Source: Euryarchaeota archaeon UBA52 (GTDB lineage: Archaea; Thermoplasmatota; Poseidoniia; Poseidoniales; Thalassarchaeaceae). Taken from it: a stretch of DNA of 62,588 bases. The first letter of the stretch is position 1, and each line of letters opens with the position of its first letter. Below the pieces are notes generated by a model, which ran no database searches, was not told the DNA's origin, and was given only the letters and a program-made list of their open reading frames with translations. The stretch is taken from the NCBI GenBank assembly GCA_002505455.1, contig DAVB01000002.1, positions 1-62,588 of the forward strand. The letters are read 5' to 3'. The position numbers were made by a program, and so were the translations under genes. This document shows positions 1 through 62,588 of the stretch, in pieces.

Positions 1-1
1 C

Positions 2-271
2 GGCATGTGGGTCTTCAGACGCAGTATTCTCGATCGTAAAGATCTCCGCCCCAAGCACGATGGAATGGCGATGTCTCAAGAGTTCAAGATTCGGTGTATG
101 ACGAAATTGGCAAGTGACCGCAGGAAGGAGGTTAGCGTTCCATACCGGTCGAGAGTCGGTGATGCTGAAATTAACACTTGGAGAGATGGGCTTGGCAATC
201 TTCTGTCGCTATTCACCCTTAGAATGGGACTGACGAGAGAGAGGACCCCCTGGGGCCTTGACGATAGCTGA
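2..271 (+). CDS. Glycosyltransferase family 2 (dolichol-phosphate mannosyltransferase-like), C-terminal part; 5'-truncated by the window edge
   Basis: Frame is open to the window edge. GMWVFRR...GMAMSQEFKIR...EVSVPYRSRVG..INTWRDGLGNL matches the typical C-terminal half of DPM1-like GT2 enzymes. Confidence 0.75.
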   Translation, partial: GMWVFRRSILDRKDLRPKHDGMAMSQEFKIRCMTKLASDRRKEVSVPYRSRVGDAEINTWRDGLGNLLSLFTLRMGLTRERTPWGLDDS

Positions 272-3200
272 CTATTCGAACGCGTCGTCATCTGGATTGG
301 AAGTGAATCCGCCCCATGAGTCGATCATTTCTATGTCTGCTATCGTAGAGGCTCGTCTTGAGCGAGCGATGGCCATACCGATTATTCCGAGCAGCGCTAT
401 TGCCACACCCCCCCATGTCAGAATGCTTTGAATTATTTCTGAGTCTGAGTCATCGTCCTCTATCGGGATTGTAACTGTAAGAGTCGGGCTTACAGTATCG
501 CCATCTCTGGCCCATACATCAATTCTCATCCAATCACTATCGTCCGGCGACACCTGGACATTTCTCGACCACACCCCATCGCCGGGCACTGAGTCTCCAA
601 ACGCCCCGTCATCATTCAATTCCACCACGGTAGGATTCCCTGAGACTGTGAGCACTGCTGATACCTGCTCAGATGTGCCATCAAGATCCACCAGAGACAC
701 TTGGATCTTTATGGTCTGGGCCTGTTTGCTGTACAGGCTGTCTGGAGATACTGAAAGAGAGGATAGGAATGGGGCACTTGAACCGACCATTATTGAGATG
801 GAGTCTTGGCCGTATGTTCCCCTGGAGTCTTTCGCGGTTAATACGATAATATGCTGCCCAGGCGGTAGATCGGCCTCCATAATTGGGTCAGAACCTAGAT
901 TTGTACCATCTGCGAGAGTCCATTCCAGGAGTAGGAGATCGTCGTCGTAGTCCACAGTTCCAGTGGAGTCGAGCAGTACTCGATCGCCGGGCGGGAAAAA
1001 GCGACCATCTTGAGGGGATGCTATAGTTGCAACAGGAGCGCTTGGAAGAATTTCTAACGATAATTCGCTGGTTCTCGAGAGTCCTGTGGAATCCTCCAGG
1101 GTGATCGTAAGATTATGCTGTCCCGTTGGGAGGTGTCTTTCATGAATTTGATTGGGATTTGATCCTTGCAATATTGGAGTCTCCGACACATCAGAATAAA
1201 TCGTCATGGAGAAGGAATCTGCATCCGTATCAAATGAGTTACGAAGATCAAAGACGACCTTCTCATTTGATTTTGAGGATGAGCCGTCTTTCGGGCTATC
1301 TATCACGATAACAGGTGCGGAGGGAGAGACGCTGACGTTCACAACTGAATATGCAGGATTCCCTAGTCCATCATCCACTGTGAGGGACAAAAGATGATCT
1401 CCTGCTGGAAGCCTCGACTGGAAGTTCCATTCGGTTGAAAGCGGTTCTAATTGACCATTGAGATTCCATACAACACTGACTAAATCATTTGAAGACTCTC
1501 TCGTAGAGCAAAGTAAACCCAATCCCTCTTCAGGGAGTTCCAGACAGTGTAAGTCTTGGTCTCCTGACCCGGTTGCACTGAATTCAATCAGATTTGAAGA
1601 GTCTGTCATGTAGCCTTCGTAAGGAAAGGCAATTACAGATCTTGGATCCGAATTCACAACTTCAATTTCTTCCCAATCATACGACTTTCGACCCGAGTTC
1701 TCCGGACTATTGTCCCATGCACTCAACGTTAGCACATGCACCCCCTTCGAAAGTCGCCCCTGCCACGAATTGCCGTCTGATTCCTCAATTCCGGACCATA
1801 TAATTCCGTCTAAATCGGATTCTATTGAAAGATGCAGAGCGTCTCCTTCGGGATCAAAGGTTCCTTCGAAGCTTATGCTCAACATGTCCTCAGAGGTTGT
1901 TCCTAATCGGGTGATTGAGTGATTTATCTCAGGCAGCTCATTGAAATGATCGACAGTAAAGGTCCATGAGACTGGCTGGTTTGAGCCATCGTATACGGAC
2001 ACTGTTGCTGTGAATGCGTCTTCTGATTGGTCGAAGCCGACTGAAAAGACCTCATTGCAAGGGGGGCTGAGAGACATATTTGCGCCGTAACTAGTTTGAA
2101 TCCAACATTGGAGGGGGTCTTCTTCTGGATCATAAGTCCCTGACAAGTCAACAGTCGCATTTCTTGTCATGCCGAGGCTCATGACTCCGAACGGAGAAAT
2201 TTGAGGTGATGCTTCGACAGATACAGAAGGTGGAAGATTGAGTAGCTCGATTGAGCGTTGTTCGGTTGAACAGAGACCTGTCGCATCGCAGACCTCGAGA
2301 GTTATGGTGTGCTGTCCGTCACTCAAACTTGGATCTCCCTCATGGCCACTATTCGCTGTTACATACGATGATTCTGTAGATGGCCCTGCTAATCCGCCAT
2401 CAATGGAGCTTGTCCACGAGTATGTGAGCTCGTCATCATCCATATCCCATGAATTGGAGGCATCCAGAATGACCTCATCTGAACTCCCGAATACCGATCC
2501 TTCCTGTGGTGATTCCCAGACGATGAATGGAGGTTGATTGGGCAAATCGATTTCACATATCATCGAAATATCTTGATTCAGGAGCAGGATATCCGTTGAG
2601 TTGCTGTGGCCGTCATAGGAACAAACACCTTGAACGCTGGCTACGGAAGACCAGCCGGCACTATTGTTCCATGTTCGACCCACATATGGGCCGGTATTTG
2701 ACCTTCCAGAATAAGGCAGAGTCAGAATCTGGTCTTGCTGAAGTGAGTCAAATGAGAGGTTCAATTCTGCATATGGTATCCCATACCCGTTTTGATTGAC
2801 CGCCTCTGCATGGATCATCCAGGAGATGTTTAGCAGATCATCATCATCATCCGATGATGGCTCGGTGATGGGAGAGGAGGAAATCCAATCCACGACACTT
2901 CCCGATGAGAGATTTAGAGAAGAAGGGCCGATTAATTCGACATCACTCATAGATACGTTTGATGAATGAAATGAAGGTGGATTTTGAGTGGTGCAGTTGA
3001 ATATTACATTCTCAATAACCATTGAATCGAATCCCGAGAATGAGGCACATCCGCTAATTCCAGTGATTTGGCTGTTCATCATGCTCGATTCTGATGAGCT
3101 AGCGGGAGACCACTCCAGGCCTCCGGAAACGCCGGATATCGATACATCAAGAAGATGGGCGTCGATTGACTGCATTATTACAGCAGGATTGATTGAATTC

Positions 3201-4858
3201 GTGTTCAAATCTGCTCCACGGATTAAGACTGGACCATTCTTTTGAAGGTTAGTCCCCTCTCCAGATATTGCAAGTCCTGATGATGGAGAAACGGAACTTA
3301 TCCCGATTAGTTGCAAGTCTATACTATCGACTATCGAAAAGCCTACTTTATCGCCATCGGATGAGCAGTTTAAACAACTCACATTCTTGCCTGAGCTCAC
3401 GAAATCATTTGAACGGATGAATGAAAATCCTGCTCCTTCTGAATTTATGCCTGCCATAGCGCCATTCCCGGAAGTGAGAGCATCCTCTATCCAAACATTC
3501 GATGAGTCCATGACTCGAACACCAGAGAGCTGATTCATCGAAGAAGCAATCCCTACTACCTCTGGATGGAACTCCCTAACATCGATACCCACGCCTCCAT
3601 TCTGAGTTGTTGTCCAATTGTGCCCGGTCGCCCCTCCCTTCCAGAGCAGGATTCCAGAGCCCTGCGCACTCGTTACGCTAATGTCTTCCAGAGTTACAGG
3701 CCAGCTAGCACTTCTGAGATAGATTCCGGCTTTTTCCCCCGAACCAGATCCAGGGTTCCTTGATCCGTCATCAGAAGATTCGACATTTCTGAATACCGAT
3801 GTGCCATCAATCATGTATGCCTTAAGTCCAGTAGCATAATTCGAAATTAGGTTCAAACCTTCGATAAATGCGCCACTGGTGTTTAGTTCGACAGCAGCAA
3901 TAGCGAGGCCTTGTGTTTCTGAGTCAGGGCCTCCTGTACCTGAAACAGTGGCATTCCTGATAATTGCATTCACATTCAAATCGCTCCACTTAGATCGATT
4001 ATACTGCTCAATCATGATTCCGCGGTACTTCGAATTGGAAATGGAGATATTCTCCAAAGTAGGGCGTGTCGTGAATCCCTCGGATATGTGGCGTACGAAA
4101 ACCCCATTATCCGATTTCTCTATCTCTGTGTCTGAAATCAACAAAACAGAGTCTTCGATCCATATTCCTGAAGAAACAGCAAGAGTTGCTCCGCTAACAT
4201 TAGTTATTGAGAGATCGCTGATCATCCCTCCAGAACCGCCCCAAACATTGAGTGCTCGTGTGATTAGGCTGTCAGCCAATAGGCCGTTCACTATTGGAGC
4301 GCTTCCGCTCCCCAATGAGAGGCCGATGCCATATCGCCATGTTCCGGATATGCCATGTACGTCTTGTCCACCCCCCAGCATAGTCAGATTGGTGATTTGT
4401 GGATTCGCAGATGATAATAGATCAACTGCCACGAAATCGGCATTTAGAACTGTGATGTTGTTCATTATAGGGTCAGAATCGACGATTTTAATTCCTCGTG
4501 AGGCATTTTCGATTTTCAAATGAGATATCGATGACCCGAGACCCCGGCTATCCGAGGTGAAGTGTATGCCGTCGTGTTTGCCATCGATTGAATCTACAAT
4601 GACTTGCTCGTTTTCAGTTCCTAAAACAGAGATCCTACCATTAATCTCAATCAACTCCCCCTCTCCGATTCTTATTTCTGTTCCCGGTTGCACCTGCACC
4701 ACTTGATCATCTTCGATCACAGCTCCGTCAGGCAAATTTACAATTCCGGACCATACGATCACTGTAGTTGAAGAAGTGGCTATGGGGGCTAAAGAAAGCA
4801 GCATTATTGCCGCGATTAAGAGGGGTCGTCGAGGGGTTCGATTCGTCTCCGCCCGCAT
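272..4858 (-). CDS. Giant surface protein (1528 aa): signal peptide, right-handed beta-helix repeats, tandem PKD/Ig-like modules, choice-of-anchor-X-like motif, C-terminal TM anchor
   Basis: Start moved to ATG 4858 (MRAETNRTPRRPLLIAAIMLLSLAP, signal peptide, GTGAGG just upstream). N-half has PbH1-type repeats. C-half has repeated PxxxIxxPxDG...LDxxxSxDxDxDxL..W modules and LNDDGAFGDSVPGDGVWS. TM WGGVAIALLGIIGMAIA is followed by RSRR. Confidence 0.85.
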   Translation of the reverse strand: MRAETNRTPRRPLLIAAIMLLSLAPIATSSTTVIVWSGIVNLPDGAVIEDDQVVQVQPGTEIRIGEGELIEINGRISVLGTENEQVIVDSIDGKHDGIHFTSDSRGLGSSISHLKIENASRGIKIVDSDPIMNNITVLNADFVAVDLLSSANPQITNLTMLGGGQDVHGISGTWRYGIGLSLGSGSAPIVNGLLADSLITRALNVWGGSGGMISDLSITNVSGATLAVSSGIWIEDSVLLISDTEIEKSDNGVFVRHISEGFTTRPTLENISISNSKYRGIMIEQYNRSKWSDLNVNAIIRNATVSGTGGPDSETQGLAIAAVELNTSGAFIEGLNLISNYATGLKAYMIDGTSVFRNVESSDDGSRNPGSGSGEKAGIYLRSASWPVTLEDISVTSAQGSGILLWKGGATGHNWTTTQNGGVGIDVREFHPEVVGIASSMNQLSGVRVMDSSNVWIEDALTSGNGAMAGINSEGAGFSFIRSNDFVSSGKNVSCLNCSSDGDKVGFSIVDSIDLQLIGISSVSPSSGLAISGEGTNLQKNGPVLIRGADLNTNSINPAVIMQSIDAHLLDVSISGVSGGLEWSPASSSESSMMNSQITGISGCASFSGFDSMVIENVIFNCTTQNPPSFHSSNVSMSDVELIGPSSLNLSSGSVVDWISSSPITEPSSDDDDDLLNISWMIHAEAVNQNGYGIPYAELNLSFDSLQQDQILTLPYSGRSNTGPYVGRTWNNSAGWSSVASVQGVCSYDGHSNSTDILLLNQDISMICEIDLPNQPPFIVWESPQEGSVFGSSDEVILDASNSWDMDDDELTYSWTSSIDGGLAGPSTESSYVTANSGHEGDPSLSDGQHTITLEVCDATGLCSTEQRSIELLNLPPSVSVEASPQISPFGVMSLGMTRNATVDLSGTYDPEEDPLQCWIQTSYGANMSLSPPCNEVFSVGFDQSEDAFTATVSVYDGSNQPVSWTFTVDHFNELPEINHSITRLGTTSEDMLSISFEGTFDPEGDALHLSIESDLDGIIWSGIEESDGNSWQGRLSKGVHVLTLSAWDNSPENSGRKSYDWEEIEVVNSDPRSVIAFPYEGYMTDSSNLIEFSATGSGDQDLHCLELPEEGLGLLCSTRESSNDLVSVVWNLNGQLEPLSTEWNFQSRLPAGDHLLSLTVDDGLGNPAYSVVNVSVSPSAPVIVIDSPKDGSSSKSNEKVVFDLRNSFDTDADSFSMTIYSDVSETPILQGSNPNQIHERHLPTGQHNLTITLEDSTGLSRTSELSLEILPSAPVATIASPQDGRFFPPGDRVLLDSTGTVDYDDDLLLLEWTLADGTNLGSDPIMEADLPPGQHIIVLTAKDSRGTYGQDSISIMVGSSAPFLSSLSVSPDSLYSKQAQTIKIQVSLVDLDGTSEQVSAVLTVSGNPTVVELNDDGAFGDSVPGDGVWSRNVQVSPDDSDWMRIDVWARDGDTVSPTLTVTIPIEDDDSDSEIIQSILTWGGVAIALLGIIGMAIARSRRASTIADIEMIDSWGGFTSNPDDDAFE

Positions 4859-4976
4859 CCTCACTACTCGATTACAGCATGGTATCGTTGTATGCTTTGC
4901 CATGCCATGTACATTAGTACAAAATGAAGGGAGGCATGATAAACGGACTTTCATCCGGTCGATTAGAGGGGGTTTT

Positions 4977-5210
4977 ATGGAGACTGCATTTGTTCTGATC
5001 AAGGCCCTTCCAATGAAGGAGAGGGATGTTTATGCGAGTCTCCTTCAGATGAAATCTGTTGTAGAGACTCACTCTGTTTACGGGGAGTATGATCTTGTTG
5101 CTAGGGTTGATTTTGAAGATTCTCGGACCATGACTAAATTTCTGATCGAGGAGATGCGGGCAATCCCTGGCATACTAAAGACGGAAACTCTGATCTCTGC
5201 TGAGGTGTGA
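4977..5210 (+). CDS. Stand-alone Lrp/AsnC ligand-binding (RAM) domain protein, 77 aa
   Basis: METAFVLI...VYGEYDLVARV...IPGILKTETLI is the AsnC C-terminal domain pattern; no HTH. ATG 4977 follows GAGGGGG. Confidence 0.85.
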   Translation: METAFVLIKALPMKERDVYASLLQMKSVVETHSVYGEYDLVARVDFEDSRTMTKFLIEEMRAIPGILKTETLISAEV

Positions 5211-5212
5211 TT

Positions 5213-5446
5213 ATGTCTGTAGGTTTCGTGCTCATAACTACTGAGCCTGGTAGTGAAATTTCCGTCAGGAATGCATTGGACTCCATAGATGGCGTATCCG
5301 GTCGGTGGGTCGTCTTTGGAAGTCATGATCTACTAGTCAAAGTAGAAGCGGATGATGAGTCTAAAATTACAAAGATAGTAATTGGCGATATCCGTGCAAT
5401 TGAGGGGATTACCGATACGCGAACTCTCATCGGCGCCGAGATCTAA
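5213..5446 (+). CDS. Second stand-alone Lrp/AsnC ligand-binding domain protein, 77 aa
   Basis: MSVGFVLITTEPG...VFGSHDLLVKV...IEGITDTRTLI. SD GAGGTG at 5202-5207 overlaps the end of the upstream paralog. Confidence 0.85.
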   Translation: MSVGFVLITTEPGSEISVRNALDSIDGVSGRWVVFGSHDLLVKVEADDESKITKIVIGDIRAIEGITDTRTLIGAEI

Positions 5447-7547
5447 TCTCCACATGGATTTCATCTATAACTTCTGAAGCTGCTTTCACACAGCCTGCCG
5501 CTCTAAGTCTTCGAGCTGCCTCTGCCCATAGCCGTATCCGATCATCGGAATGAATAGCTCCGCTCCAATACCATGCAAATGCATCGATTCTTCTGTGCTC
5601 AGGTCTATTCTCATTTTCCTGGATTTTAAACTCGGCATCATGCGCGTTGATGAGCCACAAGGGGATATCAGGGGAGGATGAATCGAGTCCCCAGTGGATC
5701 TTCTTGAGGCGATCATACCTTCCAGGCGTACGCTGAATGGATTCAAACAGCCTTGATTCTGCGACACCGTTCCAAGGCTGTAATGTGATTTTCAAATCTA
5801 TCTCTTCCAATCGAGGATGGTCCTCACCAAGAATTTCAACTATTGAAGATCTTAGAGAAGCCGCTTGGATTACGTCACTAGAACCTGATGCAATGATATA
5901 TCGAAGAATCAATCTTGAAGCGATAAGGGAAGGGCTCATTTCGGATGAGATTCCCTCCGTCAGATCTAGTCTTTTAGTCAGCCTCATTGCTAACTCTGGA
6001 TCTAACGGCCCTGGTAAGCGATCGTCATGCATTGCTATCGCTCCTCTGACCAGTATGCTTGCTCTTTCAGAATCAGGAAGCCGATCCAGGAGTAATTCCT
6101 CGATTCTTGAACACTCGCCATCATCTCCGCCCATACGAGCGCATTCGAGATCTATTTTCCATCGATCTGGACCTTCCTCAATATCGATTGCTATCTTTCT
6201 TGCTATTTTCGTTTCTCCTCTTGAAATCGCGACATGCGCAGCGAGAATCCGCAAATCATCCCTGTCCTCTCTCTCTAAAGCGTCGCTGAGTAGTGACGCG
6301 GCTATGGCTGATTCGGATTCCTCGGAGACAACGTTTGCGAGTGCGAGATCAAGGGTTTGTCCCGAGGAAATTCTGTGATGCATTTCGAATGCTCGGGCTT
6401 CATGGCCTGGAATGTCAGACCAGTGGGAAGCTAGATTGGCGTGTATCGAATATTTTGTCATCTCATCCATGGCCGCTGAATGTACATTCCTGATGAGATG
6501 ATGCGCTTCGAAACCGAACTCGCCCCATTTCAGTATAGCTGCCTCATCCAGATCATCAATAGTTTGGTCGGAAAGGGAATGATTCTTCTGGACCGGGAAC
6601 GGTTCTAAAGATAGTTCGTCGAGACCCTGGATGGAGGATGTACTCAATCTACTCAGCACAGTAGAAGTCACAAACTCGGCGATTGGGGTTTCGGGTGTCG
6701 GAAGATCATCACCCTCCCTCCACATCTCGATTGCCAGAGGGTGTCCTCCGAGAGCAGTGGCTATCTGTTTTGCACGTTTCTCTTCCAAATGAGGGGCTAT
6801 CTTGGATGCGACCTCGATATCTACCCCTTCCAATGTGTATCTGGTGGCAGAAGGAATCGTTGAGAAGATGCTAGGAGTTCTCGTTATGACCAATATAGTC
6901 GCTTGATGGGCATTCTGAATCATAGATTTGATTGATTCTGCATGTCGATGGTGTATCTCCTGTGCCTCGTCGAGGACATAGAGGGAATCCTCTTCAAGTC
7001 TCGATGCAGAGAGGTCATAGGGCTCATTAAAGGCAAATTTTGTCCATGATTTCATGATTAAATCGAGGTCTGTTGCCGCGTTAGCCGTGCACCAACCTAG
7101 TCTCCTTCCTTCTTTCTCGAGACCATATGCAACAGCTCGTGCGAGAGTTGTCTTGCCGATACCCGGCAGTCCGGTAAGAGTCACAATTCCAGACTCTGAG
7201 AGTATGTTTTGAAGAGCCTCGATATCACTCGATCTTCCGAATATGGAAATAGCGTTTTTATCATTACCACCTGGGACGCCCAAGTTGTTTGCCAATTCTA
7301 GTCCTTTTTTGGTCAGTAGAAGTACCGTTCTTCGTCTTGTGGCTCCAATCACATTACTCTTGATTGATTGAATCAGGCCCTTTGACTCGAGTGCAGCCGC
7401 TGGAACGTGGAGGGCTGAGCGGACCACTCCAAGTTCCATTGCTAAAGCAGGCAGTGAGAGCGATGGAGGGAAGTCTCGACGTAGATTTCTATCCACCTCT
7501 ATACTTGCAAGAGTGGTCAACAACCTCTCCTCGGGACCCGTCAGCAC
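5427..7547 (-). CDS. Winged-HTH + STAND-like P-loop NTPase + alpha-helical (TPR-like) C-terminal region, 706 aa
   Basis: N-terminal wHTH (LAMELGVVRSALH...LESKGLI...RRRTVLLLTKKG), Walker A GLPGIGKTT (7149-7172), Walker B LYVLDEAQ, STAND GxP motif GGHPLAI, MHD-like HHLIR, Ala/Leu-rich helical C-half. Confidence 0.75.
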   Translation of the reverse strand: MLTGPEERLLTTLASIEVDRNLRRDFPPSLSLPALAMELGVVRSALHVPAAALESKGLIQSIKSNVIGATRRRTVLLLTKKGLELANNLGVPGGNDKNAISIFGRSSDIEALQNILSESGIVTLTGLPGIGKTTLARAVAYGLEKEGRRLGWCTANAATDLDLIMKSWTKFAFNEPYDLSASRLEEDSLYVLDEAQEIHHRHAESIKSMIQNAHQATILVITRTPSIFSTIPSATRYTLEGVDIEVASKIAPHLEEKRAKQIATALGGHPLAIEMWREGDDLPTPETPIAEFVTSTVLSRLSTSSIQGLDELSLEPFPVQKNHSLSDQTIDDLDEAAILKWGEFGFEAHHLIRNVHSAAMDEMTKYSIHANLASHWSDIPGHEARAFEMHHRISSGQTLDLALANVVSEESESAIAASLLSDALEREDRDDLRILAAHVAISRGETKIARKIAIDIEEGPDRWKIDLECARMGGDDGECSRIEELLLDRLPDSERASILVRGAIAMHDDRLPGPLDPELAMRLTKRLDLTEGISSEMSPSLIASRLILRYIIASGSSDVIQAASLRSSIVEILGEDHPRLEEIDLKITLQPWNGVAESRLFESIQRTPGRYDRLKKIHWGLDSSSPDIPLWLINAHDAEFKIQENENRPEHRRIDAFAWYWSGAIHSDDRIRLWAEAARRLRAAGCVKAASEVIDEIHVEIRSRRR

Positions 7548-7603
7548 ATAGCGGGGGTCAAGCCATCACTTCATGGCCCTTGGCCTAGGAGAGGATATCG
7601 AAG

Positions 7604-9307
7604 ATGCCACTCAAACCTCGCGATCTCGACCTCCCGGAAGCTCCTGGTGTCTATCTTTTCAGGACCGATTCAGGCATAATTCTCTATGTTGGAAAGGCAA
7701 CGAATATCAAGAATAGAGTTCGATCATATTTCTCTCCAAACCCGGATAGAGCGATGATTCCAAAATTAGTCTCAAGTTCTGATGATGTTGATTTCATCGT
7801 TACGGGGAGCCCCGGTGAAGCTCTTGTACTTGAGAAGCAATTGATCAGGAAGCATAAGCCAAGGTACAATTCGATGTTCAAGGATGACAAGTCATACCCA
7901 TTTATTGCCATTACAAAACACGAATATCCTCGTATTATCTACACGAGGAGACCGCCTAAAGGATCGAAAATATGGGGGCCCTTTCCAGATGCTGGTGCAG
8001 CTAAAAGAGTCATAAAACTGCTTAGAAGACAATTCGGCATACGGGATGAGCGAGACAATGTGCCTTTTGGTTATGATGATCATGGAGGTCTCGAAGACTA
8101 CATCGGCAGGATCAGGGTGGTGGAAAGTGTCCTCGATGGTAATGCAGCCTCCTTAATCAAACACCTTCAAAGAAATATGGATATGGCTTCAGAAGCTATG
8201 CAGTATGAAAAGGCTGCAAGTTTCAGAGATATGATAGCAATCATCCAAAAAACGATCTCGGACCAAACCATACGGAGCCGATTCTATACAGAGGTACACG
8301 CCATAGGGTTCGCATCCAGAGGGGATTTCGGCAACGCAGTCGTCATACAGGCCGATGAAGGAGTTATCCAAGGACAAGTTACCTACCCAATGATACACAG
8401 GGGAGATGTTGGAGAATCAGTATCATTGCTTGTCGCAGAACATTATTCGAGTCAGAGACCGCCAAAGATCCTCCTTACACCGAATAATCTCGGAGAAGAT
8501 CTCAAACAGTGGTTATGTGAAAGACGTGGTGCTGCAGTTGAAGTTCGTATTCCGCAAAGAGGGAAACTTGCAAAACTCAGGCGTTTAGCGGACCGGAATG
8601 CTGAGCTGCACGTTGAACGTGCGAAGAGCAGATCTTCAGGAAGGATAGAACATCAAGCCGCCAAAGATGCAGCAAAATTGCTTGGAATGGGCAGTCTAGA
8701 TCATGTTGTATGCTTTGATATGGCGCAGCTTCTCGGGGAATCTCGAGTAGGCGCATCCGTAGTATTCAGGAATGGGCGTCCTAAAAAGTCAGAATATCGG
8801 ACCTATCGTGTAAAAGACGATGCGGCGGACGATCTTCGGATGATGACGGGTGTCGTGGAGCGTTGGTTGAAACATCAAAATGAGTGGCCAGATTTGGTTA
8901 TCTTAGACGGCGGTAAGACACATCTATCTGCGGTATTGACTATGCTTGATTCTCATGGTCTAGCAGGTATTTTCCCTGTTATCGCTCTGGCGAAGAGGGA
9001 AGAAACGGTATATACGGAAGACGGTCGGGAGTTCGTTCTAGATAGGAAAGGCCGGATGATCGTTCATGCGAGAGATGAGGCACATCGATTCGTTAATTCA
9101 TATCATCGAAAAAAGAGATCGAAAGGGAGTCTCAGAAATCCGCTGGAGAACGTTGAGGGGCTGGGGGCAAAAAAAATTCAGACTCTTCTGAGGCATTTCG
9201 GTGGAATTCAAGGTATAGAACATGCTAGTTTAGAGGAATTGAAAGCCATCCAAGGAATAGGAAAAGAGCTCGCTAAAAGAATTCAGAGGTCATTCAACAA
9301 ATACTAG
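7604..9307 (+). CDS. uvrC: Excinuclease ABC subunit C (bacterial-type NER)
   Basis: GIY-YIG domain (GVYLF..ILYVGKA.NIKNRVRSYF), UVR coil (MDMASEAMQYEKAASFRD), RNase H-like CFD / DGG / RDEAHRF, C-terminal HhH (VEGLGAKK, IQGIGKELA). Confidence 0.95.
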   Translation: MPLKPRDLDLPEAPGVYLFRTDSGIILYVGKATNIKNRVRSYFSPNPDRAMIPKLVSSSDDVDFIVTGSPGEALVLEKQLIRKHKPRYNSMFKDDKSYPFIAITKHEYPRIIYTRRPPKGSKIWGPFPDAGAAKRVIKLLRRQFGIRDERDNVPFGYDDHGGLEDYIGRIRVVESVLDGNAASLIKHLQRNMDMASEAMQYEKAASFRDMIAIIQKTISDQTIRSRFYTEVHAIGFASRGDFGNAVVIQADEGVIQGQVTYPMIHRGDVGESVSLLVAEHYSSQRPPKILLTPNNLGEDLKQWLCERRGAAVEVRIPQRGKLAKLRRLADRNAELHVERAKSRSSGRIEHQAAKDAAKLLGMGSLDHVVCFDMAQLLGESRVGASVVFRNGRPKKSEYRTYRVKDDAADDLRMMTGVVERWLKHQNEWPDLVILDGGKTHLSAVLTMLDSHGLAGIFPVIALAKREETVYTEDGREFVLDRKGRMIVHARDEAHRFVNSYHRKKRSKGSLRNPLENVEGLGAKKIQTLLRHFGGIQGIEHASLEELKAIQGIGKELAKRIQRSFNKY

Positions 9308-9311
9308 CCTA

Positions 9312-12194
9312 CTAAGCAACCGAGTCTATCCATTCCATTGTTGCTTTCTCAAGCGCATCCGCTTTCTTTCTTCGCTTCATTATACGTTTCACACGCCTCC
9401 TCCATATGAGTAAGCCCAAGATTACTGAAATCCCAATAATATATGGTAGAGCCTCTCTTAGAACCAGTGACCAGGATATCATGATTGAGAGTTCTACAGT
9501 GTCTTTCTTCGTCTCGCATGGAGGTTCTTCTTCCGCATCTTCGCAATCGAAGACGGGAGTGAGGTAGACAAGTGTCGTATGTTCTCCTGATCTTTCTATG
9601 AATGCTCTTTGCATGCTGCTCTCGAACCTCAGAACTTCCATCGATGAGGGGAGTGTAATGCGTTCGATTACTACTGGCCTTATTGTCCCATATTCAGTTT
9701 CCTCGTCCAAGGGAACGACGTTGACTGCTCCCGAGAAAGGTCCGATGCCGTCCATGCCTATATCTGGCGACATAGAATTTCTGATTGTGGATATAAACGT
9801 CTCAAAAGCGGTCTGTTTGGCCACCCTAATTCCGAGTTCGTCATCGTTTAGCGAGATTCTGACTTGGGCGTCGGACATAGAGCCTCCAACTCGAAGTGGT
9901 TCTTTATCGGACATTTCTGGTGACTCCAAAGATTCGAATCTATCCACAGAGAGGGAAAGGGGAGCACCTGAGAGATCGATTATTGGAGTGACGGAGCCAA
10001 GGGTTCCCAATTCGATTTCAGAACCCTCTTCTTCGCCCAATGCAATCATCTTCAAACGGATTCTGGTCGTCATCTCTTCTGCTAGTTCCTGTAGCCCCTC
10101 ATTGGATATGTCAAGATCTAATGGTTGATTTTGATTGGAAAACGGAGGCTCAATTCGCTTGAATTCAGTTCCATTCAATATGCCGCCCTCTACTCTGTCT
10201 CCCACGCTGACGACGTGTCTCATCAAGTCAGAAGGCATTGGAGAAATGTCTACACCCTCTATCCCAAAGTCCACGTCGATCCTGTAGATATCCAGGGTAA
10301 AGTAAAGGTCAAACTCAACTACCGCTGAGGAAGACAATTCTCGAATTGATATGCTTTCGATGCTGAAGTCAACGGTTGCTGCGACACATGTGGACTGTGA
10401 TGATTTGCAGATCACGTCTTGGCTGTCATCAGTACAGAGCGTTGAATTCATGCATATCGCATGTCTCCAATCGAATTGTCTGGTTCCTTCGACACTAATT
10501 TGTTCGATGCCGTCTTCATTGGAGACATCGAGAATGAGGTTCGATGGATTTCCACTGGTCGATCTGACCCAGCTTGGAAGATCTATGCGTATTTGCAAAT
10601 CTGAATCAGGGAGTATGTCTGGAAGGCTTCCCGCTATCCAACCGACATCATGGGAGAGATCAACTGATAGTACAGACATCATCCTTGCTAGGTCTTCGTC
10701 TGTGAATGCAGAAATGTCAATCTGTGCAATATCCATGCCACTATTCTCCAAAAGACGTGCGAAAGTCTTCGAGAGTTCTATTGGAGCGGGATTGCTGTAC
10801 GCGGATATTAGGATTGGATATGTCGTGCCCATCGAATTGGGCCCAGCCAAGCAATAGCGAGAAGGGGATGTCTCTGAACAAGTTGAACCCGGTGTGTGGA
10901 TGAAATCAAGTCCACCGGATTCATTGGTCTGGGAAAAGAATGGTGTCTCCAGTTGTATATCGTTTCCAAGGACCTCGCTGAGAGATGTAGATATCTCATC
11001 CATCGGTATGCCATTTAGAACCTGATTCAACCCTACGTCTGTTTCCTCGTCCAGAAGTCGAAGTCCATCGGCAGTAACCCATGGTACGTCGACTCCATCC
11101 TGCTCAATGTCGACTGACCATGCTTCCAGAGTTGAAGCATCCAAGTGGTGTAAGGCGATTTCTAGGCCGAATCTAGCCCTAGATGTGTCGACCGCGTCAA
11201 CAACTAAGTTGATCGATAGCCCTGATTCGTCTGTCTGGCTTAGATCGACGGTGGGCGTTTCGTCGGGAAGGTGCCGAATTGTTGCATCCAATGTCAAAGG
11301 AGATGCTGGTTGAAGGGGGCTTTCTCCAACTCTGTCCTCGTCGATGACTGCAAATCTCTGTGTTCGAACATCGCTTATATCTCGGTTTACAATGGATGTG
11401 CCTTGCCTTGCCGAGGTTGCTTCGGCATATTGAGGCGGGATGAGGGACATCTCTAGAGACTGGCCCGCCTCGACTAGAAGATCGAACTCAAGATCTACCG
11501 AGGCACCCATTATCAAGAGTCCAACCAGAGTTCTATCCAGATTCCCCCTAGTTTCGTCCATGCCAATTGAAGAGGCATTGATAGTCACCGAGAGTGCTGA
11601 TCTAACACATACGGGGGGCCAGAATGGGTCATTGTCTCTGAGTTCATCCTCATCAGCAGAATCGATTGATGAATCAGCGGTACATTGCAGATTCGGGGAG
11701 AGTGTTCTCGGTACGAGGCTGACTGTGTTAGTAACAGGCTGGCCTATAGATTCGAAATTGTCGCCGAGAACATTTGCAACCATTCTATCTACCTCGTCGA
11801 AGACCCTCTCACTCACGATTCTCCCATCGGCTGTTTGCTCATCGAAGAAATTCCTGATATGATCAGCAGGGATTCCGTCCCCGGGGTCAGAGTCGCCTTC
11901 GAGATCTAGTTCTTGCAGACCAAGCTGCGTTCTGCTTAACTCGTGCATTGCAACAAATATCTCTATCTCAATCTCACTTGCACTTTCCATGGAAAGTTGC
12001 ACTGCGATCTGTGACCAATCTGGACCAATGGTTGCATCTAGGTTTGAGTCGTAGTCATCGCATATTCCCCCAGGAGTTGCATTGGTGTCGCAAATTGAAT
12101 TCTGAACCTCCGGCGAACCGGGCGGGGGGTCCGCGCTAACCGTCGATATCGCCATTATGGCGACGAGGAAAACAGAAGTGAATTTCACCCCCAT
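9312..12194 (-). CDS. Large acidic type-I membrane-anchored surface protein (960 aa) with three internal ~270-aa repeats, unknown function
   Basis: Start moved to ATG 12194 (MGVKFTSVFLVAIMAISTVSA, signal peptide). C-terminal TM YIIGISVILGLLIW followed by a basic tail. Repeated motif IPADHIR / VTADGLR / MPSDLMR. Confidence 0.8.
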   Translation of the reverse strand: MGVKFTSVFLVAIMAISTVSADPPPGSPEVQNSICDTNATPGGICDDYDSNLDATIGPDWSQIAVQLSMESASEIEIEIFVAMHELSRTQLGLQELDLEGDSDPGDGIPADHIRNFFDEQTADGRIVSERVFDEVDRMVANVLGDNFESIGQPVTNTVSLVPRTLSPNLQCTADSSIDSADEDELRDNDPFWPPVCVRSALSVTINASSIGMDETRGNLDRTLVGLLIMGASVDLEFDLLVEAGQSLEMSLIPPQYAEATSARQGTSIVNRDISDVRTQRFAVIDEDRVGESPLQPASPLTLDATIRHLPDETPTVDLSQTDESGLSINLVVDAVDTSRARFGLEIALHHLDASTLEAWSVDIEQDGVDVPWVTADGLRLLDEETDVGLNQVLNGIPMDEISTSLSEVLGNDIQLETPFFSQTNESGGLDFIHTPGSTCSETSPSRYCLAGPNSMGTTYPILISAYSNPAPIELSKTFARLLENSGMDIAQIDISAFTDEDLARMMSVLSVDLSHDVGWIAGSLPDILPDSDLQIRIDLPSWVRSTSGNPSNLILDVSNEDGIEQISVEGTRQFDWRHAICMNSTLCTDDSQDVICKSSQSTCVAATVDFSIESISIRELSSSAVVEFDLYFTLDIYRIDVDFGIEGVDISPMPSDLMRHVVSVGDRVEGGILNGTEFKRIEPPFSNQNQPLDLDISNEGLQELAEEMTTRIRLKMIALGEEEGSEIELGTLGSVTPIIDLSGAPLSLSVDRFESLESPEMSDKEPLRVGGSMSDAQVRISLNDDELGIRVAKQTAFETFISTIRNSMSPDIGMDGIGPFSGAVNVVPLDEETEYGTIRPVVIERITLPSSMEVLRFESSMQRAFIERSGEHTTLVYLTPVFDCEDAEEEPPCETKKDTVELSIMISWSLVLREALPYIIGISVILGLLIWRRRVKRIMKRRKKADALEKATMEWIDSVA

Positions 12195-12218
12195 AGTACT
12201 GTTCAGAGGGGTGACCGT

Positions 12219-12228
12219 CTTTATCATC
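12219..12228. promoter_or_regulatory. Putative bidirectional TATA-like element for two divergent leaderless genes
   Basis: CTTTATCATC lies in a 52-bp gap, about 25 nt from both ATG 12194 (-) and ATG 12247 (+); neither gene has an SD. Confidence 0.4.
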
Positions 12229-12246
12229 GCGCCTTCCCGATTACTC

Positions 12247-13152
12247 ATGGCTCGTTTCGACCCTCACTCAAGTTTGGAGGAAGGTCTGAGGAATCTATTG
12301 ATTCAGGAAGGTCTTCCAGAGGATATTCCTCTTCCCCCTGATATCCCAGTGAAATGGGAACGTTTCGACGACGTCGTGATACTGCCAGCCTCGGCATTCG
12401 TCGATGAATTCTGGAGTTGCGTTTCTGAATCGTCTCTTTGGGTTTGCGTGGCTACATCTCTGGGGGCAAAGAGGGTCTTCCGGAAAGGGGAAGTCGATGG
12501 TCCGATGAGGAAGCCTAAGATTGAGGCTTTGCTGATGGGCTCGGGTGGGAGTTGGGCTGTACGGAGAGAGAATGGGATTCAGTACGGCTACGATATTCTG
12601 CAGTGTATGTGGAGTGCGGGTAACATCAATGAGAGGCGAAGGATGTATGAAATAGCCAAAAAGGGAGAGCGGGTTTTGGATATGTTCGCAGGAATTGGTT
12701 ACTACACCCTTCCTTCCCTCATGGCAGACCCCAGCATCACAGCATGGTCCTGTGAATGGAATGATGCCGCGATAGAGGCGCTGAAATGGAATCTAAAGGA
12801 GAATAGGGTTGAACATCAATGTACTATCCTGGAAGGAGATTGTAGAGAAACGGTGACATCGAGTAATCTAGTGGTTGATCGAATCATCCTAGGGCTTCTT
12901 CCTGATGCAACATCTGCTGTTAATGCGGCTATTGGGGCTATGTCGGATAGAGGAGGCGTGATTCATCTTCATGGATTAGCAGCCTCAGGAGAATATGGTC
13001 GCTATTCGGATAATTGGGTATCGGAAATTCAGGCCGCTTCGGATAATTTCAATGTTCATCCAATGGAAATGCATCGGATCAAAAGTTACGCGCCAAGATG
13101 GGATCATGTGGTGTTAGATCTGGGTTTAATTCCTAATCATGACTATGAATAA
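12247..13152 (+). CDS. taw2: tRNA wyosine-pathway SAM-dependent transferase, Taw2/TYW2 (Met-10+/Trm5-like family)
   Basis: ENGIQYGYD...CMWSAGNINERRRM, VLDMFAGIGYYTLP, CEWN, DRIILGLLP, GGVIHLH. Start moved to ATG 12247. Confidence 0.8.
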   Translation: MARFDPHSSLEEGLRNLLIQEGLPEDIPLPPDIPVKWERFDDVVILPASAFVDEFWSCVSESSLWVCVATSLGAKRVFRKGEVDGPMRKPKIEALLMGSGGSWAVRRENGIQYGYDILQCMWSAGNINERRRMYEIAKKGERVLDMFAGIGYYTLPSLMADPSITAWSCEWNDAAIEALKWNLKENRVEHQCTILEGDCRETVTSSNLVVDRIILGLLPDATSAVNAAIGAMSDRGGVIHLHGLAASGEYGRYSDNWVSEIQAASDNFNVHPMEMHRIKSYAPRWDHVVLDLGLIPNHDYE

Positions 13153-13168
13153 GGCGGGTGTGGGCTAA

Positions 13169-13867
13169 ATGATGCGTGAGGGGATTCCTGATTGGCTGTT
13201 TAGTGCGGCCCAGAGGTACAATCTAACGTCCCTTGAAAATCGAGATGCGTATGCTGGTCTGGTAGCTATACCAATAAATTCGCTATCTGAAATACTCGAA
13301 TGGACATTCAAATCGCTTCCAGATGAGATACTTGTAGGAATAGACGTGGATAATGAAAAAATGGATTGCTCCGAGGGATTGTCTCGTTACATCGGTTCGT
13401 CGAATGAACCTGGGCTATTTGCGGGTCAAGGGATGTTGGTTGGGAGGCCTCATCTTGTGAATCGTGGTGATTCCTATGAGGTTCATCACGTTCCAGAAGA
13501 GTGGGTGGATGGTCTATTCTCTGAAGATAGGGGCCCTCGCGGAGGGAGGTTTACCCACTGGCTGCATACTCATCCGAATGCTCCAGCAGTTCCGAGTGGG
13601 GCCGATGCAGAGGCTGCCCAATTCACCGAGGGAGTAGACATGATCCTTGGAGTCTGGTTTTCTCCTGAGGGGGCAGCCCCATGGTTCAATGACGTAGAAG
13701 GCGTAAGAAGGCCTCTTACCGAACTACCGGATGAAGAAGATCGCCCAGTAATCGGACGGGCTGTGACAGGGCACAGAATACATGGAGTGGAATTGATTGC
13801 CTTTCACAGGCGTGGCTTAGCCATAAATGTAGTATTGACTGATTCAGACGGCGTTCCAATCGAATGA
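13169..13867 (+). CDS. JAB1/MPN/Mov34 (JAMM) metalloprotease domain protein
   Basis: Intact JAMM motif H-x-H-x7-S-x2-D (HTHPNAPAVPSGAD, 13565-13606) with upstream acidic residue (LPDEILVG). Confidence 0.75.
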   Translation: MMREGIPDWLFSAAQRYNLTSLENRDAYAGLVAIPINSLSEILEWTFKSLPDEILVGIDVDNEKMDCSEGLSRYIGSSNEPGLFAGQGMLVGRPHLVNRGDSYEVHHVPEEWVDGLFSEDRGPRGGRFTHWLHTHPNAPAVPSGADAEAAQFTEGVDMILGVWFSPEGAAPWFNDVEGVRRPLTELPDEEDRPVIGRAVTGHRIHGVELIAFHRRGLAINVVLTDSDGVPIE

Positions 13868-13915
13868 ACAGGGCGCTTAGTCAATCTAGCCAACTCTCAT
13901 TCATGTAATTTGATA

Positions 13916-14455
13916 TCAGATTTTGAAAACTGAGTCCCTGTAATACTGCAATTCGCTTATTGAGCCCCTTATGTCCTCCAGAGCCTTGTGGTTAGGGGGC
14001 TTCGTATGCCGGGGGAGATCTGGCGCCCATCTCCTGATGACCTCTTTGAATGACGATACGTCGACTATTCGATAAGAGAGAAACTCATCCAACGCAGGCA
14101 TCTCCTTTCTTATGAAGCGACGATCATGGTGTACTGAAGAGCCTGCTAAAGGAAGCCCAGGTGGGCAGTGTTCCTTCAAGAAGGAGAGAGTTGCAGATTC
14201 TGCCTCTAAAATATCGACACCGCCACTCCTTATCCTCTCTATTAGCCCAGAGGATGTGTGAGTCTTCGTATTCCATTCGTCCATGGAATCAAGACGGCTC
14301 AAATCGTTGGGGGCTATCGCAAGTACTGGACCCTCTGCAACTAGCGATAGATCACCCTCAGTGACTATTGTAGCTATTTCAATTATGCAATCCCCTTCAT
14401 CTGGGCGTAAGCCAGTCATCTCTAGGTCGATCCACACCAAACGTCGCTCGCGCAT
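13916..14455 (-). CDS. orn: Oligoribonuclease (DEDDh 3'-5' exonuclease)
   Basis: LVWIDLEMTGL, IIEIATIVT, MDEWNTKTHTSSGL, DRRFI, YRIVDVSS, HKALEDIRGSI.EL.YYR. Start at ATG 14455. Confidence 0.93.
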   Translation of the reverse strand: MRERRLVWIDLEMTGLRPDEGDCIIEIATIVTEGDLSLVAEGPVLAIAPNDLSRLDSMDEWNTKTHTSSGLIERIRSGGVDILEAESATLSFLKEHCPPGLPLAGSSVHHDRRFIRKEMPALDEFLSYRIVDVSSFKEVIRRWAPDLPRHTKPPNHKALEDIRGSISELQYYRDSVFKI

Positions 14456-14534
14456 GTTGGGGGCTGCTATGCTGAAAACACATAGCAATTGGCTTGATGC
14501 ATTAGATGATAACCTGCTCCTTCCGGCTTACACT

Positions 14535-15797
14535 GTGACAAGCATAGGGTACGTGGAACTACTTCGTAAGAATCGTCCGTTTAGGAGGCTCTTTGCTGCG
14601 AATATGATATCATTCATCGGAGACTGGTTCACAATAATCTCGATGTTCCTGCTTGCGGGTGAAGTCTCGGACGGTTCGCCGCTCGCCATAGCTGGCGTTA
14701 TGGCCGTTCGCAGTTTGACACATGCACCTCTGGAGCCGCTAACAGGGATGTTTGCTGACAGGTATTCCAGGAGAGGCCTGATGGTTCTAGCCAATGGTTC
14801 CTCATTCGTAGTTCTCACGGCATTCCTTGCATTTGACCTGCTAGGCAGTCTCTGGTCAGTCTACGCCCTGACCTCTACGCTGGTTCTTGCCAGGGTCCTA
14901 TTCGACCCTGCTGAATATGCGTATCTTCCGAATATATGCGATGAGGATGAGCTCTTGACGGCAAATGCCATGGGAAGTGCAGGGTGGTCTGCCTCTCTTG
15001 GCATAGGTGCGGGCCTGGGTGGGCTGACAATCTCCCAGTTGGGCATTGAAACGGCACTCTGGATTGATACTCTAACATTCCTAGTCTCCGCATTGATGTT
15101 CGCCAGCCTGCCGTTCGGGGGCCCCAGCAAGGAAGAGCGAGGCGAAGGTGGGCTATTGACCGGCCTAGTGGAGATTGTGGACGGCTGGAGGCACATAAGA
15201 TCGAATCCGCCCATACGCAGGGTTGTTTTTGCCAAGGCGATGTGGGCTGCTGGTGGTGGTGCTCAGGTATTTCTGCTCATACTTATTGGCATGGAAGCTG
15301 GATTCGGAACAGTCGCTGCTGGATCCATAGGGGTACTGTATATGGCTCGTGGATTCGGATCCGGCACTGGTCCCGTAGTGGGCAGGAGGCTCATGCAATC
15401 AGATAGGCTGAGGCCTTCTCTTCTTGGATGGTCAATCCTCATCGCAGGCATATTCTATCTCGCCATATCAGCCGTTGAATGGACATGGATTATCCTAGTA
15501 CTGGTTTTCATATCTCACGGGAGCAGCGGTATAAACTGGGTTCTGAGCACTACCCTCCTTCAAGAGCGAACGGAGGATGAATGGCGTGGTCGTGTCGCAG
15601 GTACGGATTACTTGCTCTTGACTGGGATGATGGGCTTCTCTGCACTTGGTGCCGGGTTGATTCTGGAATATGATGTTCTCAGCCTTCGAGAAACAATCGC
15701 TGTTACTGCGTTTATTCAAATAGCAATGGGAATAATTTGGTTGGCCCTAGTGACTCCCTCAGAGCGATCAATGGCGAAATTAACTAACGCTTCCTAA
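14535..15797 (+). CDS. MFS transporter (DHA3/MFS_3-like H+ antiporter)
   Basis: About 12 hydrophobic segments, NRPFRRLFAANMISFIGDW, motif A GMFADRYSRR, EDEWRGRVAG. The GTG 14535 start is inferred. Confidence 0.85.
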   Translation: MTSIGYVELLRKNRPFRRLFAANMISFIGDWFTIISMFLLAGEVSDGSPLAIAGVMAVRSLTHAPLEPLTGMFADRYSRRGLMVLANGSSFVVLTAFLAFDLLGSLWSVYALTSTLVLARVLFDPAEYAYLPNICDEDELLTANAMGSAGWSASLGIGAGLGGLTISQLGIETALWIDTLTFLVSALMFASLPFGGPSKEERGEGGLLTGLVEIVDGWRHIRSNPPIRRVVFAKAMWAAGGGAQVFLLILIGMEAGFGTVAAGSIGVLYMARGFGSGTGPVVGRRLMQSDRLRPSLLGWSILIAGIFYLAISAVEWTWIILVLVFISHGSSGINWVLSTTLLQERTEDEWRGRVAGTDYLLLTGMMGFSALGAGLILEYDVLSLRETIAVTAFIQIAMGIIWLALVTPSERSMAKLTNAS

Positions 15798-15814
15798 TGT
15801 GGATACTGTAATCG

Positions 15815-16657
15815 TCAGATTCCACCTGCGTGTAGCATCAAAAGTGCTGCTATGAACATGGTTGGAAGCAGGGCCTCGAATAGAAGATTGGCCCTCCTCA
15901 TTGGCGATTTGCGACGAAAATCCTCTAGCTGCTCTCCGACAATCTGATTCATTCTCATTCGAATTACGCTCATCACAGTAGCATGTATCTGAGCGGAGAA
16001 AGGTGCGAGAATGTTAGAGTCAAGTCCGCGCTTTATCTGTTTTACAACAGCGACGGCGATCGGATTTTTTGACAATAGGCCCGCGAAACCTGAGAAGATA
16101 CCACTCTCCTCTTCAGCTGTCTCATTTAGGTCGGCCTGCTGCAACTCATTAAGGAACCAAGATCTTCTGAAGTCTTGATTCAGATTCCACGACTTGAACT
16201 CCTCCTCGGCGAACACCCACATGCCCTCTAATCGAATGTGTGTCGCCTCCAAGAATGCTCTGAGTCTCGATGACCTGCGTATATCTCGAGCCAGCCACAC
16301 TACAAGGAATCCAGCGAAAAGAGGGTAAGATATCGGAGAGAGTGCGGATGCGTGTATTTCTCTGGCTCCTACCAAGGTCATCACAGGGAGGGCGATTATC
16401 ATGGGTGCGAAGAGGATGAATACTTCACTGAGAATGAAAGACCTGCCGAGCCTCTGAATCGAAGGCTTCAGGAATATCTCGCTCACATTCATCAGATTTG
16501 AGATGGTGCTTCTTTGCTCCATGTCATCATCGATTGATGTTGCAAGTCGTCGAAGTGGTCCGATTACCAAAATGATTCTGATTAGGAATGCGATGGCAAG
16601 AACGACCACCAAGTAGTCTCTGACCGTCTCTGGGGGGAATACTGGCAGTATTTGCAT
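15815..16657 (-). CDS. Hypothetical membrane protein (about 4 TM), 280 aa
   Basis: Long ORF filling the gap; hydrophobic segments at the N-terminus, middle and C-terminus; G-rich SD-like run upstream. Confidence 0.7.
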   Translation of the reverse strand: MQILPVFPPETVRDYLVVVLAIAFLIRIILVIGPLRRLATSIDDDMEQRSTISNLMNVSEIFLKPSIQRLGRSFILSEVFILFAPMIIALPVMTLVGAREIHASALSPISYPLFAGFLVVWLARDIRRSSRLRAFLEATHIRLEGMWVFAEEEFKSWNLNQDFRRSWFLNELQQADLNETAEEESGIFSGFAGLLSKNPIAVAVVKQIKRGLDSNILAPFSAQIHATVMSVIRMRMNQIVGEQLEDFRRKSPMRRANLLFEALLPTMFIAALLMLHAGGI

Positions 16658-16737
16658 GCTGTACCCCCCCTAACTGAACAGCCTTCAGAATTACACAAGA
16701 GTCTTTTCTCGCTACATATGTTGAACAATGCCCTCAT

Positions 16738-17322
16738 TTATTCACTATTATGGGAGTCAGATTCCTGCATTTTTCTTCGTAATATTACGAATATGAGCAT
16801 TGATGATGCGAATAGCGCCAACAATGGCGCCAACAAGGCGATGAAAATCAGCGAGACTGAGGCGACGTCTTCGATGATGGAGAAAAATGGATTCGCCAGG
16901 CCAAGTGTGAACATCGAGGAAAGCCCTCTTCCGGCCACGGTGGCGGACTGGATTGACAGGGATGTGCCTCCTCCTGCGATAATTGCGAGGGCCCATTGGA
17001 CGGAAGGGTCTGCACCCTCCAAGGATATGGCGACTACTGATACCCCTGCTAGGCCTGCCATTGGGGTCGCGAGTGAGTCGAGCATGTTGTCCATCCATGG
17101 GATCTTATAGGCCAATATCTCGGATAGGGAAGCCACGCCCAGAAGTAGGATTGACACGTCCGATGAGAAAGCCTCGAATTCAGTACCATCTATATTGACG
17201 TCCAGGAAACCGAACCTCACCCACACAGCCATCAGGAATGGAGGCAGGAATACCCTGAATCCGGAAGCTGCGGCCAGGCCCAGCCCAGTGGACGCAGCGA
17301 TAAGCGCCTGGAAGGGGTCCAT
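16738..17322 (-). CDS. DUF4126 family membrane protein
   Basis: GLGLAAASGFRVFLP, EILAYKIPWMDNMLD, ANPFFSIIED match the DUF4126 pattern. Confidence 0.8.
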   Translation of the reverse strand: MDPFQALIAASTGLGLAAASGFRVFLPPFLMAVWVRFGFLDVNIDGTEFEAFSSDVSILLLGVASLSEILAYKIPWMDNMLDSLATPMAGLAGVSVVAISLEGADPSVQWALAIIAGGGTSLSIQSATVAGRGLSSMFTLGLANPFFSIIEDVASVSLIFIALLAPLLALFASSMLIFVILRRKMQESDSHNSE

Positions 17323-17371
17323 CGTCTATGCGTGAAGCGATTCAGCCATAGGCTTCTTGGCTTCTTGGCCG

Positions 17372-19420
17372 TTAAAATGCATCCTTGTGCCTTTTCCTTG
17401 AATGATCATTTGACCAATTATACGCGAGTTGGAGTATCTTGAGGAAGTCCCCCTGTCCGTCTTTCCGCATCCTGTCATGAAGTGCGTCGTTCTGGATGAA
17501 TACATCGCCCCAGATATTTGCCGCTGTTCCCTTTCCGCCCTTTGGCATGTCGAATACCTCGTCCAGAGTTGGTTCCAGCAAGGCTTTCCAGACTCTTGCG
17601 GGGTCTACTGCCATGGTCACCTCTACAATGATCTCGTCCGTGTTGAGGCCCGTACCAGTCTGCCAGCTGTCTTCACCCATATCAGCCAGGAACGGGAGGC
17701 AGATATCTGAGACTGAAAGTGCGGTGAGTGGGTCGGCCCCGGTCATCTCTGCGAATGCATCGCGCATCCTACCTCTGTCTGCTCCCTTGCTCCCGACGAG
17801 GGTTCTCATCTGGTCTATTGAGTTAGGCACTAGGAACCTGAGGTCTGTGAAATATACGAATGGCTTGCCGTCATCTGGAGCGAATATGTGCTTGAAGGGC
17901 GACTGGCCCGGTACCTCTCCGAGATCATCGAGCCTGTACAGCGTCTTCAGCGCGTTTGTTCCTATGGACTGTATGCAACGGCGTATGATACGCTCCGGTG
18001 CTGCCGAGACGTCATTGAAAGTGTCCATGTATTCGCTCATCGTCATGATATCGTAACCACGCACTGCCAGAATTGTGTGGACGTTCGGGCCCTGCACATT
18101 CTCGCCATCGACCATGGCTGAGCTTATCCACTTTGCACCTCTGCTGCTCTCGCTTCGAGCAACAAGATCTGCATATGCCGTGAACCTTCTGGATACTCTG
18201 TTCATGAAATCAGCCTGATCTAGCTTGGTGAACAGGGATGCAGTGAAGTTGGTCTTCAATGCGTGATCCGCGACTTGACTTGCATTCACACATGTGAGTA
18301 GATTTCCTTGGTCATCCGGGTAGACAACAAGGCGACGTCTCTTCCCTCCGCCTCCGAGTGTTCCAGTCTCGTTGCTTGTGAGATAGTATCCTAAAGCAGC
18401 TGTGACTTCAAACAGTCTTGCGTATTTGTCTTCATCGCTGGCTCCCCGTATCCATTCATCGATACCAGGTTCGACGAGATGGAATTCAAGAGGGACTAGC
18501 TCCGAACCGCCGCCGAACATTTGCCGCACGGTAGCGGATCTCATCATGCCCATCATCGTGTAGAGGGATGTCTTTCCTGTAGTGATGTAAACATCGGTAA
18601 TGCCATCCTCTCCAAATGAGGCTCTTCTGTCGGGCATGTTAACCAGGAGATTGAACGCGGTTGCGTTCTCCCTGTTACCATCCACAGCAGGCCATATCCA
18701 TGAGTAAGGTCTGGTCATCATGTAACCGCTGGCATCCTTTCCGAATCCTGCAGGAGAGTATCTTGTCCAGCCGAGCCTGTTGTTGAATGTGACGCCGCGA
18801 TGCATGAGCGATGGATAGTACACCTTGTCTTGTGGGTCGGATCCAGGGACTACGCCTCTATGTCCGAGCCCCCATAGGATTGGTTCCCATTCTGCATATG
18901 ACGAATCGCCCTTGCCCAGGAATGGATGTTGGTCGGATATGTTATTCTTCGGCTTTCCATTACTCGACAGAACTGATCCGCCCAGGCGATCTTCATCCCC
19001 CGTGGAGCAGAAAAATAGTGTTTGAGTTGTAGATACCTGCTTTGGTGTCCACATATTTGCATTGACTACGGTCTTCTGTCGGATAAAGTCCGCAGGGGTG
19101 TCAATTCGACGTTCGAACTTGAATCTCTGCGTATCGATCCATGACGAGCCTAGGAACAGATTGGTGTTCATCAATCGTGCCTTCCCTGGCCCAACGTACC
19201 TCTCAATTGGGTTGTCCTTAGCCTCATCATTGCCATCCAGACGGGCCCAAGGTCCTTCCATGGGTATATGCTTCAGGAATTTCTCGTGATCGAGTTCTTT
19301 GCTCTCAGCATCCTTTATGCTGTCTTGAATAGCATCCATCAGCCGGACATAAGTCTCCGAGGGGGCAATGGTCTTTGCCTTTCTCATTTCTGTGTTTGAT
19401 ATGCTTCTATGTTCCCACAT
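17372..19420 (-). CDS. Hypothetical soluble protein, 682 aa, no family recognised
   Basis: Long uninterrupted ORF, no signal peptide or TM. SD GAGGTG (19428-19433) 7 nt before the ATG overlaps the upstream stop codon. Confidence 0.85.
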   Translation of the reverse strand: MWEHRSISNTEMRKAKTIAPSETYVRLMDAIQDSIKDAESKELDHEKFLKHIPMEGPWARLDGNDEAKDNPIERYVGPGKARLMNTNLFLGSSWIDTQRFKFERRIDTPADFIRQKTVVNANMWTPKQVSTTQTLFFCSTGDEDRLGGSVLSSNGKPKNNISDQHPFLGKGDSSYAEWEPILWGLGHRGVVPGSDPQDKVYYPSLMHRGVTFNNRLGWTRYSPAGFGKDASGYMMTRPYSWIWPAVDGNRENATAFNLLVNMPDRRASFGEDGITDVYITTGKTSLYTMMGMMRSATVRQMFGGGSELVPLEFHLVEPGIDEWIRGASDEDKYARLFEVTAALGYYLTSNETGTLGGGGKRRRLVVYPDDQGNLLTCVNASQVADHALKTNFTASLFTKLDQADFMNRVSRRFTAYADLVARSESSRGAKWISSAMVDGENVQGPNVHTILAVRGYDIMTMSEYMDTFNDVSAAPERIIRRCIQSIGTNALKTLYRLDDLGEVPGQSPFKHIFAPDDGKPFVYFTDLRFLVPNSIDQMRTLVGSKGADRGRMRDAFAEMTGADPLTALSVSDICLPFLADMGEDSWQTGTGLNTDEIIVEVTMAVDPARVWKALLEPTLDEVFDMPKGGKGTAANIWGDVFIQNDALHDRMRKDGQGDFLKILQLAYNWSNDHSRKRHKDAF

Positions 19421-19431
19421 CTTAATTCACC

Positions 19432-19674
19432 TCAGAACTTGGTCTCCGGTTCCTCTTCAGGCTCTTCCTCTTTGGAACCGAATGGAAGAGAAGGCATCGA
19501 TTGGCCGCCTGAGAAAAAGAGCATCGCTGCGACTGCGAGAGAGCCTACTCCAAGCAGTATTTTGGCCATGTCGTCCGAGTCTCCAGTTACCACAAAGGCA
19601 TCGGCAAGAGCCATCGCGCCTATTGCTCCAGAAATTATGATTGGCATCATTTGCTTTTCATCCGCTTCGCTCAT
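19432..19674 (-). CDS. Small 2-TM protein with acidic C-tail, 80 aa
   Basis: Two hydrophobic helices (IIISGAIGAMALADAFVV; ILLGVGSLAVAAMLFF), tail EEEPEEEPETKF; leaderless start 24 nt from a TATA box. Confidence 0.75.
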   Translation of the reverse strand: MSEADEKQMMPIIISGAIGAMALADAFVVTGDSDDMAKILLGVGSLAVAAMLFFSGGQSMPSLPFGSKEEEPEEEPETKF

Positions 19675-19698
19675 TGTTACTCGTTCAGTTTGTCACTG

Positions 19699-19707
19699 TA
19701 TATATTA
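19699..19707 (-). promoter_or_regulatory. Archaeal TATA box for the 19674/19420 operon
   Basis: Minus strand reads TAATATATA, ending 24 nt before ATG 19674, canonical spacing for a leaderless transcript. Confidence 0.6.
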
Positions 19708-19755
19708 CCTGCCGCTGATGAAAGGTATAACTCGACACGTATAGTCATTGATTCA

Positions 19756-19781
19756 GAAATTGTGATACGAAATTACGATAT
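19756..19781. repeat. Imperfect tandem 13-bp direct repeat in the divergent promoter region (possible operator)
   Basis: GAAATTGTGATAC / GAAATTACGATAT, 10 of 13 positions identical. Confidence 0.3.
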
Positions 19782-19820
19782 CGGTGCGAACATCAAGAAC
19801 CGGTTATTGCTGGGAGGGTC

Positions 19821-20093
19821 ATGGCGGGGAGGTCCCAATCGATTAGAAAGGTGGGGTTCACCCTGCGTTCGTCCTTGTCTTGGATCCGTCCCATGGCTGC
19901 TGCCGTGATTGCTTATGCAGTACTTGGGTGGACCGAGATATGGCAATGGGGAGGGATATTCGTGGCGACGTATCTGATGGAGTTGACTGCGGTCTACCTG
20001 TCCCTGCCAACCGGTTCGATGGATGATGATTATGAAGAAGATTCTGGCAGCGGCTCTGGTAGAAAGATGCCGAAAATGAAAAAGAAGTTCTGA
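19821..20093 (+). CDS. Small 2-TM protein with acidic then basic C-tail, 90 aa
   Basis: SD GGGAGGG at 19812-19818; two hydrophobic segments; tail DDDYEEDSGSGSGRKMPKMKKKF; stop is 1 bp from the convergent WD40 gene. Confidence 0.7.
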   Translation: MAGRSQSIRKVGFTLRSSLSWIRPMAAAVIAYAVLGWTEIWQWGGIFVATYLMELTAVYLSLPTGSMDDDYEEDSGSGSGRKMPKMKKKF

Positions 20094-20094
20094 A

Positions 20095-21294
20095 TCAATT
20101 AGTGGCTAGCGAGATCAATACAGTCTGCTTTCTTGTTCTTCTGACGTTGAAGCCGCCATCTATCAACATCTGCTCAACTATATCCAACACTCGCTGTGTA
20201 ACATCTAATTGGACCCCCCAGTATGCAACTTCCCCTTCAGAATTCCCCGAGAAAAGGTAATCGCCATCATTACTGAACCTAACATCGTTGATCCTTCCTC
20301 TGTTGCCTCTCAGCGTCTTACGCTCAATGAAAGAATCTATGTCCCATATTCTAATTGTGTTATCCTTCGAACCGCTTGCTAGAAGCGTTCTGTCTGGTGA
20401 GATGGAAAGGGAGTATACTTCCCCAGAGTGACCGGAAAATGTCCCATTTATCTCGCGCTCTTGAGTATTCCATCGATGTATAAGCTTGTGATCAAATGCG
20501 ACCAATACTGACCGGTCATCATCAAGCATCACAAGAGAATTGATTGGTTTCCCGAACTCAGATGAGCCGGCGATATGAGTTGGATCGGGTAATTTCCAGA
20601 CATTTACTGAGCCATCTTGCCCCCCAGTAGCAAAAGTATTGCCTGTGGAGGAGAATGACAATGCAGTCACGGCGCCCTCATGTGCTCTGAACTCAGCATG
20701 CGTTTCTAGTGTCTTAATATTGGTTAATCTAACGTTTCCATTGTAGAGGCCGGAAGCCATCATCGACCCATCTGGGTGGATAGCTACGCTGAGTACTCCA
20801 AACCCGCCTAAATCCAATGTTTGGATAAGCTCGCCATCAGAAGTGCTCCACATTTGGACTGTTTTGTCTAGCGACCCACAAGCGAGAATGGACCTATCCG
20901 GCGTTGTTACCAATTGGCCCTTGTATGCAGTTTGGTCGAGTGTTTTCACAACGGTATCATCGATGGGGTCCCAGAAATGTATCCTTTGATCCATACCAAC
21001 CGAGGCACAGATGGAATCGTCGATGAAAGACACCGATGTGACGGGGTCTTTGTGAATCGTTTTAGAGACGAGGGGGCCACTTAGCATCACCTCGATCTGC
21101 TCATTAGGAGCTTGCAGAGTAGACAATCGTTCCTTCAACCTGAATATTCTGATGAAATCTAGTGCAGCCTGCTGCTCGTCCTGAGCTGCAGATTTTTTTT
21201 CCTCCTCAATTCTCTCCTTTATGTCGCCACTCAATCCTGCGAATGGATTTGGAAGGTTCTCTGATTCTTCATCTCGTGGAGGGTCTTCACTCAT
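20095..21294 (-). CDS. WD40-repeat beta-propeller protein (about 7 blades) with non-WD N- and C-terminal segments
   Basis: Repeats such as AHEGAVTALSFS..TFATGGQDGSVNVW and GHSGEVYSLSISPDRTLLASGSKDNTIRIWD. Start ATG 21294 (alternative 21321). Confidence 0.85.
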   Translation of the reverse strand: MSEDPPRDEESENLPNPFAGLSGDIKERIEEEKKSAAQDEQQAALDFIRIFRLKERLSTLQAPNEQIEVMLSGPLVSKTIHKDPVTSVSFIDDSICASVGMDQRIHFWDPIDDTVVKTLDQTAYKGQLVTTPDRSILACGSLDKTVQMWSTSDGELIQTLDLGGFGVLSVAIHPDGSMMASGLYNGNVRLTNIKTLETHAEFRAHEGAVTALSFSSTGNTFATGGQDGSVNVWKLPDPTHIAGSSEFGKPINSLVMLDDDRSVLVAFDHKLIHRWNTQEREINGTFSGHSGEVYSLSISPDRTLLASGSKDNTIRIWDIDSFIERKTLRGNRGRINDVRFSNDGDYLFSGNSEGEVAYWGVQLDVTQRVLDIVEQMLIDGGFNVRRTRKQTVLISLATN

Positions 21295-21317
21295 GCAGAT
21301 CAATCCGATTTTCAGAG

Positions 21318-24300
21318 TCAACCTTCATCCTCGGAACGGGATGATTCGAGTCTTTTTCGAAGACGGTCCCGGATTAGAGGGGCCATGAATAGGCCAACTA
21401 CAAGGAGGAGGGCGATGAAAGCACCGAATACTGCAAATGTCTCACTCACTTGGGCCCCCACCGACTCACATTCTTTGTTGTTATCGACATCACTCGGCAC
21501 GTCGTTGGAATCAAGCGGGTCTGATCTGCAACGTATCTCGTCTAGATCATCCCAACCGTCGCCGTCGTCGTCAAGATCTATCACTAACGTCGAGGGTATG
21601 CCTTCTATCAGGTAATCTGTGAGACCGTCGCCGTCGGTATCAAGGTAGGCAGCTGGGTCCGAGGGGAATGCATCTGGCCCACCAGAGCATATTCCAGGGA
21701 AGCTTGCGCTTCCATCGCAAACTTTGTCGCCATCTGAATCTGGATCAGAATTATCGCCTATTCCGTCGTTATCTGTATCCAAATACTCACTCGGGTCAGT
21801 TGGGAATGGGTCAGAGACGTCAGGGGTTCCGTCCATGTCACAATCAAGGGAGAGGATACATTCGGGATGCTCGTATTCGTTGGCAAGGCCGTCACCATCC
21901 GAGTCTGGATCAGAGTTGTCGCCTATTCCGTCATTGTCGAAATCGCTCCAATCATTGGGATCTTCTGGGAACTTGTCTTCTGAATTGAATACCCCGTCTC
22001 CATCCATATCTGGGTCTTCATCGTCGCAGATGTAGTCGCCATCTAGATCGTCTGGAGTATCGTTCGGATTTAGTGCGGAGGAATCGCATTTGTACTCCAT
22101 GCTGTCCGTATAACCGTCTCCATCGTCATCAGCATCCTCGTCACCATAGAAGGCCGGCCATTGAGGGTCGACTTGGTCTGCAAGGCGATCTTGATCTCTG
22201 TCCATTGGTATATTCGGATTGAAAGGCTCAGGGTCCTCGCCTCTAGAGCATACGCCAACTACCTCATTGCTCCCATCGCAGAATCCATCGCCATCCGAAT
22301 CTGGGTTTAGCGGATCTGTTCCCCGGTCAGAGGTCGAGATGTAGAATCCGGTTCCAGTTTCAACGCTGTCATCGAGACCGTCGCCGTCGTCGTCATAATC
22401 CTCAACGAAGTTGGCTGAAGCCCCATCAGGGAGATTATCCCATAGACCATCCCCATCCGTATCCATTGGAAGTGTGGGATCTACAGGATATGGATCTGGG
22501 CCCGCAGTACAGGACTGTCGATCGTAGGGGCCATCGCAAATACCGTCACTGTCAGTGTCCACGGAAGTTGGATTCGTTCCTGCTATGCTCTCATCCGTAT
22601 CGTCTACACCATCGTTATCGTCATCTGTATCAGAAAGATCTCCGACAGTATCGCCATCTGTATCGAGCCAATCGGATGGGTCCAAGGGGAAGGCATCCTC
22701 TGAGTCGCTGAATCCATCATTATCGTCATCGTCATCAGCTACTGCCGGACCATTTCCGTCGAAATCAGAGTCGGCTAACCCATCGCCATCCGTATCAACC
22801 GGGAAATTAGGATTCATTGGGAAAGGATCTGGTCCGTATGTACAAACCCCTGATATTTCGATTGGACCGTCGCAGAAACCGTCGTTGTCTGAATCAACAT
22901 CCAATGGAGAAGAGCCTGAATTTGCCTCTATTGAGTCGGAGAGGCCGTCATTGTCGTCGTCTGAGTCAGAAATTAAATCGGTATATGTTGAAAGATCATC
23001 TGGGACACTATCAGGCATGCCGTCAAGGTCAGAATCGGCAAGCACGGCTATCTCGATGTAGATGCTTGCTGTTACTCCTGAAGAATTGGTTGCGTCTACC
23101 TGATATGTCACAAGTTCAGTCACTTGGGTCGGGGTCCCACTTATGGTTCCATCAACAGGGGATATCTCTAGACCATAGGGGAGTGCTGGTGATACAGTCC
23201 ATGCCACTGCTGAGTTGTTGGTTGCGTTTCTTACAACCCAGAGATCACTTCCAGATGCGCTCTCTTTAGCATCGAAATACATGTCTCTATCCAATATCAC
23301 GTAACCTGTGCTCCGAGCTGATTCACTAGAGTGGGATCCTGGTCGAATATCTGCAAGCAAGGAGGCGGAGAAGTCATCTGTATTGACAACATGTGGCTCA
23401 TAGCCACTACTAGCCGATGATGCTGTGAAATAAGAATAGCCTTCATCGGTAGCGGTGAAGCCGCTGTATTGTCCCGGATAGGAAGATATCACGCCCGACG
23501 TAAGATCAGCAGAGAGCCACGATGTCGAGTTCTCAGGCGAGTGAAACCACAACTCATTTCCAGTTACACCATCATTAGCAGAAAATGCAATCATTCCGGC
23601 TATGTTGTGGAAGCCTTCTGAGACTGAGCCTGGATTGCTGCCCTGTGATCCTGGCCTTATGTCTGAATTACGCGTGCAGGTCTGATCTACAGAATTGAAC
23701 GACCACAATTCATTGCCATAAGCCTGATCTCTCGCGGAAAAGTAGATTCTGTCTCCGATAACTAATGGATCGTCTGAACCAGAGTTCGGTTGTCCACTTG
23801 AGCTTCCCTGCCAGATATCGCAAGCCAAGGTAGCTTCCCAGTTTTGAGATGTTTTGTCTATGGCCCAGAGTTCTGTCCCATAGGTTTGGTTACTTGCATC
23901 GAACACGATATGGTCCCCCACATCTTTGAATGGCAGCAAGTAACCTGGTAAACTCGGAGTATTTCCGGGATTGATGTCTCCGAGAAGGCTCGTGTGTCCT
24001 GTGAGCGTATCATGTACCCATGGCTCTATTCCAAACGAGCCATCATCTGCATCAAACAATAGCCATCTATCTGAAATGGGAACTAGACCGGAGAATACTC
24101 CCGGAGAAGAGCCAGATGATCCAGGGGATAGGTCGGCCACAATCTCTGCTGTTCCAGAGGTTGGATCGTAACTCCACAATTCACTTCCCGTTGTGCCATC
24201 TTCAGCATTAAACCATAATTTCCCAGACATGGGAATCAATCCGGTGCTGCTTCCAGGCTTACTTCCAGCACTGCCGGGGCGTATATCCTCGGTCATCCAG

Positions 24301-24863
24301 TAAGTATCATTCAAGGGGCTGTACGCCCATAATTCAGTTCCAGATGCAGATTCAGTGGCATCGAAGTAAAGAATGTGGTCAAGAATTGCGAATCCGCCAT
24401 ACTTGCCCACCTGGCCCCCGTAGGAACTTGACTGGGAGATTGTTGTGATCTCGGAGATTGAATTGGTTGAGGGATCGTATTTCCACAACTGTGACTTCGG
24501 AGTATTTGCATCGAAGTAGAGCATCCCATCCATAGCAACCATGCCTGAATTTTGGCCCAATGTGCCCGAAGAGGGGATATCTGCTACCTTCACAGGGGGT
24601 TCTGGCTGAGGACATATAATTGGAGGGGTGCAGTCTCCTTCTGCCTCACTACCAAATGCCGGTACTGCGTCAAAAGTCATAGGTTCGATTTGAGATCCTA
24701 CGACAACTATTGACGGATGGTTAAACTCCGCATGAATTCCCGAATCCGAGTGTGTTGATGCTGCGTTGTATTCCTCCAATGCAAGAGGGGCGGCAGAAGA
24801 GCCCAACATAATCATGATGAGTAGCGTCGTCAATGCTACACTGAGGGTATGCCTTCGGCCCAT
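21318..24863 (-). CDS. Giant surface protein (1181 aa): ELWxxDGT-like propeller, putative Ig (He_PIG) domain, thrombospondin type-3 Ca-binding repeats, C-terminal TM
   Basis: Nine ELW-type repeats (QLWKYDP, ELWAYSP, ELWSYDP, EPWVHDT, ELWAIDK, ELWSFNS, ELWFHSP, EPHVVNT, DLWVVRN); SPALPYGLEISPVDGTISGTPT; many DxDxDG repeats; TM VFGAFIALLLVVGLFMA plus a basic tail. Confidence 0.88.
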   Translation of the reverse strand: MGRRHTLSVALTTLLIMIMLGSSAAPLALEEYNAASTHSDSGIHAEFNHPSIVVVGSQIEPMTFDAVPAFGSEAEGDCTPPIICPQPEPPVKVADIPSSGTLGQNSGMVAMDGMLYFDANTPKSQLWKYDPSTNSISEITTISQSSSYGGQVGKYGGFAILDHILYFDATESASGTELWAYSPLNDTYWMTEDIRPGSAGSKPGSSTGLIPMSGKLWFNAEDGTTGSELWSYDPTSGTAEIVADLSPGSSGSSPGVFSGLVPISDRWLLFDADDGSFGIEPWVHDTLTGHTSLLGDINPGNTPSLPGYLLPFKDVGDHIVFDASNQTYGTELWAIDKTSQNWEATLACDIWQGSSSGQPNSGSDDPLVIGDRIYFSARDQAYGNELWSFNSVDQTCTRNSDIRPGSQGSNPGSVSEGFHNIAGMIAFSANDGVTGNELWFHSPENSTSWLSADLTSGVISSYPGQYSGFTATDEGYSYFTASSASSGYEPHVVNTDDFSASLLADIRPGSHSSESARSTGYVILDRDMYFDAKESASGSDLWVVRNATNNSAVAWTVSPALPYGLEISPVDGTISGTPTQVTELVTYQVDATNSSGVTASIYIEIAVLADSDLDGMPDSVPDDLSTYTDLISDSDDDNDGLSDSIEANSGSSPLDVDSDNDGFCDGPIEISGVCTYGPDPFPMNPNFPVDTDGDGLADSDFDGNGPAVADDDDDNDGFSDSEDAFPLDPSDWLDTDGDTVGDLSDTDDDNDGVDDTDESIAGTNPTSVDTDSDGICDGPYDRQSCTAGPDPYPVDPTLPMDTDGDGLWDNLPDGASANFVEDYDDDGDGLDDSVETGTGFYISTSDRGTDPLNPDSDGDGFCDGSNEVVGVCSRGEDPEPFNPNIPMDRDQDRLADQVDPQWPAFYGDEDADDDGDGYTDSMEYKCDSSALNPNDTPDDLDGDYICDDEDPDMDGDGVFNSEDKFPEDPNDWSDFDNDGIGDNSDPDSDGDGLANEYEHPECILSLDCDMDGTPDVSDPFPTDPSEYLDTDNDGIGDNSDPDSDGDKVCDGSASFPGICSGGPDAFPSDPAAYLDTDGDGLTDYLIEGIPSTLVIDLDDDGDGWDDLDEIRCRSDPLDSNDVPSDVDNNKECESVGAQVSETFAVFGAFIALLLVVGLFMAPLIRDRLRKRLESSRSEDEG
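21739..21938. repeat. Intragenic 35-bp direct repeat (21739-21773 and 21904-21938) encoding TSP3 units
   Basis: 31/35 identical; all four differences are synonymous and both copies encode DNDGIGDNSDP(D). Confidence 0.8.
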
Positions 24864-24871
24864 ACCCTCAG
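24841..24871 (-). promoter_or_regulatory. Perfect 11-bp inverted repeat covering the start codon of the 21318..24863 gene
   Basis: mRNA sense: CTGAGGGTATG-GGCCGAAGG-CATACCCTCAG; the ATG and GAGGG are in the 5' arm. Confidence 0.55.
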
Positions 24872-25007
24872 CCAGATTGCTCTTCCTCAAAAATGCGGTG
24901 CCGATGTCAACGTGTAAATACGGAGTTAATGATTCACTTACTTTATTCGGGTGTTATCCCACATTTTGATGGAAGGCATCATTCACTTTACTCGGATGTG
25001 AATCTAC

Positions 25008-26288
25008 ATGGGAGGGCGCAAAAGGGGTATCGAGATATTTGTACAATCTGTATCAGATGGATCGATGTCTGATGAGGAGGTAATCGAATATCTCGCAGAA
25101 ATATTCGAGAATGGACTTGATTCAAGTGAGACGGTTCTCTTGACAAAGGAGATGCGGGACTCAGGAACTGTAATTCATTGGCCTGAAGAGATGAGCGCAC
25201 TCGTTGTTGACAAGCACTCAACAGGCGGTGTTGGCGACAAAGTGTCGATAGCCCTGGCACCTGCTTTAGCGGCCTGCGGAGCGAAGGTTCCGATGATATC
25301 GGGACGAGGGCTGGGACATACGGGGGGTACTCTTGACAAATTAGAATCGATACCTGGTTTTAGAACTGGTATCCCAGTTGAAGAATTAATCGAGCAGGTT
25401 TCGAAGATAGGAGTTGCAATGGTTGGTCAGACTGAAGACCTGGTTCCTGCTGACCGTCGGATGTATGCTCTGAGAGACATTTCTGGATTGGTGGCGTCTG
25501 TTCCACTTATCACTGGAAGTATAGTCTCCAAGAAGGCAGCAGAGGGAATTAGTGCACTCGTACTTGATGTGAAGACAGGCAGTGCCGCATTCATGAAAGA
25601 TAAGGCTTCAGCTGAAGAGCTAGCGTATTCCATGAAGAGCGTCGCTGAAGGAATGGGGATTTCTACAACTTGTCTGATAACATCGATGGATCATCCGATT
25701 GGGCACGCGGTGGGCAACTCCCTCGAGATTGTTGAGTCTGTTGAGGCACTTTGTGGAAGGGGGCCTGATGATCTGGAAGAGTTGGTGTGTATTCAAGGCG
25801 GCTTACTTCTCAGTTCGATAGGTTTGGCCGTTGATCAGGGACATGGATCGGCTATGATACTTGATTCACTCTACGATGGGTCTGCATTTAGTAAATTCTT
25901 GGAGATGGTAGAGGCGCAAGGGGGAGATGCATCGATATTCGATTCTGATCAAGGCATGTTTGCAGGCCTTGGCCTGATCGACTCCGAGCTATATTCGACG
26001 GACGTTCTCTCGGATTACGAAGGATGGGTTTCGAATATAAATGCGGTTTCGATTGCCGATTTGTGTCTTAAGCTTGGAGCAGGTAGAATAGAATTGGGGG
26101 GTTCGATCGACCATTCGGTCGGGATTATTGTCCACGTGGGGGTAGGAAGTCCGGTCTCAAAGAATGAGATCCTCGCCACAGTCTACCACAGGGAGGGGAA
26201 GTCTGATGATTTGCATGCTATTAAGGGCGCATTCGACATTTCCAAAGAGCCTCAATTCCCGTTATCTAGAATTTTAGGGGTCGTCTGA
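25008..26288 (+). CDS. pdp: Thymidine / pyrimidine-nucleoside phosphorylase (bacterial-type)
   Basis: VDKHSTGGVGDK, PMISGRGLGHTGGTLDKLESIPG, ADRRMYALRD, LITGSIVSKK, VLDVKTGSAAFM, LGAGR. Confidence 0.9.
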   Translation: MGGRKRGIEIFVQSVSDGSMSDEEVIEYLAEIFENGLDSSETVLLTKEMRDSGTVIHWPEEMSALVVDKHSTGGVGDKVSIALAPALAACGAKVPMISGRGLGHTGGTLDKLESIPGFRTGIPVEELIEQVSKIGVAMVGQTEDLVPADRRMYALRDISGLVASVPLITGSIVSKKAAEGISALVLDVKTGSAAFMKDKASAEELAYSMKSVAEGMGISTTCLITSMDHPIGHAVGNSLEIVESVEALCGRGPDDLEELVCIQGGLLLSSIGLAVDQGHGSAMILDSLYDGSAFSKFLEMVEAQGGDASIFDSDQGMFAGLGLIDSELYSTDVLSDYEGWVSNINAVSIADLCLKLGAGRIELGGSIDHSVGIIVHVGVGSPVSKNEILATVYHREGKSDDLHAIKGAFDISKEPQFPLSRILGVV

Positions 26289-27323
26289 TTAGACGTTTGG
26301 CGCTCTACCAGCCATAATTCGCCTCCATATTGGAGGTATTAAGCAAGGCCACCAACACGCGTAGTAACCAGAAGGCAGAGTTGGGGCATCGGGGTGAGGT
26401 CGGAGTTTCCAGAAAGGTACGGATGCGCGAAGATGGTGATCGCTATGACGAGTTAATTCGAGAAGACTCCAGCGTGACCACTTCGCTTCAGTGTTCCATG
26501 CATGCTCTGCTTGAAATTTCTTATCCGAATCATCACGTCTGAGTCCCCAGTGTCGGATGTAGTTGACATATTCGAGAGTCAAAATTGCTATCGAAGATAG
26601 AACGAACCAGCCGATAGCGATTGATGCTGCCTGCTTGTAGCCCGAGAAATATGCAACTGTCAGGACAGCAAATGTCGAGATTTGAATCAAGAGGCCTCTC
26701 CATGAGGGGTTTGAAAGGCCTGTTCTTCCTTTTTTATTGTGTATTCGCACGGATGATGAAAACTGCCCGGGAATGGTCCTGAGCCAGAATGACCAGATTC
26801 CTTCCTCAACTCTTGCACTCGCTGGATCTTCATCAGTGGCCACATTCCGATGATGGTTATGGTTATGTTCGGTTGTGAAATGAGGGTAGTTTATGCTGAA
26901 GAGGAGGAGTCGTGCCAGTCGCCATCCTGGACTTCTCGGACGTTGATGGCCCAGTTCATGAGCGGTCACTATTGCTGATGCCGCTGCTGCTAGACCTGTG
27001 GATAATGAGGCTGCAATAAGCCAAACTGTGAGTCCTTCTGAGAATGCAAAAATGAAGAATGAGCCCATCATTACAAAGTGTACAACCCCATGAATCCAGA
27101 GTAGCGTCATGAATGGCGTCCCAGAATCCCTAGGGGGACGAATGGTCTTTGACTGGCCCATCACAAGATCGAGAATTGGGCCGACGACCCATATGAAAAC
27201 GACGCCTAGGAGCGTATATGCTCCTCCGAGAAGATTCCCGGCGATTACCAGGGAGGGGCTGATGAGACCCAAAAGATGCAGAGGCCAGGGTTCGGGAGCC
27301 AGTGGCTCAACAACATCTTCCAT
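26289..27323 (-). CDS. alkB: Alkane 1-monooxygenase (AlkB)-like di-iron membrane enzyme
   Basis: His boxes HELGH, EHNHNHHRNVATDEDPASAR, NYIRHWGLRR, LTRHSDHH; LPSGY; N-terminal TM helices. Confidence 0.85.
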   Translation of the reverse strand: MEDVVEPLAPEPWPLHLLGLISPSLVIAGNLLGGAYTLLGVVFIWVVGPILDLVMGQSKTIRPPRDSGTPFMTLLWIHGVVHFVMMGSFFIFAFSEGLTVWLIAASLSTGLAAAASAIVTAHELGHQRPRSPGWRLARLLLFSINYPHFTTEHNHNHHRNVATDEDPASARVEEGIWSFWLRTIPGQFSSSVRIHNKKGRTGLSNPSWRGLLIQISTFAVLTVAYFSGYKQAASIAIGWFVLSSIAILTLEYVNYIRHWGLRRDDSDKKFQAEHAWNTEAKWSRWSLLELTRHSDHHLRASVPFWKLRPHPDAPTLPSGYYACWWPCLIPPIWRRIMAGRAPNV

Positions 27324-27376
27324 GTTCTGTGTTAGAAGGGAGAATGGAAAAAGGTGTGCATAAACGCACTATTCGA

Positions 27377-27898
27377 TTATTCGTACAAAATAGAATGCGT
27401 TTTCCTCGCTTTAGCCACCTTAGGGGCAACTGAAAACATACAGTATGGCTGATTTGGATTTCGCTCGAAATAATCCTGATGATAATCCTCAGCGGGCCAG
27501 AAAACATCGATTTTTTCTAACTCTGTAACTATCTCATTCTCGTAGAATTCAGATGCTTTCAGAATTGCATCTTCTGCGATCATTCTCTGATTCTCATTTC
27601 CATAGAATATGCAACTCCTGTATTGAGGCCCGATATCATTCCCCTGCCTGTTGATTTGTGTCGGGTCGTGAAGGGTGAAGAATACGTCTAGAATATCCTG
27701 AAGTCTTAATTCATCAGGATTGAATGTGATTTTGACTACTTCGGCATGTCCTGTTTTCTTTCCACATATTTGCTCGTATGACGGATTAGAGACATTTCCC
27801 CCGGAATACCCGGATTCGAGTTCTATAATCCCCCTAAGCCCTTTCATGCCTCCTTCGATGCACCAGAAGCAACCGCCCCCGAGTACTATCTCATCCAT
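27377..27898 (-). CDS. msrA: Peptide methionine sulfoxide reductase A
   Basis: GGGCFWC, SGYSGG, TGHAEVV, HDPTQINRQGNDIGPQYRS, AEDYHQDY, YC. Confidence 0.95.
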   Translation of the reverse strand: MDEIVLGGGCFWCIEGGMKGLRGIIELESGYSGGNVSNPSYEQICGKKTGHAEVVKITFNPDELRLQDILDVFFTLHDPTQINRQGNDIGPQYRSCIFYGNENQRMIAEDAILKASEFYENEIVTELEKIDVFWPAEDYHQDYFERNPNQPYCMFSVAPKVAKARKTHSILYE

Positions 27899-27933
27899 AA
27901 TTGAATGAAAAGGCCCTATTGTATCAATCTACG

Positions 27934-30162
<2,229 letters not shown>

Positions 30163-30188
30163 TATATCAGGAGTTTCTGGCATCGATC

Positions 30189-30524
30189 ATGCCTGCCATG
30201 ATTGATGGAATACACGTTGTAAGTACTGAAACGATTCCCGGATTCATAATCAAGGACCAACTTGGGGTGGTCTCAGGTTCAACGGTTAGAGCGAAAAATG
30301 TTGTACGTGATTTTACACAGATGCTGAAGAACATCGTAGGGGGGGAGTTGCCCCAGTATACGGAGTTACTCGTTGAATCCCGAAATGAGGCCTTCGCCAG
30401 GATGGTGGCCGATGCGAAAGCCAGGGGTGCCAACGGGGTTGTGAATCTGAGATTCGCAACTTCCGCCGTATCACCTGGCGCAGCTGAATTATTCTGCTAC
30501 GGAACCGCCGTAGTCACAGAATGA
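30189..30524 (+). CDS. YbjQ / UPF0145 family protein
   Basis: VSTETIPG...LGVVSG...LKNIVGGEL..YTELL..SRNEA..RM...A..RGANGVVNLRF...ELFCYGTAV. Confidence 0.88.
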   Translation: MPAMIDGIHVVSTETIPGFIIKDQLGVVSGSTVRAKNVVRDFTQMLKNIVGGELPQYTELLVESRNEAFARMVADAKARGANGVVNLRFATSAVSPGAAELFCYGTAVVTE

Positions 30525-30541
30525 ACTTGGGGGAGTAGCCT

Positions 30542-31102
30542 CTGGAAACGAGTGAGCTTTTGTTCTACGCTGTATGCGGAATTCCGCTACTTCTACTTGT
30601 CCTGTGGGGCGTATTTTGGAGCATATACGGGCTCCTATTCTCGTTCGCTTATCCATTCATGTTCCTGTATGGCGCGTTTACCAGCTCATCGAAAAGGAGA
30701 GAATGGCAGGACAACCTGTTGATACGCGAGAAGCAAACCCTTTCCAAAACGGGCAAGGATGTACTTTCTATGGATAAACTACGAAGGCCCCAAGATGTAT
30801 CTGAGTCGGGTGTAATCTGGACAAGCATAGTGATTGGTCCCAGTCACTGGCAGCAACTACTTGCAGCGATTTACATGCTGTTCGGAGGTTCTATTGATAT
30901 CTATCGTGATTTGATAGCATTGGGGAGATCGGAAGTATTCCAGAGGTTGCGGGAAATGGCTACTGACAAGGGATATGATGCAGTAATAGGAGTCAGGCTG
31001 GATACGAGCATGATAGGTACGCACAGGGGAAAGAGCCAAGGTTCTAAGGGGATCGAGATATTTGCATATGGGACTGGTGTAAAATTTGATAAATCTCTCT
31101 GA
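30542..31102 (+). CDS. YbjQ / UPF0145 family protein with N-terminal TM helices; probable CTG start
   Basis: N-terminal hydrophobic stretch, then FGGSI..YRDL....RSE...RLREMA..KGYDAVIGVRLDT...IEIFAYGTGV. SD GGGGGAG (30529-30535) is 6 nt before in-frame CTG 30542; the track start is TTG 30560. Confidence 0.72.
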   Translation: METSELLFYAVCGIPLLLLVLWGVFWSIYGLLFSFAYPFMFLYGAFTSSSKRREWQDNLLIREKQTLSKTGKDVLSMDKLRRPQDVSESGVIWTSIVIGPSHWQQLLAAIYMLFGGSIDIYRDLIALGRSEVFQRLREMATDKGYDAVIGVRLDTSMIGTHRGKSQGSKGIEIFAYGTGVKFDKSL

Positions 31103-31192
31103 TATGTATCGATTATCTGTCTTTAGATGGTAAATCTTGCAAAATTAAGGAATCATTCAAGGCAATTAGCCATTACAAAGGCGAATGAGGAT

Positions 31193-32212
31193 ATGGTCCA
31201 GAGCCCCGTGACGAAGATTGAGCCGCGTATCGCGGCTAAGCTTGCTAAGCAACGCTACCATCTGGTGGGCGAGCATGGCGGTGTCAAGGTCTGCCACTGG
31301 ACGAAGCAGTCCCTGATTGCGGACAGATCGTGCTACAAGGGAACATTCTACGGCATAGAGAGCCATGGGTGCATGCAGATGGCACCCAATGTGGATACTT
31401 GCAATCTAGGCTGCACCTACTGCTGGAGAGAGCCGCACTCAGATACTCTGAATAAAATCGACGATGACCCATATGAGCTCTATCTCCAGAGCGTTAGGGC
31501 CCATCGGAGGCTTCTGACAGGATTTGGCGGCAACCCGAAGGCTGATCGGGAGAAGTGGCTCGATGCCCAGAATCCGAAGCATGTCGCGATTTCTCTTAAT
31601 GGGGAGCCTACTCTCTACTCAAGACTAGGAGAGTTTCTCGATATATGTCATCAACATGGGACCAGTACCTTTCTTGTGACAAATGGCAGTCTTCCGAAAG
31701 TGATCGAGAGTCTGGATCCTCTACCCACTCAGCTTTATGTCAGTGTAGATGCTCCTAACAAAGAGATATTTGATCGGCTCTGTAAACCTAAATTCGATCA
31801 ATCTGCCTTCTACAAGCTTGAGCAGACTCTTGAGATTCTTCCATCGCTCGATACGAGAACGGTGTGCAGGCACACGCTCATCAAAGGCGAGTCTATGGGC
31901 CACCACGAGGATTATGCGAGGCTTGATCGGTTGGCTGATCCGGACTTCATTGAAGCGAAGGGTTACGTGTATGTCGGCAATAGCAGAAACAATCTGAGTA
32001 TTGAGAATATGCCGAGCCACGACGAGGTGATGGAATTCTCACAAGAGCTTGCACCGTTGGTAGACCGTGAGGTCTTGTCTGAGAGGCGTGAGAGTCGTGT
32101 GGCCCTTATTGGAAGGGAGATGATTCCTGTTAAACTGCCGGAGAAGATACGGGATCTCCCGAAGGATCTTGGTATTGCAAAGCCCCAGAACTTGTCTCTT
32201 CCGACGCTATGA
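31193..32212 (+). CDS. taw1: 4-demethylwyosine synthase Taw1/TYW1 (radical SAM)
   Basis: VKVCHWT, CYKGTFYGIESHGC, CNLGCTYCWR, HVAISLNGEPTLY, TFLVTNG, EAKGYVYVG.SR. Start ATG 31193 after GAGG. Confidence 0.93.
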   Translation: MVQSPVTKIEPRIAAKLAKQRYHLVGEHGGVKVCHWTKQSLIADRSCYKGTFYGIESHGCMQMAPNVDTCNLGCTYCWREPHSDTLNKIDDDPYELYLQSVRAHRRLLTGFGGNPKADREKWLDAQNPKHVAISLNGEPTLYSRLGEFLDICHQHGTSTFLVTNGSLPKVIESLDPLPTQLYVSVDAPNKEIFDRLCKPKFDQSAFYKLEQTLEILPSLDTRTVCRHTLIKGESMGHHEDYARLDRLADPDFIEAKGYVYVGNSRNNLSIENMPSHDEVMEFSQELAPLVDREVLSERRESRVALIGREMIPVKLPEKIRDLPKDLGIAKPQNLSLPTL

Positions 32213-32224
32213 GGCAAGTTGGTC

Positions 32225-33238
32225 CTAAACAGGGACCATTGGCCTTGAAGAGCCGCATGATGGGCATTCTTGTGCTTCATCTGTGTAAACATACTTGCAT
32301 GCAGGGCAAACGGCAGCTAGAGTCAGATTGACAGGGGTAGTGTCGTCATCAGGGTCTTTTTCATCAGCCCTGGATATCGTCAAACCATCGCCATCAGGAT
32401 CGATATCAAATCTACCTGGGCCGCCGAGTTGGGTTAGGACTTCTGGAGGTAACGTCAATGTCCCTGTCTCATCGATTATGAGAGTTCGAGTGCTACTCAG
32501 ATCAGCGATGTCCACGTCATTTCCGTGTTGAGCGATAAATCTCCCCTCTCTCAGTTCGAGTGATCGATCTGCGAATGACGCGACTTCTCGGCTGTGGGTT
32601 ACAAGCAAGAATGCCACATCCTCTTCCTCGTGTAATTTGGCGAATAGAGACAGTACCTCTCTGCTAGTGATAGGGTCTAATGAGCCAGTTGGCTCATCAG
32701 CGAGTATGAGTTTTGGATTGGTGATAAGCGCTCTCGCAATGGCGACCCTTTGTTGCTCACCTCCGGAGAGCTGGGCAGGCATACCATTCGATCTATCGCC
32801 CATTCCAAGTTTATCGAGAAGCGCTTGTGCCTTTCTTCTGGAAGTTGCCGCGCTGACTCCACGATGTCTGAGTGGCTGCGCTACATTGTCAAGGGCGTTT
32901 AGATCAGGCAACAAATTAGCATCTTGGAATATGAATGAAACAGTTTCTTGACGTAAGCGGACTAGGTCTTGCCCCGTCAGTCGATTGATCTGAAGGCCTT
33001 GGAATGATACATCTCCAGCGCTGGGTTTCATTAGGCCACCAAGGCATTTGAGAAGCGTTGATTTTCCTGATCCGGAAGGACCCACTACAGCTACTGCCTC
33101 GCCGGGGCATACTTTGACATGAAGCCCCCGGAGTGCGACGACATTGCCATCCAAAGCACTTGATTCGTACACGTGGTAAAGGCCTTCGGCCTGAAGGATG
33201 TAATGCGGCTCTTGGTTACTAACATGGAATCCCCTCAC
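32225..33238 (-). CDS. LolD/MacB-type ABC ATPase with C-terminal AbrB-like domain and C4 zinc ribbon
   Basis: GPSGSGKST, LSGGEQQR, ILADEPTG, H-loop VTH; tail IDETGTLTLPPEV...DGDGLTI then CPAC...CPSC. GTG start after SD GGGGGAG. Confidence 0.9.
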   Translation of the reverse strand: MRGFHVSNQEPHYILQAEGLYHVYESSALDGNVVALRGLHVKVCPGEAVAVVGPSGSGKSTLLKCLGGLMKPSAGDVSFQGLQINRLTGQDLVRLRQETVSFIFQDANLLPDLNALDNVAQPLRHRGVSAATSRRKAQALLDKLGMGDRSNGMPAQLSGGEQQRVAIARALITNPKLILADEPTGSLDPITSREVLSLFAKLHEEEDVAFLLVTHSREVASFADRSLELREGRFIAQHGNDVDIADLSSTRTLIIDETGTLTLPPEVLTQLGGPGRFDIDPDGDGLTISRADEKDPDDDTTPVNLTLAAVCPACKYVYTDEAQECPSCGSSRPMVPV

Positions 33239-33242
33239 GATA

Positions 33243-36200
33243 TCACTCCCCCTTTAGAACAACTGCTAGATCTGAATTCAGTGCACGTCTGGTGACCATC
33301 AGGAGAGCTGCGACGACGCTGACCAATACGAAGGCGTTGACGATTGCAAGTTCCATCCAAGGCCAGACGAGCGTCCTATCTACCGTTGCTTGCGATCCGA
33401 GGAAGATCTGGAATATGAATCCAAAAATATCGAAGAATCCGTTGAATGATTGTGCAATGCCGAGACCGAGGAGGATACCCAGGCCCATGCTCATTCCCAC
33501 TATGGCCAGTATCTCGAAGAGGACGAGTTTGATGATCTGCGAAGGGCTTGCTCCAATTGCTTGGAGGATGGCTAGCTCCTTCTTTCTCTGTGTCAGAACC
33601 AATGACAGGAATACGAAGGCTGAAGCCACTGAAGCCATAGATGCGACTACGAATTGAAGACTGAGGAGTCCCTGTGTACCGAAAATAAGACCCCCATTTC
33701 TCTCGACTTCGGAATGCGCACTGTTCCAATCGGATGCAACCGAGACACCTTGAATATTGACCAGCTCCGCGCTGAGCCGCTCAAGTGCGTCTTTACAATC
33801 AGCATTCGACTGGTCGCAGACTTCGAAGAACCAACGAGGGGAGGTGTGACTATCGACGGTTGCATTCCCCGCAAGTGTTCTGTATGTCGATTCGCCCATT
33901 AAAACGGCCTGTGTGGACTCTGCTCCGGTCATACCAGGCACCCACTCATGCGTTCCGATATACTGGAGGTTTGCTGAGGTGTACGTGATTGATATATCGA
34001 CCCCACTGTCTGTAAATATGGGTGTGAATGTTGGAAAGAATATTTCTACAGACCCACTATCAGTCTCGAAGAAGTCTAGGGCACTTTCCCCTATGGTGAC
34101 CGTGTTGCCGCCATAACTGTCCCAAGGAGCAGCTTGTTCATCCCAAATCAGAGTATCTTCATGGCCATCGAACAGCACGAGTGCGGGTACTAGCCCCCCT
34201 CCCTCCTTTGCAGCGACGAAAGTAGACCCCACGGAAATCATTGAGTCTACATTGTCGATCGCATCAGCCCCTAAGTTCTCAATCGCAGATTCTACTCGCT
34301 GGCGAGCGACGTCCTCTGAGACTGGGCCCTCGAATTGGACCTGGATGTCTGCTCCCACCTGAGCAGAGGCCGTTCTCTCATCCACAAGGGTGCCAGTGTA
34401 CCCCTGAACCGCGGCTAATGTAACGATTGATAGGGTCAAAAGTAGGATCACAGCAAGGCGATTAACAGATTCATTCGACCCTGATGATCTGAGTCCTCTC
34501 CGAATATCTGCTACAGCCTTCGACCATCCCACGATTTTGAGCACTATGCGCGGTGCTGCACCGCCGATTCGTCCGAGAACAAGAGCTCCGCCTATCCATA
34601 GGGCGAATGGGCCGAGTAGGGCGATTAAGGAGTCAACGAAAAAGCCGGTTATGATTCCACGTTCGCCGAACGGGCCCCAGCCCCCTGAGGTCTCTATGTA
34701 GCTCTCTACTGTGGCAATTATACCCATAAAGAAAGCCAGTATGTGCAACCAAGTCCTTGGTTTCTTTACGCCCTTTACCTTGCGGACCCCTTCATCGATT
34801 TCCATCTCGAGGAAGTCCTTGGTTCGAGCCCTTGCAACTAGATACGCTATCCCCACTGTGAGAAGGAAAACTGCGATAGTGTAGCCAACTCCTAGAGTGG
34901 GGTTGAGGTCTATGTCTCCCTTCTCGAAGGACATGAAACCGACTGCATCTAGAATGAGGGGGACTGAAAGTAATGCAACGATGTATCCAAGAAGCCAACC
35001 TACGATTGAGATAGCGGTCATCTCTCTCAGGACCATTCCCCTCAAACCGCGCTCGGTTCCCCCAATCACTCTGTGAATGGATATCTCTCTCTTGCGCTGC
35101 TCCAAGGATAGTACCAGCCCATAGACGAGTACTGCGAAGGAGAGTATGACTATGGGAATCATCAAGATGTAGTCGAAAACTTGGACAAGTCCAAGGAATA
35201 TTCTGAAGAAGAATAGTGAGCCGGCAATTAGATCATTGTATCTGATCTCGATTTCCTCGTCCGGCCCGTATCCTTCTCCCTCCAATTCTTTCTTGACATC
35301 TTCAAGCCAATCGGCTGCATCATCAGTGGAAGACGTCGGGAGGAGGCTTCTATCTATGGCGACTCCAAGATAGCCATGATCGTTGGCCATCAATACAGTC
35401 TTGTCCGATTCTGAAAGTGCCATATCGCCTACGATTACTGGGTTGAAGAGTAGCGTAGGATTGGTAAATGGCCATTCCTCATAGACGCCGACTATTGTCA
35501 GATTTGTGAGCGACATTGTCACGCTGCAGAACTGATAGCCGCCCGAATCTATGACTCTGGTGACCACCTCCCCCTCGCAATCCGTGAGTTCGCTTCCACT
35601 CGGTTGCGAGTCTGTCACATATGTGAGATTGAGATATGTGATTGTGTCATTGACCATCACCTCCGCTTGGCTAGCTATCTTACTGGGGAGTATGACCGGG
35701 TTTATTCCTGGTTGGACTGATTCAGGCCATGAGCCGTAAAGTATCCGATCGGAGTATCTGTTAGCAAGCTCCCCATCGAAATGTGATGAGTCAACGATTC
35801 TCAGAATACGGCCCCCGTTTATGGACGGGCCGTTCTCTAGCGCCTCCGGGTAATCCCATGAGACGCCGTCCCAGTTTCCGGTTGGGCCAGCAGCATCGAC
35901 GGCGTTCAAGGGCTGCGGTATGGCGAAGGCGCTGTCGAAGAATCCGCTTAGGCGTATTCCCTGTCGTCCGAAAACCAAGCCACAATCAATTATCTCCTCC
36001 CTATCCAAAAGTTCATCGCACACTGCAGACCATTCAGCCGAATCATTCGTTCTGGTCGTCCAATCAGATTCGCTATTGAAGTCGACTTTCGCATCGTAGA
36101 CTTCGTCAGAAAGCCCTCTCTGTAGAGCGCTCTGGGATAGGCCGACTCCGTAAGCAAAAACAGTGGTTATCACGAGGGATGCCAAGAATACGCCTGCGAA

Positions 36201-36317
36201 TACTGCAAGTCCTCTTTCTCTACCCCTCCATGCACTGCGGATTGCCGTGGAAAGATCAGATGAGATATCGGATAATTTATCCGCCATGGATTGATCCTCG
36301 AGTTTCTTCATACTCAT
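33243..36317 (-). CDS. FtsX/MacB-like (type VII) ABC permease with two fused halves, 1024 aa
   Basis: Two repeats of TM + large extracellular domain + 3 TM, with EQRKREISIHRVIG and QRKKELAILQAIGAS motifs. ATGA overlap with the upstream ATPase. Confidence 0.88.
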   Translation of the reverse strand: MSMKKLEDQSMADKLSDISSDLSTAIRSAWRGRERGLAVFAGVFLASLVITTVFAYGVGLSQSALQRGLSDEVYDAKVDFNSESDWTTRTNDSAEWSAVCDELLDREEIIDCGLVFGRQGIRLSGFFDSAFAIPQPLNAVDAAGPTGNWDGVSWDYPEALENGPSINGGRILRIVDSSHFDGELANRYSDRILYGSWPESVQPGINPVILPSKIASQAEVMVNDTITYLNLTYVTDSQPSGSELTDCEGEVVTRVIDSGGYQFCSVTMSLTNLTIVGVYEEWPFTNPTLLFNPVIVGDMALSESDKTVLMANDHGYLGVAIDRSLLPTSSTDDAADWLEDVKKELEGEGYGPDEEIEIRYNDLIAGSLFFFRIFLGLVQVFDYILMIPIVILSFAVLVYGLVLSLEQRKREISIHRVIGGTERGLRGMVLREMTAISIVGWLLGYIVALLSVPLILDAVGFMSFEKGDIDLNPTLGVGYTIAVFLLTVGIAYLVARARTKDFLEMEIDEGVRKVKGVKKPRTWLHILAFFMGIIATVESYIETSGGWGPFGERGIITGFFVDSLIALLGPFALWIGGALVLGRIGGAAPRIVLKIVGWSKAVADIRRGLRSSGSNESVNRLAVILLLTLSIVTLAAVQGYTGTLVDERTASAQVGADIQVQFEGPVSEDVARQRVESAIENLGADAIDNVDSMISVGSTFVAAKEGGGLVPALVLFDGHEDTLIWDEQAAPWDSYGGNTVTIGESALDFFETDSGSVEIFFPTFTPIFTDSGVDISITYTSANLQYIGTHEWVPGMTGAESTQAVLMGESTYRTLAGNATVDSHTSPRWFFEVCDQSNADCKDALERLSAELVNIQGVSVASDWNSAHSEVERNGGLIFGTQGLLSLQFVVASMASVASAFVFLSLVLTQRKKELAILQAIGASPSQIIKLVLFEILAIVGMSMGLGILLGLGIAQSFNGFFDIFGFIFQIFLGSQATVDRTLVWPWMELAIVNAFVLVSVVAALLMVTRRALNSDLAVVLKGE

Positions 36318-37042
36318 GATTCGACCCCCGCATCTTCGCCCCATGCAGACCTTATGTCGGAACTTGCAGTGACGCCATCCCTCATCAGAAGCATCCGATC
36401 TGCCTTTGATGCCAAGAGCGGGTCATGGGTTACCATCAACACAGAAATTGGATCATCGGGATCGGAGCAGAGCTCCTTGAATAATTCGATTACTGATTCT
36501 CCCGCTTTCACATCGAGATTGCCCGTTGGTTCATCGGCCAGCAGAAGCGGCCTGGATCCTGCGATGGCCCGCGCGACGGCAACACGCTGCTGCTGTCCTC
36601 CAGATAATTCATTTGGCATGAATCTCATTCTCTCAGAGAGGTCCACTCTTTCCATGGCTGATATGGCTCTCTGCTCTGCAACTTCAGAACTCATGCCTGC
36701 TAGTTCGAGCGATAGTATGACGTTCTCCAAGGACGTAATGTGGTCAAGAAGATGGAAATCCTGGAAAATCCAGCCCACGCCCTTTCTCCTAACTTCGATG
36801 ACTTGATTCGGGGATTTCGTACCATACTTCATCGGAGGATCGGCATTGATTTTGATACTGCCTGAGTCACCCTTCAGGAGGCCGCCGATGATGTTCAGAA
36901 GCGTTGACTTGCCACAACCAGAGGGGCCCATCAAGGCAACTAATTCCCCTTTTTTCATAGAGAGATCGACGCCTTTCAACACCTCAAGCCTACTTGAGCC
37001 CGTGCCGAATCCCTTCTTCAGACCCGACACCTCTAGGAGCAT
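36314..37042 (-). CDS. LolD-like ABC transporter ATP-binding protein
   Basis: GPSGCGKST, LSGGQQQR, LLADEPTGNLD, VTHD. Confidence 0.92.
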   Translation of the reverse strand: MLLEVSGLKKGFGTGSSRLEVLKGVDLSMKKGELVALMGPSGCGKSTLLNIIGGLLKGDSGSIKINADPPMKYGTKSPNQVIEVRRKGVGWIFQDFHLLDHITSLENVILSLELAGMSSEVAEQRAISAMERVDLSERMRFMPNELSGGQQQRVAVARAIAGSRPLLLADEPTGNLDVKAGESVIELFKELCSDPDDPISVLMVTHDPLLASKADRMLLMRDGVTASSDIRSAWGEDAGVES

Positions 37043-37124
37043 ACTAACGTGACGAGCACTGAACCATTATGATTCTTCGTCTGATGTAATGCTGCTTCAT
37101 TATGCATACGTTCCTTGGACTATC

Positions 37125-38288
37125 ATGGATACGATTGAAGACTTAGGACGGCGTCCTAAGGATGTGACCCGTCGTCTCAACATACTCCTGGTCCATGTCT
37201 GGTTCTGGCCGCATGTCGGAGGAGGGGACAGACACGTCGAGTTGCTCGGCAGAGAACTTGTCGCAAAGGGCCACAAGGTTACGGTTTGGTGTGCAGATGT
37301 TCCTGAACATAGTGAGAAAGAGTTCTCTAGGCACGGAATTTCTGTAGTGCGTATCCCTGCGACCTCGGTACTTGGAGGGGTTGATCCGGTTGTTTCGATA
37401 AAGAATCTCGACATGTCTGATTTTGATGTCGTACACCTTCACGATACGTTACCTATACTAATTAGGAAGACGGCTCTGAAGGCTTCTAAGTTGGGGATTC
37501 CTATTGTCACGACATACCATAACGACTACGTGAAATCGACGTTTATTGGCAGATTGATCAAGCGAATGAGATGGTCTTTTCAAGGCAATAGAACGCTCTC
37601 TTCTTCTGAAATTATTATCGCATTGAGACCCTACTTCGAAGGCCTGCTTAGATCGAAGGGTGCAAGGGGAGAGATTAGGATAATTCCAACTGGATTTGAG
37701 CCTCCTCAGGATTCCCGTAAACGTCCAGAAGGGGTTCCTGAAGGACCGTTCTTGCTTTATCTTTCACGCCTGACTAAACAGAAGGGCGTTGACATCTTGC
37801 TCGATGCATGGAGTTCTATGGATGATACAGAACGGAACGGGCATACGATGGTGGTTGCAGGAACTGGACCCATGGAGCAGGATGTGATTGATGCTTCTAA
37901 TTCACCTTCTGAATCTGATCTTTATCACCTAGGTCTCGTTGACGAGGAGGAGAAATCATGGCTGCTGAAAAATGCATCGGGCCTTGTGCTTCCCTCACGA
38001 TTTGAAGGGTTGCCTGCAATATTGCTAGAGGGGGCATGGACTGGGCTTCCAGTTGCTATGGCGGATGTTAACGGATTGGGGAATTTTGTCGAAGGGGGGG
38101 GTTTCGGGATCACATTTCAGCCGGATAGTGTAATGCAATGTAAACTTGGAATGTTGCGCCTGTCTCTGGCTGAAGATGAGCAGCGGAATTCATGGTCGAA
38201 GAATGGTCAAAATTTCGCAGAAATGTACCTCTGGCCCAAGGTGGCTAACGAGATTGAAGCGGCGTACAATGATGCCGTAAACAAGTGA
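37125..38288 (+). CDS. Glycosyltransferase family 4
   Basis: FWPHVGGGDRHV, VHLHD, TYHND, YLSRLTKQKG, LPSRFEGLPAILLEG (EX7E). Start approximate. Confidence 0.88.
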   Translation: MDTIEDLGRRPKDVTRRLNILLVHVWFWPHVGGGDRHVELLGRELVAKGHKVTVWCADVPEHSEKEFSRHGISVVRIPATSVLGGVDPVVSIKNLDMSDFDVVHLHDTLPILIRKTALKASKLGIPIVTTYHNDYVKSTFIGRLIKRMRWSFQGNRTLSSSEIIIALRPYFEGLLRSKGARGEIRIIPTGFEPPQDSRKRPEGVPEGPFLLYLSRLTKQKGVDILLDAWSSMDDTERNGHTMVVAGTGPMEQDVIDASNSPSESDLYHLGLVDEEEKSWLLKNASGLVLPSRFEGLPAILLEGAWTGLPVAMADVNGLGNFVEGGGFGITFQPDSVMQCKLGMLRLSLAEDEQRNSWSKNGQNFAEMYLWPKVANEIEAAYNDAVNK

Positions 38289-38354
38289 TTTTCGATCGGA
38301 ACGTGATTGGATACGCTCCGGAAGCGACAATAAGTATCCACCAGAGGGAGCCAT

Positions 38355-39626
38355 ATGCAGACTCGACTGGCGGTCGGGGCGGAAAGCAAACCAAGCCTGC
38401 TGGTGGCTAAGGGATGTTTCGAACCGATGGGTGGTGCTGAGCGAGACCTCATCAGAGTAATTCCAGACTTATGTGAACGTTTTATTGTTACAGTCGCCAC
38501 ATTGAGGCCTTCTGATGAGCTTGAAGAGATATGCTCTAATCTTAGCATTGATCTCCTTCAGCCAGAGAAGCCATGGATAGTGCCCAGGGGATGGCTTAAC
38601 GAAATCTTGCATAGGAAGCAAAGGGGATCATTTCAGCAGTGGGCTTCAATCCCCGGAATAAAGGAGAGAATATCCGATGTAGATGGGATTCATCTTGTCA
38701 GCGGAGATGGCTCAATGGGCATACTACGCCTAGTCGATTCGTCTAAATCAGTACATGTTCACTATCTGGAACCGGATCGAGGTTTGTATGAGGATGTGCT
38801 TCATCTTGATGTCGGAGGTCGGCCCAAAAGACCGCTTTTTCTTACTCGTATCGCACTTTCTTTTGCTAAGTTCTCTGACAGGAGAATGGTGAAGAAAATG
38901 GTTGCATCGCCTAATGTTGTTATTTCTGCTAACTCGAGATACAGCGCTGAGAGGTTTCTTTCTATCTATGGATCTGAAGCGGGAGTCATCCGGCCTAATG
39001 TATCTTCCAAAGAATTTGCCAAGAAGGAGACTGACAGAGAGGAAGGGGCATGGAAAGAGGTAGAGGACCTTCCCGAACCCCCATGGGTGGTGACCATAGG
39101 CGGTTTCAATTGGGTAAAGGGCATTTGGGAATGTATCTCCATGTTGAAAGATTCAGAAGTTGGACTGGCCGTTATAGGTAGAGGTTCGGACGAAGACCTC
39201 TACGCTTTGAAAGAACATGCCAAGCGTTGTGAAGTGGAACTATGGGCCTATAGCGATCTTGATTTAAGTCAGCTAATCGCTACTATGAGGAGGTCTCGCG
39301 CCGTTATTTCAATGGCTCATGGCGAGCCTTTTGGCCTCACAGCCATCGAGGCACTATCGATCGGAGTTCCTGCATTGTTTGTGGATGAAGGCGGTTTTAG
39401 AGACTCGATTGTGGATGGAGTTTGTGGGAGGCTCTTGCCCCGGGATGATCCAATAGCGTGGCATTTAGCGATTGAAGAGGCGGGCGATCCTGAGGTAGCC
39501 GAGCGATGGAAGGTGGCTGGAAGAGCACGGATTTCAGAGTTAGAGCTGGATCCTCAATCTCAGGCCGAATTCATCGGCCATGCACTATTTCCGAATCGAT
39601 CCCCCCTTCATCTTGAAGAGGAATGA
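38355..39626 (+). CDS. Glycosyltransferase family 4
   Basis: MGGAERD, ANSRYS, WVKG, EPFGLTAIEAL..GVP, GGFRDSI. Confidence 0.82.
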   Translation: MQTRLAVGAESKPSLLVAKGCFEPMGGAERDLIRVIPDLCERFIVTVATLRPSDELEEICSNLSIDLLQPEKPWIVPRGWLNEILHRKQRGSFQQWASIPGIKERISDVDGIHLVSGDGSMGILRLVDSSKSVHVHYLEPDRGLYEDVLHLDVGGRPKRPLFLTRIALSFAKFSDRRMVKKMVASPNVVISANSRYSAERFLSIYGSEAGVIRPNVSSKEFAKKETDREEGAWKEVEDLPEPPWVVTIGGFNWVKGIWECISMLKDSEVGLAVIGRGSDEDLYALKEHAKRCEVELWAYSDLDLSQLIATMRRSRAVISMAHGEPFGLTAIEALSIGVPALFVDEGGFRDSIVDGVCGRLLPRDDPIAWHLAIEEAGDPEVAERWKVAGRARISELELDPQSQAEFIGHALFPNRSPLHLEEE

Positions 39627-39641
39627 TGTGCGTTAAATGTC

Positions 39642-40127
39642 CTATCCTAATACCTTCAGAAGTCTGAGGAAACCTAGGAAGACAATTGATGCTAAGAGCC
39701 ACATCATGGCATCCCCGATTTTCGAATGCATATTCCTGTGCGGACTCTTGTGGTAGTCTTCTGAACTTGAGTCTGTCATCGACTTCCCAGACTTACTCAT
39801 CGATATCGTCGCAATCAGGAGTATGACTCCGAGCCAGCCGTGTAAACTTATTAATTCGGAAAATGGTACATCCATCATAACGCCGCGATAGATATCAGCT
39901 GCAATGGCAAGGGCGATTACGGATGCGATGATTGCTGGGGCTTTCTTACCCATGTTCTGATGTTTGCTCATTATCTCGTCTTTCTGTTCATTCGACATCT
40001 TGGCAGTATTCGATTTTCTGCGAATGGACTTTATCGAGCTCCACTGCTTGTACAGGAAATAGGCCGCAGCTATTCCAGCCATGGGATGCGCTAGGATGAC
40101 CAGCGCATCGACCAAGTCCACGCTCAT
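39642..40127 (-). CDS. His-containing 4-TM membrane protein (DUF4079 / cytochrome b561-like)
   Basis: HP in TM1, H before TM2, HGWLG in TM3, H..IG before TM4. Confidence 0.6.
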   Translation of the reverse strand: MSVDLVDALVILAHPMAGIAAAYFLYKQWSSIKSIRRKSNTAKMSNEQKDEIMSKHQNMGKKAPAIIASVIALAIAADIYRGVMMDVPFSELISLHGWLGVILLIATISMSKSGKSMTDSSSEDYHKSPHRNMHSKIGDAMMWLLASIVFLGFLRLLKVLG

Positions 40128-40221
40128 GTAATCCGCGATGAATGATTTCTACTAAGCATTGCCAATTACTGTGAAAAAATTGTAGCGACTGGTTCATGAG
40201 ATACCCATGGGACGGCCGGTC

Positions 40222-42279
40222 ATGCATCCAATCGAGCGTATCGCTGTAGTAGGAGCGGGCAACATGGGTTCGGGTATAGCCCAGAAATCCGCTCAGGAGG
40301 GATTCATGGTTCAGATGATCGATAGAGAAAGGGAGTTTGTTGACAGGGGGATCAAGACAATCGAGGGTTTCCTCGATGAAGCGGTCGAGAGGAGGATTCT
40401 CAGTGATTCGGCTGCGAAAAGTACGCTTTCGAGGGTTTCTGGCGCTGTAGGCGTAGGTTCGATAGAGGAACAGACAGATTTGGTCATAGAGGCGGTTTTC
40501 GAAGATTTGGATGTTAAAAAATCGGTATTGGAAGGTCTTTCCTCATCGTGCAATGAAAAGACAATCATAGCAACAAATACCTCGTCATTATCAGTAGAGC
40601 AACTTTCCTTGATGTCAGACCGTCCTGATCGCTTCATAGGGTTGCACTTCTTCTACCACCCCGCAAAGAACAGACTGGTTGAAGTCATACCCTCTTCATC
40701 TACTTCTGATACTTCGATTAAAGCCGTAGTACAATATTGCAGAGCGATGGGGAAAGTTGTGATAGTTTGCAAAGACAGGCCTGGATTCGTTGTTAATCGG
40801 TTCTTCGTGCCATGGTTGAACGAGGCATGCATCCTGTATGATGATGGCATCGGGACCCCTGCTCAGATAGATGCAATTGCTAGAGACTCTTTCGGGATAG
40901 GCATGGGGCCATTTGCTCTTATGAATCTCACAGGCCCGTCAATAGCACTTCATTCAACGGATTACCTGGCTACCCAACTGGATACTGATCGCTTCTCAGG
41001 TGCGGATTGTCTTCGTAAACTAGTGAAAGAAGGCAGAGAATGGGACCTTTCAGGATCCGAGGATTGCGAACGAAGCGTCTCAGAAGAAATTAGGAGGCGC
41101 TTATTGGGAACTATATTCTGCGTATCTTCCCAGATTGTCGAAGAAGGGATATGCTCAATGGAAGATGTCGATAGAGGTGCTAAAGTAGGGTTAAGATGGG
41201 CCAATGGCCCTTTTGAAATGGCAAACTCGATAGGAGTTGATTTGGCCTCCAAACTGGCATCTGAATACGCATCATTAGCTTCGATAGAAAACCCATCATT
41301 GCTCGCCAAACAGGGCTCTGAACCATTCAAATTTGATTTCTTTGACTTGAATCTGGATGGTGAAGTTGCAACAATAACATTCAATCGCCCGGAAGCGATG
41401 AATGCACTCAACGTAGAAGTGATGGCTCAACTCGGAGAGATATGGAAGGATATAGAATCTAATGATTCAATCAAAACGGCAGTTTTCAGAGGTTCAGGAA
41501 AGGCATTCGTAGCAGGTGCAGACATCAGGTTCTTTGTTGACAGGATTGAATCTAATCGAATTAACGAGATACAGGAATTCACAGAAGAAGGACATCGCAT
41601 CTTGAATGCCATTCAATCATCTAGGCTGACTACCATAGCGGTGATTTCTGGTTTGGCTCTAGGAGGGGGATTGGAACTTGCTCTTTGCTGTGATCACAGG
41701 ATTGGGACCCCGAAGACGATGCTCCGATTCCCTGAAACTGGAATAGGAATCTATCCAGGACTCGGAGGGACGCAACGTGCAGTGCAAATCGCTGGTGTAG
41801 AATGTGCTAGATATGCAATAATAGCAGGTAACTGGATGAGTTCAGAAGATTCAATGTCCATGGGATATCTTACGGAAATTGTTGCATTTTCTGATATAGA
41901 AAAAGCAGTATTACGTGCCTCTGATGGGCTTACTGAACCATATGGCCAGCCCTACTCGCCAAGATTGGATAATTCTGAGAGGATAGAAAATATTCTTTCA
42001 TCGTACACTCAAATGGGCATGGAATCGATGATATCAGGTTCATTTGACACAGATAATCAATTCTTGAGCAGACAGGCTAAACTGATTTCGAGAAATGCTC
42101 CTATAGCTATCAAGATGGCTGCAGAGCTCATTGAAATCGCAGACAAGTCGCGAGACGATCGCCGAATTGGCCTGCAAGCAGAATTGGACGGTTTAGATGC
42201 AATCTTCTCGACCAATGATGCGCTCAAAGGCTTGAAATCTGTCCTCGAGGGCTCAAGAGTTTCTTTCGATGGTGCCTAG
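40222..42279 (+). CDS. Fused 3-hydroxyacyl-CoA dehydrogenase (N-terminal) / enoyl-CoA hydratase (C-terminal), archaeal domain order
   Basis: IAVVGAGNMGSGIA, EAVFED, TNTSS, GLHFF, DRPGFVVNR; crotonase NRPEAMNAL, AFVAGADI, GGGLELALCC, FPETGIGIYPG.GGTQR. Confidence 0.92.
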   Translation: MHPIERIAVVGAGNMGSGIAQKSAQEGFMVQMIDREREFVDRGIKTIEGFLDEAVERRILSDSAAKSTLSRVSGAVGVGSIEEQTDLVIEAVFEDLDVKKSVLEGLSSSCNEKTIIATNTSSLSVEQLSLMSDRPDRFIGLHFFYHPAKNRLVEVIPSSSTSDTSIKAVVQYCRAMGKVVIVCKDRPGFVVNRFFVPWLNEACILYDDGIGTPAQIDAIARDSFGIGMGPFALMNLTGPSIALHSTDYLATQLDTDRFSGADCLRKLVKEGREWDLSGSEDCERSVSEEIRRRLLGTIFCVSSQIVEEGICSMEDVDRGAKVGLRWANGPFEMANSIGVDLASKLASEYASLASIENPSLLAKQGSEPFKFDFFDLNLDGEVATITFNRPEAMNALNVEVMAQLGEIWKDIESNDSIKTAVFRGSGKAFVAGADIRFFVDRIESNRINEIQEFTEEGHRILNAIQSSRLTTIAVISGLALGGGLELALCCDHRIGTPKTMLRFPETGIGIYPGLGGTQRAVQIAGVECARYAIIAGNWMSSEDSMSMGYLTEIVAFSDIEKAVLRASDGLTEPYGQPYSPRLDNSERIENILSSYTQMGMESMISGSFDTDNQFLSRQAKLISRNAPIAIKMAAELIEIADKSRDDRRIGLQAELDGLDAIFSTNDALKGLKSVLEGSRVSFDGA

Positions 42280-42498
42280 TACTTTCTTCTTGGACTTTGA
42301 ATCCAAGCAGGTGCTCTGTATTCTGCAATGGCGCGAACAACAAGATCGACTATTTCCTTTCGGCTCATATCATCATCTCCTGCTGAATAGAGAAATTGCC
42401 ATCACCAATAGAGAAGGCTTGTTCTCGCTCAAATTCTCAATCTCAATTGCTTCTTCTGCCCAACTCTCTAGCCATTCATCCATACTAACTTCCTCCAT
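42276..42498 (-). pseudogene. Small frameshifted ORF (73 aa if one nt is removed) or two tandem micro-ORFs of 41 and 30 aa; not in the ORF track
   Basis: ATG 42498 gives MEEVSMDEWLESWAEEAIEIENLSENKPSLLVMAI; the +1 frame continues LYSAGDDDMSRKEIVDLVVRAIAEYRAPAWIQSPRRKY*, with the stop overlapping the convergent stop at CTAG 42276-42279. Span is 223 nt = 74x3+1. Confidence 0.45.
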
Positions 42499-42607
42499 AC
42501 AACTTGGTGTTATTTCAACACCGTCTCAGATAATACCTATTTGAATGATTAAGGTTGCATGTCAACACCGAGGTTTTGTTTATACACTAGATAATTTTGA
42601 ACGCACC

Positions 42608-43066
42608 ATGAACCGCAACTTTAGGCCTAAGAAGATGGATCAACAGGATATTGTCAAAATTTTAGAATTCATTGAAGATGTGAAAACGACAGGTGGGATG
42701 ATTCGAAGTACGTTTGAAGAATATTCAGACCCCTTGACGGCTATTGAATGGGAAGTAGATGCAGCCGTTGAATGCTTCGAAATATTTAGTTCTAGGTGGA
42801 CGATTGAGATTCTTGCAGCGTTGTATATTGCAGGTGATCGTCGATTTAATGAGATGCGTACTCTGTTGAGAGGCATCAGTAGTAGGACTCTATCTGACAA
42901 ATTGAGTGCGTGTCAGAAGAACGGGCTTGTTGATCGGGTAGTAGAAGAAGGCCCGCCGATAAGAGTGACTTATCGGCTTACAGAACATGGTAGAACATGT
43001 GGCAGATTACTGGGCGTACTGATAGCTTACATGAAAATTGAGAAAGGGCTTGTAGAGAGTGCTTAG
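42608..43066 (+). CDS. HxlR-family winged-helix transcriptional regulator
   Basis: FSSRWTIEIL..L....RRFNEM...LRGISSRTLSDKL....KNGLV.R.V..GPPIRVTYRLTEHG. Confidence 0.88.
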   Translation: MNRNFRPKKMDQQDIVKILEFIEDVKTTGGMIRSTFEEYSDPLTAIEWEVDAAVECFEIFSSRWTIEILAALYIAGDRRFNEMRTLLRGISSRTLSDKLSACQKNGLVDRVVEEGPPIRVTYRLTEHGRTCGRLLGVLIAYMKIEKGLVESA

Positions 43067-43146
43067 AATATTCTCTGATCTACTGTATTCTTTCGTTGTT
43101 TGAAAATTAGTTACTGGTGGCATTAATCGTAGGGCGTTTGAGATAT

Positions 43147-44550
43147 ATGGGTGGCTCTCAATTAGTCGCGCGAGGGGCATGGGGGTGGATATTGAACCCA
43201 ATTTTCCTATCTACGGAAATTCTATTCATAGATTTCATATTATCAAAATGGTTCTTCATCGAGACTTGTAGCATCGTAGGTTCCTTTGTTTTGTTTGTAT
43301 TCGCAACGATTTACTCATGGTTTGATTTCTCTTCTCAGACTAAATTACAAACCTACGTTATTTGTATGGCTGCAATTTTCGAGTTGGGAATTTTATCCTC
43401 AGAGTTGATGATAGACCGGACATTGATTCAATTGTCTCTCTGTACTGCAATATTGGTTTGTGGGGTATTCCATATCCTTGTACTGAAATTGCGTATAATA
43501 GATGGGTCAATTCATTCTCGTAGTTTGTTTAGAGCCAAGAAATTCAATCCGGAAAATACGACTGTAGAGATTCGAGAACCCGGAATCAGTATAATCATGA
43601 AGACTGGTGATTTGATTCTTCGAAATGACAATTCCAAAATTAGACTTTCAGGTTTGAAGAATCCGGATTTAATCAGAAGGAAATTAATTGACAAATTTGG
43701 AGTATTGCCTCATTTTCAAAGAGCTACCTGGGCAGGAACTCTTTGGATATTTTTGTTCCTCATCATTGTTATCGCGGTGATTGAATGTTGCCTGTTTATT
43801 CTAATCAATCAGGCAATGCCGGCTAATGGCGTCACACAGAGCGTTGGATCGCTTGCGGTTTGGTTCATAGCCAACATGTGTATCTTGAATGTACGGATTC
43901 CGAGATACCCAAATGATCCTGCAGATGACCTTCGTCATCAGACTAAAATTGCTGAGGGAATGTGGACAGAGATATTTCATGAAAAAGATGGATGGGTAAC
44001 AAAACAATTCTTCCGATGCGGGTGGGGGCACAATGATTACACCGAACATAGAGTTCCAGTAATTGGATCGAAGATTTGTGGTAAGTGGAACCCATTGGTA
44101 TTGGTAATCATTCATTCTGCAATGCTAATTTACCAGATGATCGGTGTGAAAAGAAGGATTGTCTATCAGGATTTTATTCGAGCCTTGCCTAAAACAAAAT
44201 TGGAGGTCCGGGCTCCTTACAGGTACAGTCAACAGTGGGTAGAAAACGAATTTGTTTCCGAAAATATGCCTCAAGACGTACATTCTCAAATGAGTGACCT
44301 CCAAGAAGACCTCTCTCGAGTTGGTCTCTTTATCGACGATATGCATGCAGCTAACTTCAGGATAGATCAAGGATCAAAGATTCAAGCGATTGATGGTGAG
44401 CTGTACACTGATGGTGAGGTATTTGTGAAGAGTTTGCTGGTTCGATTGGTTGATGGGCATCGAGTCGAGGGGATGAGCCCGGTTCTAGGTTATGACCGAA
44501 TTGTTAGATGGGTCGATCATAGGGCTTCTGTAGATGATATCTTGCGTTGA
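43147..44550 (+). CDS. Multi-pass membrane protein with bacterial PH-like domain and C-terminal protein-kinase-like domain, 467 aa
   Basis: 4 TM, then bPH_2-like segment 43486-43698 (..KTGDLIL....IRLSGLKNPDLIRRKL), 2 TM, G-loop/beta3 IAEGMWTEIF....WVTKQF, catalytic-loop-like IDDMHAANF, DFG-like IDGE. Confidence 0.7.
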   Translation: MGGSQLVARGAWGWILNPIFLSTEILFIDFILSKWFFIETCSIVGSFVLFVFATIYSWFDFSSQTKLQTYVICMAAIFELGILSSELMIDRTLIQLSLCTAILVCGVFHILVLKLRIIDGSIHSRSLFRAKKFNPENTTVEIREPGISIIMKTGDLILRNDNSKIRLSGLKNPDLIRRKLIDKFGVLPHFQRATWAGTLWIFLFLIIVIAVIECCLFILINQAMPANGVTQSVGSLAVWFIANMCILNVRIPRYPNDPADDLRHQTKIAEGMWTEIFHEKDGWVTKQFFRCGWGHNDYTEHRVPVIGSKICGKWNPLVLVIIHSAMLIYQMIGVKRRIVYQDFIRALPKTKLEVRAPYRYSQQWVENEFVSENMPQDVHSQMSDLQEDLSRVGLFIDDMHAANFRIDQGSKIQAIDGELYTDGEVFVKSLLVRLVDGHRVEGMSPVLGYDRIVRWVDHRASVDDILR

Positions 44551-44651
44551 TAGCGAGTCGTTCTTGAAGCGATTGGAATGGATAAAAAGTGTATTCTAAC
44601 CTGATGCTAGAGACCGTTCTTTTCATAGGTTGTTTGTATTTGAGAAGGTTG

Positions 44652-45290
44652 ATGGCGCTGATTCATAGGGTGCTCCAGCCGGGTTGGTTCAACAGAGCTT
44701 TTTCTGTGTCAATGGGCGTCATCGGAATTCCCATTTTGAGTATCCAAGGGATACTCAAAGGATCTCCTGGACACAGTTGGGGGCACCCGTTAAGAGATAA
44801 GATCATGATTACACTAGATCGAAGCCCCGGGATACATTTCAGAGAGCTTCAAAGAAGGCTTGGAGTTGCAAACGGGACGTTGCGTCATCGGCTGTACAGA
44901 ATGGAGAGTGAGGGGGAGGTATTTGTTCAGAGGACTAATGGTCGGGTCTGTTATTATGCAGGCCCGCCTGCTCAATTGGAAATTCTGGATGGTATCAGGA
45001 TATCTAGTGACGCTCGAGCTTCGTCCATATTGCCCGTTGGTCTCTCCGATCTCCAGAGAAAGATTGTGGGTCGTTTGGTGGAGAATGATTCATTCAGGAG
45101 TCAGGCCGATCTAGCCAGATCCCTCGGTAGATCTCGTTCTGCCGTGAACAGTGCAGTGATAGTCCTCAGGAATAGAGGCATAATCCAAGAAGACGCGATC
45201 AAACTAGAGAGTCATCTATCGTGCCTTTCGAATCCAACAGTCGACTATGGTTGGATTGATATGCAAGGCAGAGTCGGTGTTCGAGGGTGA
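44652..45290 (+). CDS. Tandem winged-HTH transcriptional regulator (ArsR/MarR-like)
   Basis: PGIHFRELQRRLGVANGTLRHRLYRME..G.V and SQADLARSLGRSRSAVNSAV..LRNRGII. Start approximate. Confidence 0.75.
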   Translation: MALIHRVLQPGWFNRAFSVSMGVIGIPILSIQGILKGSPGHSWGHPLRDKIMITLDRSPGIHFRELQRRLGVANGTLRHRLYRMESEGEVFVQRTNGRVCYYAGPPAQLEILDGIRISSDARASSILPVGLSDLQRKIVGRLVENDSFRSQADLARSLGRSRSAVNSAVIVLRNRGIIQEDAIKLESHLSCLSNPTVDYGWIDMQGRVGVRG

Positions 45291-45342
45291 ATGGTCCTCT
45301 TTGATTGGCAACACTGATGGGCCGGTAGTTTGAGTTCCCCAT

Positions 45343-46422
45343 GTGCTTAGAGTTCGGTTTGTCGAGAGCGGGCTTCCCGCAGGAAGCCGGGACAAGAGCA
45401 TCCTCCTAGCATGGATACTGGACAGCATGGCCCTAATTAGGTCCAGAGGCGAGGGGAATAGCATAGCTGATGAACAGGGCGGAATGCATTCGATTGTGAG
45501 TAAATGCTTCATGTCGGAACCGAGGAAGGGATGGACAAGTGCAGAGATTGCAGACGTCACGGGAATCTCGTCAACTGGAATCCACCATCAATTAGTGAAA
45601 ATAAGGGAATCTGGACTTGTCTCTGACGTCAGGAGTAGCGAAGGCAAGAAGTACATGCTCAGAGGAGGTAGCTTCAATACGGCATTTGAGTTGATTTCAG
45701 CCAATGCAATTACAATAGCAAAACAACGGCTTTCCCTCCTACATGATGGAGTCATGAATAGTCAATCGAGGATGGAAGTTCCAGCAGAAGAGGAGTCGGT
45801 GCCATTCAAGATAGACATCGTAGAACTTGGCCCATCCTCTGAAAAAGATGCTTTAGAGGAATTGGTGACTGATCTCGGTTTTGGAGGAGATAGACCTAGA
45901 GCAAACGACTCCCTTCATTCAGATGTAATGGGCATACTGGTTTCTTCCGATCGTCCGCTTGAGCTTTCTCTTATGATGGAACAGACCGGAGGGAGTCGTG
46001 CAAGAGTTGGTCGGATCCTAGATAGAATGCGGGCAGCGGGGATGGTTGAGCGAGCGGTTGTGGAATCACGGATACCCATAGACGTTTTCGGGAGTTTGAG
46101 TCGTCAATATCGTGCCAGAGGAAGTGACTGGTTGATTGGAAGGGGGGGGTTAGGCCGTCTTCCGAATGACATATGCAAATCGCTGATAGATAGTCTTGAA
46201 CAGGAGGTCTTGACCATTGAAAAAGTATCCAGTTCTCTAGAAGAAATACCACTTCTTGATCAGAGAGTGCTGCTGAACACGATTGGTGGACGCGCACCTC
46301 TTGGATATCGATTGAAAGGCGCAACGGGAGGGGAAGTGGTGGCATCAGTACTTCGTGGACTTGAACGTACATTGTCCAGAATATCTTCTGTGGCGGGACG
46401 TTTGGATTCCTTAATCGAATGA
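45343..46422 (+). CDS. Multi-wHTH putative transcriptional regulator, 359 aa
   Basis: WTSAEIADVTGISSTGIHHQLVKIRESGLV and LMEQTGGSRARVGRILDRMRAAGMVER. Confidence 0.7.
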   Translation: MLRVRFVESGLPAGSRDKSILLAWILDSMALIRSRGEGNSIADEQGGMHSIVSKCFMSEPRKGWTSAEIADVTGISSTGIHHQLVKIRESGLVSDVRSSEGKKYMLRGGSFNTAFELISANAITIAKQRLSLLHDGVMNSQSRMEVPAEEESVPFKIDIVELGPSSEKDALEELVTDLGFGGDRPRANDSLHSDVMGILVSSDRPLELSLMMEQTGGSRARVGRILDRMRAAGMVERAVVESRIPIDVFGSLSRQYRARGSDWLIGRGGLGRLPNDICKSLIDSLEQEVLTIEKVSSSLEEIPLLDQRVLLNTIGGRAPLGYRLKGATGGEVVASVLRGLERTLSRISSVAGRLDSLIE

Positions 46423-46427
46423 GTCCC

Positions 46428-47435
46428 TTAAGCCAGCATTGCATCTTCTTCTAGTTCCCGTAAATATTCAGAAACCATTTCTCCGAGATCATCATGGTTC
46501 TGGGTCTTGTGTAGAGCGACTCTCATTGAAGAGGCTCCTGGTAAACCCTTAGTGAATGAGACGGCATGCCTCTTGGAATTCTTGCTTCCCTTAACGCCGT
46601 AAACTTCGGAGCAAATTTGCAGATATCGTTCCCAGCACCAACGTCTTGAAACCACTGCATCATCACTATGCCATGGAGGATTTTCACCGGTCCACCCAAG
46701 GTCTCGCTTTATCTCATGAAATATCATCGGACGCCCTATGGCGGCTCTCCCTATCATGAGTCCCGCTGCTCCGGTGGACTGCAAGCAGTCGACTGCGGTC
46801 GTTGAGTCTATTACATCCCCATTCGCAATAACCGGGATTGAAACCGAATCAACGATCTGGCGAATTGAGGACCAATCAGCTGTTCCAGAATATCTCTGTC
46901 TCAAAGTTCTGCCATGAACGCAAACACGAATCACTCCCTCGCTTTCCAATCTCCTCGATATCTCCAGAGCAGTGTCTGGCCCCGAACCCGTTCCAAGCCT
47001 CATCTTTACAGAAATGGGAATGTTGGATGCTTCTATGCAAGAGCGGACTAGGCGTACTACTCGATCGGGATCCCTCAACAGGGCAGCTCCTGCATTGTTC
47101 CTGCATACCTTGGGCGCAGGGCATCCAAAGTTAATGTCAATAACATCCGCACGGTCTTGAAGCATCCTAACTGTGGAAACCATCTCATTTTCATCGCCCC
47201 CGAATATCTGAGGTATGAATGGCTGCTCCCTTGGATGGCTCTCCATCTTCAACCATGATTTTGCTTCTTTTCTCGACAGGCCTGAAGCCGCAGTGAACTC
47301 CGTCATAGTGAAATCAGCACCACATTCGCTTGCAAGGAGCCTGTATGCCAGATCGGTGACTCCTGCCATAGGTGCGAGGAAGAGCGGCACTGGGCCTGTT
47401 GGCATACCCCACTGGCCGGAAGCGGCATATTTCAC
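46428..47435 (-). CDS. dusB: tRNA-dihydrouridine synthase (DusB-like)
   Basis: LAPMAGVTD, QIFG, DINFGCP, GAALL, VKMRLG, VHGRT, IANGD, MIGRAAIGRP. GTG 47435 overlaps the upstream TGA (GTGA). Confidence 0.92.
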   Translation of the reverse strand: MKYAASGQWGMPTGPVPLFLAPMAGVTDLAYRLLASECGADFTMTEFTAASGLSRKEAKSWLKMESHPREQPFIPQIFGGDENEMVSTVRMLQDRADVIDINFGCPAPKVCRNNAGAALLRDPDRVVRLVRSCIEASNIPISVKMRLGTGSGPDTALEISRRLESEGVIRVCVHGRTLRQRYSGTADWSSIRQIVDSVSIPVIANGDVIDSTTAVDCLQSTGAAGLMIGRAAIGRPMIFHEIKRDLGWTGENPPWHSDDAVVSRRWCWERYLQICSEVYGVKGSKNSKRHAVSFTKGLPGASSMRVALHKTQNHDDLGEMVSEYLRELEEDAMLA

Positions 47436-47809
47436 GATGACTCGACGATATGAGCTAGTTTCTCGGATATTAGCTCTGAGAGCATTTCCACGGAACCCTG
47501 ACATTCTTTCAATTCATCATCTGAAGCAATGGTTAGGAATCCGGATTCGGTCTTTGCAACTAAGATAGGAGTAATCCCGTCAGAATATGTGATCAGATCT
47601 TCTGGACGCTCATTTAGATGGACGAGATGGAAAGGTACATCGAAGTTATTCCTGAGTTTTTTCATATCAGATTTTTCCCATGCAATTTTGTGAGTTATGT
47701 CACACAGTGAGCAATGTTCGCCTCTAAATAGGGCTCCTGCAACGTATCTTATCTCTCCAATTAAACCGCCATCGGCATGATAAACGCCCCATATTGATTC
47801 TACAGACAT
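47432..47809 (-). CDS. Conserved hypothetical protein with CxxC (possibly thioredoxin-like fold)
   Basis: GVYHADGGL.GE..Y....HCSLCDITH, HLNE, TPILVA; stop overlaps the dus start. Confidence 0.7.
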   Translation of the reverse strand: MSVESIWGVYHADGGLIGEIRYVAGALFRGEHCSLCDITHKIAWEKSDMKKLRNNFDVPFHLVHLNERPEDLITYSDGITPILVAKTESGFLTIASDDELKECQGSVEMLSELISEKLAHIVESS

Positions 47810-47857
47810 GAAGTTCTGTTGCAGATGTGCCTTATTGATGGGTGTAAACAGCCATAT

Positions 47858-48475
47858 CTAGAATGTCGATTCCCAGTCATCAACGTCTTGTGAGCGCTCC
47901 CAATCCGCATAAGTGGCTTCACCACGTTGAACGAGCGTTTCTCTAGCAAGGAGCCAGTATACCAATGAGAGTGACCTTCGACCCTTGTTATTTGCTGGTA
48001 GAGCGAGATCGACATTTCTGAGTGTGTTGTTTGCGTCACATATTCCAATCACAGGTATTCCGGAGCTGATTGCCTCATTGAGTGCCTGTGAATCGGCAGA
48101 TGGATCGGTGACCATCAGAACCTCAGGCTCGATATATGAGCTAAGCCTTGGATTAGTAAGTGTTCCAGGAATGAACCTACCGACTATCCTCTTGGCCCCT
48201 ATGGCTTGGGCAAATTTTCGAGCAGGGCGCTGTCCGTACTGACGTGCACTGACCACGAGTACTCTAGAAGGATCATACCTATTGAGGAATGACGCTACTA
48301 CGCGTATGCGTTCATCGGTCTTCTCTATGTCGATCAAATGGAGGCCTGTGCCGTCTTGTCTGTCTGAATCTAGGAAGCGATTCATATCAGCAGACTTCTG
48401 ATTTGTACCTATGTGGACTGCATGAGTTCTGTACATGTCGAAGGGTACGAGCGGGGCTACTTGTTCCGTCATCAT
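47858..48475 (-). CDS. rps2: 30S ribosomal protein S2 (archaeal uS2)
   Basis: VHIGTNQK, VSARQYGQRPARKFA, GRFIPGTLTNP, EPEVLMVTDP, IPVIGICD, PANNKGRRSL..VYWLLARE. Confidence 0.97.
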   Translation of the reverse strand: MMTEQVAPLVPFDMYRTHAVHIGTNQKSADMNRFLDSDRQDGTGLHLIDIEKTDERIRVVASFLNRYDPSRVLVVSARQYGQRPARKFAQAIGAKRIVGRFIPGTLTNPRLSSYIEPEVLMVTDPSADSQALNEAISSGIPVIGICDANNTLRNVDLALPANNKGRRSLSLVYWLLARETLVQRGEATYADWERSQDVDDWESTF

Positions 48476-48549
48476 GATGCCTCGGCAACGCGGCCACCTA
48501 ACGGGCGTTCATAAGCGCTCCGTAGACGTATGAGGGAAGAGTTGTACGA

Positions 48550-49158
48550 TTAATCCAATTCTGACTGGAAAGTGCAATCGTCAGACTCATGAATTTCAGC
48601 GAACCTGATACATGGCTTTGTGATGGTTACGAATACGTCAAAATGGTCCTTGGCAGTGAGTTGTTCTATGCCAGGCTCCCATCCATATCCTCTTGCATCC
48701 ACTTCTAAGGTCCATATCCCCTCGCTGAATTCCATGCCAGAATAGTCCCACCTCTCAAGTGGATGGTCCTGAGTTACACGTATCTTCCAGAAGGGGTCAC
48801 CGCCTGCTGATTTTGATCCTGGGGCCCATAGTTTTGCATCGACATATCGAATTAGGTTTGTCTCATTCCCGATAAGACTCTCGAATGTCTCGGAAAGAGG
48901 CATCTGGGCACGGAAAGATATGGACATACTCTGCACACTAGGATCTATCTCCATGGTGCTTTCATTGTAATAGTCGGTTGAGTCGAACCCTGTTGATGTG
49001 AATGTGTGGTCGAAACCGATTGATTCTTCTCGAAGTATTGTCTCAGGCGGTTCTCGCATGTCTTCCATGATTTCACGTTGAAGCACTAATCCAAGACATC
49101 CGGAGAATACTCCTGCTGCTAGGATGAGGGTCGTCATCGCCATTGCGGAGGCGCGCAT
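48550..49158 (-). CDS. Putative lipoprotein, unknown function
   Basis: Signal peptide ending in a lipobox (LILAAGVFSGC); beta-rich mature part. Confidence 0.7.
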   Translation of the reverse strand: MRASAMAMTTLILAAGVFSGCLGLVLQREIMEDMREPPETILREESIGFDHTFTSTGFDSTDYYNESTMEIDPSVQSMSISFRAQMPLSETFESLIGNETNLIRYVDAKLWAPGSKSAGGDPFWKIRVTQDHPLERWDYSGMEFSEGIWTLEVDARGYGWEPGIEQLTAKDHFDVFVTITKPCIRFAEIHESDDCTFQSELD

Positions 49159-49253
49159 CGAAGATTGAGAGTACTCGATTTGATTTCAACGGAGCGGTCA
49201 TTTGGAAGTTTTGCTTCCATTCCAAGCATTGAATTGTGTCAGCCGATAGGAAG

Positions 49254-49306
49254 GGGCGCCTCGATGACGACAAGAGGGTCAACTGAGCTCCGGCTTTGAC
49301 GTGCCC
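49254..49306 (+). ncRNA. Candidate structured RNA element (three-way junction with UNCG tetraloop) in a 171-bp intergenic gap
   Basis: Pairings found by eye: GGGCGC/GTGCCC, CTC/GAG, GTCAA/TTGAC, and AGC(TCCG)GCT. Confidence 0.25.
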
Positions 49307-49329
49307 TGTGAGTACCGAGAGGCGAATGA

Positions 49330-49869
49330 CTACTTTTTTCGAGATCTGGTTGACTTTAGAGTTGCGTTACTGTAGAAAACAAGGACACTGATCAACAAAA
49401 CGAACAGCACCAACCCATATGATGTGATGTGAAATCGTTCTTTACTTGATTCTGAGTTTTCCAGTTCTATTTCTCCATTTTCATCTTGCGTTTCGTTCAT
49501 TGGTTGGACGGTTATTTCTCCAATCATTCCAAGCTGCTCATGTGGTTCGCAAACGAATTCATAAGTGCCATTCATGCCTATCTCGAACACGAATCTGTAG
49601 TCTACGTTTCTGGATGGATCGCCGCTATCAAATGTGCCTTCTGTGGATACTGCATTGTGAGGCAATAATTCTCCTGACCAGAAGAATCGGACCGCTTGGC
49701 CTTCCGTGATTGTGACTTCTGAAGGGCTAAACTGCAAATTTGTGCTATCGACCGTGATTATTACATCGTCCTCTTGAGCGATTACAGGTGTACTGGCTAG
49801 CAGTACTCCGAGCGCGGCTATCGGGATTAGATGGTAGTATCTCACGACTTCAAGCAGTGGCACTATCAC
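49330..49869 (-). CDS. Membrane-anchored blue copper protein (plastocyanin/halocyanin-like cupredoxin)
   Basis: Type-1 Cu ligands HNAV and CEPHEQLGM; N-terminal signal, C-terminal TM with basic tail. Confidence 0.88.
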   Translation of the reverse strand: MIVPLLEVVRYYHLIPIAALGVLLASTPVIAQEDDVIITVDSTNLQFSPSEVTITEGQAVRFFWSGELLPHNAVSTEGTFDSGDPSRNVDYRFVFEIGMNGTYEFVCEPHEQLGMIGEITVQPMNETQDENGEIELENSESSKERFHITSYGLVLFVLLISVLVFYSNATLKSTRSRKK

Positions 49870-49880
49870 TTAATTTGATG

Positions 49881-50576
49881 TTATTCTTCTTCATCGACCT
49901 TTCTTGGTTCGTGTACTTCACGGAATACCACTACTCCGACGCCGAGATGCTCTCTAAGGGTCCTGACCAAGCTAAACTTGGCATATGGCCAGTTCTGGTC
50001 ATATGCAATTGACTCGGGCAGAGTAATTGTTACATCATCTTTCTCGAATTTGACCTCGAAGTCGTCTCTACCAGTATTCATCTCAAGTAAAGTCTGAACT
50101 CTTGCCTTCTTCTGCTTCACGACTTTTACGATTGAATACGTGTATCGCAACTTGACTCCCGCGAGAGGATGGTTGTAGTCAATTCGTGCGCGGCCGGCAC
50201 GAGCCATCTGTAGAACCCCGGATCTTCCGTTGATTTCGACCTGTGAACCTATGGCCAGAGTATCTGGGTCTCGGACGCTTCGCATCAAGACATTCATTCC
50301 AACCGTCTCAACAAGGTTACCATCACGGTCGCCATAAGCATCCTCTGGTTCAATATCGAAGGTGTACTCTTCCTTCTCCTTCGCACTCTCGAGATGCTCT
50401 TCAAAGCCTTTGATGAGTCTGCCATCTCCAATGACAGTGATCATTGGTTTGTACGTTCGGCGCTCATCGTGTATTTCATGCTCCTTGGCAACATCTTCTC
50501 TTGTGGTCTCTAGTAGCGATTCAGTATCTGCATTGTATAGATCGTAATCGATGTGAACGATGGTCCCCTTCTTCAT
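49881..50576 (-). CDS. slyD: Long-type FKBP peptidyl-prolyl isomerase (SlyD-like, archaeal)
   Basis: VHIDY, IGDGRLIKGFEE, PEDAYG, IDYNHPLAG. ATG 50576 follows GGAGG. Confidence 0.9.
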   Translation of the reverse strand: MKKGTIVHIDYDLYNADTESLLETTREDVAKEHEIHDERRTYKPMITVIGDGRLIKGFEEHLESAKEKEEYTFDIEPEDAYGDRDGNLVETVGMNVLMRSVRDPDTLAIGSQVEINGRSGVLQMARAGRARIDYNHPLAGVKLRYTYSIVKVVKQKKARVQTLLEMNTGRDDFEVKFEKDDVTITLPESIAYDQNWPYAKFSLVRTLREHLGVGVVVFREVHEPRKVDEEE

Positions 50577-50621
50577 CCTAGGTCCTCCAGTGGGCCCGGC
50601 GACCTGCTGGCCCCTTTTCAT

Positions 50622-52982
50622 TCAGTCGGTTGATGGGGTCCGCCTAGAATCGTGGCTTGATAGGGCTAGAGAGCCTCCGACAAGCAGTAAAATCCAACCA
50701 ACCCAGACCATATGGCTGCCGTGTAGGTCGTATACAGTGACGCCCACTCGATCAATATCTTCAATCTCCCCGAACATTAACTCATTTAATGCTCGACTAG
50801 CCTGGGCAACATCAAGTATGAACATCAAATCTCCATGAATCTGGAAGATCCGATCAACTTCAGATCTTGTGAGGATCTCGCCGGATGGAGTGTCGAATCG
50901 TAATATTCCGGGCCTTGCTGTCTCGACATAATTGCCATCCATATCATGAATCTCGATCTGGAACTCCACGAATCCATTGGCAATTGAGTATTCGTATGCT
51001 GAATCCTCAGAATCTATCGCGTTTACCTCTGTGAATGTAAGAGTGTAACCTGCATGCTCGACAGGTTGGTCCCTAACTAGAGTTACCAGATGAGAAGGGT
51101 CTGTTCTATCGACAAGGGTGGTCGTAAGGACATGTCCAAGAAGCAAAAACAGTATGCCTACGTGCGCGATGCTAGAGCCTACTTTACGCCGATCCAGGAG
51201 ACTCCACCTGGCAGGATACAAACGCTCACTGGAAGAAATAGATGTACGTACTGACTTCCACATCTCAATCAAAGTAGGAGGCAATGCGACAACCAAGCAG
51301 GCTAGAATAGTGCCAGCAACTTGTCCCCTTGTAAGGCTCTCAGTGAAATTCCGATCAGGGTCTCCCGGAAGATTGAGGCCGTTTGACATAGCGCCTATCG
51401 CCAGCGAGATTGCTAGAGTGCCAATTACCGCGAATATGCCCACTCTGCCGTCATTGCCCTTACCCCAGGAATATACTGTGAGTGAAAGTGCAAGAATGAT
51501 TAGAATTGGGGCTCCAAATATCTCATGTGCCTCGAGACTTGTCCCATCTATTTCTGCTGTGAGCAGCATCCAAGTTAAACCAAGATATGCTATTGCACCA
51601 AACCAGGGAGATGCTCTGGAAACCCGATTTTGATTCCTAGGGTCGAAAATTGGTTCTAGCAGAGATTCAGATTCATCGTCAGGAGGCGTCAAAACCCACG
51701 GAACTAGAAAAATAGCCATCCCGGAGACTGCCAGCGGGAGGGACGCTGCCCATGACCAACTTGCAAACAGGTACAATGCGACACCAGAAAAAATCCATAC
51801 CGTTGAAATTTCTTCTGAGTCACCCTCCACAATTAGAGTCATCAAAGCAAGACCGACTACCAAAACAAGTGTTGATCCGGTCAATATTCCGACAATCAAC
51901 GTGGCAAGAATCAGACTGGCCGCCAATAAAGGAGAGGCGTCTCTCATTGAAGCCCTACCCATCTTCTGAAGCATCTTCGATTGCACTTTGAGGAGATGAT
52001 TCATCAAAGCTAATCCAAGAACTATGATTATGATCAGGTATGTTATGACCTCCACGCCAGCAGCACCCTCGCTTGCCAAGGAAATTATCCTCAGATATGG
52101 GTCTGAAGATTCTGACCCTGCACCGTCTGCTGCGAAAGAATGCACCGAGGACCAAACGCCGTTCGCGCGTGTGACAAGCGTAGAGTGCATTGCAAGCGCA
52201 CCGACGCCAATCATAACCGCAGGACTGGCTTTACGTGCCTTCACAGAAGCCTGACTTCGAGCATGAAGAACAGCAATCAGGCATACCCAAGGCAGGAAAG
52301 ATGCTGTTTCAACAGGGTCCCATGCCCAATAGCCTCCCCAATCGAGTACAGTATATGCCCACAACCCTCCAAGACCGATGCCGGCAGTTCCAACCACGAA
52401 TGCGGCCCTAGCCCAAGGCAGGATTTCGTCATGCAGGGAGATCTCATCACGATCTTCCAATAATCCTGAAACAGATATGATTGCAGGGATCAAGCACAAG
52501 GTGTAGAATGCAAAGATGACTGGAGGGTGTATTACCATCAAATCAGTCTGAAGTAGTGGATTGAGATAGTTGTTGAAACCTGAGGAGGGGGCAAATGGGT
52601 CCAGGAGGACGGAAATTGAAAGTAGGATGCCGTTTAGACCGACGACCATTCTCAAGGAATTTTGTCCGTTTGGACTTGTTTTGGAAAGAGCCACTGAGCC
52701 TATGGCCAACCATGTGCACCACATCAAAAGCGGGCCGGAACGTCCGCCCCATACTGCAGATATTCTGTAGAGGAGGGGGAGATCGTCACCGCCCAGTCTC
52801 GATACTAGATCGAGAGAGTCCCAATTCGCTATGAATGCAATTATTATCAGAGTGAATGGCATTGACTGGATGGCGGCCAGAATCGACAAAGGCAGACGTC
52901 TGGATATCTTCGATGATGATGCCCACATCAGCGATATTATTGACGCTGTCAGAAGTATCAAACGCCCGGATAGAGGAAGCAC
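50622..52982 (-). CDS. ccmF: Cytochrome c biogenesis protein CcmF
   Basis: LNPLLQ...IHPP, WWD motif WGGYWAWDPVETASFLPW, LH, SVHSFA, AHVG; many TM helices. Confidence 0.9.
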   Translation of the reverse strand: MLPLSGRLILLTASIISLMWASSSKISRRLPLSILAAIQSMPFTLIIIAFIANWDSLDLVSRLGGDDLPLLYRISAVWGGRSGPLLMWCTWLAIGSVALSKTSPNGQNSLRMVVGLNGILLSISVLLDPFAPSSGFNNYLNPLLQTDLMVIHPPVIFAFYTLCLIPAIISVSGLLEDRDEISLHDEILPWARAAFVVGTAGIGLGGLWAYTVLDWGGYWAWDPVETASFLPWVCLIAVLHARSQASVKARKASPAVMIGVGALAMHSTLVTRANGVWSSVHSFAADGAGSESSDPYLRIISLASEGAAGVEVITYLIIIIVLGLALMNHLLKVQSKMLQKMGRASMRDASPLLAASLILATLIVGILTGSTLVLVVGLALMTLIVEGDSEEISTVWIFSGVALYLFASWSWAASLPLAVSGMAIFLVPWVLTPPDDESESLLEPIFDPRNQNRVSRASPWFGAIAYLGLTWMLLTAEIDGTSLEAHEIFGAPILIILALSLTVYSWGKGNDGRVGIFAVIGTLAISLAIGAMSNGLNLPGDPDRNFTESLTRGQVAGTILACLVVALPPTLIEMWKSVRTSISSSERLYPARWSLLDRRKVGSSIAHVGILFLLLGHVLTTTLVDRTDPSHLVTLVRDQPVEHAGYTLTFTEVNAIDSEDSAYEYSIANGFVEFQIEIHDMDGNYVETARPGILRFDTPSGEILTRSEVDRIFQIHGDLMFILDVAQASRALNELMFGEIEDIDRVGVTVYDLHGSHMVWVGWILLLVGGSLALSSHDSRRTPSTD

Positions 52983-52986
52983 GTGC

Positions 52987-54231
52987 TTACCATCCGTAGT
53001 ACTTAGCCCTGCTATATCCGAAAGCGAGCATCGCAGATACTATTCTCTTGGAATACAGAGATGGCCTCCTAAATAGTACGCGTAGTCCGACCATCGCCTT
53101 TCCCGAAGCGCCCATGTCGGACATCTCATCGGGGAAACAAGTGGCCATCACAGACATCTCCTCATCGGTCAATTGGAAAAGTGCATTTTTACCTCTCAGA
53201 ATTTTATGGTATGGAGGGAACTCTGCCTTCCAAGAGCGGGTATAGGCAGACATCATTTCGGAGCTCAGATCCGACTGAGATATCGCCATCGCAGCGGTTT
53301 GAGCTGCAAAAACAGCAGATTTCAGAGCAAGATGCGAGCCGCCTTCGAATAGAGGTGAAGTGAATCCAGCAGCATCACCGACAAGCATCAGACCATCATA
53401 ATGTGTGTTTTCGAATGGGCCTGAGATAGGTATGGTACCGCCAAAGGCAGGATTTCCTTTCTCTTTCCAAGAAGGTAGTTTTTGTTCAAGGCCCCTGAAA
53501 TGTGTATCTTCGATGAATTCGTCCAAAGCCTTCTTCGCTCTCGGCCTGTCTTCGGTTACGAGGCCGACATTAGCTCTTCCATCACATTTTGGAATCATCC
53601 AAAGGTATCCTTTCTCAGCGTATTTCGGCCATATATAGAAATCCAGATACCCATCTGTAGGGACGTTTGTTAGCTCGTACTGCATGCCGGCAACGACTTT
53701 TCCTTTATCGTTCAAAGGATTACTCCCATCGGGTTTGATGAATCTTGAACATACAGCAGACACCCCTGACGCGTCAATTACTATCTTGGCCGATATCGGG
53801 AATCTGTCCCCCTTGCCATCGCATCTCCATCCCTTGAATTCGCCATCTTGCTCGATTCTCTCCATGGACGTGAGTTTGTGCTTTAAGACGAGTTCTGCGC
53901 CTTCTTTAACAGCAGATTCTGCGATCCATCGCTCGAAGAGATGCTTCTCCAATACATAGCCGGTCTCAGTGAGTTGTTTCTCAGTTCCGTCGGGAAAAAT
54001 CACTCTTATCCCATTGACCCTCTTGCTGATCACTTCTTCGGGCAATTGAAGATTCAGATTAGCCACGGCTTCATCGGAAATGCACTCTCCACAGTGAACC
54101 GGAGTTCCTATCTCGGAGTGATCTTCGATAATGAGGGTACTGAGGCCTTTCCTCGCACATTGAAGTGCTGCATTTCCGCCTCCAGGGCCTGCGCCCACGA
54201 CCAATACGTCAACGTCGATGCCGTCCGACAC
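52987..54231 (-). CDS. Geranylgeranyl reductase family FAD-dependent oxidoreductase
   Basis: VLVVGAGPGG, PVHCGE, IDASG, GYLWMIP, LVGDAAG...PLFEGG. Start moved to GTG 54231. Confidence 0.88.
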   Translation of the reverse strand: MSDGIDVDVLVVGAGPGGGNAALQCARKGLSTLIIEDHSEIGTPVHCGECISDEAVANLNLQLPEEVISKRVNGIRVIFPDGTEKQLTETGYVLEKHLFERWIAESAVKEGAELVLKHKLTSMERIEQDGEFKGWRCDGKGDRFPISAKIVIDASGVSAVCSRFIKPDGSNPLNDKGKVVAGMQYELTNVPTDGYLDFYIWPKYAEKGYLWMIPKCDGRANVGLVTEDRPRAKKALDEFIEDTHFRGLEQKLPSWKEKGNPAFGGTIPISGPFENTHYDGLMLVGDAAGFTSPLFEGGSHLALKSAVFAAQTAAMAISQSDLSSEMMSAYTRSWKAEFPPYHKILRGKNALFQLTDEEMSVMATCFPDEMSDMGASGKAMVGLRVLFRRPSLYSKRIVSAMLAFGYSRAKYYGW

Positions 54232-54319
54232 ATGTCTTGGAGTAGACGATGTGAAAAGAATCCAACGGTTATGTGGGAGAAAAGCGAACCTTCTCAACGG
54301 GGAGTCGCGAGTGTGGGTC

Positions 54320-56281
54320 GTGGCATGGACGAGTCTGGGTCGATACATCGACTCGCTAGAGCGTGATGGCGAGCTGCTTCGGATCACCAGGGAAGTGGAT
54401 GTTGAGCTTGAAGCAGGTACCATTGCAGATCTACTCGTAAAGACCGGGGGGCCTGCGGTGATATTCGAGAAACCGAGGCTCCCTGATGGAACAATCTCAG
54501 ATATTCCACTTGCTATGAACATATTTGGGAGTCACTCTAGAACCATGAAAGCACTCGGGGCAAAGGGCAAGGATGAGATTGGGAATCGGCTGGTTTCCCT
54601 AATGAAACCCGACATAGGTGCTTATCTGAAAGCTCCATGGAAAGGCATACCTCTGCTGAGGGATGCACTCGCATTACCCCCGATGGTTGTAAGAAGAGCG
54701 GCATCTCAACAAATCGTCGATCTTAACCCAGATGTTACGCGTCTCCCAATACCCAAATGCTGGCCCATGGACGGGGGGCGTTACATCACTCTGCCTCTTG
54801 TGATAACTCGAGATCCTCAAACTCAGGAGCATAATATGGGGATGTACAGGGGCCAGGTGCATGGGCCAAGAGAAATTGGGCTTCATTGGCAAGTTCACAA
54901 GCATGGCGCTGATCACGCAGCTGGGCATCCTGATGGGAAGATGCCCGTCGCGATATGTATTGGAGGTCCGCCTGAGTTGATTTTCTCTGCTATAGCCCCC
55001 CTTCCCGACAATCTTGATGAGTATATGTTTGCGGGTTTCCTCGGTCGTAGACGTCTGCGAATAACAAAGGCCAAAACTCAGAATTTACTAATTCCAGCAG
55101 AGGCAGACATCGTCATAGAAGGTTGGACGGATCCTAATGAGACAAAGATTGAGGGCCCCTTCGGCGATCACTATGGTTTCTACTCGCTGCCGGGCAATTA
55201 CCCTGTCCTCCATGTAACAGCAATTACTCATAGGAGGAATGCAGTTCTTCCTGCCACAATAGTCGGTCAGCCGCCCATGGAAGATGGTTACCTCGGCGAG
55301 GCCGTTGGTGCTCAGCTGACACCGGTACTGAGATTTCAACACAGAGATCTCCGTTCGCTATATCTGCCTCTAGAGACTGGTTTCCACAATCTTGCTATCG
55401 TTTCATCCAAACAGCGATACCCAAGACAGGGTCGAAAGACTGCACTAGGCCTCCTTGGAGCAGGTCAAATGATGCTGATGAAGACCGTAATGGTCATTGA
55501 CGAACATGAAGACCCTCATGATCTGGAGGTATTCCTTGACGCATTGAATAACAGGGTGAACCCCTCTGAAGATGTCATCGTGATTGAGGGCCTACCAGGA
55601 GACTCGCTTGATCCTGCGAATCCTTTCGAGAATATACAATCAAAGATTCTGGTAGATGCGACGTCGATTCCTTCCAACGATCCAAGAAATGGTGAAAAAA
55701 CGCCTCTCGGCTCTCCTGTGATGCGGTCCCCTGAATGGAGAGTGACGGGTATTGACGCTCCAGGCGTTCCCGATGGTTTTGATCGATTGGTAGTGAAAGA
55801 GGGCATTGCGGTTCAGGCCCGCCTACTTCGGAACTCTATGCTTGTCGTTACCGTAGAAATAGAAGGAGGGCCCGGACCTAGAGAAGGTATGGAAGACCCT
55901 GATGAAGGGCTTGCACTACTTCAGAGAGAGAAAGTACGAAAAGTTGCAGAAGAGATATGGGGCATGCAAGGTGCTGAGGATCTTCGTTGGCTCTTCATCA
56001 CCGACGATGACCTGGACCTGCATGATAGTGGTGCCAAACGTAGGCTTCTTTGGCAGTTATTCGCACGTTTTGACGTTGATAGGGGCCTGCTTTGGGACAA
56101 GGATAGAGGGAGAATCGCATGGGATGCAACTGCACCTATCCCGTCTACGGGTGGTCCAATTCCCGCTCGTCGGTGGCCTGCTGTAACGCTTCACGATCCT
56201 GAAATTCTTGAGCGAGTGAACAAACATGCAGAAGAAGATGGTCTTCTCAAATGGAAATGGCCCTCGAACGTACTGATGTAG
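54320..56281 (+). CDS. ubiD: UbiD family (prFMN) decarboxylase, long MqnL-like form (653 aa)
   Basis: GPAVIFE, GRYITLPLV, NMGMYR, GLHWQ.HKHGA, EGPFGDHYGFY, GQPPMED, LLGAGQM; C-terminal extension. Start moved to GTG 54320. Confidence 0.9.
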   Translation: MAWTSLGRYIDSLERDGELLRITREVDVELEAGTIADLLVKTGGPAVIFEKPRLPDGTISDIPLAMNIFGSHSRTMKALGAKGKDEIGNRLVSLMKPDIGAYLKAPWKGIPLLRDALALPPMVVRRAASQQIVDLNPDVTRLPIPKCWPMDGGRYITLPLVITRDPQTQEHNMGMYRGQVHGPREIGLHWQVHKHGADHAAGHPDGKMPVAICIGGPPELIFSAIAPLPDNLDEYMFAGFLGRRRLRITKAKTQNLLIPAEADIVIEGWTDPNETKIEGPFGDHYGFYSLPGNYPVLHVTAITHRRNAVLPATIVGQPPMEDGYLGEAVGAQLTPVLRFQHRDLRSLYLPLETGFHNLAIVSSKQRYPRQGRKTALGLLGAGQMMLMKTVMVIDEHEDPHDLEVFLDALNNRVNPSEDVIVIEGLPGDSLDPANPFENIQSKILVDATSIPSNDPRNGEKTPLGSPVMRSPEWRVTGIDAPGVPDGFDRLVVKEGIAVQARLLRNSMLVVTVEIEGGPGPREGMEDPDEGLALLQREKVRKVAEEIWGMQGAEDLRWLFITDDDLDLHDSGAKRRLLWQLFARFDVDRGLLWDKDRGRIAWDATAPIPSTGGPIPARRWPAVTLHDPEILERVNKHAEEDGLLKWKWPSNVLM

Positions 56282-56294
56282 ATGGTGACCTCTC

Positions 56295-57242
56295 ATGGAA
56301 ATGAAAGATATCCTAGATTTTGTCAAAATAGAACACACTCTTTTCTCCCTGCCATTTGTTCTGATGGGATTCGTACTTGCAGATCGCCAATTTGGTACGG
56401 AAAGAACAGATTTGCTATGGATAATAGTAGCAGCGATAGGGGCCAGAGGTCTTGCAATGGCTCTCAACAGGGTAGTGGACAGGGAAATAGACGCGAATAA
56501 CCCCCGTACTGCTTCAAGACACCTGCCTTCTGGTAAAATGACTGCCTTGGAAGCATGGGCACTCTCAGGGTTATTCTTGGTTATGCTGCTCGTTTCTGCA
56601 TGGATGCTTAATGAGGTCGCCTTGAAGATGGCGTGGTTGCCAGTCCTAGCGTTCGTGGTATATCCCTACACCAAGAGGTTCTCATGGTTATGCCATTTCT
56701 GGATTGGGCTCTGTCTTGCCCTTGCTCCGGCAGGCGCATGGGTTGCGATATCAGCAGATACCCACGGGTGGGAGGCGATAACAGGGGTTATTCAACACAC
56801 AGGTGGAGAGCGCGTACTTCTCTGGTATCCTGAAATATTCTACATATCATTCGGAGTGGCATTATGGATTACAGCGTTCGATATCAACTATGCACTCATG
56901 GATGTAGAAGTTGACCGTAAGCAGGGGATAAAATCGTTCCCTGCTCGTTTTGGAGCTAAAGCAACAAGCAATCTGAGTGTACTACTCACATTGGGGTGGT
57001 GTGTCTGTTTCTGCCTCACGGGGCTGCAAGGATTTGGTGATTCTCGGGAATACCGCTACTTTCTTTGGATTCCTGCGGTCATCGTAATGGGGGCTTTGAA
57101 TATCTACGTGATGGCTAAAGAGTCGAAAAATTCTGGTCAAACAGAAGTTGCAATGGAGAGGTTCCAACAAATTTTGTTCAGGTGTTCAATGCTTACAGGT
57201 TGGGCACTACTTGGGAGTCTGTTGATCATGCAGGGCCAATGA
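56295..57242 (+). CDS. ubiA: UbiA-family aromatic prenyltransferase (MqnP / 4-hydroxybenzoate polyprenyltransferase-like)
   Basis: VKIEHTLFSLPF, NRVVDREIDANNPRT..R.LPSG, YPYTKRF, FDINYA.MD...D...GI.SFPA.FG. Confidence 0.88.
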   Translation: MEMKDILDFVKIEHTLFSLPFVLMGFVLADRQFGTERTDLLWIIVAAIGARGLAMALNRVVDREIDANNPRTASRHLPSGKMTALEAWALSGLFLVMLLVSAWMLNEVALKMAWLPVLAFVVYPYTKRFSWLCHFWIGLCLALAPAGAWVAISADTHGWEAITGVIQHTGGERVLLWYPEIFYISFGVALWITAFDINYALMDVEVDRKQGIKSFPARFGAKATSNLSVLLTLGWCVCFCLTGLQGFGDSREYRYFLWIPAVIVMGALNIYVMAKESKNSGQTEVAMERFQQILFRCSMLTGWALLGSLLIMQGQ

Positions 57243-57252
57243 ATGAGGTGAC

Positions 57253-59535
57253 ATGTTGTTCAATATACACGCAGATTACAGCACTGCTGGAGACCAGCAA
57301 CAGGCTATTGATAAATTGGTTAATCAGCTCGAAGGAGGGCAGGAACGTTGTGTTCTGCTAGGAGTCACTGGCTCAGGGAAGACCTTCGCCATGGCGAACA
57401 TAATTCAAAGACTGCAGATACCAACTCTGATACTATCACACAACAAAACTCTCGCGCGTCAACTCTGGCAAGAAATGAGCGAGCTTTTCCAGAGCAATGC
57501 TGTGGAGTACTTCGTTAGCTACTATGATTACTACCAACCCGAAGCATATCTGCCCAATCGTGACCTGTACATAGACAAAGAATTGCAAATGAATGAGAGG
57601 ATTGAGCAAGAGCGATTCTCAACCGTGGCATCACTGGTCTCACGGCCCGACGTCATAGCTATCGGAACCGTATCTGCCATCTATGGTTTGAATCCCCCAG
57701 AAGTTTTCCAACAGAGTCACCTACAACTTCACGTGGGGCAGAAAATCGAACCGCAGGAAGCTGTCAGGGAACTCATAGCACTTCAATATCGGAGAACAAC
57801 GAGCGATCTTGTTCGTGGAGATATAAGACTTAGGGGCGAAGTGCTTGATATCTGGATGCCGAGCAGAGATGACCCGATCCGTGTAAGATTCGGATGGGAA
57901 GGTATCGAAAGAATTCAGGTGTGTGAGGCAGTTAGTTGGGAGCCTCTTGACGAAATAGAAGAAGCCTGGATTCATCCGAGAGAGTTCTACATGACAGATG
58001 AAGAAAGATTCTCAACTGCACTTGAAAACATAGAGTTGGAGCTTGATGAAAGATCTGCTTGGTTTGAATCTAAAGGAAAGGATTTGGAAGCACATAGAAT
58101 CGAACAACGAACCAAATTCGATCTAGAGATGCTGCAAGAGCTAGGTTCATGCAAAGGAGTGGAGAACTATTCCCGGCACTTCGATGGCAGGGAAATAGGA
58201 GAACGCCCATACTGTCTACTTGATTTCTTTGCTACCAATGCTGAAAGTTTCCATGGTGCTCCCGATCGATATCTGGTAATCATGGATGAAAGTCACGTTA
58301 CTCTGCCACAGGTAGGAGGCATGTACGCAGGAGATTTTGCTCGTAAGAAAAACCTGGTGGATCATGGGTTCCGTCTGCCGTGTGCATATGACAACAGACC
58401 GCTTAGAATTGATGAGTTTCAGAAATTGATTCCAAAGATGCTCTATGTCAGCGCGACCCCGGGGGAGCGTGAATTCAGACATCTCGCAGAAGTAACTGGA
58501 CAAGAAGTCCCGAGAGGGTTGCTCCATGCACCCTCTGGAGGAGGGGCAGGCAAAGCCGACATTGCAAAAAGAGAGGGCGATGGTTCTATGGAGAATATTG
58601 TCAATTCGATAGAGGGCGTTGTCAGCATGGAGATTCGACCTACAGGACTTCTTGATCCGAAAATTGAGGTGCGGTCGACAAGTGGCCAAGTCCAAGACCT
58701 TCTAAGCGAGATAAATAACAGAGTCGAAAAGAACGAGAGAGTGTTGGTCACGGTCCTTACCATCAAATTCGCAGAGGAGGTGTCTGAATATTTGCAAGGA
58801 ATGGGGATAAAGGCGCATTATCTCCATTCAGAAATAGACACCATTGAGCGTTCTGAAATCATCAAGGCGCTGAGAATTGGCCATATTGACGTCATTGTGG
58901 GAATAAATCTCCTAAGAGAGGGTTTGGATATTCCTGAAGTTTCTCTCGTTGCGATTTTTGATGCGGCTACTCAGGGTTTTCTCAGAAATGAACGCAGTCT
59001 CCTACAAACCATCGGTCGCGCGGCTCGTAATGAGAAAGGATCGGTCATACTCTACGCAGATAGCATATCGCCTGCGATGGAGGGCGCAATTAGGCAAACC
59101 TCTGAACGCAGAAAACGACAGGAGGCATACAATCAAGATCACGGTGTGGTTCCAAGGACTATCAAAAAAGCACTACCGACGATGGGGGATGAGGCAGAGG
59201 ACTTGCTTGCAGGAGTCGCAGGGCGCGGAACCAAAGGTGGCAAGCGTTTGATAGCAAAGAAAAGACGTACTAGAGACGTATCCACTTTCGCAAAGAAGTT
59301 TGATCTGGGCGCAGGGGCCTGGGCCTCTTCGGATTCAGTTCTTGAATCGATTTCTCAACCGGAGTGGGTTGACGTGGCCGAAAAGGCGTTGGTTGGAAAG
59401 ATTGAGGATTCGGAGATGGGGAGGCTTCTTGAAAAATTGGAAAAAGAGATGAAGGCGGCGGCGGCTAGGCTTGACTTTGAAAGAGCGGCCGTTATTAGAG
59501 ACAGAATTTCTGAACTTCAGTATACGACCAATTGA
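57253..59535 (+). CDS. uvrB: Excinuclease ABC subunit B
   Basis: GVTGSGKT, FVSYYDYYQPEAY, GVENYSRH, DESHVT, SATPG, RPTGLLDP, NLLREGLD, QTIGRAARN, C-terminal UVR coil. Confidence 0.97.
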   Translation: MLFNIHADYSTAGDQQQAIDKLVNQLEGGQERCVLLGVTGSGKTFAMANIIQRLQIPTLILSHNKTLARQLWQEMSELFQSNAVEYFVSYYDYYQPEAYLPNRDLYIDKELQMNERIEQERFSTVASLVSRPDVIAIGTVSAIYGLNPPEVFQQSHLQLHVGQKIEPQEAVRELIALQYRRTTSDLVRGDIRLRGEVLDIWMPSRDDPIRVRFGWEGIERIQVCEAVSWEPLDEIEEAWIHPREFYMTDEERFSTALENIELELDERSAWFESKGKDLEAHRIEQRTKFDLEMLQELGSCKGVENYSRHFDGREIGERPYCLLDFFATNAESFHGAPDRYLVIMDESHVTLPQVGGMYAGDFARKKNLVDHGFRLPCAYDNRPLRIDEFQKLIPKMLYVSATPGEREFRHLAEVTGQEVPRGLLHAPSGGGAGKADIAKREGDGSMENIVNSIEGVVSMEIRPTGLLDPKIEVRSTSGQVQDLLSEINNRVEKNERVLVTVLTIKFAEEVSEYLQGMGIKAHYLHSEIDTIERSEIIKALRIGHIDVIVGINLLREGLDIPEVSLVAIFDAATQGFLRNERSLLQTIGRAARNEKGSVILYADSISPAMEGAIRQTSERRKRQEAYNQDHGVVPRTIKKALPTMGDEAEDLLAGVAGRGTKGGKRLIAKKRRTRDVSTFAKKFDLGAGAWASSDSVLESISQPEWVDVAEKALVGKIEDSEMGRLLEKLEKEMKAAAARLDFERAAVIRDRISELQYTTN

Positions 59536-59559
59536 AATCTTGATGCGGGAGCCAAAAGC

Positions 59560-60540
59560 ATGGTCGGGTACGATCCGAGTGACTTCGAAGATCCTGTTTT
59601 GGATTATAATTTCAATAAAATTCAGAATACTTCCGACCTAATTGATCAGATGTCTGTGGCCGGAGGTTTCACCGCTACAAAATTAGCCAAGGCAAGGGAC
59701 ATGCTATACAAGATGTTCGAAGAAGCAGGAAATGAAGGCGTTGTCAATTGGGTTTCTTTCCCTGCTGCTCTGTGTGCGACAGGTACTCGTGGCTTCTTCC
59801 TCGAATTGGTAAAAAGACGTCTGGTTGATGTCATAGTTACAACCTGTGGCACACTGGACCATGATCTTGCAAGAACATACAGACAATATTTCCATGGAGA
59901 TTTCGAATTGGATGATATTGCACTTGGCCAACAGGGACTAAATCGTCTTGGTAATGTTATCATTCCCAATGAATGCTATGGAGAAATTCTCGAAGCAAGG
60001 GTTCTACCCTGGTTAGGCGAGATAGAGGAAGAGAGGCGTATATCGGGCGATTCTACATGGAATGGTTTCGGTACTGTTGAGCTGTGTTGGGCATTAGGGG
60101 ATCGAATAGAAGATGAAGGAAGCCTCCTTTACTGGGCTGCTAAACACAGGATTCCAATCGTAATTCCAGGTATAACGGATGGATCGATCGGGGCACAATT
60201 ATTCATGTATAGACAAAAGAGTCCTTCATTCATGATTGACGTTCTTGCAGATGAGGAAATATGCTCTGAACTCTCATGGACGTCTCGAAAGGCGAACGCG
60301 CTCATGGTGGGGGGCGGAATCAGCAAGCATCATGTGATTTGGTGGAATCAATACAGAGGCGGACTTGACTCGGCGATTGGTATTTCAACTGCTCCAGAAT
60401 ACGATGGATCATTATCCGGAGCAAGGCTCCGTGAAGCGATATCTTGGGGTAAAATAAGACCGGATGCCCCTCACATCCTGATTGAAGGAGAGGCTAGCGT
60501 GATTCTTCCAATACTTGGAGCAGCATTACTTCGCCAATGA
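59560..60540 (+). CDS. dys: Deoxyhypusine synthase
   Basis: GGFTA, TTCGTLDHD, PGITDGSIG, GGGISKH, DGSLSGA...EAISWGK (catalytic Lys present). Confidence 0.93.
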   Translation: MVGYDPSDFEDPVLDYNFNKIQNTSDLIDQMSVAGGFTATKLAKARDMLYKMFEEAGNEGVVNWVSFPAALCATGTRGFFLELVKRRLVDVIVTTCGTLDHDLARTYRQYFHGDFELDDIALGQQGLNRLGNVIIPNECYGEILEARVLPWLGEIEEERRISGDSTWNGFGTVELCWALGDRIEDEGSLLYWAAKHRIPIVIPGITDGSIGAQLFMYRQKSPSFMIDVLADEEICSELSWTSRKANALMVGGGISKHHVIWWNQYRGGLDSAIGISTAPEYDGSLSGARLREAISWGKIRPDAPHILIEGEASVILPILGAALLRQ

Positions 60541-60582
60541 GTCTAGCGAATGTTCAAAGAGTACTCTTCACTCGGCCGGCCT

Positions 60583-60762
60583 ATGTCTATTGCAGATATG
60601 GTACAGAACATGATTGATGAATTGAACGAGGCCATGGCGGACGCGGTCAAGTCCGACAATGGGAACAATGCGGCCATGACTCGTGTTCGCAAGGCAATGC
60701 AGTCCGCAAAGGGCGCTGCACAGGATGTTCGTATGAAGATCAGCAGCATCCGAAACGGATGA
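60583..60762 (+). CDS. Small helical protein similar to the N-terminal domain of histone H1-like protein Hc1, 59 aa
   Basis: DAVKSDNGNNAAMTRVRKAMQ matches the remembered family motif KxxxGNxAAxxRxRK; helical hairpin pattern. Confidence 0.65.
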   Translation: MSIADMVQNMIDELNEAMADAVKSDNGNNAAMTRVRKAMQSAKGAAQDVRMKISSIRNG

Positions 60763-60771
60763 TCTACGTCC

Positions 60772-61455
60772 TCATTCATGTAGATTGGCGAATACTCGCA
60801 TTATAGCGAGTCTTAGGGACCCAGAGGGCCTCCAGCCGTGAGGCTCGCCACAGTTTCTCATGTGTCTGTCGATAGCATCAAGATTTGGCCTAGGGATGTT
60901 GCCGTGTCCTAATGGTAATGGCGTTATGGGAGGCTCTTCGAGGGTACTCGGTCTGTGCGTTCCATCTACTGAAGCTGAATAACGATTCCAGAGATGTGCT
61001 GCCTCAGCATAAACTGCTTCGGGCCACCAGGGTCTCCTCCCAGCCATTACCAATGGTTGACCGGATAGAGGTAATTTGTTTTCTATGATCATTATCCGTA
61101 TTGCTTCAGCGACATCGGTCACAGGCAACCAGAATCTTGGTTTTTGAATTCTAGGATCCATGTCGGAACCGGATATCGCGTCGGCGATTATTGAGTGGAA
61201 AGTGCCATCCTCCCACATAGGGTCGCAGGTGTCCGTTACAACGTCCCTCACGAGTATAAGTTGCAAATTGGTAGAGATTTTTTCTTCGTTCCACGGAAGG
61301 ATGGAAAGACCGGATGCCTCGATACCAACTCCAATCTCGAGCTTCTGCAAATCATCATTCTGCTGTTGAAGCGGTATTGTCTCGAGCCGGGATGCTATAG
61401 CATCCCTAAGAGGTCCTTTTGGGCCCAAGACCTCAGCCACTCTCGGCATAGTCAT
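60772..61455 (-). CDS. Degenerate extended-SDR/epimerase-like protein, 227 aa
   Basis: C-half resembles the extended-SDR substrate domain (FWLPVTDVAEAI, GWRP..SLR.AI); no GxxGxxG or YxxxK. Confidence 0.55.
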   Translation of the reverse strand: MTMPRVAEVLGPKGPLRDAIASRLETIPLQQQNDDLQKLEIGVGIEASGLSILPWNEEKISTNLQLILVRDVVTDTCDPMWEDGTFHSIIADAISGSDMDPRIQKPRFWLPVTDVAEAIRIMIIENKLPLSGQPLVMAGRRPWWPEAVYAEAAHLWNRYSASVDGTHRPSTLEEPPITPLPLGHGNIPRPNLDAIDRHMRNCGEPHGWRPSGSLRLAIMRVFANLHE

Positions 61456-61458
61456 CTC

Positions 61459-62586
61459 TCAATTTGCAAGAATTGCTTCAGCCTGCATCTGATCATCCTC
61501 CATGAATGATTTCAAACAAGATTCTACGAGTGATACAATCATGTCAATTTCTTCCGATGTGATTAGGAAATGCGGTGTGAATCTTAACGCATTTATCCCT
61601 CCATGTATCACTCCTAGCCCATTTCTCCGACACCATTGCTCGACTCCGTCCACCCCCACCACTGCAAATCGCGCAGGGTCTAATTCTGCTGAAAGCAAAA
61701 GTCCAGTTCCCTGAACCTTTGTTATACATCCGGGCATTGCTGCAGATAGTTTCTCTAATTTGCTTACGAATTCTTTACCCCTTTCCCTGATATTTTGACG
61801 TAATTCAGGGGTTATATGCTCAAGAACGGAAATAGCCGTTTCCAGGGATCTCGGATTTGTAGTCATAGTATTCCCATAGACGCCTACAACATACGTTTTT
61901 GATGCTCTTTCACTCATGCCCAATACTGAAAGTGGGTATTGTCCCGCGTTGAGCGCCTTGGACCATGTCTCAAAGTCAGGCACCTCACAATCTTCGAAAC
62001 CGGGATAGTCTACGATGCTCAGACAGCCTTGGCCCCTCAAACCTGCCTGTATCGAGTCAATGAGGAGGAAAGAGCCATGGGCATCAGATAGATTCCTAGC
62101 CATATCATAGAAATCTCTCGTAATGGAGAGGCCTGGGTTTCCTTCGCCCATCACTGGTTCCATCGCAAGGAGTTCAATGAAAGCATTATTTTTCTCTGCT
62201 TCCTTGAAAATAGATTGTAGTTTACCAATATCATTTGGAGGGACCAGCTTGACTCCCTCTCGATTCCTAAATGATGCAAGTTTATCACGATACTTTGGGA
62301 GACAGGAGTCTGAAATCGAGGCAGGTCTATCGGTTCGTCCGTGGAAGCCATGATCTAATGCAACAGTCCAGATTTCCTTTCCTTCGTGTGGCCCGCCTTC
62401 ATCAGTCATCAATCTAGCATTAACATCTGCAATTCGCATCGCTACAGTAACAGATTCTGAACCACTGTTCATGCATATGAATCTATCAAATGGACAGTTT
62501 CCTCGACTGTGCCCCACCTCGGTCCTAATGGCCTCAGCGAATCTCATATGAGTCAGGGAGGGAGTCATGACGTTAGCCATCACATG
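61459..62586 (-). CDS. Class III PLP-dependent aminotransferase; 5' end probably beyond the window
   Basis: NSGSES, GFHGRT, MEPVMGEGNPG, IDSIQAG, SKAL (PLP lysine), GNTM, QGTGL, LRFTP; frame open to the window edge. Confidence 0.85.
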   Translation of the reverse strand, partial: HVMANVMTPSLTHMRFAEAIRTEVGHSRGNCPFDRFICMNSGSESVTVAMRIADVNARLMTDEGGPHEGKEIWTVALDHGFHGRTDRPASISDSCLPKYRDKLASFRNREGVKLVPPNDIGKLQSIFKEAEKNNAFIELLAMEPVMGEGNPGLSITRDFYDMARNLSDAHGSFLLIDSIQAGLRGQGCLSIVDYPGFEDCEVPDFETWSKALNAGQYPLSVLGMSERASKTYVVGVYGNTMTTNPRSLETAISVLEHITPELRQNIRERGKEFVSKLEKLSAAMPGCITKVQGTGLLLSAELDPARFAVVGVDGVEQWCRRNGLGVIHGGINALRFTPHFLITSEEIDMIVSLVESCLKSFMEDDQMQAEAILAN

Positions 62587-62588
62587 TG

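Follow-up and report, generated by a model that had tools for sequence, protein, structure and literature searches.

A Lys-Phe-tailed membrane protein translationally coupled to a slowly evolving 682-residue protein: a candidate membrane tether and hub of Poseidoniales archaea

FtsZ is a slowly evolving soluble protein with a long linker, variable and disordered, that terminates in a short conserved peptide; through this C-terminal peptide it is held at the membrane, and its tethers are ZipA, FtsA and SepF. ZipA itself consists of an N-terminal transmembrane (TM) anchor followed by a long charged linker. In encapsulin systems, the cargo proteins share a flexible linker and a short conserved C-terminal targeting peptide, and in eukaryotes, the COPI coat binds a C-terminal dilysine motif (KKxx) on the cytosolic tails of membrane proteins. 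The gene pair described here resembles each of these systems in part. It shares with FtsZ and its tethers the combination of a conserved soluble protein, a linker and a short terminal peptide, but the polarity is reversed: peptide and linker belong to the membrane anchor and not to the soluble protein. Moreover, the latter lacks sequence or profile similarity to FtsZ, and two canonical FtsZ genes are already present in the same genome. As in encapsulin operons, the gene upstream of a large conserved protein bears a linker and a shared C-terminal peptide; however, the "cargo" would consist of integral membrane proteins, which are not encapsulable, and shell proteins reach only about half the size of the large protein. 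The likeness to KKxx and COPI lies in a basic, cytosolic C-terminal motif on membrane proteins that, as we propose, is read by a soluble assembly. The differences are the terminal Phe, another domain of life and the lack of homologous proteins.

The window analysed is the whole stretch of 62,588 nucleotides (contig DAVB01000002.1) of Euryarchaeota archaeon UBA52. Sequence and ORF list agree with the preliminary description on the positions and strands of three ORFs. The gene of the 682-aa protein (17372..19420, minus strand; the product starts with MWEHR) is preceded on the same strand by an 80-aa gene (19432..19674), which encodes a TM hairpin, the motif SLPFGS, an acidic EEEPEEEPE linker and a C-terminal T-K-F. 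The divergent 90-aa gene (19821..20093, plus strand) is a paralogue of the latter and encodes a hydrophobic hairpin, SLPTGS, the acidic stretch DDDYEED and the end RKMPKMKKKF; its conserved N-terminus M[AS]GRS supports the ATG at 19821. Both micro-proteins had been described as having two TM segments and as ending in KF. The common ending is correct; the two hydrophobic segments are clear in the 80-aa protein and weaker in the 90-aa protein (peak 1.4). At the coupling junction (19421..19434, minus strand), the TGA stop of the 80-aa gene (19432-19434) overlaps, as had been noted, with the Shine-Dalgarno (SD) sequence; it forms the first part of TGAGGTGA (19427-19434), which lies 11 nt ahead of the ATG of the large gene.

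The TATA box TAATATATA (19699-19707, minus strand) was likewise found where it had been seen, and its end lies 24 nt before the ATG of the 80-aa gene, which implies a leaderless or near-leaderless transcript. It is embedded in a block of about 31-35 nt (19692..19722, minus strand), which is near-identical in eight of nine aligned loci of the study genus and has BRE-like bases upstream of the box. The ninth locus (L026) retained the TATA core alone, and the remaining intergenic sequence has diverged among the nine. To judge from this pattern, the block is probably an archaeal promoter. Two genes follow the large gene on the same strand (15815..17322): a DUF4126 membrane protein (16738-17322; Pfam DUF4126, E 1.8e-37), which begins 49 nt past the large gene, and a 280-aa membrane protein (15815-16657). 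Only in the study genus, in 14-15 loci, do both occupy these positions; they may be co-transcribed with the large gene, and lie outside the universal core. A wider conserved operon was rejected, as neighbours other than the core pair are conserved solely within particular genera. The same holds for a WD40 gene as a member of the module: it adjoins the large gene only in the study genus and in family f2, and the mutual identity of 25-28% corresponds to generic repeat similarity. The GC content of the large gene, which had appeared elevated, is 0.511 versus 0.493 for the genome and thus unremarkable (71st percentile of long ORFs).

The large protein is devoid of TM segments, as had been stated (maximum 19-aa hydropathy 1.16; pI 5.7). 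That it has no recognisable family was borne out by searches of Pfam, NCBIfam, PHROGs and PADLOC, of the PDB by sequence and by profile, of viral folds and of IMG/VR, none of which gave a match. The two micro-proteins gave sub-threshold noise only in Pfam, NCBIfam, PHROGs and PADLOC (e.g. EccD, E 0.004). The label "orphan" has to be abandoned: more than 150 clusters of homologues, with identities of 65-68%, exist. The family is present in 65 of 151 Poseidoniales genomes and in 9 of 22 genera, and its most divergent copy, from family f2, is 46% identical. An exhaustive phmmer search of 1.84 billion representative proteins returned one full-length cluster plus fragments and no relative outside Poseidoniales; the single outside match, P0194, is a low-complexity repeat protein and was dismissed as spurious. 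Searches seeded by the f2 homologue or by a profile of the core (residues 100-440) gave fragments only and no remote relatives. A Poseidoniaceae-specific module of 99 uncharacterised families has been mentioned in general terms only (PMC9258230).

The large gene is single-copy, lies among housekeeping genes such as thermosome and purH, and has evolved about as slowly as FtsZ. Between the study genus and Poseidoniaceae, its product is 64-69% identical (60-68% for the two FtsZ paralogues), and within the study genus 95% (85-93%). In 21 cluster representatives, one of them the f2 copy, 173 of the 682 residues are invariant; conservation is highest in a central core (residues ~120-420), in which His, Asp, Glu, Arg, Lys, Ser and Thr are frequent among the invariant positions. 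In a maximum-likelihood tree, the copy of the study genus, on the Thalassarchaeaceae side, is nested within the diversity of Poseidoniaceae (support 93/89), which suggests lateral transfer. An archaellum link was rejected by phylogenetic profile: the study genus possesses the module and no archaellin, and five other genera of the same family possess archaellin and lack the module.

The conserved core consists of two genes, the large gene and the upstream gene of a KF-tailed membrane protein, and the linkage claimed for this locus exists in every genus of families f1 and f3 that has the large gene. The Poseidoniaceae-type partner is single-copy and occurs in 55 of 151 genomes, 53 of which contain the large gene; the other two are contig-edge cases, and in no further genome does the partner stand alone. 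Wherever both genes are on one contig, they are adjacent. Partner and large gene thus co-occur strictly, and even their junction is conserved: TGAGGTGA, a gap of 9-12 nt and ATGTGGGAACAT follow each other, and this TGA-GGTGA arrangement was found in 57 distinct junctions across genera. Of the three-gene module that had been proposed, the pair is therefore universal and the 90-aa gene is confined to the study genus. There, all 15 loci fetched contain it, with a ...LPKxKKKF end, and also keep the 80-aa tether; the Poseidoniaceae loci lack the 90-aa gene.

The gene directly upstream of the large gene ends in Lys-Phe in 79 of 85 distinct proteins (124 loci), and all of these KF-ended proteins possess an N-terminal TM hairpin and an acidic linker. 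Linkers and tails comprise 16-287 aa with about 35% Asp/Glu, and the partners range from 71 to 396 aa in length. The tether is modular: in genus g17, it carries an EF-hand pair (PF13499, 36.7 bits), a KF protein of genus g19 combines a TM segment, an ER/K helix and a globular domain, and the tail is also borne by further membrane proteins, which reach 512 aa and include a protein of 432-512 aa in another genus. The partners are thus no fixed set of micro-proteins. In the studied genome, only 5 of 5489 ORFs of at least 60 aa end in KF. Two of the five are the neighbours described above, and KF-ended membrane proteins are found essentially only beside the large gene. The ending is conserved at the protein level. 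The terminal Phe is encoded by TTT in 30 and TTC in 27 cases (Lys: AAA 48, AAG 9), and this synonymous usage shows the protein to be under selection. The ending moreover occurs where no large gene follows, namely in the divergent 90-aa gene, in the second gene upstream in g19 and in the downstream gene of genus g22. For these two reasons, the idea that KF is a by-product of the SD sequence was rejected. Most tails are polybasic, with a median of three Lys/Arg among the last six residues; the tail of the study genus, EEEPETKF, contains a single Lys, so that K-F-COOH and not polybasic charge is the conserved feature.

No known family or system fits this pair of genes, whose function we infer. 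The reading that we prefer, at a probability of about one half, is an undescribed two-component system of membrane tether and hub (three components in the study genus), in which the KF tail serves as docking hook. The small upstream protein would insert into the cell membrane as a TM hairpin, and its acidic, probably disordered linker would project into the cytoplasm. The extreme C-terminus of the linker, ...[K/R]-K-F-COOH, would be a short docking hook for the soluble protein of about 680 aa, which would thereby be retained on the inner side of the membrane. Translational coupling would supply both proteins in matched amounts at the membrane. Since different membrane proteins share the hook (the two paralogues of this locus, the 432-512-aa protein and the EF-hand version of a third genus), a hub or scaffold, possibly oligomeric, which gathers KF-tailed proteins, appears the most likely role, rather than a catalytic one. 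The idea of a soluble subunit that works with small membrane proteins as part of an undescribed system, already put forward in the preliminary description, agrees with the linkage in f1 and f3 and with the lack of a known family match. Several observations count against the hub reading. In g19 and g22, the partner next to the large gene has NKH or VKI as its end, and the protein upstream of the f2 copy has one TM segment and an end other than KF. The invariant polar residues of the core fit an enzyme as well as a scaffold. Finally, the module is dispensable: g20, most of genus g17 and every other genus in the studied locus's own family lack it.

The conserved core lends itself to a different interpretation, namely that the large protein is an enzyme, which the tether recruits to a membrane substrate such as a lipid or an envelope precursor; alternatively, the tether itself may be substrate or regulator, e.g. 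by processing or modification of its C-terminal tail or by pseudo-substrate inhibition. Residues 120-420 contain a dense set of invariant polar residues of catalytic type (H165, GH.G.V..SDP, HR.V, GFGKD, T.GKTS, PLE.H, DED and TKLD.ADF), the gene is single-copy, and some genera can do without the module, as is often the case with accessory enzymes. However, no known enzyme family was matched by sequence or by fold. The closest approach to the Walker A motif [AG]xxxxGK[ST] is DVYITTGKTS, with Val in place of the first Gly/Ala, and Pfam and NCBIfam gave no P-loop match. A hook that is common to several unrelated membrane proteins also fits a hub more readily than a dedicated substrate, and we regard an enzyme as rather unlikely. 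It is also conceivable that the KF tail is unrelated to the large protein, that it is a signal for topology, membrane binding or turnover, and that the genes merely share an operon. Polybasic tails could indeed bind acidic lipids, and the large gene of f2 has no KF neighbour; but the one Lys in the tail of the study genus, the strict co-occurrence and the fact that different hook-bearing proteins all adjoin the large gene make this explanation improbable.

The predicted structure raises the question of a relationship to tubulin. The full-length AF2 model is unusable for the N-terminal 430 residues (pLDDT 44), whereas residues 296-682 were modeled as an alpha/beta region with a pLDDT of 80.6 and a pTM of 0.84. 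The top Foldseek matches of this model are gamma-, alpha- and beta-tubulin, TubZ and OdinTubulin (E 2.5e-4 to 1e-3, probability up to 0.98); they are collinear over about 390 columns, cover the whole model and ranked first with the earlier, poor full-length model as well. The C-terminal half might accordingly be a very divergent tubulin/FtsZ member, which would form nucleotide-dependent filaments under the membrane with a tethering polarity opposite to that of FtsZ and its anchors ZipA, FtsA and SepF. Yet the TM-scores of 0.26-0.32 (rmsd 14-15 Å) are below the global-fold threshold of 0.5, and hhalign of the family alignments A2 and A3 against a Poseidoniales FtsZ/tubulin-family alignment gave a probability of 0.1%. 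Pfam Tubulin (PF00091) was not matched at E values up to 1, and the large protein has an extra N-terminal region of about 300 residues. The GTP-binding signature GGGTG[ST]G (T4 loop) is absent; each of the 23 FtsZ/tubulin-family ORFs that Poseidoniales genomes yielded contains it in the form GGGTGTG or GGGTGSG, and both canonical FtsZ genes of the studied genome contain it as well. Further weak fold matches (IspF, RusA, PurM/FGARAT) belong to proteins that we take to share the chorismate-mutase-like alpha/beta fold of the tubulin C-terminal domain (SCOP), which suggests a resemblance at the sub-domain level only. Because of the low TM-scores, the missing motif and the negative hhalign result, we do not assign the protein to the tubulin/FtsZ superfamily, and the filament model appears improbable. 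A mobile, virus-derived or antiviral defence module is highly improbable. It would be compatible with the patchy distribution among genera, with the tree nesting that suggests lateral transfer and with weak encapsulin (HK97-fold) matches of the first, poor model, whose probability was 0.15 at most. The good model, which covers residues 296-682, gave no such match, and Pfam and PHROGs showed no capsid or encapsulin match. The earlier suggestion of a domesticated viral module also conflicts with the lack of a PHROG match, of a BFVD fold match and of a copy on 2.9 million IMG/VR viral contigs. PADLOC defence models matched neither the large protein nor a micro-protein, no integrase is nearby (none in the ORF list, as had been observed), and the GC content tracks the host genome. 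The FtsZ-like conservation is, moreover, unlike that of fast-evolving defence genes, and the gene is single-copy and lies amid housekeeping genes. Nor did the suggested pilin- or holin-like pair with an effector find support, as lytic or pilin features are lacking and the large protein is conserved about like FtsZ.

A bolder version of the tether-and-hub reading would make the protein of about 680 aa the building block of a new sub-membrane skeleton or coat, either a divergent tubulin-like polymer or a wholly new fold, with modular anchors attached via Lys-Phe-COOH; we consider this unlikely. The EF-hand pair on one anchor hints at a possible Ca2+ sensitivity.

Marine Group II archaea (Poseidoniales) rank with the most abundant archaea of the surface ocean. 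To our knowledge, they have never been cultured, so that their cell biology is essentially unknown. The gene pair is one of the slowest-evolving lineage-specific features of this group, is without a detectable relative among about 1.8 billion representative proteins and in the PDB, and offers a simple testable rule, the KF-COOH hook on membrane proteins. If the weak resemblance to tubulin were true, a very divergent branch would be added to the cytoskeletal superfamily. If docking of the tail on the hub is correct, the pair would represent a new protein-protein docking motif and a membrane-associated machine, likewise new, in a group of global importance, and the tail peptide would be a handle to pull the complex from environmental or heterologous material.

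The three reading frames were located exactly where the preliminary description had placed them: the large gene (682 aa) at 17372-19420 and the first micro-protein gene (80 aa) at 19432-19674, both on the minus strand, and the divergent second micro-protein gene (90 aa) at 19821-20093 on the plus strand. The claims that the large protein has no TM segment and that both micro-proteins terminate in KF hold as well: the former (pI 5.7) reaches a maximum 19-aa hydropathy of 1.16 and is thus devoid of a hydrophobic segment, and the latter both carry the C-terminal K-F-COOH, termed KF hook in the following. The described TATA box TAATATATA of the 80-aa gene was found at 19699-19707 on the minus strand, with 24 nt between its end and the ATG; given the TATA-to-start spacing usual in archaea, this distance implies a leaderless or near-leaderless transcript. 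A block of about 31-35 nt around TAATATATA is nearly identical in eight of nine aligned loci of the window's genus, and the intergenic DNA flanking it has diverged; the ninth locus retains only the TATA core of the block. The 80-aa gene ends with AAG TTC TGA, where, as described, the stop codon overlaps the SD: TGA constitutes the first bases of TGAGGTGA, and the large gene starts 11 nt further on. Since this junction, consisting of TGA-GGTGA, a gap of 9-12 nt and ATGTGGGAACAT, is kept across genera, its sequence points to translational coupling of the 80-aa gene's counterparts and the large gene. The supposedly raised GC content of the large gene was not significant (0.511 versus 0.493 for the genome, 71st percentile of long ORFs).

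The genes preceding the large gene were surveyed in 124 loci comprising 85 distinct upstream proteins. The immediate same-strand upstream neighbour is always a small membrane protein of 71-396 aa, with a TM hairpin at its N-terminus and an acidic linker of low complexity; the presumably cytoplasmic tails comprise 16-287 aa (median 96) with about 35% Asp/Glu. K-F-COOH terminates 79 of the 85 partners, usually as [K/R]KKF with a proline 5-7 residues before the terminus. Genome-wide, 5 of 5489 ORFs of at least 60 aa end in KF, two of which are the 80- and 90-aa neighbours. Among the distinct junctions, 30 encode the Phe by TTT and 27 by TTC, and KF genes not followed by a large gene retain this end; it is therefore under selection at the protein level. 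In the window's genus, two KF genes occur in all 15 fetched loci: the upstream protein (79-80 aa) ends with EPKF or ETKF, the divergent one (90-114 aa) with LPKxKKKF. Since SLPxGS, an acidic stretch and KF occur in both, the two are paralogues.

The partners that depart from the KF end are instructive. In genus g19 (loci L031-L033), the adjacent 71-aa protein ends with NKH, but the next gene upstream encodes 432-512 aa comprising a TM segment, an ER/K-rich helix, a globular domain of about 130 aa, EP/PE repeats and the RKF end NIDRKF; the globular domain contains the motif LMWNNFNDLDLHVVCPSGE and has no match in Pfam. In g22, the adjacent protein ends with VKI, but the product of the gene directly downstream of the large gene with KKKF. 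The tether body is modular: in the g17 version (L036, 396 aa, directly upstream), the hairpin is separated from an acidic linker of about 190 aa by an EF-hand pair (PF13499, 36.7 bits), a hint that in this one lineage the tether may respond to Ca2+. A profile of the conserved hairpin detected one copy of the Poseidoniaceae-type partner in 55 of 151 genomes. The large gene is present in 53 of these, adjacent wherever both share a contig. Apart from the two left over, which are contig-edge cases, none of the genomes contains the partner without the large gene.

Other neighbours are kept only in particular genera. In about a third of the loci, a PilT-like ATPase with a KH domain lies upstream and a thermosome subunit downstream on one strand (L001, 3836-5182 and 8088-9689, and 40 other Poseidoniaceae loci). 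A tail-anchored membrane protein follows the large gene directly in L003 (8074-8916, plus strand) and 35 other Poseidoniaceae loci; it has a C-terminal TM segment, does not end in KF, and its long EEARLAEEARL repeat probably forms a single alpha-helix spacer. In the window's genus, the conserved neighbours are WD40, DUF4126 and a 280-aa membrane protein. The WD40 beta-propeller gene (about 410 aa; 20095-21321, minus strand) is conserved in 15 loci of the genus; one of similar length adjoins the module on a different side in the distant f2 genome (L030, 4833-6089, plus strand). Their mutual identity of 25-28% is generic repeat similarity, which leaves a functional link to the module unproven. 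The "giant adhesin" (1190 aa; 21318-24890, minus strand) is a secreted or anchored protein with many calcium-binding-type Asp-rich repeats (DxDxDG-like) and a C-terminal TM segment.

The large protein had been regarded as an orphan. It indeed lacks any sequence or profile match in Pfam, NCBIfam, PHROGs, PADLOC and the PDB, but it is no singleton: more than 150 homologous clusters at 65-68% identity, all annotated "hypothetical", stem from metagenome bins of Poseidoniaceae and Poseidoniales. When 1.84 billion representatives were searched exhaustively with phmmer, a single full-length 50% cluster emerged plus fragments; the sole outside match, a low-complexity protein, was spurious. Searches seeded with the most divergent member (f2, 46% identity) or with a conserved-core profile yielded no remote relatives. 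All that the literature found offers is the mention of a module of uncharacterised families specific to Poseidoniaceae (PMC9258230). Several fragments (P0125, 282 aa, 1.9-Mb contig; P0236, 229 aa, 615-kb Thalassarchaeaceae contig; P0222; P0227) lie on very long contigs and are consequently not truncated by a contig end; pseudogenes, or frameshifts due to long-read assembly errors, could explain them.

The large gene occurs in 65 of 151 Poseidoniales genomes and 9 of 22 genera, namely in most Poseidoniaceae (f3, including the original MG-II genome CM001443), in one f2 genome and, within the window's own family f1, solely in the window's genus; it is single-copy in the window's genome, and absent from g20 and from most of the f3 genus g17. 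Conservation across these genomes, which had been named as a check, is high on the FtsZ yardstick: identity between the window's genus and Poseidoniaceae is 64-69%, compared with 60-61% and 68% for the two FtsZ paralogues, and within the genus 95% versus 85-93%. The f2 copy is an outlier (46% versus 64-71% for FtsZ). Across 21 cluster representatives including f2, 173 of 682 residues are invariant, concentrated in residues 120-420.

ALTERNATIVES tested comprised a viral or mobile origin, a defence system, an archaellum link and lateral transfer. The suggestion of a domesticated viral module found no support: PHROG and BFVD gave no match and IMG/VR contigs hold no copy, an integrase is missing from the vicinity, as already reported, and the GC content of the large gene follows the host in every lineage. 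A defence system is unlikely given the lack of a PADLOC match and the FtsZ-like conservation. An archaellum link was rejected on the phylogenetic profile; archaellin (PF01917) is absent from the five genomes sampled in the window's genus (G000, G009, G059, G083, G097), and every sampled genus of Poseidoniaceae has it, as do five other f1 genera. In the ML tree, the window-genus copy is nested within Poseidoniaceae diversity (93/89 support), which, together with the absence from other sampled f1 genera, suggests that the gene was acquired long ago from Poseidoniaceae by lateral transfer, the alternative being many losses.

AF2 modelled the full-length large protein with a pLDDT of 44 (35 homologues; the family comprises only about 21 clusters at 90% identity). 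For residues 296-682, a more diverse 28-row alignment gave a pLDDT of 80.6 and a pTM of 0.84. In the PDB, this model is matched best by tubulins (gamma, alpha and beta), TubZ and OdinTubulin, with E-values between 2.5e-4 and 1e-3, probabilities reaching 0.98 and about 390 collinear columns; the TM-scores, however, are 0.26-0.32 and the rmsd values 14-15 Å. Tubulin membership was rejected: the GGGTG[ST]G motif is absent, Pfam Tubulin does not match, and hhalign against Poseidoniales FtsZ/tubulin-family proteins gave a probability of 0.1%. Further weak matches (IspF, RusA, PurM/FGARAT) have the chorismate-mutase-like alpha/beta fold in common with the C-terminal domain of tubulin; this is why we read the signal from the model as sub-domain or topology resemblance and not as membership. 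Besides two canonical FtsZ genes, genomes G153, G155, G009, G003 and G004 (L151-L155) contain a third, divergent tubulin/FtsZ-family ORF of 302-337 aa with GGGTGTG or GGGTGSG, which was not found in the window's genome (85% complete).

We propose, with a probability of about one half, that the hairpin protein and the large protein act as tether and hub. The hairpin would be inserted in the membrane, the acidic linker would hold the tail off its surface, and the terminal K-F-COOH would dock onto the large protein, which would be synthesised at the membrane from the tether's own message. Speculatively, the basic tail might land on an invariant acidic stretch in confidently modelled helices (E.G.DE......DED.Y.R.FE, residues ~317-338). 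FtsZ with its anchors follows a similar logic, but the polarity is reversed in the tether-hub pair; the cargo-loading peptides of encapsulin operons resemble the KF hook in logic. The pair lacks each defining feature of the FtsZ/tubulin family for which it was tested. As to encapsulins, neither Pfam nor PHROGs gave a match; fold matches to them had a probability of 0.15 or lower with the low-confidence full-length model, and the model of residues 296-682 gave none. The main rival, which we consider less likely, makes the large protein an enzyme that is recruited to the tether or acts on it; its dense invariant polar residues suit an enzyme equally well. Because one hook is found on several different membrane proteins and the linker is free to vary about 18-fold in length, the large protein is more likely a hub or scaffold than a distance-critical machine.

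Follow-up and report, generated by a model that had tools for sequence, protein, structure and literature searches.

A single open reading frame in the genome of Euryarchaeota archaeon UBA52 lies between a gene for an HxlR-family regulator and genes for two wHTH proteins, and raises the question of what a membrane protein with both a PH-like and a kinase-like domain would do in an archaeon and how it came to be there. The window analysed here is the whole stretch of 62,588 nucleotides of contig DAVB01000002.1. A preliminary description, made from the letters alone, had proposed an undescribed membrane-sensing signalling kinase with an architecture like that of Akt and Btk. We therefore consider whether the gene is real, what its domains are, how its relatives are organized and which substrate it might act on.

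The open reading frame encodes a new membrane protein family

The frame is complete from ATG to stop (Table 1), and an in-frame GTG upstream, at 43117, is an alternative start that would add 10 aa. Its sequence recurs in marine metagenomes from at least 10 independent studies and so is no artefact of assembly, and two seawater metatranscriptomes contain fragments of it. Whole-protein sequence searches gave no match in Pfam (E <= 1), NCBIfam (E <= 10), PADLOC or PHROGs, nor did phmmer against PDB sequences (E <= 10), and the PADLOC-DB component models matched neither the fused nor the split proteins at E <= 0.1. Literature searches likewise turned up no description of the family or of its 4TM-PH-2TM-kinase architecture. 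The protein had been called undescribed, and with no model in Pfam, NCBIfam, PADLOC or PHROGs that assessment holds: the 467-aa protein is a new family and a new architecture inside a known superfamily.

The AF2 model of the full protein was confident (pLDDT 92.9, pTM 0.88) and, together with hydropathy, gave the order of four transmembrane (TM) helices, a PH-like domain, two further TM helices and a minimal protein-kinase-like (PKL) domain. Arithmetic on the translation reproduced every motif position given in the preliminary description: 43486-43698 corresponds to residues 114-184, 43945 to I267 at the head of IAEGMWTEIF...VTKQF (which includes K286), 44332-44358 to I396-F404 (IDDMHAANF) and 44389-44400 to I415-E418 (IDGE).

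Table 1. Coordinates in the window of the gene, its predicted domains, the inserted unit and the neighbouring genes
Feature	Coordinates	Strand	Evidence
HxlR-family regulator, resident, outside the inserted unit	42545..43066	+	Pfam PF01638, 8e-17; 88% identical to G003 orthologue
Single-gene insertion, about 1.53 kb, GC 40.4%	43067..44600		Empty site in G003 (L037), G009 (L035) and G001 (L034)
Complete ORF, 467 aa (P0001)	43147..44550	+	ATG to stop; 71 homologues; AF2 model
Four TM helices, residues 12-36, 43-59, 65-84, 91-112	43180..43482	+	AF2 secondary structure, hydropathy
Predicted PH-fold domain, residues 113-185	43483..43701	+	Fragment model, Foldseek, hhalign
TM5 and TM6, residues 199-223, 228-247	43741..43887	+	AF2, hydropathy
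Predicted minimal protein-kinase-like domain, residues 250-467 (about 205 aa)	43894..44547	+	Invariant columns, Foldseek, profile matches
Double wHTH protein (HTH_24 / HVO_0163_N), resident, outside the inserted unit	44652..45290	+	Pfam; 84% identical to G003 orthologue

Both soluble domains are placed in the cytoplasm

The hydropathy scan agreed with the AF2 helix assignment, and the arrangement that had been read from the letters, four TM helices followed by two more between the soluble domains, was confirmed by both. An extra hydrophobic stretch at residues 316-334, which the preliminary description did not mention, forms an alphaC-like kinase helix in the AF2 model and is not a TM segment. 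The 113-198 loop holds 17 Lys and Arg residues and the short loops hold none; on the basis of this distribution, the N-terminus, the PH-like domain and the kinase domain are all placed in the cytoplasm, so that the two soluble domains do share one side of the membrane, as had been claimed. The linker from TM6 to the first kinase strand is only about 3 residues long, from which we infer that the active site may be oriented toward the membrane in the modelled protein.

Conserved residues are also found in the membrane half. The polar residues E24 (TM1) and Q68 are common to the archaeal and bacterial forms (invariant columns, hhalign), as is Y56..(D)F61-S62 in the cytoplasmic turn between TM2 and TM3. 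Further conserved positions are W195-x-G197-T198 before TM5 and N248..R253..P258 after TM6, and it is at this TM5-TM6 segment that the stand-alone bacterial kinase proteins start.

A PH-like domain only remotely related to bPH_2

Residues 113-185 are predicted to have a PH-like superfold. In the full AF2 model this region is a 6-7-strand sandwich, with the strands within 114-171 and a C-terminal helix at 173-184. Modelled as a fragment (pLDDT 78.8), it gave as top Foldseek matches the PH domains of SSRP1/Pob3, USP37 and syntrophin and the PH-GRAM domain of MTMR6 (TMq 0.55-0.66, rmsd 2.7-3.5 A, E 0.03-0.3). The preliminary description had seen a match to the bPH_2 pattern here; the fragment model and Foldseek sustain a PH-type fold, but the bPH_2 assignment itself was overstated. 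Pfam bPH_2 (PF03703; threshold 22 bits) gave no match to the window protein even at E <= 1, although a true member of the family, encoded at another place in the genome, is picked up by the same model with 7e-9. Aligned to genuine bPH_2 by hhalign, the archaeal PH domain reached a probability of 42% (E 2.6e-4, 40 columns) and the bacterial homologue 75% (E 2.5e-5, 82 columns), and at the level of sequence the domain thus appears only remotely bPH_2-like. Proteins of the bPH_2 type (YdbS/YdbT) likewise have one or more TM hairpins and then a small cytoplasmic PH fold of ~75 aa. In contrast to these, the window protein has four TM helices and a coupled kinase, and the top 50 Foldseek matches of its PH fragment were eukaryotic-type PH domains, with no solved bPH recognised among them.

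A minimal kinase-like core with a complete catalytic set

The C-terminal domain is predicted, from its model and from conserved columns, to be a PKL fold with a Lys/Asp/Asn/Asp catalytic set. The top 50 Foldseek matches against the PDB were all PKL kinases, among them RIO2 (E 2e-4, prob 1.0), PKA, OspG (169 aa, TMt 0.57), CDK12 and CK2. Against BFVD, almost all of the top 50 were viral protein kinases, and the giant-virus kinases of 160-182 aa gave TMt 0.54-0.61 with rmsd 3.0-3.6 A over 155 columns. Over the two databases, the kinase matches had a prob of 1.0, E values from 1e-5 to 1e-3 and TMt of at most 0.61. G271, W273 and the beta3 Lys K286 lie in strands beta1-3 (267-288). The catalytic loop reads D397-D398-x-H400-x-x-N403, and D416-G417-E418 is the DFG-equivalent. 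Among 54 close homologues, K286, D397, D398, H400, N403, D416, G417 and E418 never vary; in a wide set of 26 sequences reaching down to 20-25% identity, K286, H400, N403 and D416 are still invariant and D398 is present in at least 90%. The spacings (D398-N403, 5; N403-D416, 13) are identical to those of PKA D166/N171/D184. The kinase fold first suggested from the order of the motifs is thus upheld, with residues 250-467 modelling confidently as PKL and K286, D398, N403 and D416 found family-wide.

Several parts of a canonical kinase are missing. Neither PF00069 nor PK_Tyr_Ser-Thr gave a Pfam match at E <= 1, and there is no DFG...APE activation segment. The activation loop is absent, the next helix of the AF2 model starting about 8 residues after D416 (~422-424), and the C-lobe is truncated, with no substrate-binding C-lobe elements in the model. 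The glycine-rich loop is degenerate, G271 being its single invariant Gly. The long hydrophobic alphaC-like helix (317-340, 24 residues in AF2) holds no conserved acidic residue to serve as the alphaC Glu that partners the beta3 Lys; Q330 is conserved in close relatives only. Between beta3 and alphaC lies a Cys/His loop (C291, H295, H301, C311), which may be a Zn site.

Compact PKL proteins offer the nearest structural comparison. RIO2, the OspG class (169 aa) and the giant-virus kinases (160-180 aa) likewise have a bilobal PKL core of ~170-200 aa with a beta3 Lys, a D-x4-N loop and a metal-binding Asp 13 residues on, and they too have no activation loop and a truncated C-lobe. No sequence homology to them is detectable, the profile matches being sub-threshold. 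Unlike them, the window protein has a membrane domain, the Cys/His loop and the 24-residue hydrophobic alphaC-like helix, has no conserved alphaC Glu and has only one Gly in its 'G-loop'. The profile matches that did fall in register were to a LanKC-type kinase domain (E 0.028) and to PKA 155-184, both sub-threshold. Among the 26 relatives, weak matches recurred to Kinase-PolyVal PF18762 (14/26), YrbL and ABC1; the family also gave weak matches to the LanKC/LanL kinase region. Those to PF18762 scored 14-17 bits (gathering threshold 27), with 0.0028 as the best E, and were confined to the last 35-55 positions of the profile; the window protein itself did not match PF18762. The LanKC/LanL kinase domain of class III/IV lanthionine synthetases and PF18762, the best matches at the sequence level, have in common with the protein the flavour D-x-H-x-x-N ... 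I-D-x-E ('DDvHakNvrv..iiDGE' against 'QDLHLGNILV..IIDWE'), but scores of 12-17 bits stand against cut-offs of 27 or >575, about 50 residues are aligned, and the window protein has no lyase/cyclase domains or polyvalent-protein context.

The two halves are separate genes in Flavobacteriales

Bacterial homologues of 280-303 aa cover only residues 192-466 of the archaeal protein, at 41-47% identity. In all 10 of the Flavobacteriales loci examined, an overlapping gene of 178-217 aa precedes the kinase gene (5986-6639 and 6626-7498 in L020, for instance), and the profile of this upstream gene aligned to the archaeal N-half by hhalign with a probability of 98.9% (E 3.5e-17, 177 columns). In the tree, fused and split forms were reciprocally monophyletic (supports 99/91 and 99/87). 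Together, these sequence comparisons indicate that the archaeal protein is a fusion of two units that are separate in Flavobacteriales. As a clean Rosetta-stone case, the fused and split forms predict that a bPH-domain membrane protein binds a minimal kinase in a physical complex.

The split form also bears on the parallel with Akt and Btk, which we regard as one of architecture and not of homology, the PH half and the kinase half being two polypeptides in Flavobacteriales. Akt/PKB, Btk and PDK1 likewise combine a PH fold and a kinase fold in one chain at the membrane; they differ from the window protein with respect to the order of domains relative to the membrane, integral anchoring, the minimal kinase and the two-gene origin, and no sequence relationship to them was detected. 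The 467-aa protein is no prokaryotic ancestor of Akt-type signalling.

Directly upstream of the bacterial pair, a Sulfotransfer_3 gene is found in 7 of 10 loci, accompanied in 6 by an FA_desaturase-family gene; the cassette is absent from the other 3, which counts against a lipid substrate. The archaeal genome has no Sulfotransfer_3 gene and just one of the FA_desaturase family, an AlkB-like core gene at a distance of 16 kb; the archaeal protein therefore does not need the partners found in the bacterial cassette. This AlkB-like gene (26289-27323) was rejected as a lipid context: it is conserved in MGII (65% identity with the copy at L010) and has no relationship to the desaturase of the Flavobacterial cassette. 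A FadB-like gene upstream of the archaeal copy was rejected on similar grounds, as it is resident.

The archaeal gene is a recent insertion

In three genomes of the same genus (G001, G003 and G009), the gap between the HxlR and wHTH genes is about 30-45 bp (30 bp in G003), with no kinase gene between. Because the HxlR and wHTH genes adjoin there without it, we do not regard the regulators as functional partners; the position between them had been described correctly, and the functional meaning attached to it is contradicted by the empty sites. The gene has a GC content of 40.9%, whereas the window averages 48.2% (z = -3.3), and of all 1.4-kb stretches in the window the one lowest in GC falls here. 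Low GC and recent acquisition had been suspected from two spot-checked lines, and the GC profile and the empty site in same-genus genomes bear this out: the gene was horizontally acquired and recently inserted. No convincing direct or inverted repeats marking a mobile element were found at its flanks. A 'remnant' in G001 was rejected as a pseudogene, since the end of the contig cuts the gene (locus = 1607 nt).

Other MGII genomes carry the same gene family at different sites. Of 41 related genomes, 3 have the gene; the loci differ, and identity within one genus is 45-58%. In three MGII genomes, a fatty-acid-CoA-ligase/OleC-like AMP-binding gene lies 4 nt after the fused gene or overlaps it. 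Across the family as a whole, defence-type genes occur in several contexts, namely a DNA methylase with HinfI (L001), a D12 methyltransferase (L010/L014/L018), Abi_alpha with a resolvase (L005) and Fic (L020).

A proposed membrane-interface phosphotransferase

We favour, with a probability of about 0.5, the reading that the protein is an active membrane-interface phosphotransferase of an undescribed PKL branch, with a lipid or other membrane-bound small molecule as substrate. The six-helix membrane domain and the PH fold would hold the minimal kinase core against the cytoplasmic face of the membrane, where the predicted roles are positioning of ATP for K286, that of catalytic base for D398 and Mg2+ binding for N403 and D416. 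Catalytic activity is predicted here from the fold and the conserved residues, and the probable nature of the substrate from gene context and from what the kinase domain lacks. Because the kinase lacks an activation loop and a large C-lobe, it is most likely the membrane/PH module that presents the substrate, and the domains may be coupled via the hydrophobic alphaC-like helix. As substrate, a lipid or another small molecule bound to the membrane would be likelier than a soluble protein, given the desaturase and sulfotransferase cassette in bacteria and a minimal kinase that has no activation loop. The acyl-ligase-type gene behind the fused gene in three MGII genomes and the conserved polar residues of the TM domain also speak for a lipid.

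In Flavobacteriales, the system would be a two-subunit module of 4TM-PH and 2TM-kinase proteins whose genes are translationally coupled, in a cassette of a membrane desaturase/hydroxylase-family enzyme and a sulfotransferase that is consistent with membrane-lipid tailoring. Since the two units are separate neighbouring genes in marine Flavobacteria, usually in a lipid-modifying cassette, the enzyme most likely phosphorylates something at the membrane. In Poseidoniales (MGII), the two subunits are fused in one chain, whose gene passes from genome to genome as a stand-alone accessory. Against a lipid substrate, the closest solved structures (RIO2, OspG and PKA) are protein kinases or ATPases and not lipid or small-molecule kinases. 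The bolder proposal, that the protein founds a new cross-domain two-component membrane-kinase family phosphorylating a membrane lipid in a new phospho-/sulfo-lipid tailoring pathway, is one we put forward tentatively and consider doubtful.

The same structural matches, to RIO2, PKA, CDK12, CK2 and viral Ser/Thr kinases, suit the membrane-sensing signalling kinase of the preliminary description, which is one option and in our view a rather unlikely one. Such a membrane-anchored protein kinase (Ser/Thr/Tyr or autophosphorylating) would have a cytoplasmic protein target, with the TM bundle and PH-like domain sensing the state of the membrane or envelope and switching the kinase via the alphaC-like helix. 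The catalytic spacing is that of eukaryotic-type protein kinases, and the compact, confident model (pTM 0.88) fits regulatory coupling of domains. However, there is no activation segment and there are no substrate-binding C-lobe elements; the gene has no conserved partner, phosphatase or regulator, the MGII contexts all differing and the adjacent regulators being resident; and the conserved bacterial partners are lipid-type enzymes. The desaturase and sulfotransferase cassette and the missing activation loop instead favour a lipid or small-molecule substrate.

If the protein were not a kinase, it might be an ATP-driven lipid-handling ATPase (UbiB/COQ8-like extraction or flipping), an AMPylase or a pseudokinase scaffold, as the degenerate glycine-rich loop, the lack of an identifiable conserved alphaC Glu, the embedding in the membrane with conserved polar TM residues and the weak ABC1 matches of two family members could suggest. 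We judge this improbable, as the ABC1 matches are marginal (E 0.055) and the family keeps the full Lys/Asp/Asn/Asp set, the Asp of the catalytic base among them, as true phosphotransferases typically do. The atypical kinases UbiB/ABC1/COQ8 and the envelope lipid or sugar kinases KdkA (Kdo kinase) and WaaP have a PKL fold and act at the membrane on lipid-linked or hydrophobic substrates, and the UbiB type is TM-anchored; apart from the marginal ABC1 match, none gave a significant match in sequence or structure, and the 4TM-PH-2TM-kinase arrangement is unlike all of them. A mobile accessory kinase of conflict or defence (anti-virus, abortive-infection-type), acting at the membrane on viral or host proteins upon infection, would account for the patchy distribution at different loci, the low-GC insertion, the restriction-modification or Abi genes in several contexts and the weak similarity to Kinase-PolyVal, a kinase family of polyvalent proteins. 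That similarity is limited to the universal catalytic core and lies below threshold, though, neither PADLOC nor PHROGs gave a match, and IMG/VR yielded no relative with the single query used. Moreover, the best-conserved neighbours are metabolic (sulfotransferase, desaturase and acyl ligase), and variable regions of any kind commonly hold defence genes, making a role in defence very unlikely.

Significance and wider occurrence

The proteins described here form an uncharacterised family of roughly 100 members that lies outside every curated library and is abundant in surface-ocean MGII archaea and Flavobacteriales. They document an accessory gene family that MGII archaea have in common with marine Bacteroidota and that is mobile among MGII genomes as well. 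The predicted complex offers a testable function for bacterial PH domains, whose roles are largely unknown, and the sulfotransferase and desaturase-family cassette suggests that marine Flavobacteriales modify a membrane lipid in an as yet undescribed way. If the reading as a lipid-kinase family were true, this would be the first PKL-fold integral-membrane lipid kinase with a bPH-delivered substrate, and the first enzymatic partner for the bPH fold. A giant-virus origin of the AT-rich distant relatives was considered, and IMG/VR gave no relative with the single query P0080. Distant relatives were found in marine eukaryote transcriptomes.

P0001, a proposed new family within the protein-kinase-like superfamily

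P0001, the 467-aa protein under study, comes from a Poseidoniales (Marine Group II, MGII) archaeon with a 1.44 Mb genome. An in-frame GTG at 43117 would lengthen it by 10 residues; in the alignment, the start of most homologues coincides with the ATG. P0001 had no Pfam match at E ≤ 1 in a search that clearly identified the neighboring HxlR (8e-17) and winged-helix (wHTH) proteins, and it fell short of the cut-offs for Pkinase, Kinase-PolyVal and bPH_2. Searches of NCBIfam, PADLOC, PHROGs and PDB sequences were equally without a match, and a literature search found no paper on the family or its architecture, which bears out the preliminary description of the protein as undescribed. We consider P0001 a new family with a new architecture within the known protein-kinase-like (PKL) superfamily. 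The motif positions reported earlier convert correctly: 43486-43698 corresponds to residues 114-184, 43945 to I267, 44332-44358 to I396-F404, and 44389-44400 to I415-E418.

Positions of P0001, its predicted segments and associated genes
Feature	Location	Strand	Details
P0001 ORF	window 43147-44550	+	467 aa; translation
Four long helices	P0001 12-36, 43-59, 65-84, 91-112		AF2
Small beta-sandwich and C-terminal helix	P0001 114-184		AF2
Two long helices	P0001 199-223, 228-247		AF2
Alpha/beta domain	P0001 250-467		AF2
Two GT4 glycosyltransferase genes, upstream of FadB-like gene	window 37089-39626	+	syntenic in 90%-identical relative (L009)
FadB-like fusion gene, upstream of regulator cluster	window 40207-42279		
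Double winged-helix protein 1	window 44589-45290	+	HTH_24 / HVO_0163_N
Double winged-helix protein 2	window 45343-46422	+	MarR_2 / HTH_20
AlkB-like FA_desaturase-family gene	window 26289-27323	-	HELGH / EHNHNHH / HSDHH histidine boxes
AlkB-like copy, other MGII genome	L010 1564-2577		
bPH_2 (PF03703) protein	window genome (G000), contig C2, 8886-9062	-	outside window
AMP-binding ligase / olefin beta-lactone-synthetase-like gene after fused gene	L010 7415-9058; L014 7364-8995; L018 7389-9032		NCBIfam PRK09274, 2.5e-91
Directly upstream of bacterial gene pair	L006, L019, L020, L022, L023, L032		FA_desaturase-family (about 370 aa), then Sulfotransfer_3 (about 371 aa)
Directly upstream of bacterial gene pair	L027		Sulfotransfer_3 only
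Directly upstream of bacterial gene pair	L005/L025, L026, L031		neither
Four-gene cassette	L020 3729-7498		also L006, L019, L022, L023, L032
Restriction-modification, Abi_alpha or Fic surroundings	L001 8045-11878; L005 10961-11680; L020 7604-8626		

The AF2 model, built with 54 homologues, was very confident (pLDDT 92.9, pTM 0.88). The top 50 Foldseek matches of the whole model in the PDB were exclusively PKL proteins; PDB matches included RIO2 (E 2e-4, probability 1.0), PKA, CDK12, CK2 and the 169-aa minimal kinase OspG (TMt 0.57). Against BFVD, the best matches were almost all viral protein kinases, and giant-virus kinases of 160-182 aa aligned with TMt 0.54-0.61 and rmsd 3.0-3.6 Å over 155 columns. 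Residues invariant in the 54 close homologues included K286, D397, D398, H400, N403, R405, D416, G417 and E418; when the comparison was widened to 26 sequences, down to 20-25% identity, K286, R336, Q381, H400, N403, D416 and E424 were invariant and D398 was at least 90% conserved. The spacing from D398 to N403 (5 residues) and from N403 to D416 (13 residues) is exactly that of D166, N171 and D184 in PKA. The family profile aligned in register, below threshold, with a LanKC-type kinase domain (8w7l, E 0.028) and with PKA 155-184 (E about 0.9). The catalytic-loop end of Kinase-PolyVal (Pfam) was weakly matched by 14 of the 26 family members, and the LanKC/LanL kinase region (NCBIfam) by two bacterial ones. 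The proposed C-terminal PKL fold is thus upheld by the model, the Foldseek kinases and the catalytic signature, and at the level of predicted fold P0001 is a PKL member with a PH-fold domain attached.

The domain is atypical in several respects: the "G-loop" contains one Gly only (G271, W273), no alphaC Glu is conserved in the family, the activation segment is absent, and the C-lobe is truncated. Between beta3 and alphaC lies a conserved loop, C291/H295/H301/C311, that is possibly a Zn site. The alphaC-like helix (residues 317-340) is hydrophobic over its 24 residues, forming the seventh hydropathy peak, and could plausibly couple the membrane module to the active site.

Modeled alone, residues 108-192 (pLDDT 78.8) gave PH-fold domains as best Foldseek matches, with E values of only 0.03-0.3: the SSRP1/Pob3 middle PH domains (TMq 0.60-0.66, probability about 1), and further the USP37 PH, MTMR6 PH-GRAM and syntrophin PH domains. 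The Pfam bPH_2 HMM did not match P0001, although it detects genuine bPH_2 elsewhere in the genome. In hhalign comparisons with 14 genuine bPH_2 domains, the archaeal domain aligned over 40 columns (probability 42%, E 2.6e-4) and the bacterial homologue family over the whole domain (75%, E 2.5e-5). Of the bPH_2 segment in the preliminary description, then, the PH fold stands and the family membership, below the Pfam threshold, does not; the domain is probably a very divergent bPH, outside the family by its own threshold. The genuine bPH_2 protein on contig C2 scored E 7e-9 in an open frame of 316 aa, and 45 of the 81 genomes sampled across the phylum carry bPH_2.

Fused archaeal and split bacterial forms

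A search of 5.8 billion proteins recovered about 27 full-length relatives (39-90% identity), which in named genomes were all "Candidatus Poseidoniales", "Euryarchaeota" or "Methanobacteriota" MAGs and single-cell genomes. About 45 short proteins (280-303 aa) aligned to residues 192-466 only (41-47% identity) and, in named genomes, belonged to Flavobacteriales (Crocinitomicaceae, Parvicellaceae, Lishizhenia and one MAG titled Chitinophaga). A gene for a 178-217-aa protein precedes the short kinase gene at all 10 bacterial loci examined; its stop overlaps the kinase start by 1-20 nt, and its product is homologous to the archaeal N-terminal half (BLASTP E 3e-7; profile-profile probability 98.9%, E 3.5e-17, 177 columns). 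The archaeal protein is therefore the fused counterpart of a neighboring bacterial gene pair with coupled translation, and the two bacterial products are predicted to form a complex. A maximum-likelihood tree built from the kinase part recovered fused and split forms as reciprocally monophyletic (99/91, 99/87), which implies a single fusion or fission event and a single inter-domain transfer, in either direction.

More distant 2TM-kinase relatives (E 1e-26 to 1e-4) included proteins from MMETSP marine eukaryote transcriptomes (P0079, P0089, P0092), which have longer multi-TM N-termini. The cluster of another relative, P0080, comprised AT-rich members on contigs up to 296 kb; a single IMG/VR scan with P0080 gave no match.

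A desaturase and a sulfotransferase formed the sole recurrent functional association of the bacterial pair, and their recurrence upstream suggests modification of a membrane lipid or other hydrophobic molecule. The resulting conserved cassette of marine Flavobacteriales, ordered FA_desaturase-family, Sulfotransfer_3, 4TM-PH protein and 2TM-kinase with overlapping stops and starts, points to an uncharacterized pathway, probably a lipid-modifying one. Several members of the family have restriction-modification, Abi_alpha or Fic genes nearby, in variable, defense-island-like regions.

A putative phosphotransferase at the membrane interface

P0001 has 17 K/R residues in the long loop 113-198 and zero in the short inter-helix loops. 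K/R-rich loops lie in the cytoplasm under the positive-inside rule, so this distribution places the N-terminus, PH-like domain and kinase all on the cytoplasmic side, in agreement with the earlier claim that both soluble domains share a side; such a location of the kinase fits an ATP-using enzyme. In the AF2 model the last residue of TM6 is 247 and the kinase's first strand begins at 250, so that the N-lobe would sit directly on the membrane. The polar residues E24 (TM1), the Y56..DFS62 turn and Q68 (cytoplasmic interface) are conserved in both archaeal and bacterial forms, which argues for a role of the membrane domain beyond anchoring.

These residues support our best reading, to which we give a probability of roughly 0.5: P0001 would be an active membrane-interface phosphotransferase, with the TM/PH module presenting a substrate that is most likely a lipid or a small molecule bound to the membrane. 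That it is instead a membrane-sensing protein kinase seems rather unlikely; the parallel with Akt and Btk drawn earlier holds as an architectural resemblance and is an analogy alone, the bacterial halves being separate genes. Less probable again is that the kinase scaffold carries an ATPase or another chemistry, in the manner of UbiB, and we hold a conflict-system kinase to be slightly more doubtful still. P0001 introduces no new principle, yet it offers a clean, testable lead on what bPH domains do and on a marine lipid pathway yet to be described.

Genomic setting of the archaeal gene

P0001 is encoded by a mobile accessory gene that stands alone and is present in only 3 of 41 related genomes; within-genus copies are 45-58% identical and occupy different loci, and every other MGII context of the fused gene was different. 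FadB, HxlR and wHTH genes are contiguous in three same-genus genomes (G001, G003, G009), with 30 bp between the HxlR stop and wHTH start in G003; the window has about 1.53 kb between them (43067 to about 44600), with the P0001 gene alone inside. The placement between HxlR and wHTH genes therefore loses the meaning first given to it: both are bystanders, being contiguous in these genomes without the inserted gene, and contexts elsewhere differ. The low GC was confirmed (40.9% versus 48.2% for the window, z = -3.3), and no repeats flanking the inserted stretch were found. The winged-helix pair, kept beside HxlR in the genus, is a resident regulator cluster.

The 1.5-kb stretch was nearly complete in runs of several independent marine metagenome studies and partial in more. 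Two seawater metatranscriptomes held short contigs with 96-100% identity within the gene, which may include DNA carry-over.

Sulfotransfer_3 is absent from the window genome, whose sole FA_desaturase-family gene is the AlkB-like gene, unrelated to the cassette desaturase; this gene shares 65% identity with its counterpart in a second MGII genome (L010) and is apparently conserved in MGII. In one MGII sub-clade (L010, L014, L018), a fatty-acid-CoA-ligase/OleC-like gene follows the fused gene at 4 nt or overlapping, and an opposite-strand MFS transporter comes next.
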